Below, one piece after another: positions 1 to 64,000 of a stretch of 64,000 nt of DNA; the first letter of the stretch is position 1, and every line of letters begins with the position of its first letter. The position numbers and the translations under genes are program-made. The stretch is from assembly GCA_018819135.1 (NCBI GenBank), contig JAHJQK010000075.1, forward strand, positions 236 through 64,235. Direction: 5' to 3'. The notes under the pieces are model-generated. The model did no database searches and was not told the origin of the DNA. It worked only from the letters and a program-made list of their open reading frames with translations. The DNA comes from Pseudomonadota bacterium (GTDB lineage Bacteria; Desulfobacterota; SM23-61).

Positions 1-105
1 CGCGCTGCGCGCGCCCGAACGGCGAGTTGCGCGGAGCGCCTCGCCCGATTTGTCCGACCGCGCGCTGATTCGCGCGGCCGAACAAAATCGTTCGAGCCGT
101 TAGCC
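1..105 (+). other. 3' portion of a long attC-type recombination site (window begins inside it); R' core GTTAGCC at 99-105
   Basis: 1-99 is 98/99 identical to 4321-4419, and its last ~48 nt recur at 2638-2685. The three copies diverge immediately after ...GCCGTT, the G|TT crossover position of a GTTRRRY-like core. Confidence 0.7.
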
Positions 106-124
106 GTAAGGATGAGGAACTACA

Positions 125-1102
125 ATGAAGAAAGCTGTTTTTATATCATCAACCTTTGAGGATCTGAAGAATCACAGACGTAAAATATGGGACCTCCTGG
201 AAAAATTCCATGTTGACGTCCGTGGTATGGAGCGATTTGGAGCACGGAAAGAGGCTCCGCTAATAACATGCCTTAGTGAGGTCGAACAATGTGATATTTT
301 TGTTGGCATACTCGCCTTCCGTCTAGGTAGTATCGATGAAGATTCAGGCAAATCCTTTACCCAAAGAGAGTATGAAAGGGCCTATGAGCTAAATCGTGAG
401 ATTCTCATATATATGATTGATGAAAAGGATTCACTGATTTCGCCTCAGAATATTGACTTTGATGAAAAACGGGAAAGGCTCATAGCTTTTAAATCAATTC
501 TCAGGGATAGGCACACGGTTGACTTTTTCCTGTCCGAGGATGACTTAGCAGAAAAACTGAAGAGAAAGTTCGATGAGCTTCTCGCATCAAAAGAACTTAG
601 GGAGGACACCTCCACCGACGAATACGGGAATTCTAAAGAAATCATTGGAAAATTTCTGCTGCTTCCGAAAGTCTATTCAGGTCGGGTGGTCAAGCTGAAG
701 GTAGACTTCGTGGGTAATGCTTTCCCAGCTTCAAAATCCCTGTGCTCGAACTTCAATCTCGAATACGGCAAAACGATCGGGGTTAAAGTCAAAATCAAGG
801 CGCCATTGCTTGAGGATGATGCGATCGAGTATGTCTTTGTCGATCAAGGTAACTTAAATGATTTCTTTTCACTGCGACACCGAAAGGAAATAGAAGTCTA
901 TGGGAAGCTTCAGTTTTCGGAAAACAAAATCGAGGAGTTGAAAGCCAATTTTGTAAGGAAGGAATATTATGTTGGAGGAGTCGCTTCTCTATCCCTAAAT
1001 CTGATGGATGCCGAAACCAAAAGAAGCCTGTTTGGAGAGAGGAGAATTGTTGAGGCAGACGGGAGAGTCATCATAAAGCTTACCAAGATCATGGCCACAT
1101 GA
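125..1102 (+). CDS. DUF4062-domain protein (TIR-like / deoxyribosyltransferase-like N-terminal fold) with an uncharacterised C-terminal half; cassette 1
   Basis: 325-aa ORF with an AGGATGAGG SD-like run upstream. The N-terminus (KAVFISSTFEDLKNHR...CDIFVGILAFRLGS...SFTQREYERAY...ILIYMID) fits the DUF4062 pattern from memory. Residues ~165-325 match nothing I recognise. Confidence 0.75.
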   Translation: MKKAVFISSTFEDLKNHRRKIWDLLEKFHVDVRGMERFGARKEAPLITCLSEVEQCDIFVGILAFRLGSIDEDSGKSFTQREYERAYELNREILIYMIDEKDSLISPQNIDFDEKRERLIAFKSILRDRHTVDFFLSEDDLAEKLKRKFDELLASKELREDTSTDEYGNSKEIIGKFLLLPKVYSGRVVKLKVDFVGNAFPASKSLCSNFNLEYGKTIGVKVKIKAPLLEDDAIEYVFVDQGNLNDFFSLRHRKEIEVYGKLQFSENKIEELKANFVRKEYYVGGVASLSLNLMDAETKRSLFGERRIVEADGRVIIKLTKIMAT

Positions 1103-1285
1103 ATTCAAACCCACTACGCCCAACGGCACAAACGGAGGGCTCAAACCCTGACGGCTTCGTCTGTACCGCGCACGTTGCTTGTCTGTCCATTGCGGGCAAA
1201 AAGCAAAAGTAGAATGGCGCCCATTAAATTATGAAATCCTGGAAAAGACGTAAGGTTAAGGACGCAGGAAATTGAACAAAAACTC

Positions 1286-1348
1286 GCCTAACCAGGCGGT
1301 CCACCGGATCGCCGATAAATCCGGCTCCCGGTGACCTTTTTGTTCGAC
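1286..1348 (+). other. attC site (63 nt) closing cassette 1
   Basis: GCCTAAC(R'')-CAGGC-GGTCCACCGG ... CCGGTGACC-TTTTT-GTTCGAC(R'). Geometry is 7-5-L''...L'-5-7, with one unpaired C in top-strand L''. The R'' is a canonical RYYYAAC. Confidence 0.75.
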
Positions 1349-1401
1349 CGCTAACGCAAGACCGGAAAAAAACTTCCGGAATCCAATGATGTGAGGCTGC
1401 A

Positions 1402-2523
1402 ATGCATGGTCCCTACTTCGAAGGCCAACAGCCGAGTGCATGCGGGCACTACTACCCGGATGTCCAGAGATTGCGCGACGAACGCCGTAAAGACGGTTCG
1501 CTCGTTAGATTAATTCAATGTCGGTGGTGTGGCAGAAGCGAACGCGTTATCGACCCTGAACAGTTTAATCCCGATGGTGTTACAGAACTGTCAGAAAAGG
1601 GAGTAAGTCTTCGGTTGGACGAAGAGACTTGGTTAGAGTCAAGTGAAGATGTGAGCGGAATGAATGCACTTGCGGCATTCAATCTCTCGATCCTTGCGAA
1701 CTTCGCCGAGGTATTGCCATTCGTCGTACCGCCCGGTGACAAAAACCGCGACCCACAACCTGGATATGCATTGCTCATGCGTACCCTGGAACTTTTCATC
1801 ATCCAGGTCTTTGCGTCGCTCGATTTGCCCACCATTCCGAAGAGCCGAAGTGCACATGACCTGCTTCACGAAATGGCTGAGCACAAAGCTCTTCCGCCGA
1901 AGCTCCTTGAAGAAATGTCTGAATTGATGGAAAAAAGGGGACTATTCATCCACGCGCTGGAGTCAAGCGTAACACTGAGAATGCTACGTCATGATGCCAT
2001 CCGCGTCGCTCGAATCATCTCATGGTACACGTTCGAATTCGAACGTGCCCACCGAGTCATGCATTTGGACGTACCACAACGAAGTGTCCCGCAGGCGTTC
2101 GATGCACACGGATCGCGCAAACTCTTTCTATGTTACGCGCGCGAAGACGTCGAACGCGCCTTGCACCTTTACAGAATACTGAAGAAACGCGGACATAAAC
2201 CATGGATGGACAAGAAGGACCTGCTTCCCGGTCAAAATTGGGAGCACGAAATCGAAAAAGCGATTCGTGAATCCGCCTTTTTCATCGCCTGCCTTTCACC
2301 GGCCAGCGTCAGCAAAAGGGGGTTCGTCCAAAAGGAGGTCCGCTACGCTCTGCGGGTATTAGACGAGATTCCGCAGAATCAAATATTCATCATTCCAGTC
2401 ATGTTGGAACCATGCAATCCACCGGATCATCTCAGGTCGTTGCAATGGATAACAATTGAGAGTCGTGAGGGCCTTGATAAAATGTTCCGAGCAATTGAAG
2501 GTGTCGATGGGACATCGAATTAA
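1402..2523 (+). CDS. TIR-domain protein with N-terminal Cys/His cluster and a helical HEPN-like (DUF4145-like) middle region; cassette 2
   Basis: 373 aa, GTGAGG SD 5 nt upstream. The C-terminus (KLFLCYAREDVERA...WMDKKDLLPGQNW...AFFIACLSPASVSKRGFVQKEVRYAL) is TIR-like. The middle has RGLFIH (Rx4H). The N-terminus has CGH...CRWCG. Confidence 0.8.
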   Translation: MHGPYFEGQQPSACGHYYPDVQRLRDERRKDGSLVRLIQCRWCGRSERVIDPEQFNPDGVTELSEKGVSLRLDEETWLESSEDVSGMNALAAFNLSILANFAEVLPFVVPPGDKNRDPQPGYALLMRTLELFIIQVFASLDLPTIPKSRSAHDLLHEMAEHKALPPKLLEEMSELMEKRGLFIHALESSVTLRMLRHDAIRVARIISWYTFEFERAHRVMHLDVPQRSVPQAFDAHGSRKLFLCYAREDVERALHLYRILKKRGHKPWMDKKDLLPGQNWEHEIEKAIRESAFFIACLSPASVSKRGFVQKEVRYALRVLDEIPQNQIFIIPVMLEPCNPPDHLRSLQWITIESREGLDKMFRAIEGVDGTSN

Positions 2524-2553
2524 AGGCATCCGACATTAACTTTAATCAGCGCG

Positions 2554-2691
2554 GTCGAACAAAGCGTTGCACCGGAGCGGCGGGCAGCGCATCTTCTGAG
2601 AATGGAAGTCGTTCGCCGCCGCCCGGTGAAATTATTCGTTCGGCCGCGCGCTGATTCGCGCGGCCGAACAAAATCGTTCGAGCCGTTGGAC
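2554..2691 (+). other. long composite attC-type site closing cassette 2 (R'' GTCGAAC 2554-2560; R' GTTGGAC 2685-2691; inner R'-like GTTCGGC 2638-2644)
   Basis: R'' is the exact complement of cassette 2's first bases (G|TTCGAC at 1342-1348). There is a long imperfect palindrome CACCGGAGCGGCGGGC...GCCGCCGCCCGGTG. The 3' 48 nt are shared with 52-99 and 4372-4419. Confidence 0.65.
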
Positions 2692-2698
2692 ATAACAT

Positions 2699-4242
2699 AT
2701 GAAAATTAAAAAAGAGTCAATTAAATGGGCATTAAAATCTCTTGAAAATTTAGGAGATAGCGACCTGTTTGCCCGACCTTTCGAACTTTCAATCATCCAA
2801 GATTTAGGTGATATCGCCGTTTCGGAATTAGCCTCCTTGGATTTATCTTCTTTTGGCTACGGTCCTTCTCGCAGATTCATTGTTCCAAAAGATGACCTAT
2901 CATATCGCACGGCATCCCAATTAGATCCTCTAAACAGTGTGCTACTAACAACGTTAATTTATGAATATGGGCATCTAATTGAAGCCAAAAGGAGGTCAAA
3001 AGAAGAAAAAAAGTTTTTAGTTATCGTTTTGCTCCGGATACCGACGGACAACTCTATGATTCCGCTAATTCATGGAATGATTTTTGGAGGACTTGCTACG
3101 AAGTCTCCCAAAAGTATAATTACGTTGTAATTCTAGATATAGCTGATTTTTATAACCAAATTTATCATCACGCCCTTGAAAACCAACTAATAGATGCTGG
3201 GTTACCAAATCAGGCGCTGAAGTGGATTATTGGACTATGCAGCGCTCTATCAGCAAAAGTCTCCCGAGGTGTACCAGTTGGGCCTCATGCTTCTCACATT
3301 CTCGCTGAGGCAGTCTTGTCGCCTGTAGATAACGTTCTATCTCATCAGGGAATAAATTTTTGTAGGTATGTTGATGATATCGTTCTTTTCGCCGAATCAG
3401 AGATAGAAGCACGATCTCTCATTTTAACGCTCGCAAACACTCTTGACAAACAGCAAAAGTTGCTGATCCAAAGACATAAAACCCAATTAATGGATCGTGA
3501 TAAATTTCGAAAGTTTTGCCTCGAAATGATAGAAGATAGACCCATAGACGATCTTGAAAGGGATCTAGTTTTAATCATTCAAAAACACTCTCATGGTAAC
3601 CCTTATAGAATAGTCTGGATAAGCGAATTGTCTGACGACGAGCTTTCGAAATTTAGACCTGATGTAATTGAAAAGATTGTTACAGATTATTTAGAGAAGC
3701 CAGAACCAGATTATATAAGGTTGAGATGGTTTATAAGAAGGTTAGCTCAAATTGGTCACCCGGCAGGCATTAATATATTTCTTCGCGAGTTTTCAAGACT
3801 TTTGCCAGCCTTGAGTGAAATTTGCCGCTATTTTCTGGCTGTAAGTCAGGTGACTGATCTCGATTGGGAAAATATTGGTCAAGATCTGTTAACTTTCTTC
3901 GAGAATAAAATAATTAAATCAAATGAATATTACCAACTCTCTATTTTATCTCTATTTGCAAGTCAGCAAAAATTTGACAATTTACCGAGTATAATAAAAC
4001 TTTATCAAAATGCGTCGCCGTATTTGAGGAGAGAAATTATTATTTGCGCAGCAAAACATAATGCGACTGATTGGATCAGAGAGCTAAAAGAAACTTTCCC
4101 AACTATGGATCCCTGGAATCGTAGAGCCTTTATCTATGCATCATCAATTTTCCCTGCAGAAGAAAGAAAATTCTTCTTAAAAAATATTCAAGGCAATGAT
4201 TTATTGGAGGAATTAATTATCAAATGGATTAAATCGGAATAA
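2699..4242 (+). CDS. reverse transcriptase of the defence-associated UG/Abi type with a long alpha-helical C-terminal region; reading frame broken once (frame 2 to frame 1) at the A7 run 3006-3012; cassette 3
   Basis: Track ORFs 2699-3130 and 3316-4242 are joined by open frame 1 from 2983. RT motifs seen: RRFIVPKDDLSYR, ILDIADFYNQIYHH, GVPVGPHASHILAE, FCRYVDDIVLF (YVDD). One extra A would restore a ~514-aa protein. Confidence 0.8.
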
Positions 4243-4245
4243 ATT

Positions 4246-4425
4246 GTCCAACAATCGGCTGAAGATGGACTGGCAAATGAGCGCAGCGGATTTGCTAGCC
4301 ACTTAGCCGAAGCGTTCGGTCGCGCTGCGCGCGCCCGAACGGCGAGTTGCGCGGAGCGCCTCGCCCGATTTGTCCGGCCGCGCGCTGATTCGCGCGGCCG
4401 AACAAAATCGTTCGAGCCGTTGGGC
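4246..4425 (+). other. long composite attC-type site closing cassette 3 (R'' GTCCAAC 4246-4252; R' GTTGGGC 4419-4425)
   Basis: R'' is the exact complement of cassette 3's first bases (G|TTGGAC at 2685-2691). Contains the 99-nt block also present at 1-99 and the hairpin GTCCGGCCGCGCG-CTGATT-CGCGCGGCCGAAC. Confidence 0.65.
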
Positions 4426-4437
4426 AGAGGAGAAGGC

Positions 4438-4905
4438 ATGAAGACCCTGTTTGAAGTTTGTGTCAAGCAGATGAACGAAGACAACAGCCGCTTCTGGACC
4501 GTCTTTCACGTTTTTACGTTGATGAACGGGGGACTGCTCGCCTTGTCTGCCTCAAGCAGCACCAACCCGGAGGTGAAACTTGGCATAGCTATTGTCGCGG
4601 GACTCATCTGTGTGCTCTGGCGACAGATACAAGCAAGGATGGGTTTCTGGTCCCGACGGTGGGAAGAGGATGCTGAGCGCATTGAGGAACTTTATGTCGC
4701 TGACGTTAACGAGGAACGTCAGCGGAACAACCTTCCCCCTCTACCGAATACGGCGAAGGTTTTTCTTGGGCGCAAGCCGAAAACGAGAGGCAAAGGAGAG
4801 AAACGGTGGCCTGGCATGTCCACAAGGAATGCAGGGACGTATCTCCCACTTTTGTTCTTGCTTGCTTGGGTGCTGTTCTTCGGGGCAACGCTTCGGGGTC
4901 TATGA
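4438..4905 (+). CDS. small predicted membrane protein (about 3 TM segments), no recognised family; cassette 4
   Basis: ATG at 4438 preceded by GAGGAGAAGG. Hydrophobic stretches: FWTVFHVFTLMNGGLLALSA, LGIAIVAGLICVLW, YLPLLFLLAWVLFFGATL. The track start at 4420 is the TTG of the R' box and is unlikely to be the real start. Confidence 0.6.
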   Translation: MKTLFEVCVKQMNEDNSRFWTVFHVFTLMNGGLLALSASSSTNPEVKLGIAIVAGLICVLWRQIQARMGFWSRRWEEDAERIEELYVADVNEERQRNNLPPLPNTAKVFLGRKPKTRGKGEKRWPGMSTRNAGTYLPLLFLLAWVLFFGATLRGL

Positions 4906-4949
4906 ATCTCGGGGGCGCCACGCGTGGAGCCGGTCCAGCAGCAGGCTCT

Positions 4950-5008
4950 GCCCAACACGCCGCTCCAGCCGACGCGGTAGTCCGCGCGGCTGAGCGGCAA
5001 CGTTGGGC
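4950..5008 (+). other. canonical attC site (59 nt) closing cassette 4
   Basis: GCCCAAC-ACGCC-GCTCCAG-CCGACGCGGTAGTCCGCGCGG-CTGAGCG-GCAAC-GTTGGGC. R''/R' match 7/7 and fit RYYYAAC/GTTRRRY exactly. One unpaired C in top-strand L''. R'' complements cassette 4's first bases (4419-4425). Confidence 0.85.
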
Positions 5009-5463
5009 ATGAGATAGATCATGTCGATATCTGACAAGACAAGAAAATGGCGTGAAGCGGGACGCCCTTAAATAATTCAATTTCTGGCTTTTGTGGTTTA
5101 TAATGCTACCTCCAGGGAGAGGTTTATAGATTCTTCCCCGAAGTAGAACCATGATTTTTTATTTCACCATCCCCAATATCGCTCCACCAACCTTCTGGAG
5201 CCGATAACTCGCTTCAGCCGGTAATCCTTCAAACTGCGCCGCCCTTGTATAAGCATTCACGACATGGAACATAGTATTTCCCGCTTCTTAATTCCATTCC
5301 CATTCAACCGCTTCCCTTTCCTTTTCCCCAAGCTGGAATTGCCGGTTGAAGTTTTTAAAGAACTCCGCATCCAGATGACACTGAACCTGGGTATCAAGGC
5401 CATATCCAGCGGGTTGTACTGGGGGGCATATAGGAAGCAGGCGATCTAGACCCTTGCGATCTT

Positions 5464-5916
5464 TCACTGCAGGAAATCATCAAGAACCAGAATGGTTATT
5501 CCTTCAGCCCGGAGAGTACGCAGACGGGCATCATTGGTTATAAAAGCATCTGCCTTTTCAATTATTGACGTAGCCATCAGGAGGGCATCCGGAGTTCGGA
5601 TTCTATATTTAGAACGAAGGCGCGCGGCTTCCCTGGCGATGAGGTAATCCGGAGATTTTAGTTCCGTATTTGGTAGGGAGAAAAGAAAGCGTTCAAAAGC
5701 CGCGATTCGGTCCTGCTGGCCAGCGGTAAACGGTTGGACCAAAAGCTCGGTCACGGAAACTGTAGATAATACTGCGATCAAAGAACCTTCGGCAACCGCT
5801 GCAAAAATATTTTCCGTCAAATTCGCATACGGCTCCAGATCTTCGAGGTGATAAATCAGAAGGGAACTATCTAATCCTACTTTCTTCAGCTTTTTTAATT
5901 CATTCTGAAATGCCAT
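5464..5916 (-). CDS. vapC: PIN-domain toxin (VapC family)
   Basis: 150 aa. Has VGLDSSLLIYHLED ... TVSVTELL ... ITNDARL acidic PIN signature positions. Sits 4 nt downstream of the AbrB-type antitoxin gene. Confidence 0.8.
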   Translation of the reverse strand: MAFQNELKKLKKVGLDSSLLIYHLEDLEPYANLTENIFAAVAEGSLIAVLSTVSVTELLVQPFTAGQQDRIAAFERFLFSLPNTELKSPDYLIAREAARLRSKYRIRTPDALLMATSIIEKADAFITNDARLRTLRAEGITILVLDDFLQ

Positions 5917-5920
5917 GATC

Positions 5921-6172
5921 CTATGCCCACGACCGGCGTTCCTTCTCGAGATACCGTTCCACTGCCTTTCGATCTTTTCCCCATGTCCCCTTCATCAGGC
6001 CCCGGGTCGTCTTGGCATATTCCCGCGGGCGTGTTAAAACAACCTTTCCAGATTCGAAAGTAACGAGGAGTTCTTCTCCTTCCTTCACCCCTAAGGCTTC
6101 CCTCATTTCCTTGGGAATCACAAATTGCCCTTTTTTGCTTATTCTTACCGCCTTTATAATATTCATACTCAA
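5921..6172 (-). CDS. vapB: AbrB/SpoVT-family antitoxin (VapB-type)
   Basis: 83 aa. AVRISKKGQFVIPKEMREALGVKEGEELLV is a typical SpoVT/AbrB swapped-hairpin motif. Forms an operon with vapC. Confidence 0.75.
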   Translation of the reverse strand: MSMNIIKAVRISKKGQFVIPKEMREALGVKEGEELLVTFESGKVVLTRPREYAKTTRGLMKGTWGKDRKAVERYLEKERRSWA

Positions 6173-6177
6173 TCCTC

Positions 6178-6426
6178 CTAAGTCATATTATAAATAAAAT
6201 GGTAAGAAAATTGCAAGAGTAAATTGGGAATGGGACTATGGAACTTTGTATTTGGTATTATGTCCCCGGAATACCCGAGAATATTGACATCGTGAACTTT
6301 GCCATGAGTTATGCGGATAAAACAGGGAATGCTTCCCCGCAAATCCATGAGGGTATGGACCTTGACAGCCCCTTTGTGTTTGCGAAAATGGGCCCAGGGA
6401 AACAGGGTGAGGTATCTTTCCGTCAT
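6178..6426 (-). pseudogene. fragment of an IS4/IS5-type DDE transposase
   Basis: FPWAHFRKHKGAVKVHTLMDLRGSIPCFIRITHGKVHDVNIL is the start of a DDE_Tnp_4-like catalytic domain. Only ~60 informative residues remain; no N-terminus or rest of the DDE triad. Confidence 0.6.
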
Positions 6427-6452
6427 CGCCAGGGTCTTTGATAGGGCTTTAA

Positions 6453-9400
6453 CTACTTTGCACCTCCCACTGGGGGCGCAACTTCTATTGCTTCTTTTTT
6501 CTTGAGAAATCTGGCGAGGAAAGCGTCAACCACATCATAGGCCACCGGCACCACAATGAGCGTCAAGAAAAGGGAGGTGAGCAATCCTCCGATCACCGCG
6601 ATTCCCATGGGCGAACGGGTTTCGGCGCCTTCCCCGACACCCAGGGCTACGGGCATCATCCCGAAAATCATGGCAAAGGTGGTCATCAGAATCGGCCTCA
6701 ATCTCACGGGACCCGCTTCCAATATCGCTTCCCTCCTCGCCAACCCCCTCTGTCTCAGGGTATTGGTGTAATCCACGAGCAGGATCGCGTTCTTCTTTAC
6801 CAGGCCCATCAGGAGAATGAGCCCGATGAAGCTGAAAATATTGAGTGTCCGCCCGGTTAGAAGAAGAGCGCCGAAAGCCCCGATAAAAGCAAGAGGCAGG
6901 GACATCAAAATAATGAACGGCTGGACAAAGCTTTCAAACTGGGCAGCCAGAACCATGTAGGCCATGACGATGCCGAGAACCAAGGCAAACATTAAAAACT
7001 CGAAGGATTCCCCCATGGTATCGGCCATTCCTTTGTATCTTCCCGAGTATTCAAAAGGGAGGATCTTCGTGGCAATGGCATCCAACTCATTTTTTGCCTG
7101 GCCTAAGGGCTTGCTTTCCAGGTTGGCAAAGAGCGTGATAGCCCTCTGGCGGTCCACCCGGTTGATAATACTCGGCCCCCCCGCCTCTTGGATTTTCACG
7201 ATGTTGGCGATTTCCACCAGTCTCCCATCTCGGGAGCGCACATAAAGCCGGCCGATATCCTCGGGGCTGGTTCTACCCTCGGCCCAGAGTCTGGCTCGGA
7301 CGTCGTACCTTCGGCCCCGCGCTTCATCTTTGAATTTGGTCACATCCACTTCGCCGCCGATGAGGATGTTGATCACCTCGGCTACGCTGCCAATGTCCAC
7401 GCCCAGGTCAGCGGCCTTGTTGCGGTCGATGAGGATGCGACTTTCCGGTTTTCCGGCCTCCAGAGAAGTATCCACGTCTACAATCCCCGGAAGTTTGGAA
7501 AACTGATTCGTGACCTCACGGGAATAGGTTTCCAGCTCTTTTAGATTCCTTCCCCGGATGCTGTACTGGATGGGAACCATTCTCCGACCGCCTCCGATCA
7601 TGGCCACATCTTCCACCGAAACTTTCAGCCCGATGATCGAGGCCAGCGCCTTGCGGACCTCCTTCTTGATCTGTTCCTGTTTTTTCTTTCTCTCCGCTTT
7701 CGTTTTCAAAGTGCTGAACAGGACGGCCTTGTTGATTTCCTCGGTGGTCCCTGTTCCCAGGGCGTAATAGATGGAGACCACCTCCGGAAATTTGCGGAGA
7801 ATTTCCTCTGCTTTCCGAAACATTCCATCGGCGGCGTCAACGGAATAATCTACGGGGGCCTGCATGCGGATAATGAACCGGCCCTGGTCTTCCGGGGGGA
7901 TGAATTCCTTTCCTAAAAAATTGGTGAGCGCAAGGCCGCCCAGAAAGGCCAGCAGAGCCAATCCCAAGACCGCAGCCCGGTGCCGCAGCGCCAGGGCCAG
8001 CAATTTCTTATAGGCCCCTTCCGACTTCTTATAGAATCGATCAAACCAACCCAGGGCATCGAACCGTCTTTTCCCCTTTTCGGGGACATGGTTCCGGGAC
8101 GACCTCAGCCATTGCGATGCCAGCATGGGGGTAAGGGTAAAGGAAACAAACCAGGATACCATGACTGCAAAAACGACCGTCATGGCGAACTGGAAGAAGA
8201 ACCTTCCGATAACCCCTTTCATGAAGGCTACCGGAAGAAATATGACAATGATGGCCAGGGTGGTGGCCGACACGGCGAGGCCGATCTCGGAGGTGGCAAA
8301 GGACGCGGCTTTCTGGGGGGACATGCCCCCTTCGATGTGGCGGTGGATGTTTTCCACGACGATGATGGCGTCATCGATGAGGATCCCAATGGAAAGGGAG
8401 AGAGCCAGCATGGACATGTTGTTGAAAGTGAAATTGAAGGCCCGCATGATGCCAAAGGTGGCCACGACCGAAATCGGGATGGCCAAGGCGCTGATCAGCG
8501 TGATGCTCAGACTCTTTAAGAAGAGCAACACCGCCAGCGTGGCAAAGAACCCCCCATAAATTAAGTGATGCTGTACTTCCCGGACGGAACGGTTGATGAA
8601 GTCGGATTGGTCGAAGGCGATCTCCAATTTCATTCCCGCAGGGAGAGTGGTTTTGATCCGCTCCAGCTCCTTTTTCACCCGATTGATAACCTCGACCGTA
8701 TTGGTTCCCGACTGTTTCTGAACCCCCAACCCCACCGCGGGAACTCCGTTAAACCGGACGATGGAGCGCTTCTCCGCCATCCCGTCCTCCGCCCGCCCGA
8801 TGTCCCGGAGCCTGACCGGAGCATTGTTGTAGTATCCTACGATCAGGTCATTGAATTCCTGGGGGTTCGGAACTTCTCCTTTGATTTTTACCGAGTATTC
8901 CTTCGTGGTGCTCTCAATCCTTCCCCCGGGCAACTCCACATTCTCCCGTTGCAGAGTCCGCAAAACGTCGTGGGCGGTCAGCTTATAGGCCTCGAGTTTG
9001 TAGCGGTCCAGCCAGATGCGCACCTGCCGTAACCGCAGGCCCCCCATCCGGATGGCGCCGACTTCGTTGACCCGTTGCAGCTGTTCTTTCAATACCTCAT
9101 CCGTATAGGTGGAAAGCTCCCGAACGGACTTTTGGCCCGAAAGGGCCATCCACAATACCGGGGAAGCATCAGGGTCGACTTTTTCGATGACCGGTTCGTC
9201 GATGTCATTGGGCAATTTGGACCTGATGGCGGCGATCTTTTCTCGAACGTCCTGCACGGCCAAATCGATGTCCCTTTCGAGAACGAACTCCACGGTGATC
9301 ACGGACACGCTTTCCGCGCTCATGGAGCTGATGGTCTTGACCCCGTTTATGGTGTTGACGGCCTCCTCGATCTTATCCGTGACGTCCACATCCATGATTT

Positions 9401-9569
9401 CGGGGCTCGCTCCGCGCAGGATCGTTTTGATGTTGACGATTGGGAAGTCAACCTTGGGGAACAGGTCCACGCCGATACTGGGGTAACTCACCACGCCGAA
9501 GACGACAAGGGCCATGATCAGCATCGTGGCGAAGACCGGTCGCTTAATGGACGTATCAGCGAGCCACAT
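6453..9569 (-). CDS. RND efflux transporter permease (AcrB/HAE family)
   Basis: About 1038 aa from ATG 9569 (MWLADTSIKRPVFATMLIMA...). 12-TM RND architecture with two large periplasmic loops. The start overlaps the adaptor stop by 14 nt. Confidence 0.9.
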   Translation of the reverse strand: MWLADTSIKRPVFATMLIMALVVFGVVSYPSIGVDLFPKVDFPIVNIKTILRGASPEIMDVDVTDKIEEAVNTINGVKTISSMSAESVSVITVEFVLERDIDLAVQDVREKIAAIRSKLPNDIDEPVIEKVDPDASPVLWMALSGQKSVRELSTYTDEVLKEQLQRVNEVGAIRMGGLRLRQVRIWLDRYKLEAYKLTAHDVLRTLQRENVELPGGRIESTTKEYSVKIKGEVPNPQEFNDLIVGYYNNAPVRLRDIGRAEDGMAEKRSIVRFNGVPAVGLGVQKQSGTNTVEVINRVKKELERIKTTLPAGMKLEIAFDQSDFINRSVREVQHHLIYGGFFATLAVLLFLKSLSITLISALAIPISVVATFGIMRAFNFTFNNMSMLALSLSIGILIDDAIIVVENIHRHIEGGMSPQKAASFATSEIGLAVSATTLAIIVIFLPVAFMKGVIGRFFFQFAMTVVFAVMVSWFVSFTLTPMLASQWLRSSRNHVPEKGKRRFDALGWFDRFYKKSEGAYKKLLALALRHRAAVLGLALLAFLGGLALTNFLGKEFIPPEDQGRFIIRMQAPVDYSVDAADGMFRKAEEILRKFPEVVSIYYALGTGTTEEINKAVLFSTLKTKAERKKKQEQIKKEVRKALASIIGLKVSVEDVAMIGGGRRMVPIQYSIRGRNLKELETYSREVTNQFSKLPGIVDVDTSLEAGKPESRILIDRNKAADLGVDIGSVAEVINILIGGEVDVTKFKDEARGRRYDVRARLWAEGRTSPEDIGRLYVRSRDGRLVEIANIVKIQEAGGPSIINRVDRQRAITLFANLESKPLGQAKNELDAIATKILPFEYSGRYKGMADTMGESFEFLMFALVLGIVMAYMVLAAQFESFVQPFIILMSLPLAFIGAFGALLLTGRTLNIFSFIGLILLMGLVKKNAILLVDYTNTLRQRGLARREAILEAGPVRLRPILMTTFAMIFGMMPVALGVGEGAETRSPMGIAVIGGLLTSLFLTLIVVPVAYDVVDAFLARFLKKKEAIEVAPPVGGAK

Positions 9570-10797
9570 TGAGTTTTCCCCCCTCGGAAAGATTCTGCTG
9601 GCCGGCGACCACAACTTTTTCGCCTCCCTGTAAACCCTCCACAATTTCCATAAACTCGCCGTATTTACTGCCCACTTTCACAGCCTTTTCCTTGGCGTGG
9701 CCTTTTTCCTCCACGAACACCTTAACTTTGGTTTCCTCGTATAAAAGAGCCGTTACCGGGATCACCACCGTTTCCTTGGCCTGCCCGGTATACAGGATAA
9801 CCTTGGCAAAAAGGCCTGGCTTTAAAATTCCTTCAGGATTCGGAACCAAGGCCTCCACCAAAAGGGTCCTGGTTTTTTCCTCCAGGCTCGGATAAATGGT
9901 GGTGACTTCCCCTTTGAATTCTCTTTCGGGAAAAGCATCCACCCGCAGGGAAACACCCTGGCCGTTCTTTACTTTTCCCACGTCTCTTTCCCTCATAGTA
10001 AAACGAAGCTTGATGGGGTTTGATTGAATGATCACAAAAAGAGGGGTACCATTTTTCACCAACTCCCCTTTGGAAACCTTCCGGACCCGGACGATTCCAG
10101 CCAGGGGAGAAAAGATCTTGGTCTTGCTGAGTTTTTGGCGGGCCAGAGAGAGGGCGGCCTGGGATTGGTCTAATTGGGCGCGAGCGGCGGCGATTTCTTC
10201 CTGGCGGGGTCCCTCGACCACCAAAGCATAATTTTCTTTGGCCTTTTTATGGTAGGCAACAGCTACCTCGTATGCGGTTCGGGCAGAATCCCATTCCTGG
10301 GCGGAGATGTATTTATCCTGATAAAGCTTTTTGGCCCGATCCATATCCGCTTTCCGTTTCTCCATATCGGCCAGGGTCTGATTCACCTCCGCCTTCGCCA
10401 GTTGAATTTCTTGAGGACGGGCACCGGTTAAGAGTTGTTGTAGCCGGGAATCGGCACCCTCCAAGACGGCCTCGGCTCTTTTCGTTTCCAGACGATAATC
10501 CGTGTCATCGATCACGGCCAGTAGCATATCCCTGGAAACCTTGGTTCCTTCGTCCACTTTGAGATCCTTTAAAATCCCATCGACCTCGGTGCTTACCGTT
10601 ACCTCGTCATAGGGGTTTAAATTGCCAATGGCTTCTACGAAGGGCCGGAGAGGTCTTTTTTCCGCTGCCCGGACCTGTACGTTATAAACCTTCTCCTCGG
10701 CAACAGGTATTGAACTCACTTTTTCGCAGGCATTCAAAAGCAGAAGAACGGGAAGGGTCGATAAAAAAATAGAAGCCACGCGTAATTTTATCTTCAT
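9556..10797 (-). CDS. RND efflux periplasmic adaptor (HlyD/MFP family) lipoprotein
   Basis: Start chosen at MKIKLRVASIFLSTLPVLLLLNAC (lipobox). Has a coiled-coil hairpin and beta-barrel regions typical of AcrA-like adaptors. Confidence 0.85.
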   Translation of the reverse strand: MKIKLRVASIFLSTLPVLLLLNACEKVSSIPVAEEKVYNVQVRAAEKRPLRPFVEAIGNLNPYDEVTVSTEVDGILKDLKVDEGTKVSRDMLLAVIDDTDYRLETKRAEAVLEGADSRLQQLLTGARPQEIQLAKAEVNQTLADMEKRKADMDRAKKLYQDKYISAQEWDSARTAYEVAVAYHKKAKENYALVVEGPRQEEIAAARAQLDQSQAALSLARQKLSKTKIFSPLAGIVRVRKVSKGELVKNGTPLFVIIQSNPIKLRFTMRERDVGKVKNGQGVSLRVDAFPEREFKGEVTTIYPSLEEKTRTLLVEALVPNPEGILKPGLFAKVILYTGQAKETVVIPVTALLYEETKVKVFVEEKGHAKEKAVKVGSKYGEFMEIVEGLQGGEKVVVAGQQNLSEGGKLNVAR

Positions 10798-11044
10798 CTC
10801 GCAATCCTTTCCCCCAGCAGACTCACTCTTTTCAATTTTGGGTGTATATCGCTTTGTGAGTCGCACGGAGAATTGAAAATCTTATCCGATCCAAATAATT
10901 TAAGGGTGGGGTTGAGAGATAGTTGAGGTTTGTTCCCCATTTTACAGGAGTTCAACTCTCCCCGTCGGCTCCACCTAATGTTAAGGGGTTGCCAGCCTTT
11001 ATCATGGCTGGCAACCCCTTTCTTTTGCCCCAAAACATTTCCGC

Positions 11045-11446
11045 TTATAGTCCTATAAAATTTCCGAATTTCTTTAAAAACTGTTTGATATCCTGCAGCC
11101 TGGTTTGGATAATCCTGTAGATCTCTGCATCGTCGATATCCCAATAAATATGCACAAGTCTGTTTCTGAACCGCGCCATCTGTATTAGAGAGTTGGTAAA
11201 TTCCGCATCGAAAACTCCTTTTTCCTCCATGACTCTGAAGGTATCGGCGTAGTCTTCGGGCGTGCGGAATCCGTTCTTGGAAATGATATGATTGCTTAGG
11301 TCTACCGCCCCTTCGATGGCCACAATGAGGTTGTATTTAGCGCTCGCCACCTTGTGCGGGTCGGCAGCGAACTCTTCCTCAGAGAGCTTTCTTAAGTCTT
11401 CCAACCTTTGAAGGGCAGAAAGCACTTCGGAGGTAATCTTTCTCAC
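11045..11446 (-). CDS. hepT: HepT (DUF86) HEPN-family toxin
   Basis: 133 aa with RFRNRLVHIY (Rx4H). Lies directly downstream of a minimal nucleotidyltransferase gene. Confidence 0.8.
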   Translation of the reverse strand: MRKITSEVLSALQRLEDLRKLSEEEFAADPHKVASAKYNLIVAIEGAVDLSNHIISKNGFRTPEDYADTFRVMEEKGVFDAEFTNSLIQMARFRNRLVHIYWDIDDAEIYRIIQTRLQDIKQFLKKFGNFIGL

Positions 11447-11456
11447 CTTGTCGGGG

Positions 11457-11885
11457 TTATATTCCAGATCCCATCGCCTCCTTGAGGTACATTTTCCGGA
11501 AAGGAGCGAAGTCGAAATAATTGCTCAGGGTCGCCTCCATAAAATCACAACGCAGGTCGTCATCAATCACAACGATCGGCTTTCCATGCTTGAGTACGTT
11601 GTACCGAAAGGAAAGAGGAGCGTTGTTCAAGACCCGAACCTCTACCGGGTACTTTTTCACCTCTTTGTCTAATTCCGTCTCCATTTCAAGTTCAACCTGA
11701 AGCGAAGGTGAAAAAGGAGGCTTCAGGTAGATGGCGATGTCAATATCTCTGAATCGATCGCCGGAGAAAAACGAACCATGTAAATAAGCAAAAAGAATAT
11801 CGGGCCGGTTTTTGATATAGGCCGTGATGCGCTCTACAATGACTCTTTTCTCATCTGCGCGAATTTTATAATATCTATTTTCCAT
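11457..11885 (-). CDS. mntA: MntA-type minimal nucleotidyltransferase antitoxin
   Basis: 142 aa with LHGSFFSGDRFRDIDIAIYL (GS...DxD NTase motif). Confidence 0.8.
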   Translation of the reverse strand: MENRYYKIRADEKRVIVERITAYIKNRPDILFAYLHGSFFSGDRFRDIDIAIYLKPPFSPSLQVELEMETELDKEVKKYPVEVRVLNNAPLSFRYNVLKHGKPIVVIDDDLRCDFMEATLSNYFDFAPFRKMYLKEAMGSGI

Positions 11886-12107
11886 GGCAACTAAATATTA
11901 GCAAGTCGAACCCAAGATAGCAAGCCCCAAGAGGCAAGAAAAAATTTGGTTCCTTTCCCCTTCTATGCCCTTCTTCCTCCTGACCTCATTCTTATTCTTC
12001 TCTCACCGAGGCGCCAAGGCATTTCTTTTTCCCGGGGTACTAACCAAATAAAGTTTGAGATGTGGATATGAAATTCCTATTTTAGGACAGCGGCCTTTTT
12101 TAAATTT

Positions 12108-13030
12108 TTAACCGAGGTTATCCCAGAGAAATCCAGCCAAATAAGCTGCACCGGCAGCAGGGAACAACCTAAAGAACCGCACCATCCCCAGCCACCTGCC
12201 CATTTGTTCATGGGGAATTAGCTCAAAAGTAATAGCGCTTGTAACAACAGTGTTGATATAGAAGAACCCTTGTAGGGCCCCCGCCGCTATCAGAAACACA
12301 GGGCTTGAGGCCCAGATCAGCATTAAGTTAGAGGCCCAGAAAAGGGGCCCTACCAAATAGAGAACCTTTTTCCGCCCGATCTTGTCCGCTAACCTCCCCA
12401 GAGGAATTCCCAGCACAAAGGGGGTCACTGCAAAAGCAGTAACCATCGCACCTAATATGTATTGATCTGCCCCTTTTAACTCACGGGCAAAGACATGAGT
12501 GAAAGGAATTACCATCCCTTGCGGTAGAAAAGTGAAGGCAGAGATGACCAGAAAACGCTTTAAGTTATGTCCCTGCTCAAATACTTGGGAGAGGTCTTTC
12601 AAAAAATTAGGCTTTGAGCCGCCCAGGCTTCCCCACTTCCGGCCGGATAATTGAGTGAGCAAAAGAAGAAATGTGGCCAGGGTGCCGGCAAGATTCAGAA
12701 AGAATAAGGGCCTAATTCCATTTACATTTACATCTCCAAAAATGCTAACCAGCCAAGCTCCCAGAACTGGGCTGATCATTCCCAAAAATCCTGCGGCGAG
12801 AGTCTCGCAGCAGCTCATGGCCGTAGCTCGGTCTGCAACGGGTAACGAATTAAAAAGGACTCTTGTTTGTAATCCTCTGATTGAAGGAATGGAAGGTGTG
12901 CGGCGCGTACCGTTCCTCCGTCCGGGCCACGACAAATTTTGTCGATGAGTTTATGACTCAGGATTAGAATGAACCGAATTCGCTTGAAAAGTTCGTTACT
13001 TGGTCGTAAAATAAACATGTAATTTCTGCC
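12108..13030 (-). pseudogene. MFS transporter, N-terminally degraded and frameshifted
   Basis: The 275-aa ORF covers roughly the last 7-8 TM helices. The motif-A-like LIDKI / WPGRRN is split between two frames near AAAATTT (about 12935-12945). No TM1-2 region upstream. Confidence 0.5.
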
Positions 13031-13245
13031 CGAATCTATCCCAAGGCAGCCCACTTGGCATTCCGATCGGTTTTATCCGCTATTCGTCAATAATCATCGG
13101 AAGTGATTTGTTTGGCAGGACGCAGTTACATTCATTTTGTGGAAGCAATAAATTCCGTCCCCCCTACCCTACCTCTCCCCCCATCAAGAGGGGAGAGTGA
13201 AACCAAGAAAGGGAAAAGAGGGATGAGATGATAGAGGAATAAGAA

Positions 13246-13803
13246 ATGAAGCTGGGATTGATTGTTTTCCCGCAGGTTGGCAAACGCACGCTCTTTCGCT
13301 TGCTGACGGGAAAAGAAAGCGAACCGGAAAAATGCAAGGGAGAAGCCCAGGGATTGGCCCGCGTCCGTGACGAGCGTTTCGAGCGTCTGGTCGAGATCTA
13401 TCGGCCGCGAGTGGAAACGCCGGCCCAGATCGAATTCTCTCTCCTACCGGACCTGGAAAAACAGGCAGAGCGTAATACCCGGATCTGGCGCGTTCTCGAG
13501 AAGGTGGACGTCATCTGCCATCTCGTGCGCGCTTTTCCGGAAGATACGGTTTTTCATGTTGCCGGCTCCGTCGACCCTCGCCGCGATATTACGGCCCTGA
13601 ACGAAGAATTACGGCTGAATGATCTGCTCTTCATCGAGAAACGGATCGAGCGCGGCTTCATCCAGGCTGAGGTCATCAAATACGAAGATCTTATTCAGCT
13701 GGGCAACGAGCAGAAGGTCCGCGAGGAGGGAAAACTGCTGCAGAAAGGCCGGGACTACGTTGTGGAGGACGGGGACATCATCAATTTCTTGTTCAATGTA
13801 TAA
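13246..13803 (+). CDS. YchF-like protein with degenerate P-loop and an in-frame internal deletion (185 aa versus ~363)
   Basis: The N-terminus MKLGLIVFPQVGKRTLF replaces GLPNVGKST. The C-terminus GFIQAEVIKYEDL...GRDYVVEDGDIINFLFNV is the YchF TGS-like tail. The middle ~180 aa are absent. Confidence 0.6.
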   Translation: MKLGLIVFPQVGKRTLFRLLTGKESEPEKCKGEAQGLARVRDERFERLVEIYRPRVETPAQIEFSLLPDLEKQAERNTRIWRVLEKVDVICHLVRAFPEDTVFHVAGSVDPRRDITALNEELRLNDLLFIEKRIERGFIQAEVIKYEDLIQLGNEQKVREEGKLLQKGRDYVVEDGDIINFLFNV

Positions 13804-13910
13804 TGCCTACGGAAGGCGTATAGGGAGATGCGAAAGAATTGCGTCATCCCCTTGGTCCCACCCCACTCGAAGCACTCGAACACTCGAATCTTACCCTTGT
13901 TGACCAGCGT

Positions 13911-14597
13911 CTATTTACCTTTCCTTTTTTTGTAACTGACGGAAACGTCGGCGCGGCTCTGCGGATGGATGCTAGTTTTAAATCCAGGCAGGCTTTTCAT
14001 ATATTTATAATATTCGTCGGTACCCATCCTATATCCCCCTCGATGAAGAGGTTCCGGCTCTTCAACGTTATGCGCCGCTATGCAGCCCCCAGTTTCAAGT
14101 TTCGGAACTAAAGCTTTGGCATAATTGGTGTACCAATCTTTATCCGCATCAATGAAGACAAAATCAAAGGGCCCCAAAAGCTCATTCACTAACTGATGGG
14201 CATCGGCAAGCCGGGCATCTATGTACTCGCTGAGACCCGCTTCCTTGAAATTGGCCAATGCCTGCCTGTAGCGCCCTTCATCGATTTCGATGGTAACCAG
14301 CTTCCCTCCTGTCTTGCTGAGTGCCCAGGCCATCCATATCGCCGAATGACCCGTCGAGGTTCCCACTTCCAGCGCCTTTTGGTATTTACTCTGAACGATA
14401 ATTTCATAAAGAATTTTCCCGTCCGCTTCCGGAACATTTAAATCACGCCATCGATTCTTCATTTTATCAAGAAATTTCATTACCTTTTCATCGATGATTC
14501 TTTGCCTTGCCGTTTCCTCCGAGTAACAGGGAATCGTGGATGCAAAAAAAACAATCAGAAACCCTAAAATTCCTATGTAAAAACATTTTCTCATCAT
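13911..14597 (-). CDS. class I SAM-dependent O-methyltransferase (family 3) with N-terminal signal/TM segment
   Basis: ALEVGTSTGHSAIWMA and FDFVFIDADKDWY motifs. Start taken at the ATGATG preceded by a GGGGGG run. Confidence 0.75.
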   Translation of the reverse strand: MMRKCFYIGILGFLIVFFASTIPCYSEETARQRIIDEKVMKFLDKMKNRWRDLNVPEADGKILYEIIVQSKYQKALEVGTSTGHSAIWMAWALSKTGGKLVTIEIDEGRYRQALANFKEAGLSEYIDARLADAHQLVNELLGPFDFVFIDADKDWYTNYAKALVPKLETGGCIAAHNVEEPEPLHRGGYRMGTDEYYKYMKSLPGFKTSIHPQSRADVSVSYKKRKGK

Positions 14598-14751
14598 CCC
14601 CCCCTTTTTAAAACCATTTAAAATAAAAACGAAGGATCTAAGCGCTTGTCTCACCTCCTCTCTGGGAGAACATTATCCAATGAATACCCTGGCCCACCGC
14701 CAATTTTCCATTTCCCGGATTTCATCTTTTTCCGTTCTGCCGAACATAACT

Positions 14752-16671
14752 TTATTTTTTGGCAGTGGTTTTCTTGTTGGATTGCATGCCCAGTCGCCAC
14801 CACAAGGGGATAAGGCCCAGACCAATGGTAGTTAAAAGAAAAAGGTAGGTTCCGCGCCAGGGAAACCAGGATGGCGCCGGGCTGCTGCACACCCAGGTCC
14901 CAACAGCGGTTAACAGAAAAAAGGTGGTAATAGAAGCCAGAATGATGGCGGTACTCGCCCGGGTCAGGAGCCATTTGCTCTGCTTGTCTTGGCCCAAATC
15001 CCGGGCTATCGGGCCCCAGAATCCCGGCGGTCGCGCCCGGCGGTAAAATTCCTTCAGCAATTCCTTGTTTTCAGGCCCGAGAAGAAATGAAGCACCTATC
15101 CCAGCGGAGGTCGAGATAATGGCCATGAGAAGGAGTCTCAAGGCTTCCGCCTCTGGAAATGCCCAAAGCAAAACCGGGGCAAAAACCGAAGACATGAGGA
15201 TGCAGGTTATCTCACCCCAAGCATTGATCCGCCACCAAAGCCATCGCAAAACGAGCATAATCCCCATACCCGCCCCCAAAAGTAGACTCGCCTGCCAGGC
15301 CATTTGAATCGACGAAAGTTGCCCCATGATGAGGAAAGCGATGGCCAGAATCAGAAGATTGGAGCAGCGCGCGACCCAAATCAGTGATGAAGGACGGGGT
15401 TCCCTCTTCAAGATATGGCGGCAAAAAAATCGTTTATAAATGTCATTGGTCCAATAGGAAGCTCCCCAGTTCAAATGCGTGTCCACAGTGGAAGCTAAGG
15501 CGGCCAGCATACAGGTTAACATCAATCCCTTGATACCGGCGGGAAGAAGCTCAGCCATTCCGCGCACAAAGGTTGTCTCCCTCTCGGCCACTATCAGACT
15601 CGCGTCCAAGTTTGGATCCAGTGGGAATAAAATCAATAAACCCAACCCCAGCGGCAGCCAGAGGAGGCTGCGCACGAATACCTGGCTCACGGTAAAGACC
15701 AGGGCGGCCTGGCGGGCATCCTGGTCGCTGCGGCAAGCCATCGTTCGTTGAGCCAGATATCCCGTGCCGTCGGCATTCAGTTGAACGATCCATTGCAGGG
15801 CAAAAACCGCCAGCAAAGTCCAGCTGACATCCTTGGCTTGAGAGGGATCAAAGGCCAGTATCTGAGAAGGGGTTATGCCCCCGGGCGTGCGCCCTTCATT
15901 GAAAAGCTGGTGCAACTTTAACGGGATAGCTTCTAAACCCCCGACTTTATGGATAACAATAACTACGAAAATCAGGGTGCTGACCATCATGATGGCAAAT
16001 TGAACCAAATCAGTCTCCACCACACTGCGCAGCCCGCCGGTGGCCGAATAAAGCGTGGTCACCATCAGGATACAAGCTAAGGAGATCAAATTGTTGGCGG
16101 AAAGGATCCAAACTCTTGGACCTTCGGGGTCAACGGTTAGCGGAACACCGATCCTCTGCACCAAGTCGTGCACGATTTGAAACCAGCTTTCCGGCAGCCA
16201 TTGGTTCCATAAGAGAAAAGGTTCGGCAATGCGGGTGGCCGCAAGCAGTACCCAAGCGAGGACGATACAATTGAAAAAGGTGCCGAAATAAACGGCTTTG
16301 AAAGCGCGCAAAACTGCAGCCGGCTGGCCGCCATAGCGGATTTCGGTAAGTTCCGCGTCGGTCAGAACTCCGGCCCGGCGCCAGCTTGCAGCTAGTAAAA
16401 AACCCATCAGCAAAAAGGCAATCGTATAAATCCATAAACGCCAGAGAGAAAAAATTCCGGCAGTGGCGATCAGCCCGGTAACCAGAAGCGGTGTATCGGC
16501 GGCGAACTGGGTGGCTGCCATACTGATGCCCGCCTTCCACCCTTTCAGGGATCTTCCCGCTAAAAAATATTCCTCAAGATTCCGGGATGCTTTCGCCCTG
16601 GCCAGGAAACCGGCAGCGACAGCATAAGCAATGAAAGCCAGGATGATAACAATATCTATCCGACCGATCAA
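14752..16671 (-). CDS. sodium:solute symporter (SSS) family transporter
   Basis: 639 aa and polytopic. N-terminus ...NLEEYFLAGRSLKGWKAGISMAATQFAADTPL is typical of SSF. Confidence 0.8.
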   Translation of the reverse strand: MIGRIDIVIILAFIAYAVAAGFLARAKASRNLEEYFLAGRSLKGWKAGISMAATQFAADTPLLVTGLIATAGIFSLWRLWIYTIAFLLMGFLLAASWRRAGVLTDAELTEIRYGGQPAAVLRAFKAVYFGTFFNCIVLAWVLLAATRIAEPFLLWNQWLPESWFQIVHDLVQRIGVPLTVDPEGPRVWILSANNLISLACILMVTTLYSATGGLRSVVETDLVQFAIMMVSTLIFVVIVIHKVGGLEAIPLKLHQLFNEGRTPGGITPSQILAFDPSQAKDVSWTLLAVFALQWIVQLNADGTGYLAQRTMACRSDQDARQAALVFTVSQVFVRSLLWLPLGLGLLILFPLDPNLDASLIVAERETTFVRGMAELLPAGIKGLMLTCMLAALASTVDTHLNWGASYWTNDIYKRFFCRHILKREPRPSSLIWVARCSNLLILAIAFLIMGQLSSIQMAWQASLLLGAGMGIMLVLRWLWWRINAWGEITCILMSSVFAPVLLWAFPEAEALRLLLMAIISTSAGIGASFLLGPENKELLKEFYRRARPPGFWGPIARDLGQDKQSKWLLTRASTAIILASITTFFLLTAVGTWVCSSPAPSWFPWRGTYLFLLTTIGLGLIPLWWRLGMQSNKKTTAKK

Positions 16672-16733
16672 TTTTCTAACCCTGGGAAAATGGCCTTAAT
16701 AAATTAGACAGCGCCTGATCGGTGTAAGCGGGT

Positions 16734-17060
16734 TCACTTTTCATATTTAGCCGCAAATTCTTGATCAGACATCGTCAGGTAAAGAATCCCTTCTATTAAA
16801 CCTGCTAAGGCCGGGATGAAAGTCCAACAAAGAGCCAGATATAAAATTCCCCAACCAATCTTGCCCAGATAAAACTTGTGGATACCCAAGCCTCCGAGGA
16901 GAATACCAAAAAGACCCGCTGCTATCCGACTTTTTCTTGTAGCCGTTGGGGTCAAAGGCTGTCTTAGACCACATTGAGGACACATTTCTGCTTGCCAATC
17001 AATTTTAGCCCCGCAACGTATACAATATTTTATTCCATTTAATTGTGGATCCATACGCAC
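16734..17060 (-). CDS. zinc-ribbon + TM2-domain membrane protein
   Basis: CIRCGAKIDWQAEMCPQCG followed by GLFGILLGGLGIHKFYLGKIGWGILYL (TM2 domain). Confidence 0.7.
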   Translation of the reverse strand: MRMDPQLNGIKYCIRCGAKIDWQAEMCPQCGLRQPLTPTATRKSRIAAGLFGILLGGLGIHKFYLGKIGWGILYLALCWTFIPALAGLIEGILYLTMSDQEFAAKYEK

Positions 17061-17425
17061 ACCCCATTAAAGACTATTCCGGATGTCCCATTTATATTAT
17101 ATGCATATCTTGCTTATGTGTCTTCTGCTAATTAGCCAGGGGATTTCTGCCCGTTCACTTGATTATCCACCAAATTTTTTGATTCAACCCGTCCTCCTTT
17201 GCAGGTTATATTTGAATTTAATCTCTGAATCGATTAACCTTAAATAATAGGAAAGTATCAATTCAGCATTTTGAAAAGGACCGCTAAATTTCGGGGGGAA
17301 ATGCCCGTCATTTTGAAAGTGGCAATTTATATTGTGCCTTTGGCATTGAAAGTTAGCCAATTTTTCAAAGGGCTAAACTGTGATGAGCACCTCTCATCGG
17401 CGGGAACGGAATTTGAGGTTGGGAA

Positions 17426-18691
17426 ATGGTCAAACGTCCGGTTTTTTTCTATGGTTGGGTAATTGTAGCCATCATTGTAGTCAGCATGGTTCTTATATAT
17501 GGAATCCGTCACTCTTTTGCGGTTTTCTTTTCACGCATCCTGCAGGAATTCCCCTGGAGCCGGGGCAACATTGCCGTTATGTTTTCTTTAAATATTTTCG
17601 TCTACGGGTTCTTAGCCCCCGTAGCCGGCATGCTTGCTGACCGCTGGAAGCCCCGGAGAATGATGCCCTTGGGGGTTGTGATCCTTGGTTTGGCAACTGC
17701 TGGCTGTGCTTTCGCCAATAAGTTGTGGCATTTCTATTTCCTTTTCGGCTTTCTCATGCCTCTGGGAAGCGCCTTCAGTGGATGGCCTATTATGGCGCCA
17801 TCCCTGGTGAATTGGTTTACCAAAAGGAAAGGGCTGGTTCTGGGACTCGGCCAGATGGGTGGCGGCCTTAGTTTTGTTTACAGTATATTCGTTGAATTCA
17901 CCATATCCCAAATGGGTTGGCGGAATACTTTTATTATTCTGGCGGTCATCTTGGTTATTTTCTTGCTGCCGCTCTACTTCTTTTTTTTCTACTTCCGGCC
18001 GGAAGAAAAAGGCCTCTATTCTTATGGAGTTGACCCCGCCGATCCTTCTCCACCCTCCCCTGCCGGAGGAGCGGTTTTCAGGAAGCCAATGATTTTGGAA
18101 AGGACTCTGGGTGACGTCATGAAAAGCCTCCAACTTTGGCTCCTGGTATTATCCTACGCCCTATACTGGGGAGTTGGATGCTATCTCATTCTCGCCCATC
18201 AAGTGAAATTCACCGAGGATGCGGGATACAGCAGCTTGTTCAGTGTTTCGGTCTTCGCCCTTTTTGGTATCACCCTATTCATGGGACAGCTCTCGGGCTT
18301 CATATCCGATTGGCTAGGGAGAGAAAAAACTGTTACCCTGGCCACTTTACTGTCCCTCGGCGCTCTACTCGCCCTAATGTCGGTTCGAGACACTTCCCAA
18401 CCTTGGCTCCTCTATGGGTATTCGATTGCTTTGGGTTATGGAGCCGGCCTTTTTTCTCCCACTCTTTTTGCCGCATCAGCGGATATATTCCATAGGCGTC
18501 ATTATGGTGTGGTGGCGGGTTTGTTGCTTGCTGGAATGGGCGCAGGGGGAGCCGTGGGTCCCTGGATCGGCGGCTACCTGTTTGATCTTTCCGGTAGCTA
18601 TACGAATTCTTTTATTCTGTCCATGGTCAGCATGGGCCTATCCTGTATCAGCTTATGGCTGGCAGCGCCTAGAAAGACAGCGGTGAAATAG
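17426..18691 (+). CDS. MFS transporter (OFA/MCT-like)
   Basis: 421 aa, ~12 TM. Has GMLADRWKPRRMM motif A. Confidence 0.8.
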   Translation: MVKRPVFFYGWVIVAIIVVSMVLIYGIRHSFAVFFSRILQEFPWSRGNIAVMFSLNIFVYGFLAPVAGMLADRWKPRRMMPLGVVILGLATAGCAFANKLWHFYFLFGFLMPLGSAFSGWPIMAPSLVNWFTKRKGLVLGLGQMGGGLSFVYSIFVEFTISQMGWRNTFIILAVILVIFLLPLYFFFFYFRPEEKGLYSYGVDPADPSPPSPAGGAVFRKPMILERTLGDVMKSLQLWLLVLSYALYWGVGCYLILAHQVKFTEDAGYSSLFSVSVFALFGITLFMGQLSGFISDWLGREKTVTLATLLSLGALLALMSVRDTSQPWLLYGYSIALGYGAGLFSPTLFAASADIFHRRHYGVVAGLLLAGMGAGGAVGPWIGGYLFDLSGSYTNSFILSMVSMGLSCISLWLAAPRKTAVK

Positions 18692-18712
18692 AGCAAGAAA
18701 GGAACAAGAGAG

Positions 18713-19075
18713 ATGACTTTCCTCGTTCGCTTGTTGACTAACATGGTGGCCATTCTGCTCATCGCCTACTTTCTGCCGGCGATCATGTGGGTTGACAGTT
18801 GGTGGGAAGCGTTGGCGGCAGCCTTTCTATTAGGGGTTGTCAATACCATTCTGCGACCCATCCTCATCTTTTTTACCCTCCCCCTGACGCTTTTAACCTT
18901 CGGGCTTTTTCTGCTGGTCATCAATGGGTTGATGCTCTGGCTGGTGGCGGCCTTTGTTAAGGGGTTTTATGTCAATGGTTTTTGGGGGTCGGTGCTGGGG
19001 GCAATTTTGCTCAGCATAGTAAGCTGGCTATTGGCCAGCTTGTTGCAGTCGTTAAAGGTGGGGGAGAAGGGATGA
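18713..19075 (+). CDS. DUF360 / phage holin family 4 membrane protein
   Basis: 120 aa with LGVVNTILRPILIFFTLPLTLLTFGLFLLVINGLMLWL, the characteristic core. Confidence 0.7.
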   Translation: MTFLVRLLTNMVAILLIAYFLPAIMWVDSWWEALAAAFLLGVVNTILRPILIFFTLPLTLLTFGLFLLVINGLMLWLVAAFVKGFYVNGFWGSVLGAILLSIVSWLLASLLQSLKVGEKG

Positions 19076-19561
19076 GATTTGGCAATATCGTTGGCAACGT
19101 TGTTATGCGGAAATAATCTCTTGTGAGGAAAGGAGATCCATGGGTACCCCCAAAGGTTTTTCAGACCGGATTGAAAACTGGCTGGCCAAGATCCCCGGGA
19201 TTCGCACTTACCAGGACCGCGAACATCGCAGGGAAACCGCAAAGCCCGGACCTGGCTTAAAGGATGCCAGGTGCAGCTCCAGGAACCGCAGCTCTTTTAC
19301 TTGCCATTCACCCAGGTTGATCTTTTTTTAAAAGAACTTTCTACCGGCCTTTCCTTCCAGCGCAACGCCCTCTTGGAGGACCTCGCACCTGATAACGGAT
19401 GAATCCCGTCAAATCGTTAATGCCTGAGGCGAAATCACCGCCCTTCCATTCGGGTCGAAAAAAAGATAATTTGCTAAGCGAAGGGTAGCAGACTGATATA
19501 TTGACAACCCGGATTTATTCCTTATACTGAATGAGAGAACGATTGAGGAGAGCTTGGGAAA

Positions 19562-20707
19562 ATGAAAAAAGCGAAAAACTTTCTGGTAATGTTATTAATC
19601 GCTGCCGTCATCGCCATTTCGTATGTTCCAGCCTGGGCCTTAGAAAAAGGGAGGATTATTACTCCTGGCGACTTTTTCCCTGAATTCTCTTTTCCCATGA
19701 CCTTGGCCAACCCCGATATAGAATATTTGGGAATACCCCAAAAATTTTTCGGCTTGGTCAAAGCGGATTCATCTTCTCTAAAAGAGGCCAAAGCCGAATT
19801 AATCGTCCTCGAATACCTCAACAAATACTGTTTCTCTTGCCAGCTTCAAGCCCCGGTTATGAATCAGGTCTTCACCATGGTGGATAAGGACCCCCAGTTG
19901 AAAGGTAGAATTAAGTTTTTGGGTATCGGGGCCGGGAATAACCAGAGGGAAGTGGATTCTTTCCGAGCGGAGAAAAAAATCCTTTTCCCGATCGTTCCCG
20001 ATCCCAAGTTTCTGGCTTACGAAGCGATTGGCGACCCCGGAGCAACCCCCTTCACTCTCTTTATCCGTAAGACCGATTCTGGCCATCTTGTGGCCCATAT
20101 AAAAGTTGGACTGACCAAGGACCCGGAAAAAATCCTGAAGGAAATAAATGATTCCCTAAAGGCCGATGTCAATGCCCTTTTAAAGCAATACAAAGACCCT
20201 TCTCCCCAACAGGCTAAAAGCCAAAAACTCCATCTCCGTTACAATGAAGAAGAATTGCTGAAAAAAGCCCAGGAAGCCATGCTCAACCCAAAATGGAAAG
20301 TACTCCAGGTGGCCAAAATAAACTTGCCGGACGGCGAAGGAATTTATGTAGGGGATATTCAGGCCGGAACGCAGAAAGCCTATTTATTCGCCAAGCTTGC
20401 CAGCCGGGCGCCAACTTGCGACATCTGCCATGCCACCCATTTTATTTTCACTTTCAACGAAAAGGGGGAAATTGTAAATTTTCTCCCCCTTAAAGTGACT
20501 AAGCTGAACAACCTTCCTTGGAATGAAAAAGAAATCGAGCAGATGAAGCAGCGCCTTATCGGCCGGTCGATTCTTCAGCCCGTAGACTTCGATCTCCAGG
20601 TGGACACGATCTCCTCAGCAACCGTGACGGCGCATTTGATCGTGGACAGCGTGAACAAGGCCAAGAGCCTTTATGAAGGGTTGAAGAGCAAAGGGTATAT
20701 TAAATAA
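19562..20707 (+). CDS. secreted thioredoxin-fold (TlpA/redoxin-like, CFSC) protein fused to a C-terminal FMN-binding (FMN_bind) domain
   Basis: Signal peptide MKKAKNFLVMLLIAAVIAISYVPAWA. LNKYCFSCQ is a CxxC motif. The C-terminus VDTISSATVTAHLIVDSV fits the Dxx[ST][GS]AT flavinylation-type motif. Confidence 0.65.
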   Translation: MKKAKNFLVMLLIAAVIAISYVPAWALEKGRIITPGDFFPEFSFPMTLANPDIEYLGIPQKFFGLVKADSSSLKEAKAELIVLEYLNKYCFSCQLQAPVMNQVFTMVDKDPQLKGRIKFLGIGAGNNQREVDSFRAEKKILFPIVPDPKFLAYEAIGDPGATPFTLFIRKTDSGHLVAHIKVGLTKDPEKILKEINDSLKADVNALLKQYKDPSPQQAKSQKLHLRYNEEELLKKAQEAMLNPKWKVLQVAKINLPDGEGIYVGDIQAGTQKAYLFAKLASRAPTCDICHATHFIFTFNEKGEIVNFLPLKVTKLNNLPWNEKEIEQMKQRLIGRSILQPVDFDLQVDTISSATVTAHLIVDSVNKAKSLYEGLKSKGYIK

Positions 20708-20718
20708 AGTCCTGTGAC

Positions 20719-20848
20719 CTCTGTACTACTAACGTTCAAATTCTTGAAATTTTGTTAAGCATATTTTAATTTTATCTGTGTTTATCTGCGTTAATCTGCA
20801 TCCAATAAATTTTGGGTTGCGGCACTGCCGCGCTGTGCTCTCTGTGGC
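20719..20848 (+). repeat. dispersed intergenic repeat, copy 1 (family also at 33481-33650 inverted and 36264-36403)
   Basis: CTCTGTACTACTAACGTTCAAATTCTTGAAATTTTGTTAAGCATATTTTAATTTTATCT... is shared almost base-for-base with the reverse complement of 33590-33650. The tail GGTTGCGGCACTGCCGCGCTGTGCTCT is shared with 33481-33512. Confidence 0.85.
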
Positions 20849-20863
20849 TAAAGACTATTGAGT

Positions 20864-20961
20864 GGAAGTGGATAGGGCACTGGTGGCTCTCCCGGACTTC
20901 AAATCCGGTGTGCCGTCTGAGCAAGGCGGCAGGTGGGTTCGATTCCCATGCACTTCCGCCA
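20864..20961 (+). tRNA. selC: tRNA-Sec (anticodon TCA), CCA encoded
   Basis: GGAAGTGG...GGACTTCAAATCC...long variable arm GTGCCGTCTGAGCAAGGCGGCAG...GGTTCGATTCC...CACTTCCGCCA. 98 nt. Anticodon and T arms are nearly identical to E. coli selC as I recall it. Confidence 0.85.
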
Positions 20962-20968
20962 ATTTTTT

Positions 20969-21769
20969 TTAAGTGCCGATCCTTTTAACCTTTTCCACGA
21001 TTTGAGGCAGAACTTGACCCGTTTTCCCTTGAATTAGGTAATCCGATATTTTTTGTTCCGTAAGGGGAGTTGGTTCAGCATTGATTTCAATTAAAATAAT
21101 CCCCATTCCTTTCTCAAGCTGGCGTCGTTTAGCTACCCGGGGTAAATTGGCGAAAGGATAAACTACCGCTGAAGTCCCGCAAATCAACATCAAATCGCAT
21201 TGCGCTGCTTCTTCTAAACTTCTCTCGGCGACATCGGAAGGAATGGGTTCGTTAAAGTGGACAACATCACTTTTTATTGCCCCCTGGCATTTTTGGCAAA
21301 GAGGCGGCAATTGATCTTCCCGGTTTAACCTCTCCAAGTCAAATGTATTAGGGTCATATCTGGTGTGGCAAGAAACACATCTTAGTTTAAAGGCATTGCC
21401 GTGATAATCTAAAACTTTTTGGCTTCCTCCTCGTTGATGCAGGTTGTCGACATTTTGCGTGATAATCCATTTCAATATCCCTATTCGCTCCAGTTCGGCT
21501 AAAGCATAATGGCCAGGATTGGGCATTACCTTGCTCAAATCTCCTAACAAAGAAGGGCCGCTTAATCTTTCCTTCCAGTACTCTTTCGGATTTTTTCTAA
21601 ATTTTTCATAACTCTGGTAAGCTCTTTTTTCTGCTCCGGGATCTTTGGTCCAGATCCCCGCTGGTCCCCGGAAGTCGGGTATTCCCGATTCCGTGGAAAT
21701 CCCCGCACCCGTTGAGGCTATGGCATATTTGCTTGCTATTAAATCTTGATGGCTTAGTAAAAAGTCCAT
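20969..21769 (-). CDS. cobB: NAD-dependent protein deacylase (Sir2/CobB family)
   Basis: GAGISTESGIPDFRG, ITQNVDNLH, a Zn-ribbon CVSC...CQKC, and GTSAVVYP. Confidence 0.85.
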   Translation of the reverse strand: MDFLLSHQDLIASKYAIASTGAGISTESGIPDFRGPAGIWTKDPGAEKRAYQSYEKFRKNPKEYWKERLSGPSLLGDLSKVMPNPGHYALAELERIGILKWIITQNVDNLHQRGGSQKVLDYHGNAFKLRCVSCHTRYDPNTFDLERLNREDQLPPLCQKCQGAIKSDVVHFNEPIPSDVAERSLEEAAQCDLMLICGTSAVVYPFANLPRVAKRRQLEKGMGIILIEINAEPTPLTEQKISDYLIQGKTGQVLPQIVEKVKRIGT

Positions 21770-21914
21770 CTGCGGCGTTGCGCTGCATCCTTCGTCATTG
21801 CGGCGTACCTCTTAAGTACGCCTCATTCCTCAGGATTTGCGCGCCTTGCATATGGAGCTTTTTACTTTGCCATCCCAATTTTGACTTTTTACGAGATCAT
21901 TAAATCTTGATGAA

Positions 21915-23811
21915 CTCGTAAAAAGTAAAATTTGTTAACCGTCTAAAATAATTGATTTTTGTGTCATTTTTTTCTTGTTTTTTGCCATTCAAAATGATAG
22001 AATAATCCTGTAAATTCAATTATTTACAGCGGAATCGCATGTTTTATACTAAAGATCGCAAAACCGGTCAACTTTTCGATCAATGGCACTACCTGGGACC
22101 AAAAAGGCGCAAGCTGCTGGATGAATCCTGGGCCGGGTTGTTCAGGGAAAAAATCCTTCCGGAATTACCGGTGGAACGGATGATCCCCTTTTTCTCCCCC
22201 GATATGGGGCGCCCGACCAAAGAGCTCTATGCCGTGCTCGGAGCCATTCTCTTCCAGCAGATTTTCGATCTTACCGACGAAGAGACCGTTTCCCAAATGG
22301 CCTTTAATCTTCAATGGTATTATGCGCTGGATAATCCTGAAGAGTCCGATGGCGTTAAATATATTTGCCCGAAGACTCTTTGGAGTATGCGCAATACCCT
22401 TACGGACAATGATCTGGATACGGTTTTGTTTGAAAAGATTACCGATACCCTGGCCAAAGTGTTTGAGGTTGATACGAGCAAACAGCGAATCGATTCCGTT
22501 CATATCAAGTCGAACATGCGCCGGTTGGGGCGGATCGGCATTTTGGTTCGATGTCTTCATAAGTTTTTGGTCAATCTGAAACGTCAGTACAAGGAGTTAT
22601 TCGACACCCTTCCTCAGGAGCTGGTCGAAAAATATCTATCGGAGAAGGCGGTGGCCTGTTTTTCCCTGGTCAAGCCTTCGGATACCGAAAGGACGCTGGC
22701 TTCAGTCAGTAAGGATCTTTTCCAGGTGGTGCAGCACTTCATGGATGATCCGCAAGTGAAAGCCATGCATAGCTATTCCCTTCTCTTACGGGTTTTGAAT
22801 GAGCAATGCCGGGTCAAGGAAACTGCGGATGGGCAGTTGGTAGAGATTGCGGTCAAGCCCTCCAAGGAGATTCCCTCCGATTCCCTACAGAACCCATCCG
22901 ATCCGGATGCGGGCTATAGCGGCCACAAAGGTCAAGGTTATCAAGTCCAAATCATGGAGACCTACAGCACCGCAGCGGAAGAAGAAGCCTCGACTCCCAA
23001 GTTGGAACTGATTACGCATGTTCAAGTGGAGTCGGCCCATCAGAGCGATGCGCAGGCTTTAATCCCGGCCCTGGAGGCGACGGCCGAGAGGGGGATGGAT
23101 CCTGAAGAGGTTTTGGCCGATGCCGTTTATGGGAGCGATGAAAACTGCGAGGTGGCCAAGACGATGGGTGTAGAAGTGGTTTCTCCCGTCATGGGTACCC
23201 CTACCGAAAAGGTTCTCCTCCTGGCCGAGTTTGAGTCTGCTGAAAGTGGGCAGGTTCTTCAGTGTCCGCAGGGGTATGCGCCGGTAAAGGTCAAAGGAAA
23301 AAAGAATCGATACACGGCCGCGTTTGATTCTGAAAGCTGCCTCCATTGTCCCCGCCGCAGTGCCTGTCCGGTTGTTCCGGGGAAGAAGCCTTTTTATCTT
23401 CGGTATGATCGCAAAGCCGTTCGTTTAGCCCAGCGGAGGGCTCGCGAAGAGACGCCGGAGTTTCGCGATCGGTATCGTTTCCGAGCGGGCATTGAAGGAA
23501 CCATCTCTGCCTATGATGCCCGCACCGGAGTCAAACAGCTTCGGGTGCGGGGATTTGAAGCTGTGCGCTTTTGCGCTACCCTCAAGGCTACCGGTGTAAA
23601 TATTTTCCGGGCAACTGTGGTGCGGAGGGCCTTAATGGAGGCTCCAGAGGCCTTTGTGGGAGAAAAACCTGGCCTTTGTCAAGCTATTTTCATTTTCAAA
23701 GAGCGATGTGCCACCCTTTGGGGTCGGTTACAACGATTTATGGCCCCAGTTGGTACCTACGAAAATTTTGAACCCATTTTTGCTCGCTGACTTTTTACGG
23801 GTTCATCAAGA
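21915..23811 (+). mobile_element. IS1182-family insertion sequence (~1.9 kb)
   Basis: Terminal inverted repeats TCTTGATGAACTCGTAAAAAGT (21915-21936) and ACTTTTTACGGGTTCATCAAGA (23790-23811) match 21/22. A single transposase ORF fills the interior. Confidence 0.75.
22039..23790 (+). CDS. IS1182-family transposase (DUF772 N-terminal + DDE domain)
   Basis: 583 aa. The N-terminus ...GRPTKELYAVLGAILFQQIFDLTDEETVSQMAFNLQWYYALD is the InsH-N/DUF772 signature. The C-terminus has RYRFRAGIEGTISA. Confidence 0.85.
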   Translation: MFYTKDRKTGQLFDQWHYLGPKRRKLLDESWAGLFREKILPELPVERMIPFFSPDMGRPTKELYAVLGAILFQQIFDLTDEETVSQMAFNLQWYYALDNPEESDGVKYICPKTLWSMRNTLTDNDLDTVLFEKITDTLAKVFEVDTSKQRIDSVHIKSNMRRLGRIGILVRCLHKFLVNLKRQYKELFDTLPQELVEKYLSEKAVACFSLVKPSDTERTLASVSKDLFQVVQHFMDDPQVKAMHSYSLLLRVLNEQCRVKETADGQLVEIAVKPSKEIPSDSLQNPSDPDAGYSGHKGQGYQVQIMETYSTAAEEEASTPKLELITHVQVESAHQSDAQALIPALEATAERGMDPEEVLADAVYGSDENCEVAKTMGVEVVSPVMGTPTEKVLLLAEFESAESGQVLQCPQGYAPVKVKGKKNRYTAAFDSESCLHCPRRSACPVVPGKKPFYLRYDRKAVRLAQRRAREETPEFRDRYRFRAGIEGTISAYDARTGVKQLRVRGFEAVRFCATLKATGVNIFRATVVRRALMEAPEAFVGEKPGLCQAIFIFKERCATLWGRLQRFMAPVGTYENFEPIFAR

Positions 23812-24129
23812 GTGGCCCAAATACATTATTATTGACATTCGAAACTCCCTAAGCTATTTTTACTCCATTTAGAACTTTCCAACCTATAAAGGTATCTACT
23901 ATTCTATCGTAAAAGGAGGACTGAAGCTATGAGACGCAAATGGGTTATAGGGTTTCTCTTGCTGTTTTCTTCTTTTTTATTTTGTTAAAAGTGTGAGAGG
24001 GATAATGGCCAGGAGTCAATGGATTAATTTGTAGAGCTTTTTTAAACCCACGGGCTTTAAGGCTGCACGGGTTTCCGCCTAACGCCTTACGCCTTGCGAT
24101 TTACGGTTTTTATATTTCTTTCGGCGTGC

Positions 24130-24149
24130 ATCTGCGCCAATCTGCGTCG
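24130..24149 (+). repeat. two 10-bp-phased ATCTGCG units just upstream of argH
   Basis: ATCTGCGCCA|ATCTGCGTCG, 16 nt before the argH ATG. Confidence 0.7.
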
Positions 24150-24164
24150 TATGGGGTCCTTGCC

Positions 24165-25667
24165 ATGAAAAATAAAAGACTCTGGGGTAAGAGGTTGGCC
24201 AAAGAGCCAGCGGCTATTACGGAGGTTTTTACCTCTGGGAGGGATGTCCGCGGAACGGCTTCCGCTGATGAGCGGTTGGTTCCCTATGATATTTGGGGCA
24301 GCAGGGCCCATGTTCTCATGCTGGCCAGGCAAGGAATTTTACCTAAGCCTGTGGCCAGAGTTCTGATCAAAGGTTTAGGAAAGATAGAAAATGCCTGGGA
24401 GCAAGGGGAGTTTTTTCTTGACCCAGCGGAAGAAGACGTGCACAGCAACGTGGAGAGTTGGCTGATTAAAAAATTTGGTTTAAAAGTTGGCGGACGACTC
24501 CATACGGCCCGCAGCCGCAACGACCAGGTTGCCGTGGACATGCGCCTTTATCTAAGGGACAACGCTCTAAATTTTTTGTACGAACTCACTTCCCTGATCA
24601 AGGTCCTCCTGGATCAGGCTCAAAAACAACGAAGCACCATTTTCCCCGGTTATACGCATCATCAACCCGCTCAAATAACCACCTTGGGCCACATATGGCT
24701 CTCTTTCGCCGAATCTTTGTCCAGGGACGGGCAGCGATTTCAAGATTGGTATAAACGTTTCAACCAAAACCCTCTCGGTTCCATGACCGGTTACGGCACG
24801 AGTTTCGACATCGACCGCAATCTTACATCCAAACTTCTGGGGTTCGACAATCCTTGCCCCAATTCTCTGGACCCGATTCAAAACCGTTGGGAACCGGAGG
24901 CGGAAATGGGGTTTGCCCTTGCCGCCATGATGAATCATTTAAGCTCCCTGGCGCAGATTCTGATCCTTTTTAGCACGCGGGAGTTTGGCCTGTTTAGACT
25001 GGACGACGCCTATTGCACGGGCAGTTCAATGATGCCGCAAAAGCGCAATCCAGACCCTCTGGAAATCATCAAGGCGAAAGCGGCAGTTGCCCAAGGTTTG
25101 TTGGCCAATCTACTGTCTATCGGCCGATCCCTCTTTCTGGGATATAACCGCGATACCCAGTGGACAAAATATTTGATTATGGATTTGGTTGATGAATGCA
25201 TTTCCGCCCCCAGGATTGCGGCGGAGATTGTTGCTTCCTTGCATATTCATAAGGATAAAATGGCCGGGCTCTGCCAGAAGGGATTTATCACCGCGCCAGA
25301 CATTTTAGAGAGATTGGTTCAAGACTGGGGACTGCCTTTTCGTCAGGCCAAAGTGGCGGTGGAAAAGGCCGTGAAATATTCCGAAGCGGAAGGGGGGGAG
25401 CAAATCTCACCATCGGCCTTACAGCGGTCGTTGCAAGAGGAAGGCCTCAGCCTGAAGATGGAGCAAAGATTTATTCCCATGGCCCAGGATCCGAAGTTGA
25501 TCGTCTCGCGGAGGAAAGCCATTGGCGGGACTTCCTTTGAGGCTCTGGGGAAAAATATTGCAGACCTAACAGCCTCCCTCCAGGTTTCCCGCCGGTGGCT
25601 CGCCCAGAAAAGGAAGCAGCAAGCGATGGCTAAAACCCGTCTGGCTGAGATGGAATGCCGAATTTAG
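24165..25667 (+). CDS. argH: argininosuccinate lyase
   Basis: HTARSRNDQVAVD, GYTHHQPAQITT and GSSMMPQKRNPD (fumarate-lyase signature). Start placed at MKNKRLWG. Confidence 0.85.
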   Translation: MKNKRLWGKRLAKEPAAITEVFTSGRDVRGTASADERLVPYDIWGSRAHVLMLARQGILPKPVARVLIKGLGKIENAWEQGEFFLDPAEEDVHSNVESWLIKKFGLKVGGRLHTARSRNDQVAVDMRLYLRDNALNFLYELTSLIKVLLDQAQKQRSTIFPGYTHHQPAQITTLGHIWLSFAESLSRDGQRFQDWYKRFNQNPLGSMTGYGTSFDIDRNLTSKLLGFDNPCPNSLDPIQNRWEPEAEMGFALAAMMNHLSSLAQILILFSTREFGLFRLDDAYCTGSSMMPQKRNPDPLEIIKAKAAVAQGLLANLLSIGRSLFLGYNRDTQWTKYLIMDLVDECISAPRIAAEIVASLHIHKDKMAGLCQKGFITAPDILERLVQDWGLPFRQAKVAVEKAVKYSEAEGGEQISPSALQRSLQEEGLSLKMEQRFIPMAQDPKLIVSRRKAIGGTSFEALGKNIADLTASLQVSRRWLAQKRKQQAMAKTRLAEMECRI

Positions 25668-26025
25668 GGGACGTTGCTCAAAAACTTCAAAGTTATTTCA
25701 CGTTTTCTTCTTTCTTCAAGCCACGGCACAGGCTGAAGCCCCCACCCCTAAATGGCGGGAAATATCCGCCATGGGAAAATCCATCTCCCGATTTATTCAA
25801 CACAACAACTTCTTTTTCTGTGTTTAATTCCGTTACTCGCGACAGTAAATTTTCTCGATCCCCATCGTCCATAAATATTATTGTGCCCTTCGATCCCACG
25901 GACCCTCACTTAATAAAGAGCCCTATGAGCATCTAATCGAGCTTGCCAAGGAATGATTTCTATTTAATACACTGCCTCAATCCGGCAAACGATAGTTTTG
26001 ACGATATTGAGCAACGTCCCCTAAG
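25665..26025. repeat. 361-bp element bounded by perfect 18-bp inverted repeats (MITE-like)
   Basis: TTAGGGGACGTTGCTCAA at 25665-25682 and its exact reverse complement TTGAGCAACGTCCCCTAA at 26008-26025. The left repeat supplies the argH stop codon (TAG 25665-25667). Confidence 0.7.
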
Positions 26026-26559
26026 TCCGTCTTTTCCCCTTTTATGGGGAAATTTTAACCTGGCATTAAATGGGACATATTCTCTTGGGTAACACACATC
26101 CTGAAAAATCACTTGACCGACTTGTTGAAATGTGTTACTAAAATTAATAACGTAACATTAAAACACACGAAACTATAAATATTAACACCATTACCATTCC
26201 TCTGACTGTTCATTATTTGTTGGAGTCTGTGGTGCGATTGAAACTCTTAACAGGATGTGTGCCGCGTGGTAAGCCTGGGACGGACAATGGGTCAAAGGGG
26301 CTCGCGCATGTGCTGAACAGGACATTCACGTTCAGGCCGAAAAGGGTTTCCCTTATCACAGAGGTTTATCCTGGCATAGAAGCAGAACCGGTGTGCGGAG
26401 ATTATACCTTGAACTTTTTCGCGTACTATCAGACGGAGAGTTTTTCGGCGATCATCTCTGGATGAAAGACAGTCCAACGGTCGGCATGTTTTAGAGGAAA
26501 GAAGCGATATGCCAAGAAGGTATATTTGAAAAACAATGGGAAAAAGGGGAGAGAAAAGG

Positions 26560-27342
26560 ATGTATTGGACGAGATGGGTTGGAAAACTTGTACTTTGTAC
26601 AGTTCTGTTCGTGCCCGCAGTTACTTGGGCCGCACATCCGCTCATTACAGATGATTCGGGGACCCAGGGGAAGGGCAAGTTCCAGTTTGAGCTAAATGGT
26701 CAGTATGACAGTGATAAAGAAACTGTTGCTGGTGTATCTACCAAGTCAACAGGCGGACAGGTTGGAGCCACGCTGTCCTACGGGATCATCGAGAGCGCTG
26801 ATCTTGTTCTCAGCCTAGCATATGTCTGGGGCAAGGTTGAAGAAGATGGAGCAACTGTCTACGATGAAAAAGGAATCTCGGACACGACCTTTGAGGTCAA
26901 ATGGCTGTTCTTCGAAAAAGAAAGCTGGAGCTTAGCCCTGAAGCCCGGCGTCAGTTTCCCGACCGGCGATGAAAATAAGGGTCTCGGCACAGGAAAGACC
27001 GGATATCATGTTTTCTTAATCGCTTCCAAGGAAGTAGCGTCATGGGCGTTCCATGCCAATCTCGGATACATCCGGAACGAGAACAAGTTCGATGAGGAGA
27101 AAAACATCTGGCATGTGTCTCTGGCCACAACCTATGAGGTCGTCAAGGATTTGAAGGTAGTCGGGAACATCGGCATCGAACGGAGTCCGGATAAAACGTC
27201 GGACAATGATCCCGCTTTTCTCATCGGCGGATTCATATATTCGGTTTCTAAGAATTTTGATCTCGACTGCGGCGTGAAATACGGCTTGACTTCGTCTGAG
27301 ACAGACCTGTCCGTATTGGCAGGAATAGCATTCAGGTTTTAA
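26560..27342 (+). CDS. outer-membrane beta-barrel protein (MetA-pathway/phenol-degradation-like transporter family)
   Basis: Signal peptide MYWTRWVGKLVLCTVLFVPAVTWA, alternating beta-strand pattern, C-terminal ...LAGIAFRF. Confidence 0.65.
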   Translation: MYWTRWVGKLVLCTVLFVPAVTWAAHPLITDDSGTQGKGKFQFELNGQYDSDKETVAGVSTKSTGGQVGATLSYGIIESADLVLSLAYVWGKVEEDGATVYDEKGISDTTFEVKWLFFEKESWSLALKPGVSFPTGDENKGLGTGKTGYHVFLIASKEVASWAFHANLGYIRNENKFDEEKNIWHVSLATTYEVVKDLKVVGNIGIERSPDKTSDNDPAFLIGGFIYSVSKNFDLDCGVKYGLTSSETDLSVLAGIAFRF

Positions 27343-27391
27343 TTCATGCGTTACATAAATCATAACCGCATCCTGTAAAGGAGGAACGACC

Positions 27392-28432
27392 ATGCATATG
27401 GCAGATGCCCTACTTTCCCCGGCAGTGGGGACGACCATTTGGGCAGGGACACTGGCGGCAATGGGGTATGCGTCAAAAAAAATGAAAGAAAATTTCGACG
27501 ATAAGATAATTCCGTTGATGGGGGTCCTCGGCGCCTTCATTTTCGCGGCGCAGATGATCAATTTCACAATACCCGGGACGGGTTCGAGTGGACACCTGGG
27601 TGGAGGGATGATCCTTGCCATCATGCTGGGCCCCTATGCAGCCTTTCTCGTTATGGCCTCGGTGCTGACGGTCCAGGCGCTGTTCTTCGCGGACGGTGGC
27701 CTTCTGGCCCTCGGCTGCAATATCTGGAACCTGGGCATCTATCCCTGTTTTCTCGTCTATCCGTTGATCTATAAGCCCCTGGTCGGGGACAGCAGGAGTC
27801 CCAGGCGAATCCTTGTCGCATCGCTGGTGAGCGTTGTCGCGGCTTTGCAACTCGGCGCATTTTCAGTTGTCGTGGAGACGCTTTGGTCCGGCAAGAGCGA
27901 ACTGTCTTTCGGCACCTTCGTTCTTCTGATGCAGCCGATCCACCTTGCCATCGGCATTGTCGAGGGTTTTGTCACCGCCGGTGTCATCAACTATGTGCGC
28001 AACGCAAGGCCAGAAATCCTCGAAAGCATCACTGCGTCACGGCCGCTGGGCGCGGAGATTTCTGTGAGGAAGGTCATGATCACGTTTGTGGTACTGGCGG
28101 TCGTAACAGGCGGTGCCCTCTCCTGGTTCGCTTCTACCCATCCGGATGGCCTCGAGTGGTCCATCGAAAAGGTCACGGGTACGAGCGAACTGCCGACACA
28201 GGAGCACGGGATCGCTCCGGTCCTCAAAGGCATCCAGGAAAAGACGGCGTTCCTTCCCGACTATAACTTCAGCCCGGCTTCCACGGAAGAAAAAAAGAAG
28301 GAGGAATCCGCTTCCTGGCCGGTAATCGAAGCAGGCACGTCAGTGGCCGGTATCGTCGGTTCAGCAATCGTACTTGGAATGGTCATGCTCATTGGATTGG
28401 TAATCAGGTCATTCAAGAGAAGACATACATAA
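27392..28432 (+). CDS. cbiM: ECF-type Ni/Co transporter substrate component CbiM/NikM fused to a PDGLE (CbiN-like) domain
   Basis: MHMADALLSP...GSSGHLGGG. The C-terminal extension contains THPDGLEWSIEKV plus a final TM. Confidence 0.8.
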   Translation: MHMADALLSPAVGTTIWAGTLAAMGYASKKMKENFDDKIIPLMGVLGAFIFAAQMINFTIPGTGSSGHLGGGMILAIMLGPYAAFLVMASVLTVQALFFADGGLLALGCNIWNLGIYPCFLVYPLIYKPLVGDSRSPRRILVASLVSVVAALQLGAFSVVVETLWSGKSELSFGTFVLLMQPIHLAIGIVEGFVTAGVINYVRNARPEILESITASRPLGAEISVRKVMITFVVLAVVTGGALSWFASTHPDGLEWSIEKVTGTSELPTQEHGIAPVLKGIQEKTAFLPDYNFSPASTEEKKKEESASWPVIEAGTSVAGIVGSAIVLGMVMLIGLVIRSFKRRHT

Positions 28433-28529
28433 ACAGTAGGTAATCACCCCGGTGAAAAATCCCTGTATTCTCATCGGGGCGTATGGTATTCTGGGTCTAT
28501 TTAAGGCACCCAGTTTTCCTGGATGACCA

Positions 28530-29339
28530 ATGCCATTTGATGAGGAATATTACAACCTCGGGCGGCTTGATCGGCTCTCTTACAAGAACACCTTCGTGCA
28601 TCGTCTTGACCCGCGAGCGAAGCTGATCGCCACGCTGCTTTTCCTGTTCACTGTCATCTCCTTTTCCAAGTATGAGGTCGTTGCGCTGATCCCGTTCTTT
28701 CTCTTTCCGGTGCTTTTAATGACCATCGGAGATATCCCATTCCTGTTCATCCTCAAGAAAGTGCTGATCGTTTCTCCCTTTGCGATCTTTATCGGCATCT
28801 TTAATCCGCTGCTTGATACCGGGCATGTCTTGGTTCTCTCCGGGTTCACGATTTCTGCGGGATGGTTCTCTTTTTTCTCGATCCTGCTAAAGTTCGCCCT
28901 TACGATCAGCGCGGCGCTCCTCCTTATCGCCACAACCCCTTTTCCCAGCGTCTGTCACGCGCTCAGACGCCTCGGCATGCCGTCGCTCTTCGTCTCGCAG
29001 CTTCTCTTCCTTTACCGTTATATTTTTGTGCTCGTGGAAGAGGCAATGCGGATTGTTCGCGCACGGGACATGCGGTCGTTCGGCGCGAGCGGCACCGGGA
29101 TCAAGGTTTTCGTTCGCATCATCGGAATCCTTTTCCTCAGGACCATAGAGCGGGCTGAGAGGATATACTATGCCATGCTCTCGCGGGGATTCCAAGGGGA
29201 CATGCCGACCTTCAAACGTTCCCATATCACGGCGATCGACCTGGTATTCGTGGCGACGACCATCTTGTTTCTCGTCGTCTTCCGATTCTTCTCCGTCACC
29301 GAAGGGATCGGCCGCATCGCCCAGGAGTTGTTTAGATGA
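28530..29339 (+). CDS. cbiQ: ECF transporter transmembrane (T) component CbiQ
   Basis: 269 aa, polytopic, with ...IVRARDMRSFG... typical of CbiQ/EcfT. Overlaps cbiO by 4 nt. Confidence 0.8.
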   Translation: MPFDEEYYNLGRLDRLSYKNTFVHRLDPRAKLIATLLFLFTVISFSKYEVVALIPFFLFPVLLMTIGDIPFLFILKKVLIVSPFAIFIGIFNPLLDTGHVLVLSGFTISAGWFSFFSILLKFALTISAALLLIATTPFPSVCHALRRLGMPSLFVSQLLFLYRYIFVLVEEAMRIVRARDMRSFGASGTGIKVFVRIIGILFLRTIERAERIYYAMLSRGFQGDMPTFKRSHITAIDLVFVATTILFLVVFRFFSVTEGIGRIAQELFR

Positions 29340-30079
29340 GCCATCACATTGTTGAGTTCAAGAACGTATCCTTTCGCTATCCTGACGGGACCGATGCGCT
29401 CAGAGACCTTTCCTTCAGGATCATCCATGGAGAATCGGTCGGCATTATCGGTGCCAACGGCGCGGGAAAGTCTACACTTCTCATGCAGATGAACGGCTAC
29501 CTCATGCCGACGTCGGGAACGGTGACAATCGGCGATCTTCAGCTTACCAAGAAGACAAGACAGGATATTCGAAGGAAGGTCGGCATCGTCTTGCAGAACC
29601 CCGACGACCAGCTTTTCATGCCGACCGTATATGACGATGTCGCCTTCGGTCCTCTCAACCTCGGACTGGACGAAGCGTGTGTGCGGGAACGGGTCCAAAA
29701 GGCCCTGAGCTTAGTGAACGGCCTCGAACTTCGGGACAAACCGCCCCACCACCTGTCCGGTGGACAGAAGAGCGCAGTTGCCATTGCATCGGTCATGGCT
29801 ATGGACCCCGACATTCTTGCAATGGACGAGCCTGCCGCGAGCCTCGACCCGAAGTCGAGACGGTCGCTTATTACCATGCTCAAGACCTTTAAACATTCCA
29901 AGATCATTGCCTCCCACGATCTCGACCTTATCCTGGACGTCTGTCAACGCTGCCTAGTGATTAGGGAGGGTACGGCAGCCGCCGACGGCCCTTCAATAGA
30001 GATTCTCTCGAATAAGACATTGCTCGAAGAGAACAACTTGGAGCTTCCATTATCACTCCAAAGACTCCAAGTAGGTTAG
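29336..30079 (+). CDS. cbiO: ECF transporter ATPase CbiO
   Basis: GANGAGKSTLL (Walker A), LSGGQK, ILAMDEP (Walker B). Confidence 0.85.
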   Translation: MSHHIVEFKNVSFRYPDGTDALRDLSFRIIHGESVGIIGANGAGKSTLLMQMNGYLMPTSGTVTIGDLQLTKKTRQDIRRKVGIVLQNPDDQLFMPTVYDDVAFGPLNLGLDEACVRERVQKALSLVNGLELRDKPPHHLSGGQKSAVAIASVMAMDPDILAMDEPAASLDPKSRRSLITMLKTFKHSKIIASHDLDLILDVCQRCLVIREGTAAADGPSIEILSNKTLLEENNLELPLSLQRLQVG

Positions 30080-30275
30080 CGGTTTTATGTTGGGATCCAA
30101 AGCGCTAAGTCCCCCAACAAGACCCCGAGCACAGCTCCCTGGACTCAAACTGCGAAATCTGCTGGCTCAATATGAGCCGTATGCGGGAAAACTGCATGCA
30201 CGGTTTGACGAGGGGGAACTGGAGATGGATTCTTAGCTGCTACGCCAACTTTTTACTCTACCCTTTTTTCCAAGC

Positions 30276-31790
30276 TTAGGCCTTTCCTTGTTCCGCTTTA
30301 ACTTTATCTCGGTCAATGGAACCGTCCTGGGATTTGGGTAGGGCCGGAACAAACTCTACATATTTTGGTTTTTTAAAACGGGCAATACGCGTGGCCACGA
30401 AATCAATTAACTCTTGTTTGGTTAGAGAGCTTCCGCCTTTTAAAACACAAACCGCCTTGATGGCTTCCCCCCATTCCGGGTCCCTTACTCCGATGACCGA
30501 AACTTCGGCCACTTCCGGATTCTCCAGGATGACTTTCTCTACTTCTGCGGGGTAGACATTCTCTCCTCCGGGTTTGATGAGTTCCTTTTCGGCTTTTCTT
30601 TTCACATACCATAGGTATCCATGTTCATCCAACCGCCCGATGTCTCCGGTGTGATGCCAACCATCGCGGAAGGTGTAACGGTTATCTTCCTCAAGGTTCC
30701 AATAACCCAAAAAAACCAAGGGGCTACGAACACAGATTTCTCCCGGCTTTCCGACTTCTACTTCCCGGTCATGCTCATCCACTAATTTTATTTTAACCAA
30801 AGGACCCTCTTTGCCGGCAGAGCCTGGTTTCTCGGTATAAGGACAGACAGTTACCATGCCGGAGGTCTCGGACTGGCCGAACCCGATCCAAAACTCAGCT
30901 TTGGTTTTTTGCTTTAATTTCTCTATGTTAGCAGGATGATCGATACCGGCCACGTGTTTTAAAGAAGATATGTCATAATTTTTACCTTCTAATTTCTCAA
31001 GGAGCATTCCGAGCATGGGAGGGAATTCGCCGATGGTGGTAATTCTCTCTTTTTCTATAAGTTGCAGGGCAAGTTCCGGGTCGAATTTTGACATTATAAC
31101 GTTTTTCCCTCCGGCATGCATAATTGAAAAAGCCAGAGCCAGGTCAGCAATGTGAAACAAAGGAAGAAGATGCAGGTAGGAGTCTTCTTCCCTAATACCC
31201 ACAGTAGCAATGTGCTGAATGTTGGAAGCAATGATATTTGCTTGGGATAAAGTGGCTCCCCGTGGTTTTCCAGCCACGGCTGCCGTATGGATGATTAAAT
31301 AAGCATCGGTTTGAAGGATATCGACTTCCTGCACTGCACCTTTTTCTTCCAGGAGGGAAGAAAAAGGCGTGAAACCAGATTCCTTTTCTCCCATCGTAAT
31401 TAACAGTTCGATATAATTCATTTTTTTAGAAATATCTTTGGCCATTGTCTGGTACTCCGGCCCTACGAAGAAAAAACGGGGACTTCCGTCTGACAGGATG
31501 TATTCGATTTCTTTCGGGTTGAGACGCCAGTTGATCGGAAGCATGACGGCCCCCAGTTGGGCTGCTGCGCCGTAAAGGAGGACGAACTCGTAGCAATTTT
31601 GGGAAAGAACTCCCAGGCGATCTCCTTTGCTAAGGCCTAATTTTTTAAGTCCGTAGGTTAAGCGATTTATTTCCGCCAAGAATTGTTGAAAGGTGACCCG
31701 GCGACGATCAAAGACCCAAGCCTCGCGATTGCCAAAAAGGCGGGCATTCCGGACGATCGCGTCATAGATTGTAAAATCTCTTAAACCCAT
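30276..31790 (-). CDS. AMP-dependent acyl-CoA synthetase/ligase
   Basis: 504 aa with GEICVRSPLVFLGYW, WHHTGDIGRLDEHGYLWYVKRK and PKSQDGSIDR. Confidence 0.85.
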   Translation of the reverse strand: MGLRDFTIYDAIVRNARLFGNREAWVFDRRRVTFQQFLAEINRLTYGLKKLGLSKGDRLGVLSQNCYEFVLLYGAAAQLGAVMLPINWRLNPKEIEYILSDGSPRFFFVGPEYQTMAKDISKKMNYIELLITMGEKESGFTPFSSLLEEKGAVQEVDILQTDAYLIIHTAAVAGKPRGATLSQANIIASNIQHIATVGIREEDSYLHLLPLFHIADLALAFSIMHAGGKNVIMSKFDPELALQLIEKERITTIGEFPPMLGMLLEKLEGKNYDISSLKHVAGIDHPANIEKLKQKTKAEFWIGFGQSETSGMVTVCPYTEKPGSAGKEGPLVKIKLVDEHDREVEVGKPGEICVRSPLVFLGYWNLEEDNRYTFRDGWHHTGDIGRLDEHGYLWYVKRKAEKELIKPGGENVYPAEVEKVILENPEVAEVSVIGVRDPEWGEAIKAVCVLKGGSSLTKQELIDFVATRIARFKKPKYVEFVPALPKSQDGSIDRDKVKAEQGKA

Positions 31791-31930
31791 GGCTCCCTCC
31801 TATTATTTTTATGAAGTGAAGTTTTTAGGAAAGAAAACAACCCGATTTAGGCATAATCAGGGTTTTACCGGAAGTGCGGTTGAATTTTAAGGCCCAAATT
31901 TTTTTTCGCGCAACTTAATCGGATTTTTGG

Positions 31931-33310
31931 TTATTTTTTTAGAAATTCCCAGCTTTTGACAAATCCGTTCTCAAGATAAACGTAGGCTTTAGGAAAAGGT
32001 TTCTTGCCGTAAACCCATTGTTCATGGACCCCCATTAAGGTCCTGGTTGTATTAACGTGCTCCGGTCGTCCCCAAGTTAATATAACTTGTTCAGGGGTAA
32101 ACCCCACGCGGATGAAGCCGCGAAGAATGTCGTTTTGAATCTTAATGGGCCAGAGGGTGATACGGAGCTTTTTCAATAGATCGATCATTTCATCCATATT
32201 TTTATCGGCACGGCGAATTCCATCCTGCTCTTCCACCCAACCGATTATTTTTTCAATATATTCAGTATTTACTTCATAAATGACTTCATAGAAAGGGGGC
32301 TTATGGGGAAGAGAAGCTTTTTTCCCCGTAAATCTAATTTCTTCCACATTAAATTTTAGCGGTTTGACAGTATTGATTTTAGCCAGGTCTCCAGGATAGA
32401 CCCAGGCCAGTAGCCTGTGATTAACCCAAAAAGATTTTTCTTCAGGTGTCCAGCCGATCTTTTTCCCCTTTTGCGATATGATCCGCTCGCTCAGAACAAC
32501 CTGGTGCCACGGCATTCCGTTTTCATCTCTTTTAGAGTTAATGACTTCGAATATATCGTATTTTTTGAAGCTGGCCTGTATTTTCGAGGTATTTTTGGCC
32601 GCCTCATAAACGTTGGCATCTTTCATAACTAAAAAGATTCCGCTCTCGGTGACTTTCGGTGGAAGCGGTGGAGGTGCTTCTTTTTCCTTTTCTCCAGCTT
32701 TGTATGCTTTGATTTTATGCTCTTCATCAATTTTTCTGCGTTGCTCCTCCTCAACCCTGCGCAGGCGTTCTTCCTCGGCCTTGCGCATTTCTTCGGCGAT
32801 CTGGCGCTTCCTTTGTTCCGCAAGCTTCTTTTTAATTTCGATCTCGGCCACAATTCGATCCCGCTCACTTAAGGCCGCGACCACTTCTTTTTCAAGTCGT
32901 TTTCTTTCTTCCATTATGTTCTTTTTGCGTTCTTCTACCTGGGAATATTCTTCCCGCACCTTTCGCTCGCGACAGGCCCATATTCTTTTTCGGTCCTCGG
33001 TTGAAAGCGTTTTCTCCAGTTGGGTATCGAGGAGGGGCTGAAGGCTTACTAAAACGGGGTTTTTTTCTGGCTCATCAACAAAATTATAAATTCGATTGGC
33101 GCATAAATAGACCAGCCGAAGTGAATACCCTTCGTCTTGTAAGAGAAAATAGTCGCTCATCCCTTCTTTGGCAAAAACTTCTTGAACGGCTGGGGGAGGA
33201 TTTTGGAGATCTAATAAGAGGACACTGGTTCGGGGTTTAGACGCACAGGCCAGCGTGGTTAAAATCAAAAGCAGGACAAAAAGAAGGAAGACCCTTTTTT
33301 CTCCTATCAT
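31931..33310 (-). CDS. lipoprotein with K/E-rich coiled coil and C-terminal BamE/SmpA-like fold
   Basis: LTTLACAS lipobox, a central EERKRLEKE...RRVEEEQRRK region, and a C-terminus GFTPEQVILTWGRPEHVN...EQWVYG...VYLENGFV. Confidence 0.55.
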   Translation of the reverse strand: MIGEKRVFLLFVLLLILTTLACASKPRTSVLLLDLQNPPPAVQEVFAKEGMSDYFLLQDEGYSLRLVYLCANRIYNFVDEPEKNPVLVSLQPLLDTQLEKTLSTEDRKRIWACRERKVREEYSQVEERKKNIMEERKRLEKEVVAALSERDRIVAEIEIKKKLAEQRKRQIAEEMRKAEEERLRRVEEEQRRKIDEEHKIKAYKAGEKEKEAPPPLPPKVTESGIFLVMKDANVYEAAKNTSKIQASFKKYDIFEVINSKRDENGMPWHQVVLSERIISQKGKKIGWTPEEKSFWVNHRLLAWVYPGDLAKINTVKPLKFNVEEIRFTGKKASLPHKPPFYEVIYEVNTEYIEKIIGWVEEQDGIRRADKNMDEMIDLLKKLRITLWPIKIQNDILRGFIRVGFTPEQVILTWGRPEHVNTTRTLMGVHEQWVYGKKPFPKAYVYLENGFVKSWEFLKK

Positions 33311-33480
33311 CGAGACGACCCTTTTGCTGCCTTCTTCTTAGGTAAAGCCGCCGCCCATGGTTTTGGACGATGGGTGATCCTCTTGCCCATTTTCAAGTTG
33401 AGAAATCGGGTTCTTTTTTTCATCTAAGAAGGAAAAAGAAAAAAATTTGCTGAGACCTAAATTAAGCGATTTTTTAAACC

Positions 33481-33650
33481 ACATAGAGCACAGCGCGGCA
33501 GTGCCGCAACCAAAATCCATTCACCGCAGAGATCGCAGAGATATAAAGATCTTAAAAAACAATTAGGACACTGATAACAACGGATAAGCATAGATAAAAT
33601 TAAAATATGCTTAACAAAATTTCAAGAATTTGAACGTTAGTAGTACAGAG
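33481..33650 (-). repeat. dispersed intergenic repeat, copy 2 (inverted relative to copies 1 and 3)
   Basis: The reverse complement aligns with 20719-20848 and 36264-36403 over its whole length. Confidence 0.85.
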
Positions 33651-33981
33651 AATAATTTCATAGAAAAAACCAGATAAGCTCAATTTTTACTCTATGCTCT
33701 CATGGAATCAATTCGCCAGTTAAAACATTGAATTGTTTGCACTTAACGAGTGCACAGAGTAAAGCACAGAAAAGGGGCTATTTCCTTAGTTTTATTTTAA
33801 ATTTCCTCGGTGCCCTCTGTGGTGAATCGCCTTGTTTAGTGAGAATATAACAAAATGGAAAAGGAAAGTCAATTTTCTTTCCGACATTTACAAGCCTTCG
33901 TATTAGAAAATAACCTCTATTGTGGACCGATGCTCCTTCTTTCATCACCTTCCTATCCGGGCTCCATTAATAAATTTAATA

Positions 33982-34060
33982 GGACGCAGATTTGCGCAGA
34001 TAACCGCAGATAATTATTTTCTTTTTAGTTTATCCTGATAATCTGTGTACATCCGTGTCC
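33982..34060. repeat. MITE-like inverted pair of 10-bp-phased triplets (GGACGCAGAT|TTGCGCAGAT|AACCGCAGAT ... TATCCTGATA|ATCTGTGTAC|ATCCGTGTCC)
   Basis: Read directly. The two arms are imperfect reverse complements, each ending in GGAC/GTCC. Confidence 0.75.
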
Positions 34061-34138
34061 AAAAAGGAATTTCCTATACAATCAAAGTAAATTCATCAAC
34101 CTATGGAAAAGCGAAGATGGACAAGTCTAAAAGAGTGA

Positions 34139-34167
34139 TTGACAAAAGCACGCTTAAGTGGTAAAAA
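34139..34167 (+). promoter_or_regulatory. sigma70-like promoter candidate for mnmG (TTGACA-17 nt-TAAAAA)
   Basis: TTGACA at 34139-34144, 17-nt spacer, TAAAAA(T) at 34162-34168. Lies 85 nt upstream of the mnmG ATG. Confidence 0.45.
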
Positions 34168-34211
34168 TAAAAAAATATATTATTTTAGTATGTTATAATA
34201 ATATTAAGCGA

Positions 34212-34227
34212 TGTTTCACGTGAAACA
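34212..34227. promoter_or_regulatory. parS: parS (ParB-binding centromere-like site), perfect palindrome
   Basis: TGTTTCACGTGAAACA matches the tGTTNCACGTGAAACA consensus 16/16 and extends to an 18-bp palindrome. Confidence 0.85.
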
Positions 34228-34251
34228 TTTTATCTTTGACGCTACACCGCA

Positions 34252-36138
34252 ATGAATTCCTTGGAAAATTCTCCTGTAAAATACGATGTCATTGTCATCG
34301 GTGCTGGTCACGCTGGGTGTGAAGCGGCCTTGGCCTGCGCTGGTTCAGGCCATCCTACCCTCCTTATCACCATAAACGTGGATGGGATAGCCCGTATGTC
34401 CTGTAATCCGGCTATTGGTGGTTTGGCCAAGGGACATTTGGTAAAAGAAATCGATGCTCTTGGTGGAGAGATGGCCAAGAATATCGATGAGACCGGAATT
34501 CAATTCCGCCAGTTGAATACCAAGAAAGGCCCGGCGGTTCGATCTTCCAGGGCTCAGGGGGACCTGCAATTGTACCACCTGCGCATGAAAAAAGTCCTGG
34601 AGAGGAAAGAAAATCTTTTTCTTAAACAGGCTATTGTTGATGAAATTATTGTAAAAAATGGAAAGGCTGTGGGGGTTGCAACGAATGCCGGAGAAAGGTT
34701 ATTGACCCGTGCCGTAATTGTAACTACAGGAACTTTTCTTCGGGGACTTGTACATATTGGCTTAAATAATTTTTCCGCAGGGAGATTGGGTGAATTACCT
34801 GCGATGATGCTTTCCGGGTCTCTTGGGCGCCTTGGCTTTGCGTTAGGGCGCTTAAAAACGGGGACTTGCCCGCGCCTGGATGGAAAATCCATAAATTTTT
34901 CCCTTCTTAAAGAACAATGGGGGGATGATCCGCCTAAGCCTTTTTCATTTAGTAATAAAAAGGTTGCTTTAAACCAAGTTCCCTGCCATATCACCTACAC
35001 CAATCCAAGAACCCACCAGATCATCCGTTCTGGCCTTGACCGATCGCCCCTTTATTGTGGCGTTATTAAAGGCATTGGCCCCCGGTATTGTCCTTCGGTC
35101 GAAGACAAGGTGGTCCGTTTCCCTGAGAAAGATCAACATCAGATTTTTTTAGAACCCATGGGCTTAGACACGCTGGAAATATATCCCAATGGCCTTTCCA
35201 CAAGCCTGCCCATGGACATTCAATTGCCGATGCTCCGCTCCATCCAGGGGCTGGAAAAAGTTGAAATCATCCGTCCAGGATATGCCATCGAGTACGATTA
35301 TGCTGACCCAATTCAGCTGAAGCCCTCCCTGGAAACAAAGCTTATCGAAAACCTTTTTTTTGCCGGTCAGATAAACGGAACCTCGGGTTACGAAGAAGCT
35401 GCGGCTCAGGGTTTAATGGCCGGTATCAATGCTTCTTTGAAGATTCGAGGAATAAGCCCCTTCATACCTGGGAGGGAAGAGGCTTACATCGGTGTATTGA
35501 TCGATGATCTGGTGACCAAGGGGACCAAGGAACCATACCGAATGTTTACTTCACGGGCCGAATATCGCCTGTTGCTTAGAGAAGATAACGCCGACCTGAG
35601 GTTGCGAGAAAAAGGACGGGCCCTGGGGCTGGTAAATGACAAAGATTATTACGAATTTATTAATAAAAAAGAAAGTATTCACTCAGAGTTAGAAAGATTG
35701 GGCAAAATGTTCGTTTATCCAACCCCTGGAAATAATGACCGGTTAAAGGCATTGAGGAGTTCTCCTATAAAGAACCCAACTTCTTTAGCCGACCTCCTAC
35801 GTAGGCCCGAGTTTTCTTACGGTGACTTAATAATATTCGATCAAAAATGCGCTTTAACTCAGGCAGAAGTTGCCGAACAGGTGGAAATTCATATCAAATA
35901 CGATGGGTACATTAAAAGGCAGGAAGAACAGGTTGCCAAGCTTTTGAAGCTTGAACGCATGCCTTTGCCCGCCGAGGTGGATTTTAAGGCCATCCCTGGC
36001 CTAACGGCCGAAGTGCGAGAGAAATTAAATCGTGTAAAACCAGTTTCTATTGGGCAGGCCTCACGGATCTCCGGGGTTACTCCTGCCGCCATCTCAATTT
36101 TAATGGTATATATGAAAAAAATTGGGTATGGGGGATAA
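34252..36138 (+). CDS. mnmG: tRNA uridine-5-carboxymethylaminomethyl modification enzyme MnmG (GidA)
   Basis: 628 aa. YDVIVIGAGHAGCEAALA is the FAD motif. GIGPRYCPSVEDKV and INGTSGYEEAAAQG also present. Confidence 0.95.
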   Translation: MNSLENSPVKYDVIVIGAGHAGCEAALACAGSGHPTLLITINVDGIARMSCNPAIGGLAKGHLVKEIDALGGEMAKNIDETGIQFRQLNTKKGPAVRSSRAQGDLQLYHLRMKKVLERKENLFLKQAIVDEIIVKNGKAVGVATNAGERLLTRAVIVTTGTFLRGLVHIGLNNFSAGRLGELPAMMLSGSLGRLGFALGRLKTGTCPRLDGKSINFSLLKEQWGDDPPKPFSFSNKKVALNQVPCHITYTNPRTHQIIRSGLDRSPLYCGVIKGIGPRYCPSVEDKVVRFPEKDQHQIFLEPMGLDTLEIYPNGLSTSLPMDIQLPMLRSIQGLEKVEIIRPGYAIEYDYADPIQLKPSLETKLIENLFFAGQINGTSGYEEAAAQGLMAGINASLKIRGISPFIPGREEAYIGVLIDDLVTKGTKEPYRMFTSRAEYRLLLREDNADLRLREKGRALGLVNDKDYYEFINKKESIHSELERLGKMFVYPTPGNNDRLKALRSSPIKNPTSLADLLRRPEFSYGDLIIFDQKCALTQAEVAEQVEIHIKYDGYIKRQEEQVAKLLKLERMPLPAEVDFKAIPGLTAEVREKLNRVKPVSIGQASRISGVTPAAISILMVYMKKIGYGG

Positions 36139-36263
36139 AGGGGTATATTGAGACTTGTTTTTCCGGGCTTGATTAAGGTTGCCAAAAAAAAAGCAAAATA
36201 TGCCACAGAGAACACGGAGAACACAGAGCTAACAATTTAAAAATAAAAGCCTTTCTCTAATTA

Positions 36264-36403
36264 CTCTGTACTACTAAGGTTCAAACTCTGAAAATTTTAT
36301 TAAGCATTTTTTAATTTTATCTGTGTTTATCCGTGGTTATCTGTGTCCTAAATTGTCTTTTTTAAGATCTTTATATCTCTGTGATCTCTGTGCCCTCTGT
36401 GGC
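36264..36403 (+). repeat. dispersed intergenic repeat, copy 3
   Basis: CTCTGTACTACTAAGGTTCAAACTCTGAAAATTTTATTAAGCAT...TTATCTGTGTTTATCCGTGGTTATCTGTGTCC...GATCTCTGTGCCCTCTGTGGC aligns with copies 1 and 2. Confidence 0.85.
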
Positions 36404-36431
36404 TAATTTAATTTAAATATTTAGGCATTTA

Positions 36432-37091
36432 ATGACTCAGAGTGAATTGTTCGAGTTATTAAATCAAGGTGCTGCGCAACTTGGTCTGTCTTTGACGCCA
36501 AATCAATCCCTTTCTTTCTACCAATACCTCAATGAACTTAAGGCTTGGGGGAAGAAAATTAACTTAATAGGCCGATCTGATGAACGAGAAATAGTTATTA
36601 AAGATTTTCTCGATTCTCTGACCGGGCAAGAACAGCTTTTTCAGGGGGCTTCTCTCCTTGACTTAGGTTCCGGAGCGGGATTTCCCGGAATCCCTCTTAA
36701 AATTGTTCGGCCAGACTTAAAGGTAGTTCTGTTAGAGGTTATCCTGAAGAAAGTTCATTTTTTAAAAAATTTAGTGCGCATTTTAGACCTTGAACGGGTA
36801 GAAGTCTATCGGGCAGGGGGAAAAAAGGGGGTTGAAGAAAATCTTTGGGGTAAATTTGATTTTGTCATTTCCAGGGCTTTTGGCTCATTGAATAAATTGG
36901 CCATAGTTGGGCTCCCTTTTTTAAATCCAGGAGGAGTCCTTCTGGCCATGAAAGGGAAAAAAGGGGAAGATGAGCTGGAAAATAACCTTCCCGCTCTTGC
37001 TAACATGGGTTTGAATTTCATTTTTTTGCATCGTTTCCGCTTGCCACTATTGGGACACGAACGAATTCTTATCGGCTTCCAGCGAGGATGA
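36432..37091 (+). CDS. rsmG: 16S rRNA (guanine527-N7)-methyltransferase RsmG (GidB)
   Basis: 219 aa. LLDLGSGAGFPGIPLKI is the SAM motif. Position after mnmG fits. Confidence 0.9.
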   Translation: MTQSELFELLNQGAAQLGLSLTPNQSLSFYQYLNELKAWGKKINLIGRSDEREIVIKDFLDSLTGQEQLFQGASLLDLGSGAGFPGIPLKIVRPDLKVVLLEVILKKVHFLKNLVRILDLERVEVYRAGGKKGVEENLWGKFDFVISRAFGSLNKLAIVGLPFLNPGGVLLAMKGKKGEDELENNLPALANMGLNFIFLHRFRLPLLGHERILIGFQRG

Positions 37092-37107
37092 TGTTTCACG
37101 TGAAACC
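37092..37107. promoter_or_regulatory. parS: parS site (15/16 to consensus)
   Basis: TGTTTCACGTGAAACC begins immediately after the rsmG stop codon, 68 nt upstream of parA. Confidence 0.8.
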
Positions 37108-37174
37108 TTAATATTTTTTTCTTGATATTTTATCAGCGAATAAGGTATGTGTTTGATGCGGGGAATCTTGTAAA

Positions 37175-37939
37175 ATGCCCAGAGTGATCTGCATAGCCAA
37201 TCAGAAAGGAGGGGTGGGAAAGACAACCACCGCGGTCAACCTTTCTGCTTCCCTGGCTGTGGCCGAAAAAAAGACTTTACTCATTGATATCGACCCCCAG
37301 GGAAATGCCACCAGCGGATTTGGAATACCCAGGGGAGAAATCGCCCAAAACATTTACCATGCCCTAATTGATCAAGTTCCTCCGCAAACTTTGCTTCGAG
37401 ATACAGAGTTGACTTTCCTGAAAATCATACCTTCGAACATAGATTTGATCGGAGCCGAAATTGAATTGGTTCCCTTTTCAGGCAGGGAGGCGCGCCTGAG
37501 GAATGCCTTGAAGGAATTGAAAGCAGGATTCGATTTTTTGATTATTGACTGTCCGCCCTCTCTTGGTCTTTTGACCGTGAATTCTTTGACGGCGGCGGAT
37601 TCTGTCCTCATTCCCTTACAATGCGAGTATTATCCAATGGAAGGATTGTCGCAACTACTTAAAACTATTGAATTAATTAGAAATCATCTAAACCCAGATT
37701 TGAAAATCGAAGGGATTCTCCTGACCATGTTTGACAAGCGAAACAACATTTCTCATCAGGTTACCGAAGAGGTTCGCAAGCACTTTGGGTCCTTGGTTTT
37801 TAATACGGTAATTCCCCGCAATGTCCGACTCAGCGAAAGTCCAAGCTTTGGCAAGCCCATCATCTTATATGATGCGAGTTCCCGTGGGGCAGAAAGTTAT
37901 CTGGATTTAGCCAAAGAGGTTTTAAATCATGCGCGGTAA
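37175..37939 (+). CDS. parA: chromosome partitioning ATPase ParA/Soj
   Basis: IANQKGGVGKTTTAVNL is the deviant Walker A. IIDCPPSLG also present. Confidence 0.95.
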   Translation: MPRVICIANQKGGVGKTTTAVNLSASLAVAEKKTLLIDIDPQGNATSGFGIPRGEIAQNIYHALIDQVPPQTLLRDTELTFLKIIPSNIDLIGAEIELVPFSGREARLRNALKELKAGFDFLIIDCPPSLGLLTVNSLTAADSVLIPLQCEYYPMEGLSQLLKTIELIRNHLNPDLKIEGILLTMFDKRNNISHQVTEEVRKHFGSLVFNTVIPRNVRLSESPSFGKPIILYDASSRGAESYLDLAKEVLNHAR

Positions 37940-38223
37940 TGGCCAACTATTTTAAATGGCTTATTTTCCCTAAATTGAGCGTTTTTTTTAAAACCACAGA
38001 GAATACAGAGGATAAATTCACAATTAAGAAAACAAATAAACTCAATCTTTCCTCTGGGCCTTCTTTGATGAATCGCCTTTTTAAGGCTTTTTTAAATTTT
38101 TCTTATATCTCAATTTTTTCTTTTGACATTTTTTTTTTGACATTTTTCTTTTATTTAGTTTAAAGTGAATCGTCATTCATTTTTTATGGCAACAATATTG
38201 CCCGTTAGCAAAAGGAAAAAAAG

Positions 38224-39069
38224 TTGGTTGCTCGCCAGGCTTTAGGAAAGGGATTGGGAGCTTTAATTCCCGAGAAGTCACCCTCAGATGTTGAAGGGAA
38301 AAAGGTTTTCAGCATCTGTGGGATCGAAGAGATCAAACCCAATCCGTTCCAACCCAGAAAGGCTTTTGGTGAGGAGCAACTCCGGGAATTGGTCGGGTCC
38401 ATCCAGGAAAAGGGAATTCTCCAACCATTAATTGTCCGGCGCAAAGGAAGTGGTTATGAACTTATCGCCGGAGAGCGGAGATGGCGGGCTGCTCAGAAAG
38501 CTGGGATGAAAGACGTTCCCATAATCATCAAAGATGTCCCAGAATCAGAGCTCCTGGAGCTTTCTTTGATCGAGAACATTCAAAGAGAAAACCTTAATCC
38601 GATCGAAGAGGCCGAAGCTTTCAAGGGATTGATGGATCAGTTCCATTTTACGCAAGAAGAAATTTCCCAGCGGGTTGGCAAAGACCGGACGACCATCACC
38701 AACGCCATCCGGTTGCTTAAACTTCCCCAGGACATCAAACAAAGTTTGGCCAACGGGGCGATAAGCATGGGCCATGCCCGAGCTTTTTTGAGTCTGGATG
38801 GGGCCGAGAAGCAAAGACTGGCCCTGAAAAAAGTACTCGCCGGCGGCCTCTCCGTCCGACAGACCGAAAACTTGGTCAAACGGCTGCGGGTCAGGTCATA
38901 CGCTTCAATTCCGAAAAAAAATCAAGAATGGAATCCTTTGGTAGAAGAACTGCAGCGAGCGTTGGGAACAAAGGTGAAGATCATAGGCAAGGGCAAGCGG
39001 GGCAAAATCGAAATTGAATTTTATTCTCATGAAGAATTGGATCGGATCATTGACCTGCTGCGCAGATGA
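38224..39069 (+). CDS. parB: chromosome partitioning protein ParB/Spo0J (TTG start)
   Basis: ALGKGLGALIP, QPLIVRR, LIAGERRWRAAQKAG and the HTH ...QEEISQRVGKDRTTITNAIRLL. Confidence 0.9.
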   Translation: MVARQALGKGLGALIPEKSPSDVEGKKVFSICGIEEIKPNPFQPRKAFGEEQLRELVGSIQEKGILQPLIVRRKGSGYELIAGERRWRAAQKAGMKDVPIIIKDVPESELLELSLIENIQRENLNPIEEAEAFKGLMDQFHFTQEEISQRVGKDRTTITNAIRLLKLPQDIKQSLANGAISMGHARAFLSLDGAEKQRLALKKVLAGGLSVRQTENLVKRLRVRSYASIPKKNQEWNPLVEELQRALGTKVKIIGKGKRGKIEIEFYSHEELDRIIDLLRR

Positions 39070-39479
39070 AGGATGGGGAAAAGCACCGGATGGATACCAA
39101 GAGAAAGCCTAAAGAAGAAATCAACGCCCTTTTAGGTTGCGGAACGGAATTCGAAGGAAAATTGAGCTTCGAAGGGGCTGTCCGGGTAGATGGGAAATTT
39201 ACTGGGGAAGTTCAGAGTAATGGAATGTTGATCATCGGTGAAAAAGCTGTTGTCCGGGCGGAAATTCAAGCTGGGGTGGTTCTGGTGCATGGGGAAGCCC
39301 ATGGAAAGATCAGCGCCAAATCCCGGATTGAGGCTTATCCCCCGGCAAGAATTTACGGCGACGTTTATTCCCCCGTCCTGGTGTTGGGTGAAGGGGTCAT
39401 CTTCGAAGGAACTTCCCATATGACGGGGGAGCCGGAAGGGATGGGGAAGGCTGAAAATCTGCTTCCCAATAAAAATTGA
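39066..39479 (+). CDS. bactofilin (DUF583) cytoskeletal protein
   Basis: G(K)LSFEGAVRVDGKFTGEV...IIGEKAVVRAEI...VLVHGEAHGKI... is a beta-helical repeat. The ATG overlaps the parB stop (ATGA). Confidence 0.8.
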   Translation: MKDGEKHRMDTKRKPKEEINALLGCGTEFEGKLSFEGAVRVDGKFTGEVQSNGMLIIGEKAVVRAEIQAGVVLVHGEAHGKISAKSRIEAYPPARIYGDVYSPVLVLGEGVIFEGTSHMTGEPEGMGKAENLLPNKN

Positions 39480-39493
39480 ACGGAGAGAGCTCG

Positions 39494-39922
39494 ATGATCG
39501 ATTTGAACTTAACTCTCATCATTCAACTGGCGATTGTTTTAAGTTTGATAGTCATTTTAAGCCAGATTGCTTTCAAACCTTTTTTAAGCCTCCTGCAGGC
39601 GAGAAAAGAACGGATTGAAGGAGCTGAAAAAAGGGCCCGAGAACTCCAACAACAGGCGGAAAAGTTAATTGAACGATATCGGGAAGCGATTTCTGCAGCC
39701 CAGGCTCAAGGAGCCACGATCCGGGAAGAAATTCGTCAAGAGAGCTTGGCGAAGGAAATGGAGATTTTACAGAAAACCATGGCGGAGTCCAATCAGGTCA
39801 TTGAAGATATGAAAAAGAAAATTGCCGAAGAGACAAGGTTGGCGCGAAAGGACCTCCGGCTTCAAGCAAGGAATCTTTCCCGCGAGATCACTGCCAGAAT
39901 TCTGGGGAGGGACCTTTCATGA
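39494..39922 (+). CDS. F0F1 ATP synthase subunit b' (b-type stator subunit)
   Basis: N-terminal TM LTLIIQLAIVLSLIVILSQIAFKPF followed by a long charged helix. First of two b-type genes. Confidence 0.75.
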   Translation: MIDLNLTLIIQLAIVLSLIVILSQIAFKPFLSLLQARKERIEGAEKRARELQQQAEKLIERYREAISAAQAQGATIREEIRQESLAKEMEILQKTMAESNQVIEDMKKKIAEETRLARKDLRLQARNLSREITARILGRDLS

Positions 39923-40494
39923 ACAGATTCTCTCGTTGGTTCCAGGTGACTACCATCGGGATTCTCGCCCAGGCTTGGGGAGCTAATGATCTTTGGGCGG
40001 CCGGGAGCGGGGAAGGAATTTCGGGAGAGGTTTTCTGGCAGATCATCAGTTTCGTTCTTCTAGCTATTCTTTTAGCCCAATTATTAAAAAAGCCGGTTCG
40101 TTCCTTCTTGGGCCAAAGACAGGAGGAAATCAAAAACTCTATTGAGCAGGCGGCCCGGAAAGAGACCGAATCCCAATCCCAACTCGAGGCGTGGGAAAGA
40201 AAGCTTAGTGTCCTGAGTCAAGAAGTCGTCGATCTCCATCAGAGGATATCCCAGGAAGGAGAAGCGGAACGGAAAAGGATCATCGAACACGCCACAGAGG
40301 AAGGAGAGCGGATTCGGAAACAGGCCTTAGGAGTTGCCGAGCAGGAAGTTAAGAAAGCACGGGCGGCCCTAAAAAAAGATATGGTAGATCTTTCCTTGGA
40401 GTTCGCCGAAAAACTCTTGCAAGAAACTACCCAACCCCAGGACCAGGAGCGATTGGTCAAAGAATTCGTCGGCAAGATGGGAGAAATTAGGTGA
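39919..40494 (+). CDS. atpF: F0F1 ATP synthase subunit b
   Basis: TM FWQIISFVLLAILLAQLLKKPV followed by a coiled-coil stalk. Overlaps the upstream gene by 4 nt. Confidence 0.75.
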   Translation: MNRFSRWFQVTTIGILAQAWGANDLWAAGSGEGISGEVFWQIISFVLLAILLAQLLKKPVRSFLGQRQEEIKNSIEQAARKETESQSQLEAWERKLSVLSQEVVDLHQRISQEGEAERKRIIEHATEEGERIRKQALGVAEQEVKKARAALKKDMVDLSLEFAEKLLQETTQPQDQERLVKEFVGKMGEIR

Positions 40495-41035
40495 TCCGTT
40501 TAACTGTCGCCAGAAAATATGCTCGAGCCTTTTTAGAGAGATAGGCCTCCCAGAAGGCAAGTATGATGCCCTGGGCAAAGAATTGGAAACAATAGCCGAC
40601 TTGCTGAAAGAAAACAGGGAACTCAAGGCGGTTTTATTCAGTGCAGCCTATCCTGCGGCCACCAGGAAAGACATTTTCAGAGCCGTCGCCGAGCCCTCCG
40701 GCCTTTCTCCATCTACCGTGAGTTTTATTGATTTGCTCATCGCCCGGGAAAGGATCGATCATTTTATCGAGGTGGTCAAGTCTTATGAAAGCCTTTCCGA
40801 TGCGGTTGCGAACCGGGTTCGAGCGACATTAATTACCGCAGGAGATATCTCCCCCGCCCTGGTGCAAAGCATTAAGAGTCAGTTGGAAGCTTCGACCGGT
40901 AAAGAGGTCATTCTTTCCGTGGAAGAAGATCGCTCCCTGATTGGGGGGGTAATGGCCAAAATTGGCAATGTCGTTTATGATGGAAGTCTAAGGACGCAGT
41001 TATTAAAAGTAAAAGAGAATTTATACAAGGAATGA
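40491..41035 (+). CDS. atpH: F0F1 ATP synthase subunit delta, reading frame broken once near the T5 run 40530-40534
   Basis: GTG 40491 (GTGA overlap with the atpF stop) gives VIRLTVARKYARAF, the conserved delta N-terminus, then hits TAG 40542. The rest (EIGLPEGKYDALGKELETIADLL...) continues in frame 2 to 41035. Confidence 0.8.
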
Positions 41036-41041
41036 GCAAAG

Positions 41042-42559
41042 ATGGCGGTACAGATTAGAGCCGACGAGATTAGCAAAATCATCCGCAACCAAATCCAGGG
41101 ATTCGACCGCCAGTTGGATGTGGCGGAAACGGGAATCATCCTCTCGGTAGGGGATGGCATTGCCCACATTTATGGCTTAGAGCAGGTCATGGCCGGGGAG
41201 CTTTTGGAGTTTCCTCACGGGGTCTATGGCATGGTCTTGAACTTAGAGCAGGATAATGTGGGTTCCGTTCTTTTTGGCGAAGATACGCTGATCCGGGAAG
41301 GGGACTCGGTCAAACGGACCAAGCGGATTGCCCAGGTACCCGTGGGGGAGGAACTCATCGGGCGGGTGGTGAACTCTTTGGGTCAGCCCCTCGATGAGGG
41401 TCCCGCCGTTGAGGCCAAACACTTCCGTAATATTGAGCAGAAAGCACCGGGAATTGTTGCCCGCATGCCGGTGAAAGAGCCGCTGCAGACAGGCCTGAAG
41501 GCTATCGATTCCATGATCCCCATCGGGCGGGGTCAGCGGGAATTGATCATCGGAGACCGCGGGACGGGCAAGACGGCTCTGGCCGTGGATACCATTCTCA
41601 ACCAGAAAGGCAAAGGGGTTTATTGCTTCTATGTGGCGATTGGCCAGAAACGCTCGACTGTCGCGAGAGTGGTAGACCTCTTTAGAAAATATGGAGCCAT
41701 GGAATACACCACAGTGATTGCGGCCACCGCCTCGGACCCGGCTCCTTTACAGTATATCGCCCCCTATACTGGCTGTTCTATGGGAGAGTACTTTCGGGAT
41801 TCGGGAAGGCATGCCCTTTGCGTTTACGATGACCTCTCCAAACACGCCCAGGCTTATCGGCAGCTTTCCCTCCTTTTGCGCCGCCCCCCGGGACGCGAAG
41901 CCTTCCCCGGGGATATTTTCTACCTCCATTCGCGACTTTTAGAGAGGGCAGCAAAACTTAAAGACGAAAGCGGTGGAGGCTCCTTGACCGCTCTGCCAAT
42001 TATCGAGACTCAGGCCGGAGACGTCTCGGCTTATATCCCCACCAATGTTATTTCCATCACGGACGGTCAAATCTATTTGGAATCGGAACTTTTCTATTCC
42101 GGAGTTCGACCGGCAATCAACGTCGGGCTCTCGGTCTCCCGGGTGGGGGGCAATGCTCAGATAAAAGCCATGAAACAGGTGGCTGGAAGTTTACGCCTCG
42201 ATTTGGCCCAATACCGGGAAATGGCTGCCTTCGCCCAATTCGGAAGTGATCTGGACAAGGCTACCCAGGCGCAGCTAGCCCGGGGAAGCCGGCTAGTGGA
42301 AATCCTCAAACAGCCTCAATATAAACCCCAACCTGTAGAGAAACAAATTTTAATCATCTTTGCTGGAACGAACGGATATCTGGAAATGTACTCCGAAAGC
42401 GTTCTGCAGCGGTACGAAGAGGAGCTAACGGCGTTCGTGGACAACCGCTATCCCCAAGTTTATACGGAGATAAGCGAGAAGAAGGCCCTGGATGCTGAAC
42501 TCGAAAAGAAGATCAAGGACGTGCTGGAAGAGTTCAAGGGCCAGTTTAAAGTGGAGTAA
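41042..42559 (+). CDS. atpA: F0F1 ATP synthase subunit alpha
   Basis: GDRGTGKTA (P-loop); 505 aa. Confidence 0.95.
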
Positions 42560-42565
42560 GCACCT

Positions 42566-43483
42566 ATGGCGAAAGCAAGCCTTCGGGATATTCGGAAAAG
42601 GATTACCAGCGTTCGATCCACGCAGCAGATTACCAAAGCCATGAAAATGGTGGCAACCGCCAAACTGCGCCGCGCTCAGGAGAGTATCCTGGCCACCCGG
42701 CCCTATGCCACCAAGATGTTCGAAGTTCTCAGCCGTCTTGCGGCCAGGACCTCCGCCGAGGTTCATCCCTTGTTGGCCAGAAGAGAGGCCAAGCGGGTCG
42801 AGATAGTGGTTTTCACTTCCGACCGCGGCCTCTGTGGCGCGTTTAACATGAACCTCATTCAAAAGGCTGAAAAGTTCTTGGAAGAGGAAAAGGCCAAGAC
42901 AGAGGAAGTGGCCCTCTCTTTCATTGGGCGCAAAGGCCGGGATTACTTCCGCAAACGGAAGGTGATGATGCGGCGGGAGTACGTCAACTTTTTTGGCAAG
43001 GTGGATTTTATCCTGGCGGCGAACATTGGCCAAGAGTTGGTGCAGACCTACGCCGCCCAACAAGTGGACGGTATCTACCTGTTGTACAGTGAATTCCGTT
43101 CGGCCATCCAGCAGCGGGTGGTTTTAAGGAAGATCTTGCCAGTGGAACCCAAGGTTGGCGATGAGGGGCCAGATATACCCTCCAGCGCCGGGGCCCATCC
43201 GTCCGGAATGGGGAAGATATCGGCTGGGGAATACCTTTATGAGCCTTCGGAAGCAGAGATCTTGGATAAGCTTCTCCCCATGTATGTAGAAGTGCAAGTC
43301 TATCAAGCGTTGCTGGAATCCTTGGCCTCCGAGTATGGAGCCCGGATGACAGCCATGGACAATGCCACCAATAACGCCAGGGATATGATCGATAAATTAA
43401 CCTTGATTTACAATAAAGCAAGACAGGCGGCGATCACCAAAGAATTGATTGAAATCGTCAGCGGTGCCGAAGCCCTGAAGTGA
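42566..43483 (+). CDS. atpG: F0F1 ATP synthase subunit gamma
   Basis: MAKASLRDIRKRITSVRSTQQITKAMKMVATAKLRRAQ ... ITKELIEIVSGAEAL. Confidence 0.95.
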   Translation: MAKASLRDIRKRITSVRSTQQITKAMKMVATAKLRRAQESILATRPYATKMFEVLSRLAARTSAEVHPLLARREAKRVEIVVFTSDRGLCGAFNMNLIQKAEKFLEEEKAKTEEVALSFIGRKGRDYFRKRKVMMRREYVNFFGKVDFILAANIGQELVQTYAAQQVDGIYLLYSEFRSAIQQRVVLRKILPVEPKVGDEGPDIPSSAGAHPSGMGKISAGEYLYEPSEAEILDKLLPMYVEVQVYQALLESLASEYGARMTAMDNATNNARDMIDKLTLIYNKARQAAITKELIEIVSGAEALK

Positions 43484-43493
43484 AAAAAGCTCT

Positions 43494-43633
43494 TGGACGC
43501 AGATTCACCCTGTTAGATGTTTACTATCTAACAGGTTAAACGCAGATTATAAGGATCTAAAAAGAGACAAAGTAATATTGGCTTAATGCCTTTTCAAGTC
43601 TTTATCTGCGTGGGTCTGCGAAAATCGGCGTCC
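43494..43633. repeat. MITE-like element with GGACGCAGAT... / ...ATCTGCGTGGGTCTGCGAAAATCGGCGTCC ends, splitting atpG from atpD
   Basis: Read directly. It also contains the internal palindrome CCCTGTTAGATGTTTACTATCTAACAGG. Confidence 0.7.
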
Positions 43634-43639
43634 CAATAA

Positions 43640-45076
<1,437 letters not shown>

Positions 45077-45086
45077 GGGGTTTCCC

Positions 45087-45503
45087 ATGGATAAGTATTT
45101 TCTCTTGGAAATTGTTACCCCCTATGGGTTGGTAGTTAGCTCGAAGGTTGAGGAAGTCTATATCCCGGGAAGCCAGGGGGATTTTGGAGTCCTTCCCGGC
45201 CATACCCCTTTCCTTACTTCTCTCCGCATCGGGGAATTGCACTACCGGAGGGATAAGGAAATTCATTTATTGGCTATTAATCGTGGCTTTGCAGAAGTCA
45301 CCCCCACAAGAACGACTATTCTTACGGATACGGCGGAGCCAGCGGAGGAGATCGATGTAGAGCGGGCCCAAACCGCCAGGACCCGGGCGGAGGAAGGGCT
45401 TAAAACCCTTGCCAAAGATGACCCGGCATACCTGAAAGAAATAGAAGCATTGGAGCGGGCCAAGGTGAGGCTGCGCATCGCCGAAAAGGCTCCTCGAGAG
45501 TAG
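45087..45503 (+). CDS. atpC: F0F1 ATP synthase subunit epsilon
   Basis: 138 aa with ...IPGSQGDFGVLPGHTPFLT.... Confidence 0.9.
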   Translation: MDKYFLLEIVTPYGLVVSSKVEEVYIPGSQGDFGVLPGHTPFLTSLRIGELHYRRDKEIHLLAINRGFAEVTPTRTTILTDTAEPAEEIDVERAQTARTRAEEGLKTLAKDDPAYLKEIEALERAKVRLRIAEKAPRE

Positions 45504-45514
45504 TTTCCAAGAGC

Positions 45515-46450
45515 ATGACTAAACTCTGTAGAATAGGCGTTGCCCTGGGTGGTGGCGGAGCTAGGGGATTGGCTCACCTGGGAGTCCTTTGTGCACTGGA
45601 AAGAGAGGGGATCGCCATCGATTTGCTCGCGGGCACTTCCATGGGAGCTTTGGTTGCGGGGGCGTATGCCTTGTCACCGAAATGCGATTTTGTCATCGAG
45701 CGGTTCCGCCGCTACTTAGAAAGCAAAGAATTCAAAAAGACCAACCCTGAATTCTTGCACGTTCACAACTTTGAAGAATCAGCCAGGTATGAAGGAATCT
45801 TCCAGCGCTTCGCCAGTTTCATCAAAAAGGGAATCTTCTATAGCCAGTCCTTGACCAAACGAGCGCCTGTTTCCGAAGAGAATTTTGCCCAAAACATCAA
45901 TTTTTTACTGGATGACGTGGAAATCCAGCAGACCCAGATTCCCCTGGCGGTCATCGCTTTGGATTTAAAATCAGCCGAGGAAGTGGTTCTGAGGAAAGGG
46001 TCTCTGCGCAAGGCGGTGAGTGCCAGCTGCGCCATCCCGGGAATTCTCCCTCCGGTTAGAATCGATAACCGGGAACTGGTGGACGGCGGCTGGGTCAACC
46101 GCGTTCCGGTTCGCCCGGTCAGAGAAATGGGAGCGGACCTGGTCATTGGGGTTGATGTGGCGGAGGGGCTGGAAGACACGGAGGATTTAAGCACGGGACT
46201 GGGCATCGTTCTGCGAACGAACGAGATCAGCCGTTTTATCTTAAGTCAATTGCAGCTGAAGGAAGCCGACGTGGTCATCTCCCCGGAGGTATCAGGCATT
46301 CATTGGTCCGACTTTGGGCATATGGATGAATGCCTGCGCGCTGGCGAGCAAGCGGCGCGGGAAAAGTTGGAGGAAATTAAAAGTTTGGTAAAGAGGAAAA
46401 AAATAAAGAAGGTCTTTCGTCTCCCTTTCGGGCACTCCGCCATTTCCTGA
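45515..46450 (+). CDS. patatin-like phospholipase
   Basis: GGGGARG, GTSMG (GxSxG) and VDGGWVNRVP (DGG). Confidence 0.85.
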   Translation: MTKLCRIGVALGGGGARGLAHLGVLCALEREGIAIDLLAGTSMGALVAGAYALSPKCDFVIERFRRYLESKEFKKTNPEFLHVHNFEESARYEGIFQRFASFIKKGIFYSQSLTKRAPVSEENFAQNINFLLDDVEIQQTQIPLAVIALDLKSAEEVVLRKGSLRKAVSASCAIPGILPPVRIDNRELVDGGWVNRVPVRPVREMGADLVIGVDVAEGLEDTEDLSTGLGIVLRTNEISRFILSQLQLKEADVVISPEVSGIHWSDFGHMDECLRAGEQAAREKLEEIKSLVKRKKIKKVFRLPFGHSAIS

Positions 46451-46460
46451 TCAATCAAGG

Positions 46461-47477
46461 ATGAATCCGAATATCGCCTTACGCGTGAATTCAAGAGACT
46501 CCCTAAAACGACTGGATGTCTTCCTCTCCCAAAAGAAGACACTTCTCTCTCGAACGCAGATCAAACGGCTGATCGAGAAAGGAAATGTTCAGGTGGGGGG
46601 AAGGAAGGTCAAAGCGGGAATGCGGTTGAAGGAAAATGATGTGGTCACCCTAACCCTTCCCAAGCCCCAGAAGCTGGAGACCCAGGCAGAACCCATCCCG
46701 CTGACCATTCTCTATGAGGATCGCCATCTCATCGTGGTGGACAAACCTGCAGGCATGGTCGTCCATCCGGCGGCTGGAAACTTTTCGGGCACGCTGGTCA
46801 ATGCCCTTCTCCATCACTGCCCCGACCTCTCGGGAATCGGTGGGGTTCTGCGCCCGGGAATTGTCCATCGCTTGGACAAAGACACTTCGGGCGTGCTGGT
46901 GGTGGCGAAAGATGATTTTACGCATCGGGCTTTATCCACTCAATTCAAGGAACATACGCCTCTTCGGAAATACATTGGCATTATCTTTGGCCAGATTCCG
47001 GATGAAGGTCAGATTGAGGCCGTCATTGGCCGTCATCCGACGCACCGCCAGAAGATGTCTGTCCGGCCCAGAAAAGGCAGGGAAGCCCGAACCCATTGGA
47101 AGGTCATGGAGCGCTACCATCACTTTTGCCTGGCGGAATTCCGCTTGCAGACTGGACGAACCCATCAGATCCGGGTTCATCTTTCTTCCCTCGGCCATCC
47201 CATCCTTGGCGATCCCTTATACGGCGGCCGGAAGCGGTTGGTGGCGATTGAACCCTTGCTCCTCCGGCAAGGGCTGCAAAAATTGCGGCGGCAGGCTCTT
47301 CATGCCGGCGCGCTCGGTTTCGTTCATCCGGTTACGGGAGAAAAGTTGATTTTTTCGTCCCCCCTCCCTGGGGACATGGAAGAAGCCATTGCGTTATTGA
47401 AAAAACTGGATGGCGCAGGAGATTTTTTTCCCTCGAGAGAAGAATCGGGGGGCCAAACCTGGGCAACCCGGAGTTAG
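46461..47477 (+). CDS. rluD: RluA-family 23S rRNA pseudouridine synthase (RluD-like)
   Basis: S4-like N-terminus, HRLDKDTSGVLVVAKD and GRTHQIRVH. Confidence 0.85.
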   Translation: MNPNIALRVNSRDSLKRLDVFLSQKKTLLSRTQIKRLIEKGNVQVGGRKVKAGMRLKENDVVTLTLPKPQKLETQAEPIPLTILYEDRHLIVVDKPAGMVVHPAAGNFSGTLVNALLHHCPDLSGIGGVLRPGIVHRLDKDTSGVLVVAKDDFTHRALSTQFKEHTPLRKYIGIIFGQIPDEGQIEAVIGRHPTHRQKMSVRPRKGREARTHWKVMERYHHFCLAEFRLQTGRTHQIRVHLSSLGHPILGDPLYGGRKRLVAIEPLLLRQGLQKLRRQALHAGALGFVHPVTGEKLIFSSPLPGDMEEAIALLKKLDGAGDFFPSREESGGQTWATRS

Positions 47478-47499
47478 AAGGAATAGACCTTTTCTGAAA

Positions 47500-47990
47500 A
47501 AAGGAATCCGCCAAGTGGAATTTCTGCGAATTGAAGAATGGGAAAAAAGGGGTGGGAGCGTCCATGGCTTTGGGAAGAGAGGGGGGGCGGAGGATAAGGT
47601 TTCCAAAAAGATTGGTGGGGTCGTTCCTTGCAGGAAAGGGGTGAACATTTCCCCTTGGTGGCTCTCCGTCAGGTCCACGGGGACAGGGTTGTTGTTTTTG
47701 CCGGGGGGAGCCAGCAACCGGGAGATCTCTGGCGGCAAGAGGGAGACGCTTTAATCACCTGTTTACCGGGATATGCCCTGAGTGTGTTCACCGCCGACTG
47801 TTTACCCGTCCTGCTTTTCGACCCCGTCCAGCAAGCGGTGAGCATCGTTCATGCGGGGTGGAAAGGAACGGCCAAGGCCATTTCCCTTAAGGCAGCCGTA
47901 CGGATACATTTTATTCATACCGGGCCGGAGGGAAAACGCGAGGGAGGCAATTGAACTTCATTGCCTTGAGCAAGAGGGCCAAAAATATTT
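47500..47990 (+). pseudogene. decayed pgeF/YfiH (DUF152, laccase-domain) gene
   Basis: Pieces lie in three frames: ...GGSVHGFGKRGG (frame 1), LRQVHGDRVV...DALIT...FTADCLPVLLFD...HAGWKGT (frame 3), and a short tail in frame 1. The spacing between motifs is shorter than in intact homologues. Confidence 0.6.
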
Positions 47991-47991
47991 C

Positions 47992-48020
47992 TTGACAAGG
48001 AATTGGCCGATTCTTACAAT
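47992..48020 (+). promoter_or_regulatory. near-consensus sigma70 promoter upstream of rho (TTGACA-17 nt-TACAAT)
   Basis: TTGACA 47992-47997, 17-nt spacer, TACAAT 48015-48020. Implies a leader of about 300 nt before rho. Confidence 0.6.
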
Positions 48021-48335
48021 AGAATATAATCCTTCCGCAGGGATTGCCGAAAAAAATCAAAGAATCTGCCTTGAATTCTAATCCAACAAAATCCTTTCTG
48101 GAAACCGACAAGGTTCACATGTGCTCTTTAGAGGTTTCAAAAGGTTCATAAATAAAGCGGTGGAAAAGATATTCATTCGGTCTGGGAGCCTATAGCCTTT
48201 TTCTTCCTTCTTGCTTTCAGCAACTGCAAAAGACCTCCGTCTGCGGAAAATGGCGAGAGCGTTTTACTTCTAACCACTCGTTGGGCAGCCGGGATTGGCG
48301 ATAGTTAAGAACTTATGATTTTTTAAGGAGTGGCA

Positions 48336-49586
48336 ATGAATATTATTGATCTGAAAGAAAAGAAGATCAGTGAGCTGAATAAGTTGGCTCGGCAGCTCAA
48401 CGTCGAGGGTGCCAGCGGGATGCGCAAACAAGATCTCATTTTTGCCATCCTTCAGGCCCAGACCGAGAAGAATGGGCTGATTTATGGGGAGGGAGTTCTG
48501 GAAACCCTGCCAGACGGTTTCGGGTTCCTCCGCTCTCCGGATTTTAATTATTTGCCGGGGCCCGATGATATATATGTTTCGCCTTCTCAGATCCGGCGGT
48601 TTAACTTACGCACCGGAGATACCATTGCCGGTCAGATTCGGCCCCCCAAAGAAGGGGAGCGCTATTTTGCTTTATTAAAAGTCGAAGCAGTAAATTACGA
48701 AGAGCCGGATTTGGCCAGGGAAAAAATTCTCTTCGATAACCTCACTCCCCTCTACCCCAACGCCCGGATTAATTTAGAAGTGGCCGGGGGTAATAACATG
48801 TCCATGCGGGTTATGGACCTTCTGACGCCGATCGGGATGGGGCAGCGCGGTTTGATCGTCAGCCCCCCGCGCGCCGGCAAAACGATGATCCTTCAATCCA
48901 TCGCCAACAGTGTAATCGTCAACCACAAAGATATGGTTCTGATTGTCCTGCTCATCGATGAGCGCCCGGAGGAAGTTACGGACATGCAGCGATCGGTTCA
49001 GGGGGAAGTGATCAGCTCGACCTTTGACGAACCCGCCCAGCGGCATGTCCAGGTGGCCGAAATGGTCCTGGAAAAAGCCAAACGCCTAATCGAACACCAG
49101 AAAGACGTTGTCATCCTTCTCGACAGCATCACCCGTTTAGCCCGGGCTTATAATACGGTTGTCCCCCCCAGCGGCAAGATCCTTTCCGGCGGCGTGGACT
49201 CCAACGCCCTGCACCGACCGAAGCGCTTTTTTGGGGCAGCCCGCAACGTGGAAGAAGGAGGCTCCCTCACCATTATCGCCACAGCCATAATAGATTCCGG
49301 GAGCCGGATGGACGAGGTGATCTTCGAAGAATTCAAAGGGACGGGCAACATGGAAATCGTCCTGGACCGGAAATTAGCCGACCGGCGCATCTTCCCCGCC
49401 ATCGACATCAACAAATCCGGCACGCGGAAAGAAGAACTTCTTCTTTCCTCCCATGAGCTCAACCGGGTATGGATTCTGCGCAAACTTCTCCAGCCCCTGA
49501 ATTCCATCGACGCCATGGAATTTCTCCAGGATAAGATGAAAGGGACCAAGGATAATCAAGAATTTTTGGATTCCATGAGCCGTTAG
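48336..49586 (+). CDS. rho: transcription termination factor Rho
   Basis: N-terminal ...[39 protein letters not shown] (P-loop). AAGGAG SD. Confidence 0.95.
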
Positions 49587-49694
49587 CGAGGAAAAAGAAC
49601 GAAGAACGATGAACCAGGAACAATGAACTATAACGAAAAATTTACACTGTACATCGTATAACGTACATGGTTCATGGTTCCATAGGAGGGTAAA

Positions 49695-49895
49695 ATGAAA
49701 AAAGGGATTCATCCCCAATTTGTCGATGCCGTGATCAAGTGCGCTTGTGGGAGTGAGATTCGCACCAAATCGATCAAGAAAGAAATTTCCGTAGAAATCT
49801 GTTCCCGCTGCCATCCTTTTTTTACCGGCAAGCAGAAGCTGATTGATTCCGCCGGGCGAGTGGAACGTTTTCAGAAGAAATACGGTCTGAAGTAA
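49695..49895 (+). CDS. rpmE: 50S ribosomal protein L31 (Zn-ribbon type)
   Basis: MKKGIHPQF...CACGS...[13 protein letters not shown]. Confidence 0.95.
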
Positions 49896-49903
49896 ATAGA
49901 GCC

Positions 49904-50854
49904 ATGGCTAAAATTTCTGTCGGCGGCCAAGCGGTTATCGAAGGTGTGATGATGAGGGCGCCCAACGCTCTGGCGATCGCCGTGCGTAAGCCCAGCGGGG
50001 AAGTGGTGGTCAAAGAGGATGTCTGGCGTTCGCTTGCGCAGCGGTATAAATTTTTAAAATGGCCGCTGATTCGAGGTTCGGTTGTTCTCATCGAAACCCT
50101 GATCAACGGCCTGCAGGCCCTTTCTTTTTCAGCGAGCCAGGCCCTGGAAGGGGAAAAAGGGGGGGTAAAGGAAGAAGGTAAGTTGAGCTCATGGACGCTG
50201 GGCCTGGTCATGGCTGCGGCTTTCGGGATCGGGATCCTCTTTTTCATCGTTCTTCCCCACTACCTAACGGGATTCTTAGGCTATTTCTTCCAGCAGGATC
50301 TTGGGGTCGAGAGCCTTTATTTTCATCTGATCGACGGGATCATCAAGGTGCTTTTTTTAATCGGCTATATCTATCTGATCTCTTTCATGCAGGACATCCA
50401 AAGAATTTTCCAGTACCACGGGGCAGAGCATAAGTGTATCTATACTTACGAGGCGGGGGAGGAATTAACGCTGGGCAACGCTCGGAAGTATTCCACTCTC
50501 CACCCCCGTTGCGGCACAGCCTTTCTGCTCATCGTGTTTTTCATTAGTATTGTTTTTTTCTCCGTCATCTTTCCTTTTCTGCCCAAGTTTCCAACCTTGG
50601 GCCAGGGGTTGACCAACCTGATTTACATCGGCATTAAGCTTCCCCTCATCTTTCCCATCGCCGGTTTGGCCTATGAAGTGATCAAACTCAGCGGGAAAAA
50701 GCCAGACCATCCTGCTTTAAAAATCATCATTGCTCCAGGCCTATGGCTGCAGCGGATGACCACCAAGCCCCCCACGGATGATCAAATCGAAATTGCCCTG
50801 CGGGCCCTCCAGGGTGCCCTGAGGCTGGAATCCGGGCAGAAAACGGTTCTTTAA
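49904..50854 (+). CDS. DUF1385-domain membrane protein (commonly upstream of prfA)
   Basis: GGQAVIEGVMMR and YHGAEHK motifs. Confidence 0.8.
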   Translation: MAKISVGGQAVIEGVMMRAPNALAIAVRKPSGEVVVKEDVWRSLAQRYKFLKWPLIRGSVVLIETLINGLQALSFSASQALEGEKGGVKEEGKLSSWTLGLVMAAAFGIGILFFIVLPHYLTGFLGYFFQQDLGVESLYFHLIDGIIKVLFLIGYIYLISFMQDIQRIFQYHGAEHKCIYTYEAGEELTLGNARKYSTLHPRCGTAFLLIVFFISIVFFSVIFPFLPKFPTLGQGLTNLIYIGIKLPLIFPIAGLAYEVIKLSGKKPDHPALKIIIAPGLWLQRMTTKPPTDDQIEIALRALQGALRLESGQKTVL

Positions 50855-50867
50855 ATAAAAATATTTT

Positions 50868-50958
50868 TAGGACACAGATGAACACAGATTTTCAGGATAT
50901 TAAATGCAAAAAATACATAAAACAGTTATCTGCGTTTATCCGTGGAAATCTGTGTCCA
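50868..50958. repeat. MITE-like element (GGACACAGATGAACACAGAT ... ATCTGCGTTTATCCGTGGAAATCTGTGTCC)
   Basis: The arms are imperfect reverse complements built from 10-bp-phased units. Confidence 0.7.
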
Positions 50959-50980
50959 AATTAATTTGAAAAAAGATTTT

Positions 50981-51010
50981 TCTGCGTACATCTGCGAAAA
51001 TCTGCGACCA
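50981..51010 (+). repeat. triplet of 10-bp-phased units TTCTGCGTAC|ATCTGCGAAA|ATCTGCGACC ending 5 nt before the prfA ATG
   Basis: Read directly. Confidence 0.8.
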
Positions 51011-51015
51011 AAGTA

Positions 51016-52086
51016 ATGGCAGACATGTTCCAAAAACTGAATGAAGTTGAGAATCATTACGAAGAGTTGGAAAAGCTCCTCGCTGACCCCAAAGTTTTAG
51101 GGAATCCCAAAGAGATGCAGAAGCTTGCCCGGGAAAGGGCCGGGATCTCCAAACTGGTGGAAACCTACCGCGCTTATAAAAAGGTCGAGGAAGAAATCGA
51201 GGAAAGCCATAACCTGCTTATGGAATCCGATGAAGAAATGAGGGAACTGGCCAGAGCGGAGCTGCAGTCTTTGAAAGAACGGCAGGCGGCCTTGGAGGAA
51301 GAAATCAAGACTCTCCTTTTGCCCCAGGATCCGAAAGACGACAAGAACATTTTTTTAGAAATTCGGGCTGGGACCGGCGGAGAGGAGGCGGCCCTCTTCG
51401 CCGCCGACCTATTTCGTATGTATGCCAAATTCGCCGAGATGAATCGCTGGCGGGTGGAGGTGATGAGTCAGAATCCTACAGGATTGGGGGGTTTTAAGGA
51501 AATCATCGCCCTCATCGAAGGGAAAAAGGTTTACAGTCGCTTGAAGTATGAAAGCGGTGTCCACCGGGTTCAGCGTGTTCCCGTGACCGAATCATCGGGA
51601 CGGATCCATACTTCAGCGGTCACCGTCGCCGTCTTGCCTGAGGCCGACGAAGTGGAAGTGGAGATCAACCCCAACGATCTGCGCATCGACGTCTATCGCT
51701 CTTCAGGGCCCGGAGGGCAGAGCGTGAACACAACGGACTCGGCCGTTCGGATTACCCACATCCTCACGGGCATGGTGGTTACTTGCCAGGATGAGAAATC
51801 CCAGCACAAGAACAAAGCCAAAGCCCTGAAAGTGTTGCGAGCACGCCTGCTTGACCAGTTAATGGAAGAACAGCGCAACGAAATCTCTGAAGAGCGGAAA
51901 AGCCAAGTAGGCAGCGGGGATCGTAGTGAACGCGTGCGTACGTATAACTTCCCGCAGAATCGGATCACAGACCATCGCCTGGGCCTCACCTTGCACCGTT
52001 TAGACAGCGTTCTTGAAGGGGACTTAGCTGAAATGGCGGATGCCCTCAATGCCCATTTTCAGGCCCAGGTCCTGAAATCTCGGTAA
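51016..52086 (+). CDS. prfA: peptide chain release factor 1
   Basis: PVTES (PxT) and [19 protein letters not shown] (GGQ). Confidence 0.95.
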
Positions 52087-52103
52087 TTAAGAAGGAAGGG
52101 CCA

Positions 52104-52997
52104 TTGCCCCAGGACACTTGGACGATCCTCAAATTGATCCGCTGGACCGATGAAAGATTTAAGAAAGAAGGACTGCCCGCCCCCCGCCTTGATGCCGAAG
52201 TTCTTCTGGCTGAATCTCTGGGAATGGACCGGGTAGGGCTTTATACCCATTTCGATCAGCCGCTCCAACCCAAGGAGCTGGCCCGATTCAAAAAGCTGAT
52301 CCAAAGGAGGCTAGGGCGTGAACCTTTGGCCTACATCGTCGGCAAGCGCGAATTTTGGTCGCTAACTTTTAAAGTCACTGCGGACGTTCTTGTTCCCCGT
52401 CCGGAGACCGAAGTGTTGGTTGCGGCAGCTCTGCAACTATTGGTCGACGCGGAACGACTAACTCGGAGTTGGCGCATTTTAGAGATCGGTACAGGCAGCG
52501 GCGCGGTCAGTATCGCCCTGGCAAAGGAGCTTCCATCGGCCTCGTTGGTGGCCACGGATCTTTCGGAAAAGGCCCTCGCCATTGCTCGCGAAAACGCCTT
52601 AAAGAATGGAGTCCAAGAACGCATTCAATTTTTACCGGGAGATCTGTTTGATCCTTTGGAGGAAGGGAGTCAATTTGCACTCATCCTGGCCAACCCCCCG
52701 TATATTCCGCGGAGCCATTTTGTATCTTTGGCGCCAGAGGTCCGCGATTTTGAGCCCCGCGTAGCACTGGACGGGGGAAAAGACGGTTTGGCTTTCTTTC
52801 GTCGAGCTCTGCCGAGGGTGGGAAAGTTTCTCCAGCCAGCAGGGTGGTTCCTGGCCGAGATCGGCGCAGGGCAAGGTCCGGAAGTTCGAAAGATTGCCGC
52901 AGAAAACCTGGATCTCGATGCCTTCGATTTTATCCCGGATCTGGCAGGGATCAAGCGGGTATTCAAGGCGCGGAAAAAAATAAAGCGCGGTTCATAA
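52104..52997 (+). CDS. prmC: release-factor glutamine methyltransferase PrmC/HemK (TTG start)
   Basis: ILEIGTGSGAVSIAL and ANPPYIP. Confidence 0.9.
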   Translation: MPQDTWTILKLIRWTDERFKKEGLPAPRLDAEVLLAESLGMDRVGLYTHFDQPLQPKELARFKKLIQRRLGREPLAYIVGKREFWSLTFKVTADVLVPRPETEVLVAAALQLLVDAERLTRSWRILEIGTGSGAVSIALAKELPSASLVATDLSEKALAIARENALKNGVQERIQFLPGDLFDPLEEGSQFALILANPPYIPRSHFVSLAPEVRDFEPRVALDGGKDGLAFFRRALPRVGKFLQPAGWFLAEIGAGQGPEVRKIAAENLDLDAFDFIPDLAGIKRVFKARKKIKRGS

Positions 52998-53080
52998 TCT
53001 TTAGTAACAAAATTTTTTGGGGCGCAGCTTTCCATGATTAGAAGTACAAAAGGCCTAATGCCTATAGCTTTTCATCTTTT

Positions 53081-53110
53081 TCTGCGTTAATCTGCGAAAA
53101 TCTGCGTCCT
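53081..53110 (+). repeat. triplet TCTGCGTTAA|TCTGCGAAAA|TCTGCGTCCT, 30 nt upstream of murA
   Basis: Read directly. Same unit and phase as 50981-51010. Confidence 0.8.
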
Positions 53111-53140
53111 AATTGATTTCATTCTTCCGGAGTGGAGTCT

Positions 53141-54394
53141 ATGGAAAAGATGGTCATTGAAGGAGGCTATCGCCTGGTAGGGCAGATTCCCATCAGCGGG
53201 GCGAAGAACGCTGCCCTGCCGCTTTTTGCGGCCTCTCTTTTGGTGGACGGGTGGAATACGTTACAAAACGTACCGGCCCTGACCGACATTCGAACCATTG
53301 CCAGACTTCTGCGGCAGATGGGCGTCAAGATCGAAGGGGAAAGTGGGACGGTACGCCTGAATGCAGCCGGGGTTCATTCCTGCGAGGCCCCCTACAGTCT
53401 GGTTAAGACCATGCGGGCTTCGGTTTTGGTCCTGGGTCCCTTGGTAGCCAAATGGAAGCGTGCCCGCGTCTCTCTTCCGGGAGGCTGTGCCATCGGTGCC
53501 CGGCCCATCAATCTGCACCTCAAAGGCCTCGAAGCTCTGGGAGCAAAAGTCGAGTTGAAACATGGATACGTGGAAGCCCGGGCCGACCGCCTGAAAGGGG
53601 CTAAAATCTATTTTGACCTTTCCACGGTGACCGGGACAGAAAATATTATGATGGCTGCGACCCTGGCTGAAGGAAGGACCGTTTTAGAAAATGCGGCCAG
53701 TGAGCCCGAAGTGGTAGATCTGGCCAATTTTTTGAATAAAATGGGGGCCAGGATTCAGGGGATAGGAACCGATGTGGTGGTTATTGACGGGGTGGAAGAA
53801 TTAAGGCCAGTGGAGCACGCCATCATGGCCGATCGCATCGAAGCCGGCACTCTTATGGTGGCGGCAGGAATGATGCAAGGCAACGTGAAGCTCCTGAACT
53901 GTGACCTCACCCAGATGGAGGCCGTGGTGGCCAAACTGCGGGAAGCAGGGCTGGAAATATTTGCCGAAGGGGACGGCGTGAAAGTCATCGGGCCGGTTAA
54001 TATCAAGGCGGTGGATGTCAAAACCCTGCCCTATCCGGGATTTCCTACGGATATGCAAGCCCAGATCATGGTCTTAATGTGTTTGGCCAGTGGACTTTCC
54101 GTGATCACGGAGACCGTTTTTGAGAATCGTTTCATGCATGTAAGTGAATTGAAGCGGATGGGGGCAGAGATCCGGGTGGAAGGTCCAAATGCAATTGTCC
54201 GTGGGCGGGCCAACCTCACCGGTGCCCCTGTGATGGCTACGGATTTGCGGGCCAGCGCTTCTTTGGTTTTGGCGGGCTTAGCCGCCGAAGGGACGACGGA
54301 GGTCTCCCGCATTTACCATCTGGACCGGGGATATGAAAAGCTTGACAAAAAGTTAGCCAAGCTCGGGGCGAAAATCACCCGGGTAAAGGATTAA
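53141..54394 (+). CDS. murA: UDP-N-acetylglucosamine 1-carboxyvinyltransferase
   Basis: [27 protein letters not shown]... and the active-site region [11 protein letters not shown]. Confidence 0.95.
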
Positions 54395-54398
54395 AACC

Positions 54399-55706
54399 AT
54401 GAGAATCCTCATTTCTGGGGAGAGAGGTTTTGCGCAATTTTTAAAAAAGTTTTCCCGCAGGGGAGAAGCCGAATTGGCCAAGGTGGAAATGCGGGTCCGC
54501 GACATTGTGGCGCAGGTCAAAAAACAGGGAGATCAGGCTCTCCTCCGACTCACCCGAATATATGATGGTTGGACGGCTGCGCCTGAGACTTTGCGCGTCT
54601 CCAGGGGGGAATTTCAAGCCGCGCTGAAAGCGTTGAGCCGGGAAGAAAAAAGAGTCCTGGAATTTGCCGCGGTCCGGATCGAAAGATTCCATTCCCTGCA
54701 AGATCGCCGCTCCTGGTCTTTTGCCGAAGAAGACGGGACCGTCCTCGGGCAAATCGTGCGCCCGGTTGAGACCGTTGGCATCTATGTTCCCGGAGGAAAA
54801 GCGGCCTACCCTTCAAGCGTGTTGATGAATGCCATCCCGGCAAAGGTGGCCGGAGTTTCCAATATCATCATGGCCAGCCCTACCCCCCAGGGTCATATCA
54901 ACCCTGCTGTCCTGGTGGCCGCGCAGATTGCCAGGATCGATGCCGTGTTTAAGATCGGAGGAGCTCAGGCCATCGGGGCGATGGCCTTTGGCACTAAAAT
55001 CATTCCCCAAGTGGATAAGATTGTTGGACCGGGCAATATTTATGTCGCCGCGGCGAAAAGGTTGGTATTCGGGGAAGTGGCCATTGATTCCATCGCCGGG
55101 CCCAGTGAGATTCTGATCATAGCCGATGGCAGCGGCGATCCATCATTTCTGGCGGCTGACCTCATTTCCCAGGCCGAGCATGATGAGCAGGCCTCTGCTG
55201 TCCTGCTGTGCCTTTCCCGCAGATTCGCCGAGAAGGTTCAGCAGGAAATCATCAAGCAAATTTCCGTATTGCCCCGCCGGAAAATTGCCGAACCAGCTCT
55301 AAAAAATTTCGGGGCGATCCTCATTGTGAAAAATCTTTCTGAGGCGGTTAAAATTGCCAATGACCTGGCCCCGGAACATTTAGAGCTGGCTGTGGCCGAC
55401 CCTTTCGGCCTCTTATCCAAGATTGAAAATGCGGGGGCCATCTTCCTGGGTCATATTTCTCCCGAAGCCATTGGGGATTATGTTGCCGGCCCCAATCATG
55501 TGTTGCCCACAGGAGGAACGGCCCGCTTTTCTTCCCCCCTGGGAGTTTATGATTTCCTCAAGCGATCAAGCCTGATCTGCCTTTCACCGGATGGCTTGAA
55601 AAACCTCGCCGATCCAGGAATGCAGTTGGCCCGGATGGAAAACTTAGAGGGGCATCTAAGGTCTATTGCCGTGCGCAAAAAATCGATTGATTCTCCCCGC
55701 CTGTAG
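54399..55706 (+). CDS. hisD: histidinol dehydrogenase
   Basis: 435 aa with SQAEHDEQA and GDYVAGPNHVLPT. Confidence 0.9.
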   Translation: MRILISGERGFAQFLKKFSRRGEAELAKVEMRVRDIVAQVKKQGDQALLRLTRIYDGWTAAPETLRVSRGEFQAALKALSREEKRVLEFAAVRIERFHSLQDRRSWSFAEEDGTVLGQIVRPVETVGIYVPGGKAAYPSSVLMNAIPAKVAGVSNIIMASPTPQGHINPAVLVAAQIARIDAVFKIGGAQAIGAMAFGTKIIPQVDKIVGPGNIYVAAAKRLVFGEVAIDSIAGPSEILIIADGSGDPSFLAADLISQAEHDEQASAVLLCLSRRFAEKVQQEIIKQISVLPRRKIAEPALKNFGAILIVKNLSEAVKIANDLAPEHLELAVADPFGLLSKIENAGAIFLGHISPEAIGDYVAGPNHVLPTGGTARFSSPLGVYDFLKRSSLICLSPDGLKNLADPGMQLARMENLEGHLRSIAVRKKSIDSPRL

Positions 55707-55786
55707 TATTAGACTTCTATTGAGCTTCATCCTCCCCAATCCATAATCCAGAGGATAAGCATGCCAGAAAAAACCAAAACCCCCCA

Positions 55787-55833
55787 AATCTCCCCCTCGC
55801 CCCCCTTTTAAAAAGGGGGGGTTGGGGGGATTT
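55787..55833. terminator. G/C-homopolymer palindrome after hisD (hairpin, possibly bidirectional terminator)
   Basis: AAATCTCCCCCTCGCCCCCCTTTT|AAAAAGGGGGGGTTGGGGGGATTT. Confidence 0.4.
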
Positions 55834-55861
55834 AAATTTGAAAAACAGAAAGGACTAAACT

Positions 55862-56929
55862 ATGGAAGAAAAAAAAGTACTACCGAAAAAGCTATCGATG
55901 TCCAACACGAAGCAGGAGATGATGGAGGCGTATCAAGGGGCGCTGAAATTATTGGAAGAAAAGAGAGAAACCGAACTGAAACCGGAAAAGAAACTCGAAG
56001 AGAAGAAAGCCAAAGAAGTTGTGCAGGTGGCCGATTCCCTTTCCTCGGAGGGAGTGGGGAAAGAGATCAGCGGCCTAAAGAGCGAAATCGGCAAAATGCT
56101 CACCCAGATTGCCGATAAAATGGAGGAAGAAGTCAATAAGTTCAAGGCCATTCAGAAAGCCATCGAATTGAAGGAAAAAGAGCTGCAGGAACTTTATGAT
56201 ATTGAAAAATCAGCCATGACCCTGGCGGCCTTGATCGAGACGCAGAGTCAGAAACGCCAGCAGTTTGAAGCCGATATGGCAGCCCGGAAGGAAGAATTAA
56301 GCCAGGAAATCGAGAACCTTCGTTACGAGTGGGCCAAAGAGAAAAGCGATTACGAGGCGGAGATCAAAGAGCGAGACCTAACGGAAAAGAAAAAGCGAGA
56401 GAGGGAAAAGGAGGAGTACGAGTATTCCTTCAAGCGCCAGCAGATGTTGGCCAAGGACAAGTTTGAAGATGAAAAGGCGAAGCTGGAAAAAGAAATCCAG
56501 TTGAAAAAATCTCAGATGGAAAGTGAACTGAAAGAACGGGAAAGGGTGATCGCCGAAAAAGAAGAGGAATTAAACGAGCTCAGGAAGAAAGTCAGCCTCT
56601 TCCCCAAAGATCTGGAAACCGCGGTCGGCAAGGCCGTCAAGGAAACCACCGAAAGGTTAAATCTGGAAGCCAAAAACAGGGAAGAATTGCTGAAAAAAGA
56701 ATTCATCGGCGAACGGAATGTCCTGACCACCCGCATCGAGTCCCTGGAAAAAACCGTGAAAGAACAGAGCGCCCAGATTGCCGGCCTCACCCAGTTTCTG
56801 GAAAAAGCCAACCAGAAGGTGCAGGAAATTGCGGTCAAGGCCCTGGAAAGTTCCGCAGCCGCCAAGTCCTTTGCCAGCCTGCAGCAGTTGTTGAATGAAC
56901 AGACGAAAAAAACAGGGCAGGAGAAGTGA
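55862..56929 (+). CDS. K/E-rich coiled-coil protein, function unknown
   Basis: 355 aa. Heptad-like charged sequence throughout; no motif recognised. Confidence 0.6.
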   Translation: MEEKKVLPKKLSMSNTKQEMMEAYQGALKLLEEKRETELKPEKKLEEKKAKEVVQVADSLSSEGVGKEISGLKSEIGKMLTQIADKMEEEVNKFKAIQKAIELKEKELQELYDIEKSAMTLAALIETQSQKRQQFEADMAARKEELSQEIENLRYEWAKEKSDYEAEIKERDLTEKKKREREKEEYEYSFKRQQMLAKDKFEDEKAKLEKEIQLKKSQMESELKERERVIAEKEEELNELRKKVSLFPKDLETAVGKAVKETTERLNLEAKNREELLKKEFIGERNVLTTRIESLEKTVKEQSAQIAGLTQFLEKANQKVQEIAVKALESSAAAKSFASLQQLLNEQTKKTGQEK

Positions 56930-57001
56930 AACCCTTTGAGTAAACAAGTCAAAAATGCTTGGAAATTTATTGACTTGCCGATAATGTAAATAAAAATTGC
57001 T

Positions 57002-57044
57002 CCCCGTTCGACTCGCCGCAAGGCCTCGGGCGGGGTTATTTTTT
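57002..57044 (+). terminator. rho-independent terminator candidate
   Basis: CCCCG...CGGGCGGGG GC-rich hairpin followed by TTATTTTTT. Confidence 0.5.
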
Positions 57045-57196
57045 AAGGAGGGGTAATGCCTGGTGAACCCTTCCACACAATTAGAAGTTTTGTCCTCTAA
57101 AATTCCTGGTCAGAACTTGCTTGACCTGATAGAGAATTTCTTATATATTTCGTATAGATTTTAGAACAATCAGGGGAGAAAAAGAAAGGCCTGTTC

Positions 57197-58015
57197 ATGG
57201 AACACCCAATCTCTAATTCATCTTCAACAGGTATCCTTCCCAGCTATAAGAATCCTCCTGTTAACGAAGTTGTTTGTGGAATTCGATTTCAAACTCCCGA
57301 AAAACTTCGTATCCCCCATGTGGGCCTTCTCTGGGGTAAATTTCGCAAGGATTACCCGAATATCCAACATGCATCGCCGATAGCGGCAGTTCCTGGGGAA
57401 TTGCCCGTAGACAACACAACAGGTCTGCCATTTCAAAGAATGTGGTTTATAAATAATTCAGACGATCAATTGATACAGTTTCAATTTGACCGGTTTTATT
57501 TCAATTGGCGGCGAAGGCAAAATATTTATCCACGATATCCCCATGTCATCAAGAATTTTGAAGGTGTACTGAATGCAGTTTCAAATTTTTTTAATGAATT
57601 TGAACTTGGCGAATTCAAGCCGATTGAGTGTGAACTAAGCTATATCAATCACATCCCTAAGGGTCAGGGATGGAATACAATTGATGATCTCCCCAAAGTA
57701 TTTTCGGATTTCGTTTGGAGGCAAGCAGTGGGGCGGTTCTTGCCTAATCCTATTAACATTGCCTGGCATACAGGCTTTTCTTTACCGGAAAAAAGCGGAC
57801 GTTTGATTGTTAATCTGAAACAGGCTACACGAACTATTGACAAAACCCCATTATTTGTGCTCGAGTTGAAGGCGATAGGAATAGGGGAATCAACGAACAA
57901 AGAAGGTATTCTGAGATGGTTTGACATGGCACATGAATGGATAGTACGAGGATTCACTGATCTAACAACTCCTGAGGTTCAAAGATTATTTTGGGAGCGA
58001 GAAGACAATGCCTGA
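57197..58015 (+). CDS. TIGR04255-like uncharacterised protein (gene 1 of a 3-gene operon)
   Basis: 272 aa. The N-terminus YKNPPVNEVVCGIRF and overall length fit the TIGR04255 family as I remember it. Confidence 0.6.
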   Translation: MEHPISNSSSTGILPSYKNPPVNEVVCGIRFQTPEKLRIPHVGLLWGKFRKDYPNIQHASPIAAVPGELPVDNTTGLPFQRMWFINNSDDQLIQFQFDRFYFNWRRRQNIYPRYPHVIKNFEGVLNAVSNFFNEFELGEFKPIECELSYINHIPKGQGWNTIDDLPKVFSDFVWRQAVGRFLPNPINIAWHTGFSLPEKSGRLIVNLKQATRTIDKTPLFVLELKAIGIGESTNKEGILRWFDMAHEWIVRGFTDLTTPEVQRLFWEREDNA

Positions 58016-58691
58016 AATTGATTTGCTGACTTATGATAGATGGCTTGTGGCCTCACGAAAGGCCAGCACAGCATATGGCAATCGATTTCTTTCCGAGGAC
58101 CCCACAGGAGAGGAACCATATTCCGGAGCATGGAATTTGGAAAGGGGTCAATATCAGCAAAAAAGGCCCTATTCGCTGACCCCAGCCATCGGCCAAGGGA
58201 CCATCGATGATTTAATAAGTGGTTATTTCAAGGTCAAAGATCCATTTACGCAAGCCGATTTGGTTGAGACCGAAGAAGAGCAACTGCAAGAGATAATTTT
58301 TAAGCTTAGGACGTCGCCCTATATTTCTTGTCGGGAAGTGGCCGATAGACTTCTTACATTATTTAATGATGCAAAAGAAGACGATCCTATGAGCATAGGG
58401 ATTGTTCTCGGCTCTCTTCGCAATTTTTATAATTTTTTCCAATTATATACCGACCTAAAATGCCCAAGTATTTCTTTAACGCCTGATAATAATATCTATA
58501 TCTCATGGAGGGCAAAGAAGAATCGAGTGTTTAGTGTGCATTTTCTGCCAAGTGCAGATGTTCGCTTTGTTATTTTTAAGCCTAATGATAGGCATCCAGA
58601 AAAACAAATTCGCCTTTCCGGTACTGCAACGGCTGATATTCTCAAGGAAACGGTACTTCCTTATGGAGTGTGGAGCTGGATCTCAGAATGA
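58008..58691 (+). CDS. hypothetical protein (gene 2 of the operon)
   Basis: 227 aa. Start overlaps the gene 1 stop by 8 nt (ATGCCTGA). No recognised motif. Confidence 0.6.
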   Translation: MPEIDLLTYDRWLVASRKASTAYGNRFLSEDPTGEEPYSGAWNLERGQYQQKRPYSLTPAIGQGTIDDLISGYFKVKDPFTQADLVETEEEQLQEIIFKLRTSPYISCREVADRLLTLFNDAKEDDPMSIGIVLGSLRNFYNFFQLYTDLKCPSISLTPDNNIYISWRAKKNRVFSVHFLPSADVRFVIFKPNDRHPEKQIRLSGTATADILKETVLPYGVWSWISE

Positions 58692-59077
58692 AAGGTGATA
58701 AAATACCTGACCAGCATCACATTGCCCGATATTGCAAACCTACGCATGCCCCAGATGGCCAAATTCAAGCAACCGCTTTCATGTTGAGATTGGGAGAAGA
58801 AAACTTATCAATAAATTGCCTTGAATTGCTTAACTGTTCAGGCAGAGAAAATGAAGTTGCTCAGCTGCAAACGATTTATGCGACGAAACTAAGTGTCGGA
58901 GCTCGTGCAAAAATTGCCGTCCTAAATGTAGGTGAGGTTCGCAACCACGTTTTAGATGAAAGCCCTGATAGGCGAAATCTTAAAGTTCTCCATGACCCGC
59001 AATCTGAAGATCCATCCCACAGCGGAATATATAATTTAAGAGAAGATGATGAATTGATAGCTGAACTGATTCTTTAA
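58688..59077 (+). CDS. hypothetical protein (gene 3 of the operon)
   Basis: 129 aa from an ATG that overlaps the gene 2 stop (ATGA). An alternative GTG lies at 58670. Begins MKGDKIPDQHHIARYCKP... No recognised motif. Confidence 0.55.
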   Translation: MKGDKIPDQHHIARYCKPTHAPDGQIQATAFMLRLGEENLSINCLELLNCSGRENEVAQLQTIYATKLSVGARAKIAVLNVGEVRNHVLDESPDRRNLKVLHDPQSEDPSHSGIYNLREDDELIAELIL

Positions 59078-59126
59078 ACAGTGCGGGAGACTTACAACGC
59101 CCGTTTTTAGTCTTTTAATCCACTCG

Positions 59127-59155
59127 TTGACTCCTTGCCTCCAATTTGTTAGATT
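59127..59155 (+). promoter_or_regulatory. promoter candidate upstream of hsdR (TTGACT-17 nt-TAGATT)
   Basis: Read directly. About 100 nt before the ATG at 59258. Confidence 0.3.
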
Positions 59156-59257
59156 ACCCTCAAGATTGAAATTGTATTTTTTTACAATCCCTATCCGGCA
59201 ATCATTGGTAAAACCTTCAGCCCCCAAGATATAGTTTCCTAATGGCGGAAACACCGA

Positions 59258-60430
59258 ATGAAACCTGAGGAAAAAGCCAGGAAAGAGATTGACAGACAGC
59301 TAAAAATGGCAGGCTGGGAGGTTCAGGATTATAATGAACTCAATCTCGGTGCTTCCCCGGGTGTTGCCGTCCGGGAATTCCCCCTCCAATCCGGCTATGC
59401 CGATTATCTTCTCTTTGAGGATCGAGATCCTGTCGGTGTCCTGGAAGCCAAGCCCCAAGGAACCACCCTGAGCGGGATAGCCGAGCAGAGCGAAAAATAT
59501 TTAGCCAGCATTCCTGAAAGCCTTCCTAAAGTTTCCACTCCTCCCCGGTTTGCCTACGAGTCCACAGGCGTAGAAACTTACTTCCGTGATCTGGCTGATC
59601 CGGATTTCCGGAGCCGGAGAGTATTTTCCTTTCACCAGCCCCAAACATTGAGCGCCTGGCTTGCGGAGGGGGATACTCTGCGAGGGAGGCTCAAAAAGAT
59701 GCCTCCCCTCATCAAAATGGGGCTCAGGGATTGCCAGATTGAGGCCATTGAGAACCTCGAAGAGTCTTTCCACGCTTCCAAGTCCAGGGCGCTCATCCAA
59801 ATGGCCTCTGGAGGGGGCAAGACCTTTACCGCCGTGAGTTTTATCTATCGGCTGATCAAATTTGCCAACGCCAGAAGGGTTCTTCTCCTGGTTGACCGGA
59901 ACAACCTGGGCCGCCAGACCAGAAACGAATTCCAGCAATATGAAACCCCCGACGACCGCCGAAAATTCACAGAGCTCTACAACATCCAGCACCTCACCTC
60001 CAACACCCTCGATCCGGTGAGCCGTGTCTGCATCACCACGATCCAGAGGCTTTTTTCAATGCTCAGGGGCGAGGAGGAATATGACCCTGAGTTGGAGGAA
60101 AAATCCCTCTTTGAAATCCCTTCCGGCGAAGCCCCCAAAGAGGTAGTTTACAACCCAAAGATTCCCATCGAAACTTTTGATTTTATCGTTACGGATGAAT
60201 GCCACAGGTCGATCTATCATCTCTGGCGGCAGGTTCTGGAATATTTCGACGCCTTCATAATCGGGCTGACCGCTACCCCCTCCAAGCAGACCCTTGGTTT
60301 CTTCGATCAAAACCTTGTCATGGAATACAGCCATGAGAGGGCCGTAGCCGATGGGGTCAACGTGGGGTATGACGTTTACCGCATCCAGACCAAGATCACG
60401 GAGCAGGGCAGCAAGGTTGATTCAGGATTT
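59258..60430 (+). pseudogene. hsdR: type I restriction enzyme R subunit, 3'-truncated (about the first 390 aa only)
   Basis: N-terminal nuclease-type region, then helicase motifs MASGGGKT (I), VTDECHRS (II) and GLTATP (III). Helicase lobe 2 and the C-terminal domain are missing, and the ORF tail after ~60430 is out-of-frame hsdS sequence. Confidence 0.75.
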
Positions 60431-60656
60431 TACATTAGCCCAGGAAGTCGAAAAAATTGCCGAACAAACCCTCAAACAATCAGAAAGACTGCGCCAGAGT
60501 ATTTTAAAAACCGCTTTTGAAGGGAAATTGGTTCCGCAAGACCCAACCGATGAGCCAGCTGAAAAGTTATTGGAGCGTATCAAGACGGAGAAAGCCAAGA
60601 AAGAATCGGAAACAAAAGGCAAACGGAAAAAATCAAACCAGATGGAGCTTAAATAG
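60431..60656 (+). pseudogene. hsdS: 3'-terminal fragment of a type I specificity subunit gene
   Basis: The frame-3 reading ...LAQEVEKIAEQTLKQSERLRQSILKTAFEGKLVPQDPTDEPAEKLLERIKTEKAKK is the conserved C-terminal helix and tail of HsdS. No target-recognition domains are present. Confidence 0.65.
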
Positions 60657-62120
60657 ATGGCAAATGAATCCGCTGGTATAGTCCAAAGACTCTGGAATTA
60701 TTGCAACGTCCTCCGGGATGACGGCGTGAGCTATGGGGACTACGTGGAGCAGTTGACGTTCCTATTGTTTCTTAAAATGGCGGATGAGCAGACTAAGCCT
60801 CCTTTCAATAAGCGTTCCGCTATACCCCAGGAGCTTGATTGGCAGAGCCTTTTGAAGAAAGACGGCGATGCCCTGGAAGTTCATTATCGCCATATTCTCG
60901 ATAGCCTTGGAAAAGCCGGAGGGATGCTCGGAATCATTTTCCGAAAAGCCCAAAATAAAATCCAAGACCCAGCCAAATTGAAGCGCCTCATCGAACTTAT
61001 AAATGAAGAAACATGGGTCGGGCTGGATATTGATGTGAAAGGGGAGATTTACGAGGGTCTCCTGCAAAAGAACGCCGAGGACGTAAAGGGCGGCGCAGGG
61101 CAATATTTTACTCCCCGGCCTTTGATCAAGGCGATGGTGGAAGTAACCAGGCCGGAACCAGGGCAAACCATCTGCGATCCTGCCTGTGGAACGGGCGGCT
61201 TCCTCCTGGCATCTCATGATTACCTCTCCAACCCTAAGAACTATTCCCTCGATAAAGATCAAAAAACATTCCTCAAATTCAAAACCTTTAAAGGCAAGGA
61301 TATAGTCGATGGGGTAGCCAGGCTCTGCGTAATGAACCTATTCCTTCACGGCATCGGAGGGGAGGAAAGCCCGATTGAAGTGGGAGATTCACTCATTTCC
61401 GATCCGGGCCATCGATTTGATATTGTTCTTACCAATCCGCCATTCGGGAAAAAGAGCAGTATCACCATCGTAAACGGCGAGGGAAAAGCCGATAGGGAAA
61501 CCCTGGTTTATGAGAGGCAGGATTTTTGGGCCACAACCTCGAACAAGCAACTGAATTTCCTCCAGCACGTCAAAACCATCCTTAAAATCAACGGCAAATG
61601 CGCAATCGTGGTTCCGGACAACGTCCTGTTTGAGGGTGGAGCGGGAGAAACAGTCAGGAAGAAGCTCTTGGCTGAATGCGACGTTCACACCCTCTTGAGG
61701 CTTCCTACGGGTGTTTTTTATGCCCAGGGCGTAAAGGCCAACGTCCTTTTTTTTGCCCGAAAAGAAGCCAGGGAAAAACCTTGGACAGAAAGACTGTGGA
61801 TATATGATCTAAGAACCAATAAGCACTTCACCCTCAAAACAAACCCGCTCCGATACGATGACCTACAGGATTTCATCAAATGCTACAACCCCAAGAACCG
61901 TTTCGATCGAAAGGAAAACGACCGCTTTAAGTCATTTTCGTATGACGAACTGATGCAGAGGGACAAGGTGAGCCTGGATATATTCTGGCTTAAAGACGAA
62001 AGCCTCGAAGACTCCGAAAACCTCCCAGCCCCAGACCTGATCGCCGCCGACATCGTTGAAAACTTAGAATCCGCCCTGGAACAATTCAGCGGTATTTATG
62101 AGAATTTGACAAATAAATGA
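60657..62120 (+). CDS. hsdM: type I restriction-modification N6-adenine DNA methyltransferase subunit
   Basis: 487 aa. HsdM N-terminal domain (LWNYCNVLRDDGVSYGDYVEQLTFLLFLKM), DPACGTGGFL and NPPFG. Confidence 0.9.
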   Translation: MANESAGIVQRLWNYCNVLRDDGVSYGDYVEQLTFLLFLKMADEQTKPPFNKRSAIPQELDWQSLLKKDGDALEVHYRHILDSLGKAGGMLGIIFRKAQNKIQDPAKLKRLIELINEETWVGLDIDVKGEIYEGLLQKNAEDVKGGAGQYFTPRPLIKAMVEVTRPEPGQTICDPACGTGGFLLASHDYLSNPKNYSLDKDQKTFLKFKTFKGKDIVDGVARLCVMNLFLHGIGGEESPIEVGDSLISDPGHRFDIVLTNPPFGKKSSITIVNGEGKADRETLVYERQDFWATTSNKQLNFLQHVKTILKINGKCAIVVPDNVLFEGGAGETVRKKLLAECDVHTLLRLPTGVFYAQGVKANVLFFARKEAREKPWTERLWIYDLRTNKHFTLKTNPLRYDDLQDFIKCYNPKNRFDRKENDRFKSFSYDELMQRDKVSLDIFWLKDESLEDSENLPAPDLIAADIVENLESALEQFSGIYENLTNK

Positions 62121-62466
62121 GATTGCCGAGAAGGCAAGATGTTTCAACTGGCATAATCCCGTCGTTGAGAAGAAGACATGTTGGAAGAAAGGTTGGGGTC
62201 ACATCTTCAGATGTCATTTAAAGTTCGATTTTGTTCTAACGTTATTTGATCCAAGTTATCCACACTTCGGGCCGCCGATATCTTTGGGTGTATCGGCTTA
62301 AATCTCTTTGGTCTCTACCTCTCTTTAAAAAAATTAAATCGGGACCATGCTTGGCAGTTGAGTATGACCTCGCCCACGATGAACTTGGCTACATCCTCGG
62401 ATCAAGGAGGCGAAACGAATTTATGGATTGCTCTTTGTTCCCAATAAAGGTACAATTGTACCCATA

Positions 62467-63087
62467 ATGAGTTCGATGGATTTATCAGCCGCATTGTTCG
62501 GAAAGACGCGTAGAGCGGTTTTGGCTCTCTTTTATACCAATCCGGACGAATCTTTCTACTTACGCCAAGCCATCCGGGCTATCGGCCTCGGCCAGGGGAC
62601 TGTGCAAAGGGAACTTACCCGCCTTACAGAGGCAGGCTTGTTGGTTCGCTTCGTCAAGGGCCATCAGGTTTATTATCAGGCGAACCGTCAGTCGCCGATC
62701 TTTTCCGAAATGAAGTCGTTGATCGTCAAAACCGCCGGTGTGGGCGATATCTTGAGAGTGGCGTTGAACGATTTTCTGGATCGGATTCTCTTGGCCTTCA
62801 TCTATGGTTCCTTGGCCGCTGAAACTCATAAGGCAACAAGCGACGTGGATTTAATGGTCGTGGGGGATCTGTCCTTTGCCGAGATTGCCGCAGCTTTGCA
62901 TCCGGCTCAAGAAAAACTCAGCCGGGAAGTGAACCCGACCGTTTATTCGATAGCGGAGTTTCGAAAAAAACTGCAAACCGGGCATCATTTTATAAACACG
63001 GTTATCCGAGAACCAAAGATCTTTCTGATCGGAGACGAGGGTGAGCTTAAGAAGCTGGGCGCAAAACGGCTGGCTGATAGAGCATAA
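62467..63087 (+). CDS. winged-HTH + nucleotidyltransferase-domain protein (MNT-type antitoxin candidate)
   Basis: LFGKTRRAVLALFY...GTVQRELTRLTEAGLL is the wHTH. YGSLAAETHKATSDVDLMVVG is the GS...DxD motif. Confidence 0.7.
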   Translation: MSSMDLSAALFGKTRRAVLALFYTNPDESFYLRQAIRAIGLGQGTVQRELTRLTEAGLLVRFVKGHQVYYQANRQSPIFSEMKSLIVKTAGVGDILRVALNDFLDRILLAFIYGSLAAETHKATSDVDLMVVGDLSFAEIAAALHPAQEKLSREVNPTVYSIAEFRKKLQTGHHFINTVIREPKIFLIGDEGELKKLGAKRLADRA

Positions 63088-63484
63088 AACAAGCGCCGGA
63101 GAAATTGCCGACCTTTTGCGCGTCGCCGAGCGGGACCTGGAAGACTGCCGGACTCCCGGCCTGAGCGCCGATTGGCAGTTGGGCATCGCCTACAATGCGG
63201 CCCTCCAGGCGGCCACGGCCGCATTGGCTGCCAGCGGCTACCGGGCATCGCGCGAAAGGCAGCACTACCGCGTCATCCAGAGCCTACCATTTACGATCGG
63301 CGTTCATGCCGATTTCGTCATGCAGCTCGATCAATTCCGCAAAAAACGCAATATCAGTGATTATGAAAGGGCTGGGGCCATATCGGATCTGGAGGCAAAA
63401 GAAATGATTGGTTTGGCGCATAAGCTAAACCAGAAGGTAAGGGATTGGCTGAAATTGAACCATCCGCAGCTTCTGAAGGACTAA
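63041..63484 (+). CDS. HEPN-domain protein (toxin candidate; GTG start, 47-nt overlap with the upstream gene)
   Basis: 147 aa, all-helical, with ...LDQFRKKRNISDYE... as a HEPN-type core. Paired with the NTase gene. Confidence 0.6.
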   Translation: MSLRSWAQNGWLIEHKTSAGEIADLLRVAERDLEDCRTPGLSADWQLGIAYNAALQAATAALAASGYRASRERQHYRVIQSLPFTIGVHADFVMQLDQFRKKRNISDYERAGAISDLEAKEMIGLAHKLNQKVRDWLKLNHPQLLKD

Positions 63485-63680
63485 CCAAAACAAAGGGATC
63501 TGATCTCAACATTCAACAGATTTGATCCCTGAGATTCCTATTTCAAAATGTCCGCCAGCAAGGATTTTTTCAAGCGAAAAAGCCGGTCGCAATCCGATTT
63601 TGGGCAAGGTCATGGGTATCTTCGGCAACAGGATACAAATTCTTTTTTAAAAGAATCGCTCAAGCTGGGTTAATGGGGTT

Positions 63681-64000
63681 TTGTGGTCCCACATAAACTG
63701 CTTGACTATCTCCGGCAAAAGCCTTTGCAATCAGGTTAAAACTCTGCTGGAAGGACTGCCCAAAGAAGCTCTGGATTGGCGGCCGCTTGATGGCCAGGGA
63801 GAAATGGCCACGAACTCCCTGGCCGTCATGACGATCCACCTGGCGGGTTCGGAAGCTTTTTGGATGAAAGAGATAATTGGAAGGCAATCCATCCATCGTG
63901 ACCGGGATGCTGAGTTTGTCGCCAAAGGGCTGGGTTTTTCGGAACTGATAGCCAAATTAGAAACAGGCGCAAAGGATACACCGCCGATTCTGTCATCCCT
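63681..64000 (+). CDS. DinB/YfiT-like (DinB_2) protein, partial, running off the window; start uncertain
   Basis: The frame-3 reading ...LLEGLPKEALDWRPLDGQGEMATNSLAVMTIHLAGSEAFWMKEII... is typical of DinB_2. No ATG in frame; TTG at 63681 is the first candidate. Confidence 0.5.
   Translation, partial: MWSHINCLTISGKSLCNQVKTLLEGLPKEALDWRPLDGQGEMATNSLAVMTIHLAGSEAFWMKEIIGRQSIHRDRDAEFVAKGLGFSELIAKLETGAKDTPPILSS

What the first reader, a model, noticed from the sequence alone, without database searches (positions are those of the whole stretch)
57197..59077. Overlapping three-gene operon of unknown function in a defence island: candidate novel system
Three ORFs of 272, 227 and ~129 aa are translationally coupled. 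The first junction is ATGCCTGA (8-nt overlap at 58008-58015). The second is ATGA (58688-58691). A terminator-like hairpin precedes the operon (57002-57044), and a separate promoter-like sequence for hsdR follows it. Gene 1 looks like the uncharacterised TIGR04255 family (YKNPPVNEVVCGIRF...). Genes 2 and 3 match nothing I recognise. Gene 3 begins ...HHIARYCKP...ATAFMLR...LSINCLE and ends ...LHDPQSEDPSHSGIYNL. The conserved-looking His/Asp positions could be catalytic. Immediately downstream are a type I R-M remnant, an orphan hsdM and an NTase/HEPN pair. By eye the block is more AT-rich than the hisD side. Tight coupling, small size, orphan families and immune neighbours are the usual hallmarks of an unclassified defence or TA-like system.
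Basis: inference. Interest (0 to 1): 0.75.

Follow-up and report, generated by a model that had tools for sequence, protein, structure and literature searches.

The report
Uncharacterised mobile three-gene TIGR04255 cassette
A tightly coupled three-gene operon sitting among restriction and toxin-antitoxin genes belongs to a widespread, undescribed family of mobile three-gene cassettes, probably a new conflict or defence system, though this copy's third gene is cut short by a stop codon.

Summary
Three + strand ORFs (57197-58015, 58008-58691, 58688-59077) overlap by 8 and 4 nt in an AT-rich block (GC 0.40-0.44 against about 0.53-0.57 in the flanks), between a real terminator and a type I R-M remnant. 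Gene 1 is TIGR04255 (84.5 bits). Genes 2 and 3 match nothing in Pfam, NCBIfam, PADLOC, PHROGs or PDB sequences.

New here:
- The trio is strictly syntenic in every one of 34 homologous loci with upstream sequence, from at least 10 phyla. It has conserved overlaps and its own conserved promoter.
- Neighbours are dominated by R-M, TA and other defence genes.
- Distant TIGR04255 genes (23-30% identity; mycobacterial and cyanobacterial plasmids, a viral contig, integrated elements) carry the same three-gene layout. Profile-profile comparisons link their second and third genes to genes 2 and 3.
- Gene 3 belongs to a large stand-alone family (1412 clusters). Its model is very confident (pLDDT 97) but has no significant PDB match, only a faint ADP-ribosyltransferase-like hint.
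- The window's gene 3 carries a GAA-to-TAA nonsense codon that removes the last β-strand, so this copy is probably impaired.

Function is untested. Best guess: a tripartite toxin-antitoxin or abortive-infection-type module. I found TIGR04255 in no paper in the library.

The parts
56991..57045 (+). Intrinsic terminator of the upstream K/E-rich gene (55862-56929). It marks the left boundary of the inserted block.
   Evidence: RNA fold -24.8 kcal/mol, z = -2.85, followed by UUAUUUUUU. Also picked up by the terminator scan.
57121..57149 (+). The cassette's own sigma-70-type promoter (TTGACC, 17 nt, TATATT), followed by a conserved leader up to the gene 1 ATG.
   Evidence: Best promoter match in the region, 10/12. 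In an alignment of 12 loci from different phyla, similarity begins at the -35 box (TTGACG...TATAT); upstream of it the sequences are unrelated.
57197..58015 (+). Gene 1: TIGR04255-family protein, 272 aa. Function unknown. Proposed sensor, scaffold or second catalytic subunit.
   Evidence: NCBIfam TIGR04255, 84.5 bits against a cut-off of 30. No hit in Pfam, PADLOC, PHROGs or PDB sequences. Mean 67% identity across phyla. Residues conserved in at least 90% of 59 diverse members include E24, Q94, Q96, D98, R99, N103-W104-R105, Y111-P-R-Y114, E146 and N151.
58008..58691 (+). Gene 2: 227-aa protein of an undescribed family. The N-terminal half is variable; the C-terminal domain is conserved (...P.IS.TPD.nIy.sW...). 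Proposed neutraliser or adaptor.
   Evidence: 453 homologue clusters, all labelled hypothetical. It is the least conserved of the three, with mean 50% identity. The 8-nt overlap with gene 1 is conserved in 23/34 loci. hhalign against the second genes of distant TIGR04255 cassettes gives P = 7.5e-4, against 0.2-0.6 for controls.
58688..59077 (+). Gene 3: truncated allele (129 aa) of a ~140-aa α/β protein from a large undescribed family. Proposed enzymatic effector.
   Evidence: 511 homologue clusters at 90% identity and 1412 at 50% identity, the 150 best listed all single-domain. In 127 diverse members S41 is invariant, and R14, A30, F31, W44, E46, H102, P104 and H111 are at least 90% conserved. 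AF2 model: pLDDT 97.3, pTM 0.90. No PDB fold match at E <= 1e-3.
59075..59110 (+). Premature TAA (59075-59077) replacing a conserved Glu codon, followed by the still-readable ancestral C-terminus (TVRETYNARF, stop at 59108-59110).
   Evidence: Sequence read directly, against the homologue tails ETVRETYNARA and similar. The window protein is the shortest of 33. The lost residues 130-140 include β-strand 132-137 of the model. The same truncated protein has been seen on 3 contigs.
57050..59250 (.). AT-rich block, a compositional island that carries the cassette.
   Evidence: GC 0.40-0.45 here, against 0.53-0.57 upstream and about 0.53 downstream.

Best explanation
The three ORFs form one autonomous, horizontally mobile operon. 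It has its own conserved sigma-70-type promoter and translationally coupled genes, which suggests that the products assemble in fixed proportions. It is one clade of a much wider, undescribed family of three-gene cassettes anchored by a TIGR04255 protein. These cassettes travel as cargo in defence/TA islands, plasmids and prophage- or satellite-like elements.

The most likely function is a tripartite conflict module of the toxin-antitoxin or abortive-infection type:
- Gene 3 is the effector. It is a compact α/β protein with an enzyme-like set of near-invariant residues: Arg14 on β1, Ser41 on β2, Glu46, His102 and His111. It may be a nucleotide- or NAD-using, or phosphodiester-cleaving, enzyme.
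- Gene 2 holds the effector in check or links it to gene 1. Its N-terminal half evolves fast and its C-terminal domain is conserved.
- Gene 1 (TIGR04255) is the sensor or regulatory subunit.

In this window a recent nonsense mutation removes the last β-strand of the effector, so this copy is probably attenuated or dead.

What is shown: gene reality, coupling, strict co-inheritance, mobility, genomic context, the wider family, the confident fold and the truncation. What is inferred: the conflict function and the role of each protein.
For: Strict synteny. g1-g2-g3 occur in the same order in all 34 loci with upstream room, from at least 10 phyla. Pairwise identities of the three proteins are correlated (r = 0.7-0.8).

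Coupling. The overlaps are conserved, as is the promoter, which marks the cassette's edge.

Horizontal transfer. Identity is about 70% between Planctomycetota, Desulfobacterota, Nitrospirota, Spirochaetota and others, and the window shows a GC trough.

Context. Flanks differ between loci and contain PemK, VapBC, HEPN/NTase, UPF0175/DUF3368, MmeI-type and type I/III R-M, IS elements and DUF5131. In a census of 206 neighbouring ORFs the commonest Pfam families are N6_Mtase (7), ResIII (5), Eco57I (4), N6_N4_Mtase (3), ORF6N (3), Polbeta (3) and SLFN_AlbA_2 (3), with Type_ISP_C, SNF2, EVE and Fic-like at 2 each and one SMODS+SLATT pair. PADLOC finds type I, II, III and IIG enzymes, DrmD, BrxH, PDC-S02, PDC-S05 and mad2.

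Wider family. TIGR04255 genes at 23-59% identity are followed by overlapping ORFs of about 175-200 aa and about 140-155 aa in 23 of 25 loci with room. hhalign links these to g2 and g3: P = 7.5e-4 and 3e-4 (9e-5 in global mode), against 0.05-0.63 for six controls. One viral contig carries TIGR04255 (E = 4.5e-31), a g2-like gene and a clear g3 homologue (73.8 bits) beside a KAP/QatA-like ATPase. Other examples lie next to MobF relaxases, an integrase, and a Prim-Pol/resolvase/terminase element.

Effector-like gene 3. The model is confident, and R, S, E, H and H are near-invariant on or next to core strands. The gene order, with the variable g2 before the conserved g3, is that of most type II TA pairs (general knowledge).

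Decay. The window's g3 carries a nonsense mutation, and L025 is a 5'-deleted remnant.
Against: There is no experimental datum of any kind. None of the three proteins matches a known toxin, antitoxin, nuclease, ART or defence family by sequence. The gene 3 model has no significant PDB match. No DNA-binding (HTH or RHH) domain was detected in g1 or g2, although classical type II antitoxins usually have one. The neighbourhood enrichment is judged against general knowledge of gene frequencies, not a computed background. Guilt by association also fits addiction, anti-defence or detoxification functions. Which protein is the effector is a guess from conservation patterns; gene 1 has an equally enzyme-like set of invariant polar residues.
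Confidence: 0.5

Rival explanations
1. It is a plasmid or mobile-element addiction module only. The trio is a three-component toxin-antitoxin system that stabilises the DNA carrying it by post-segregational killing, and it has no anti-phage role.
For: It occurs on plasmids (M. paragordonae, Crinalium, Thermus, Rhodococcus) and at the edges of integrated elements. Immediate neighbours are very often other TA pairs. The variable-then-conserved gene order is TA-like. A nonsense allele of the putative toxin is a common fate of chromosomal TA copies.
Against: Most copies found are chromosomal and lie among R-M and other defence genes. There is no recognisable antitoxin DNA-binding domain or known toxin fold. 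Many TA systems also defend against phage, so this explanation overlaps the best one.
Confidence: 0.2
2. It is a non-toxic enzymatic accessory pathway. Gene 3, a divergent ADP-ribosyltransferase-like or other small transferase or hydrolase, works with gene 1 to modify or detoxify a small molecule (an antibiotic or toxin) or a nucleic acid, as has been proposed for DUF952/CC0527. Gene 2 acts as an accessory subunit.
For: The best TM-scores of the gene 3 model in the PDB are to CC0527 (2O0P/2O0Q; TM 0.41/0.49), and DarT also appears. CC0527 is a DUF952 'divergent ART' suggested to modify antibiotics (PMC8120803; ART clan listing in PMC7955679). Both g1 and g3 have enzyme-like invariant polar residues.
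Against: The Foldseek probabilities are only 0.2 and 0.05, with E about 1. None of 127 family members hits an ART-clan Pfam model even at E <= 10. The third catalytic position does not fit H-Y-E, R-S-E or H-H-h. No resistance, transport or biosynthetic genes are conserved next to the trio; neighbours are R-M, TA and MGE genes.
Confidence: 0.12
3. It is a mobile-element establishment or anti-defence function. The trio helps an incoming plasmid or phage overcome host immunity, or supports transfer, rather than protecting the host.
For: In two actinobacterial plasmids the TIGR04255 gene lies directly downstream of the mobF relaxase and in the same orientation. It occurs on a viral contig and at the end of a terminase- and primase-bearing element. 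A viral protein of unknown function shares the gene 3 fold (BFVD A0A9E7QQI2, E = 2.9e-4).
Against: The window clade is overwhelmingly chromosomal, with no transfer genes nearby. Only 1 of 2.9 million viral contigs matched the gene 3 patterns, and the window's gene 1 matched no cultured phage. The two relaxase-linked plasmids may simply be related to each other.
Confidence: 0.1
4. It is not a functional unit: chance ORFs or decaying pseudogenes in an AT-rich spacer.
For: Gene 3 in this window carries a premature stop. The flanking type I R-M system is itself a remnant.
Against: There are hundreds of homologues under clear purifying selection (65-67% mean protein identity across phyla for g1 and g3), with conserved lengths, overlaps and promoter. 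The gene 3 family gives an AF2 model with pLDDT 97.
Confidence: 0.02

Closest known systems
TIGR04255 family (NCBIfam 'sporadically distributed protein, TIGR04255 family')
   Same: Gene 1 scores 84.5 bits against a 30-bit cut-off over the whole model. So do the first genes of the distant cassettes (62.8-108.6 bits).
   Different: The family name carries no function. It appears in none of the 8.3 million full texts searched. The finding that its members head a conserved three-gene cassette appears to be new.
Tripartite toxin-antitoxin systems (TAC toxin-antitoxin-chaperone, CmdTAC, HipBST, MqsRAC, PaaR-PaaA-ParE); compared from general knowledge
   Same: Three small, co-transcribed and translationally coupled genes. 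Mobile, found in defence/TA islands and on plasmids. A fast-evolving middle component precedes a small conserved enzyme-like protein.
   Different: No component matches a SecB-like chaperone, a HipA-like kinase, RelE/ParE, a known ART toxin or an HTH/RHH antitoxin. The largest and most conserved protein (TIGR04255) has no counterpart in those systems. Toxicity is untested.
Divergent ADP-ribosyltransferase-fold proteins: DUF952/CC0527 (PDB 2O0P/2O0Q), DarT of DarTG, RES-domain toxins (ParT, MbcT)
   Same: Small size (~140 aa). A mixed α/β fold with about six core strands. A basic residue on β1 and Ser on β2. CC0527 gives the highest TM-scores of all PDB hits (0.41/0.49), and DarT also appears in the list. 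DarT and RES proteins are TA toxins (PMC8120803).
   Different: The fold match is not significant (probability 0.2 and 0.05). There is no profile match to any ART-clan Pfam family in 127 members. The conserved set R14/S41/E46/H102/H111 fits none of the H-Y-E, R-S-E, H-H-h or R-Y-N signatures.
Candidate multi-gene defence systems found by defence-island association (PADLOC PDC-S/PDC-M candidates; Gao 2020, Millman 2022 and Vassallo 2022 systems); from general knowledge
   Same: Same kind of evidence: a compact operon of unknown families, sporadic and horizontally transferred, next to R-M, TA, CBASS-like, DISARM/BREX-like and PDC genes.
   Different: None of the 5027 PADLOC-DB v2 models matches any of the three proteins, even at E <= 1.

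Membership tests
TIGR04255 family (gene 1) | Whole-protein score above the curated NCBIfam cut-off (30 bits), with full-length model coverage | tested here: met
   84.5 bits, E = 9.9e-24, residues 17-265 against model positions 2-251 of 252.
TIGR04255-anchored three-gene cassette (family proposed here) | A TIGR04255 gene followed on the same strand by an overlapping ~175-235-aa gene with the C-terminal 'P..(S)..PDG...W' domain, then an overlapping ~140-155-aa gene with the R / AF / (L,I)S(V) / VR / (D)P / (A,S)H motif series | tested here: met
   The window has all three, with 8-nt and 4-nt overlaps. Same layout in 34/34 close loci, in 23/25 distant metagenomic loci, and in L046, L047, L050, L084 and L088. 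Profile-profile support: P = 3e-4 and 7.5e-4, with controls at 0.05 or above.
Known anti-phage defence systems (PADLOC-DB v2.0.0) | At least one component matching a system-specific HMM | tested here: not met
   Zero families for all three proteins at E <= 1. Newer DefenseFinder models could not be run.
Type II toxin-antitoxin system | The toxin belongs to a recognised toxin superfamily (RelE/ParE, MazF/PemK, PIN, HEPN, Fic/Doc, GNAT, RES/ART, HipA, Zeta and others) | tested here: not met
   No Pfam or NCBIfam hit for gene 3 or gene 2, none in 127 gene 3 relatives at E <= 10, and no significant PDB fold match.
Type II toxin-antitoxin system | The antitoxin has a DNA-binding domain (HTH, RHH, AbrB, Phd/YefM) for autoregulation | tested here: not met
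   No such domain in gene 1 or gene 2 by Pfam. A Rhodococcus variant has an XRE-like HTH protein in the second position.
Type II toxin-antitoxin system | Toxicity of one product, neutralised by co-expression of its neighbour | not testable with these tools
   Requires expression experiments.
ADP-ribosyltransferase (ART) superfamily (gene 3) | Split β-sheet ART fold detectable by structure comparison | tested here: inconclusive
   Foldseek against the PDB: best TM 0.41/0.49 to CC0527 (DUF952) with probability 0.2, and DarT at TM 0.25; nothing at E <= 1e-3.
ADP-ribosyltransferase (ART) superfamily (gene 3) | Catalytic signature on β1, β2 and β5 (H-Y-E, R-S-E, H-H-h or R-Y-N) | tested here: not met
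   R14 lies on β1 and S41 on β2, but the conserved residue on β5 is His111, and Glu46 follows β2 directly. This fits no published signature (signatures from PMC8120803).
ADP-ribosyltransferase (ART) superfamily (gene 3) | Sequence-profile match to an ART-clan Pfam family (RES, DarT, DUF952, PTS_2-RNA, ART, PARP and others) | tested here: not met
   None among 127 diverse members, even at E <= 10.
Toxin-antitoxin-chaperone (TAC) systems | A SecB-like chaperone as the third component | tested here: not met
   No SecB or other chaperone family hit for any of the three proteins.
Type I restriction-modification operon (as an accessory gene set) | Conserved linkage to hsdR, hsdM and hsdS | tested here: not met
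   The neighbours of the trio differ from locus to locus. N6_Mtase occurs in only 7 of 206 neighbouring ORFs. Sequence similarity between loci stops at the cassette's own promoter.

The most novel reading that the evidence does not exclude
TIGR04255-anchored trios are a widespread, previously unrecognised class of prokaryotic immune or conflict system, spread by horizontal transfer through at least a dozen phyla, plasmids and phage-like elements. Their effector (gene 3 family, over 1400 sequence clusters) has a fold and active site (Arg-Ser-Glu-His-His) unlike any solved structure, and so uses a new biochemical mechanism of growth arrest or phage restriction.
Probability: 0.3. Interest if true: 0.8.

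Novelty: new variant of a known kind. Interest (0 to 1): 0.66.

Why it matters
If the trio is a conflict system, it adds a new multi-gene family to the prokaryotic immune repertoire. It would give a first functional context to TIGR04255, a curated family that no paper in the library mentions, and to two large families with no model in any library tested.

Gene 3 is an attractive biochemical target. It is 140 aa, has a very confident predicted structure with no solved structural relative, and shows a clear set of candidate catalytic residues.

The work here turns a one-locus hunch into a testable family-level hypothesis. There are concrete constructs: intact copies in Brocadia and Planctomycetia MAGs, the Crinalium PCC 9333 plasmid and the M. 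paragordonae plasmid. There are concrete point mutants. The window itself supplies a natural loss-of-function allele.

Tried and rejected
1. Single-sequence and profile searches of all three proteins found nothing beyond TIGR04255. Libraries: Pfam, NCBIfam, PADLOC, PHROGs and PDB sequences.
2. AF2 on gene 3 with a shallow 13-sequence alignment failed (pLDDT 40). It succeeded only with 127 representatives at 33-65% identity to the first sequence.
3. Foldseek against the PDB gave no significant hit. Against BFVD it gave one unnamed viral protein. I kept the ART-like hint only as a lead.
4. Motif ideas considered by eye and dropped for lack of support:
   - HEPN Rx4-6H (R96-x5-H102): the model is α/β, not all-helical.
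   - JAMM, HD, 2H-phosphoesterase, GIY-YIG, HNH and PD-(D/E)xK: wrong spacing, or no conserved acidic cluster.
   - Cys-His-Asp peptidase: Cys16 is not conserved in the wide family.
5. HMM-versus-sequence searches could not link the mycobacterial-type second and third genes to genes 2 and 3. Only profile-profile comparison with more sequences did, and modestly.
6. No internal duplication was found in TIGR04255.
7. No flanking direct or inverted repeats suggest a transposon or integron.
I repeated it with a narrower alignment.
9. A look-up of the M. canettii homologue found no record.
10. Look-ups of divergent gene 3 representatives returned only contigs of about 1 kb. They showed an adjacent upstream gene but nothing more.
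Full report
**1. Observation**

ORF listing and direct reading of the sequence confirm three + strand ORFs: 57197-58015 (272 aa), 58008-58691 (227 aa) and 58688-59077 (129 aa). They overlap as ATGCCTGA (8 nt) and ATGA (4 nt).

The upstream hairpin is a credible intrinsic terminator: 56991-57045, -24.8 kcal/mol, z = -2.85, followed by a U-run. The best sigma-70-like promoter in the region, TTGACC-17-TATATT at 57121-57149, lies 48 nt before the gene 1 ATG.

GC falls to 0.40-0.44 between about 57000 and 59250. It is 0.53-0.57 on the hisD side and about 0.53 in the hsdR fragment.

- a 420-aa N-terminal HsdR fragment (ResIII, HSDR_N);
- an intact HsdM;
- a wHTH-nucleotidyltransferase with an overlapping small partner, though Pfam gives no HEPN hit for that partner;
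- hisD and an unannotated K/E-rich gene upstream.

**2. The three proteins against libraries**

Gene 1 is a clear TIGR04255 member (84.5 bits against a 30-bit cut-off). Apart from that, no Pfam, NCBIfam, PADLOC or PHROG family matches any of the three proteins. Neither single sequences nor profiles match any PDB chain. TIGR04255 and its InterPro aliases occur in none of the 8.3 million full texts searched.

**3.

Gene 3 has 511 homologue clusters and gene 2 has 453. All are 'hypothetical', and they come from anaerobic sediment, wastewater and groundwater lineages.

A scan of 185,579 species-representative genomes with gene 3 patterns gave 36 loci. All are MAGs, from Planctomycetota (Brocadia), Desulfobacterota, Nitrospirota, Ignavibacteria, Cloacimonadota, KSB1, Acidobacteriota, Calditrichota, Spirochaetota and Marinimicrobia.

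In every locus with upstream sequence the order g1-g2-g3 is kept. Only contig-cut loci and one 5'-deleted remnant (L025) lack genes.
- The 8-nt g1/g2 overlap occurs in 23/34 loci and the ATGA g2/g3 overlap in 27/34.
- Mean pairwise identities are 0.67 (g1), 0.50 (g2) and 0.65 (g3). They are correlated at r = 0.7-0.8, as expected for co-inheritance.
- An alignment of upstream DNA from 12 loci shows that similarity starts exactly at the -35 box (TTGACG...17 nt...TATAT) and continues to the ATG. Further upstream the sequences are unrelated.

The transferred unit is therefore promoter plus three genes, with no mobility gene of its own.

**4. Context**

Gene tables of long contigs show the trio dropped into different places, next to:
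- PemK TA, MmeI-type R-M, DUF5131 and an IS;
- HEPN/NTase, UPF0175/DUF3368, a T1RH-like fragment, ORF6N and a Toprim/DUF3987 primase;
- a type IIG R-M, VapBC and DUF2283, with the same downstream flank but different upstream flanks in three assemblies;
- MqsA-like and PDDEXK genes.

I also made a census of 206 ORFs within 4 kb of 33 loci. The commonest Pfam families are N6_Mtase 7, ResIII 5, Eco57I 4, N6_N4_Mtase 3, ORF6N 3, Polbeta 3, SLFN_AlbA_2 3, NTP_transf_2 2, Type_ISP_C 2, DUF1016 2, SNF2 2, EVE 2 and Fic-like 2, plus one SMODS+SLATT_4 pair. PADLOC finds type I, II, III and IIG enzymes, DrmD, BrxH, PDC-S02, PDC-S05 and mad2. Housekeeping genes appear only at the outer edges.

No background was computed. 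I judge these frequencies to be far above genome averages from general knowledge only.

**5. A much wider family**

tblastn of gene 1 against plasmids hit one record, a TIGR04255 gene (23% identity) on a Mycobacterium paragordonae plasmid. It lies directly after mobF and is followed by overlapping genes of 180 and 142 aa.

Its relatives and a metagenome scan gave 29 more loci at 28-59% identity to it. In 23 of the 25 with room, TIGR04255 (~260 aa) is followed by an overlapping ORF of ~175-200 aa and then one of ~140-155 aa. Each position forms a coherent family with conserved motifs.

HMM-versus-sequence searches do not connect these to genes 2 and 3. Profile-profile comparisons do, with full-length collinear alignments:

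| Comparison | P-value |
|---|---|
| g3 against third genes | 3e-4 (9e-5 in global mode) |
| g2 against second genes | 7.5e-4 |
| Six reversed or non-cognate controls | 0.05-0.63 |

An IMG/VR contig bridges the clades. It carries TIGR04255 (E = 4.5e-31), a 227-aa g2-like gene (18 bits) and a 157-aa gene that is a solid member of the g3 family (73.8 bits). It lies beside a KAP/QatA-like P-loop ATPase.

Further trios or partial trios occur:
- on the Crinalium PCC 9333 plasmid pCRI9333.03;
- on Thermus brockianus pTB1, next to VapBC and Cas6;
- in a Ralstonia 'phage' record;
- beside an integrase;
- at the edge of a Prim-Pol/resolvase/terminase element.

In a Rhodococcus plasmid the second position holds an XRE-like HTH protein, followed by an IS. 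This hints at module exchange.

**6. Gene 3**

A profile search of 1.84 billion representatives found 1412 clusters (E <= 1e-3). The 150 best are all stand-alone proteins of about 140-150 aa.

In 127 diverse members S41 is invariant, and P7, R14, A30, F31, W44, E46, H102, P104 and H111 are at least 90% conserved. R14, A30-F31, S41, P104 and H111 also align with the motifs of the mycobacterial-type third genes.

With this alignment AF2 gives pLDDT 97.3 and pTM 0.90: a six-strand α/β domain with R14 on β1, S41 on β2, H102 at the end of β4 and H111 on β5. A 13-sequence alignment had failed.

Foldseek finds nothing significant in the PDB. The highest TM-scores are to CC0527 (0.41/0.49, probability 0.2), and DarT appears lower in the list. 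CC0527 is a DUF952 'divergent ART', and both DUF952 and DarT belong to the ART clan (PMC8120803, PMC7955679).

Against that:
- no ART-clan Pfam model is hit by any of the 127 members;
- the conserved residues fit no published ART signature.

I therefore treat 'ART-like' as a lead, not a classification. BFVD gives one significant but unnamed viral protein.

**7. The window copy is truncated**

Homologues end ...ELILETVRETYSAR(x). The window reads ...ELIL-TAA and then, in frame, TVRETYNARF-TAG. It is the shortest of 33 sequences. The missing residues 130-140 include strand 132-137 of the model.

The downstream codons are still intact, so the mutation is recent. The same 129-aa protein has been seen on three contigs, which argues against a read error. 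If gene 3 is a toxin or effector, this is the expected kind of decay. Either way, this copy may not work.

**8. Interpretation**

Shown:
- a real, selected, translationally coupled, self-promoted three-gene unit;
- strict co-inheritance and frequent horizontal transfer;
- residence in R-M/TA/defence islands, plasmids and phage-like elements;
- membership of a broad TIGR04255-anchored family of trios;
- a well-folded, enzyme-like third protein with no solved structural relative.

Inferred:
- that it is a conflict module (TA, abortive-infection or defence);
- that gene 3 is the effector, gene 2 the neutraliser or adaptor, and gene 1 the sensor.

Rivals are addiction only, a detoxifying or modifying enzyme set, and an MGE establishment or anti-defence function. 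They are listed with their tests.

**9. Novelty and score**

The kind of thing, a compact multi-gene cassette in defence islands, is familiar. The components are not: two families have no model anywhere, the third is a named but never studied family, and the fold has no significant PDB match. I rate it a new variant of a known kind. I put about 0.3 on it being a new system with new chemistry. Interest is 0.66: a specialist would want to clone it, but nothing yet shows a phenotype, and the copy in this window is probably defective.

Noticed in passing
window 59258-62120: The type I R-M locus is a remnant. HsdR is only a 420-aa N-terminal fragment (ResIII and HSDR_N). A 101-aa ORF (60351-60656) with no Pfam hit overlaps its end. 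HsdM (487 aa) looks intact. No hsdS was found in the Pfam scan of the ORFs between 59258 and 63484.
   Followed up: partly
window 55862-56929: A 355-aa, very Lys/Glu-rich (coiled-coil-like) protein with no Pfam family lies between hisD and the cassette. It ends at the strong terminator, and the strand has a marked AT skew (0.4-0.48).
   Followed up: no
window 62428-63484: A wHTH (MarR-like) plus nucleotidyltransferase protein (219 aa) overlaps a 147-aa partner by 47 nt. This looks like an MNT/HEPN-type TA pair, but the partner has no Pfam hit.
   Followed up: partly
L046 139-7749 (M. paragordonae plasmid NZ_CP025547.1) and L087 1-4944 (Rhodococcus aetherivorans pRaL13e): In both actinobacterial plasmids the TIGR04255 gene starts under 100 nt after the MobF relaxase gene, on the same strand. 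In Rhodococcus the second gene is an XRE-like HTH protein, and an ISL3 element follows where the third gene would be.
   Followed up: partly
L050 6389-10077 (IMGVR_UViG_3300033553_000517): A divergent trio on a viral contig lies tail-to-tail with a 468-aa KAP-type P-loop ATPase that partly matches QatA of the Qat defence system (E = 4.6e-14, far below the equivalog cut-off).
   Followed up: partly
L084 1-8798 (JGI Ga0496067_000009): A mycobacterial-type trio (267, 177 and 154 aa, overlapping) is the last cargo of a small integrated element. The element encodes a Prim-Pol/DUF3987 primase, a resolvase and a terminase-like protein, and it borders housekeeping genes (ychF, lytB, xseA). This layout resembles a phage satellite.
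   Followed up: no
L042, L043, L044 (same gene 2 protein, P0167): Three assemblies share an identical trio and downstream flank (DUF2283, DUF445, PdxA) but differ upstream. One has an intact 1288-aa MmeI-type enzyme, one has the same enzyme fragmented, and one has an unrelated block of small genes with an N6_N4 methylase. The site looks like a recombination hotspot. Two of the assemblies seem rich in frameshifts.
   Followed up: no
L088 2317-4384 (Ralstonia 'phage' YO139_2, ON170239.1, UNVERIFIED_ORG): Downstream of the trio the record appears by eye to encode PAAR-like and other T6SS-type proteins. The 'phage' record may therefore include host DNA, and the trio may not be phage-borne there.
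   Followed up: no
L025 1-976: A decayed copy of the cassette. Gene 1 and the first ~100 codons of gene 2 are missing, and gene 3 ends early (about residue 124).
   Followed up: no
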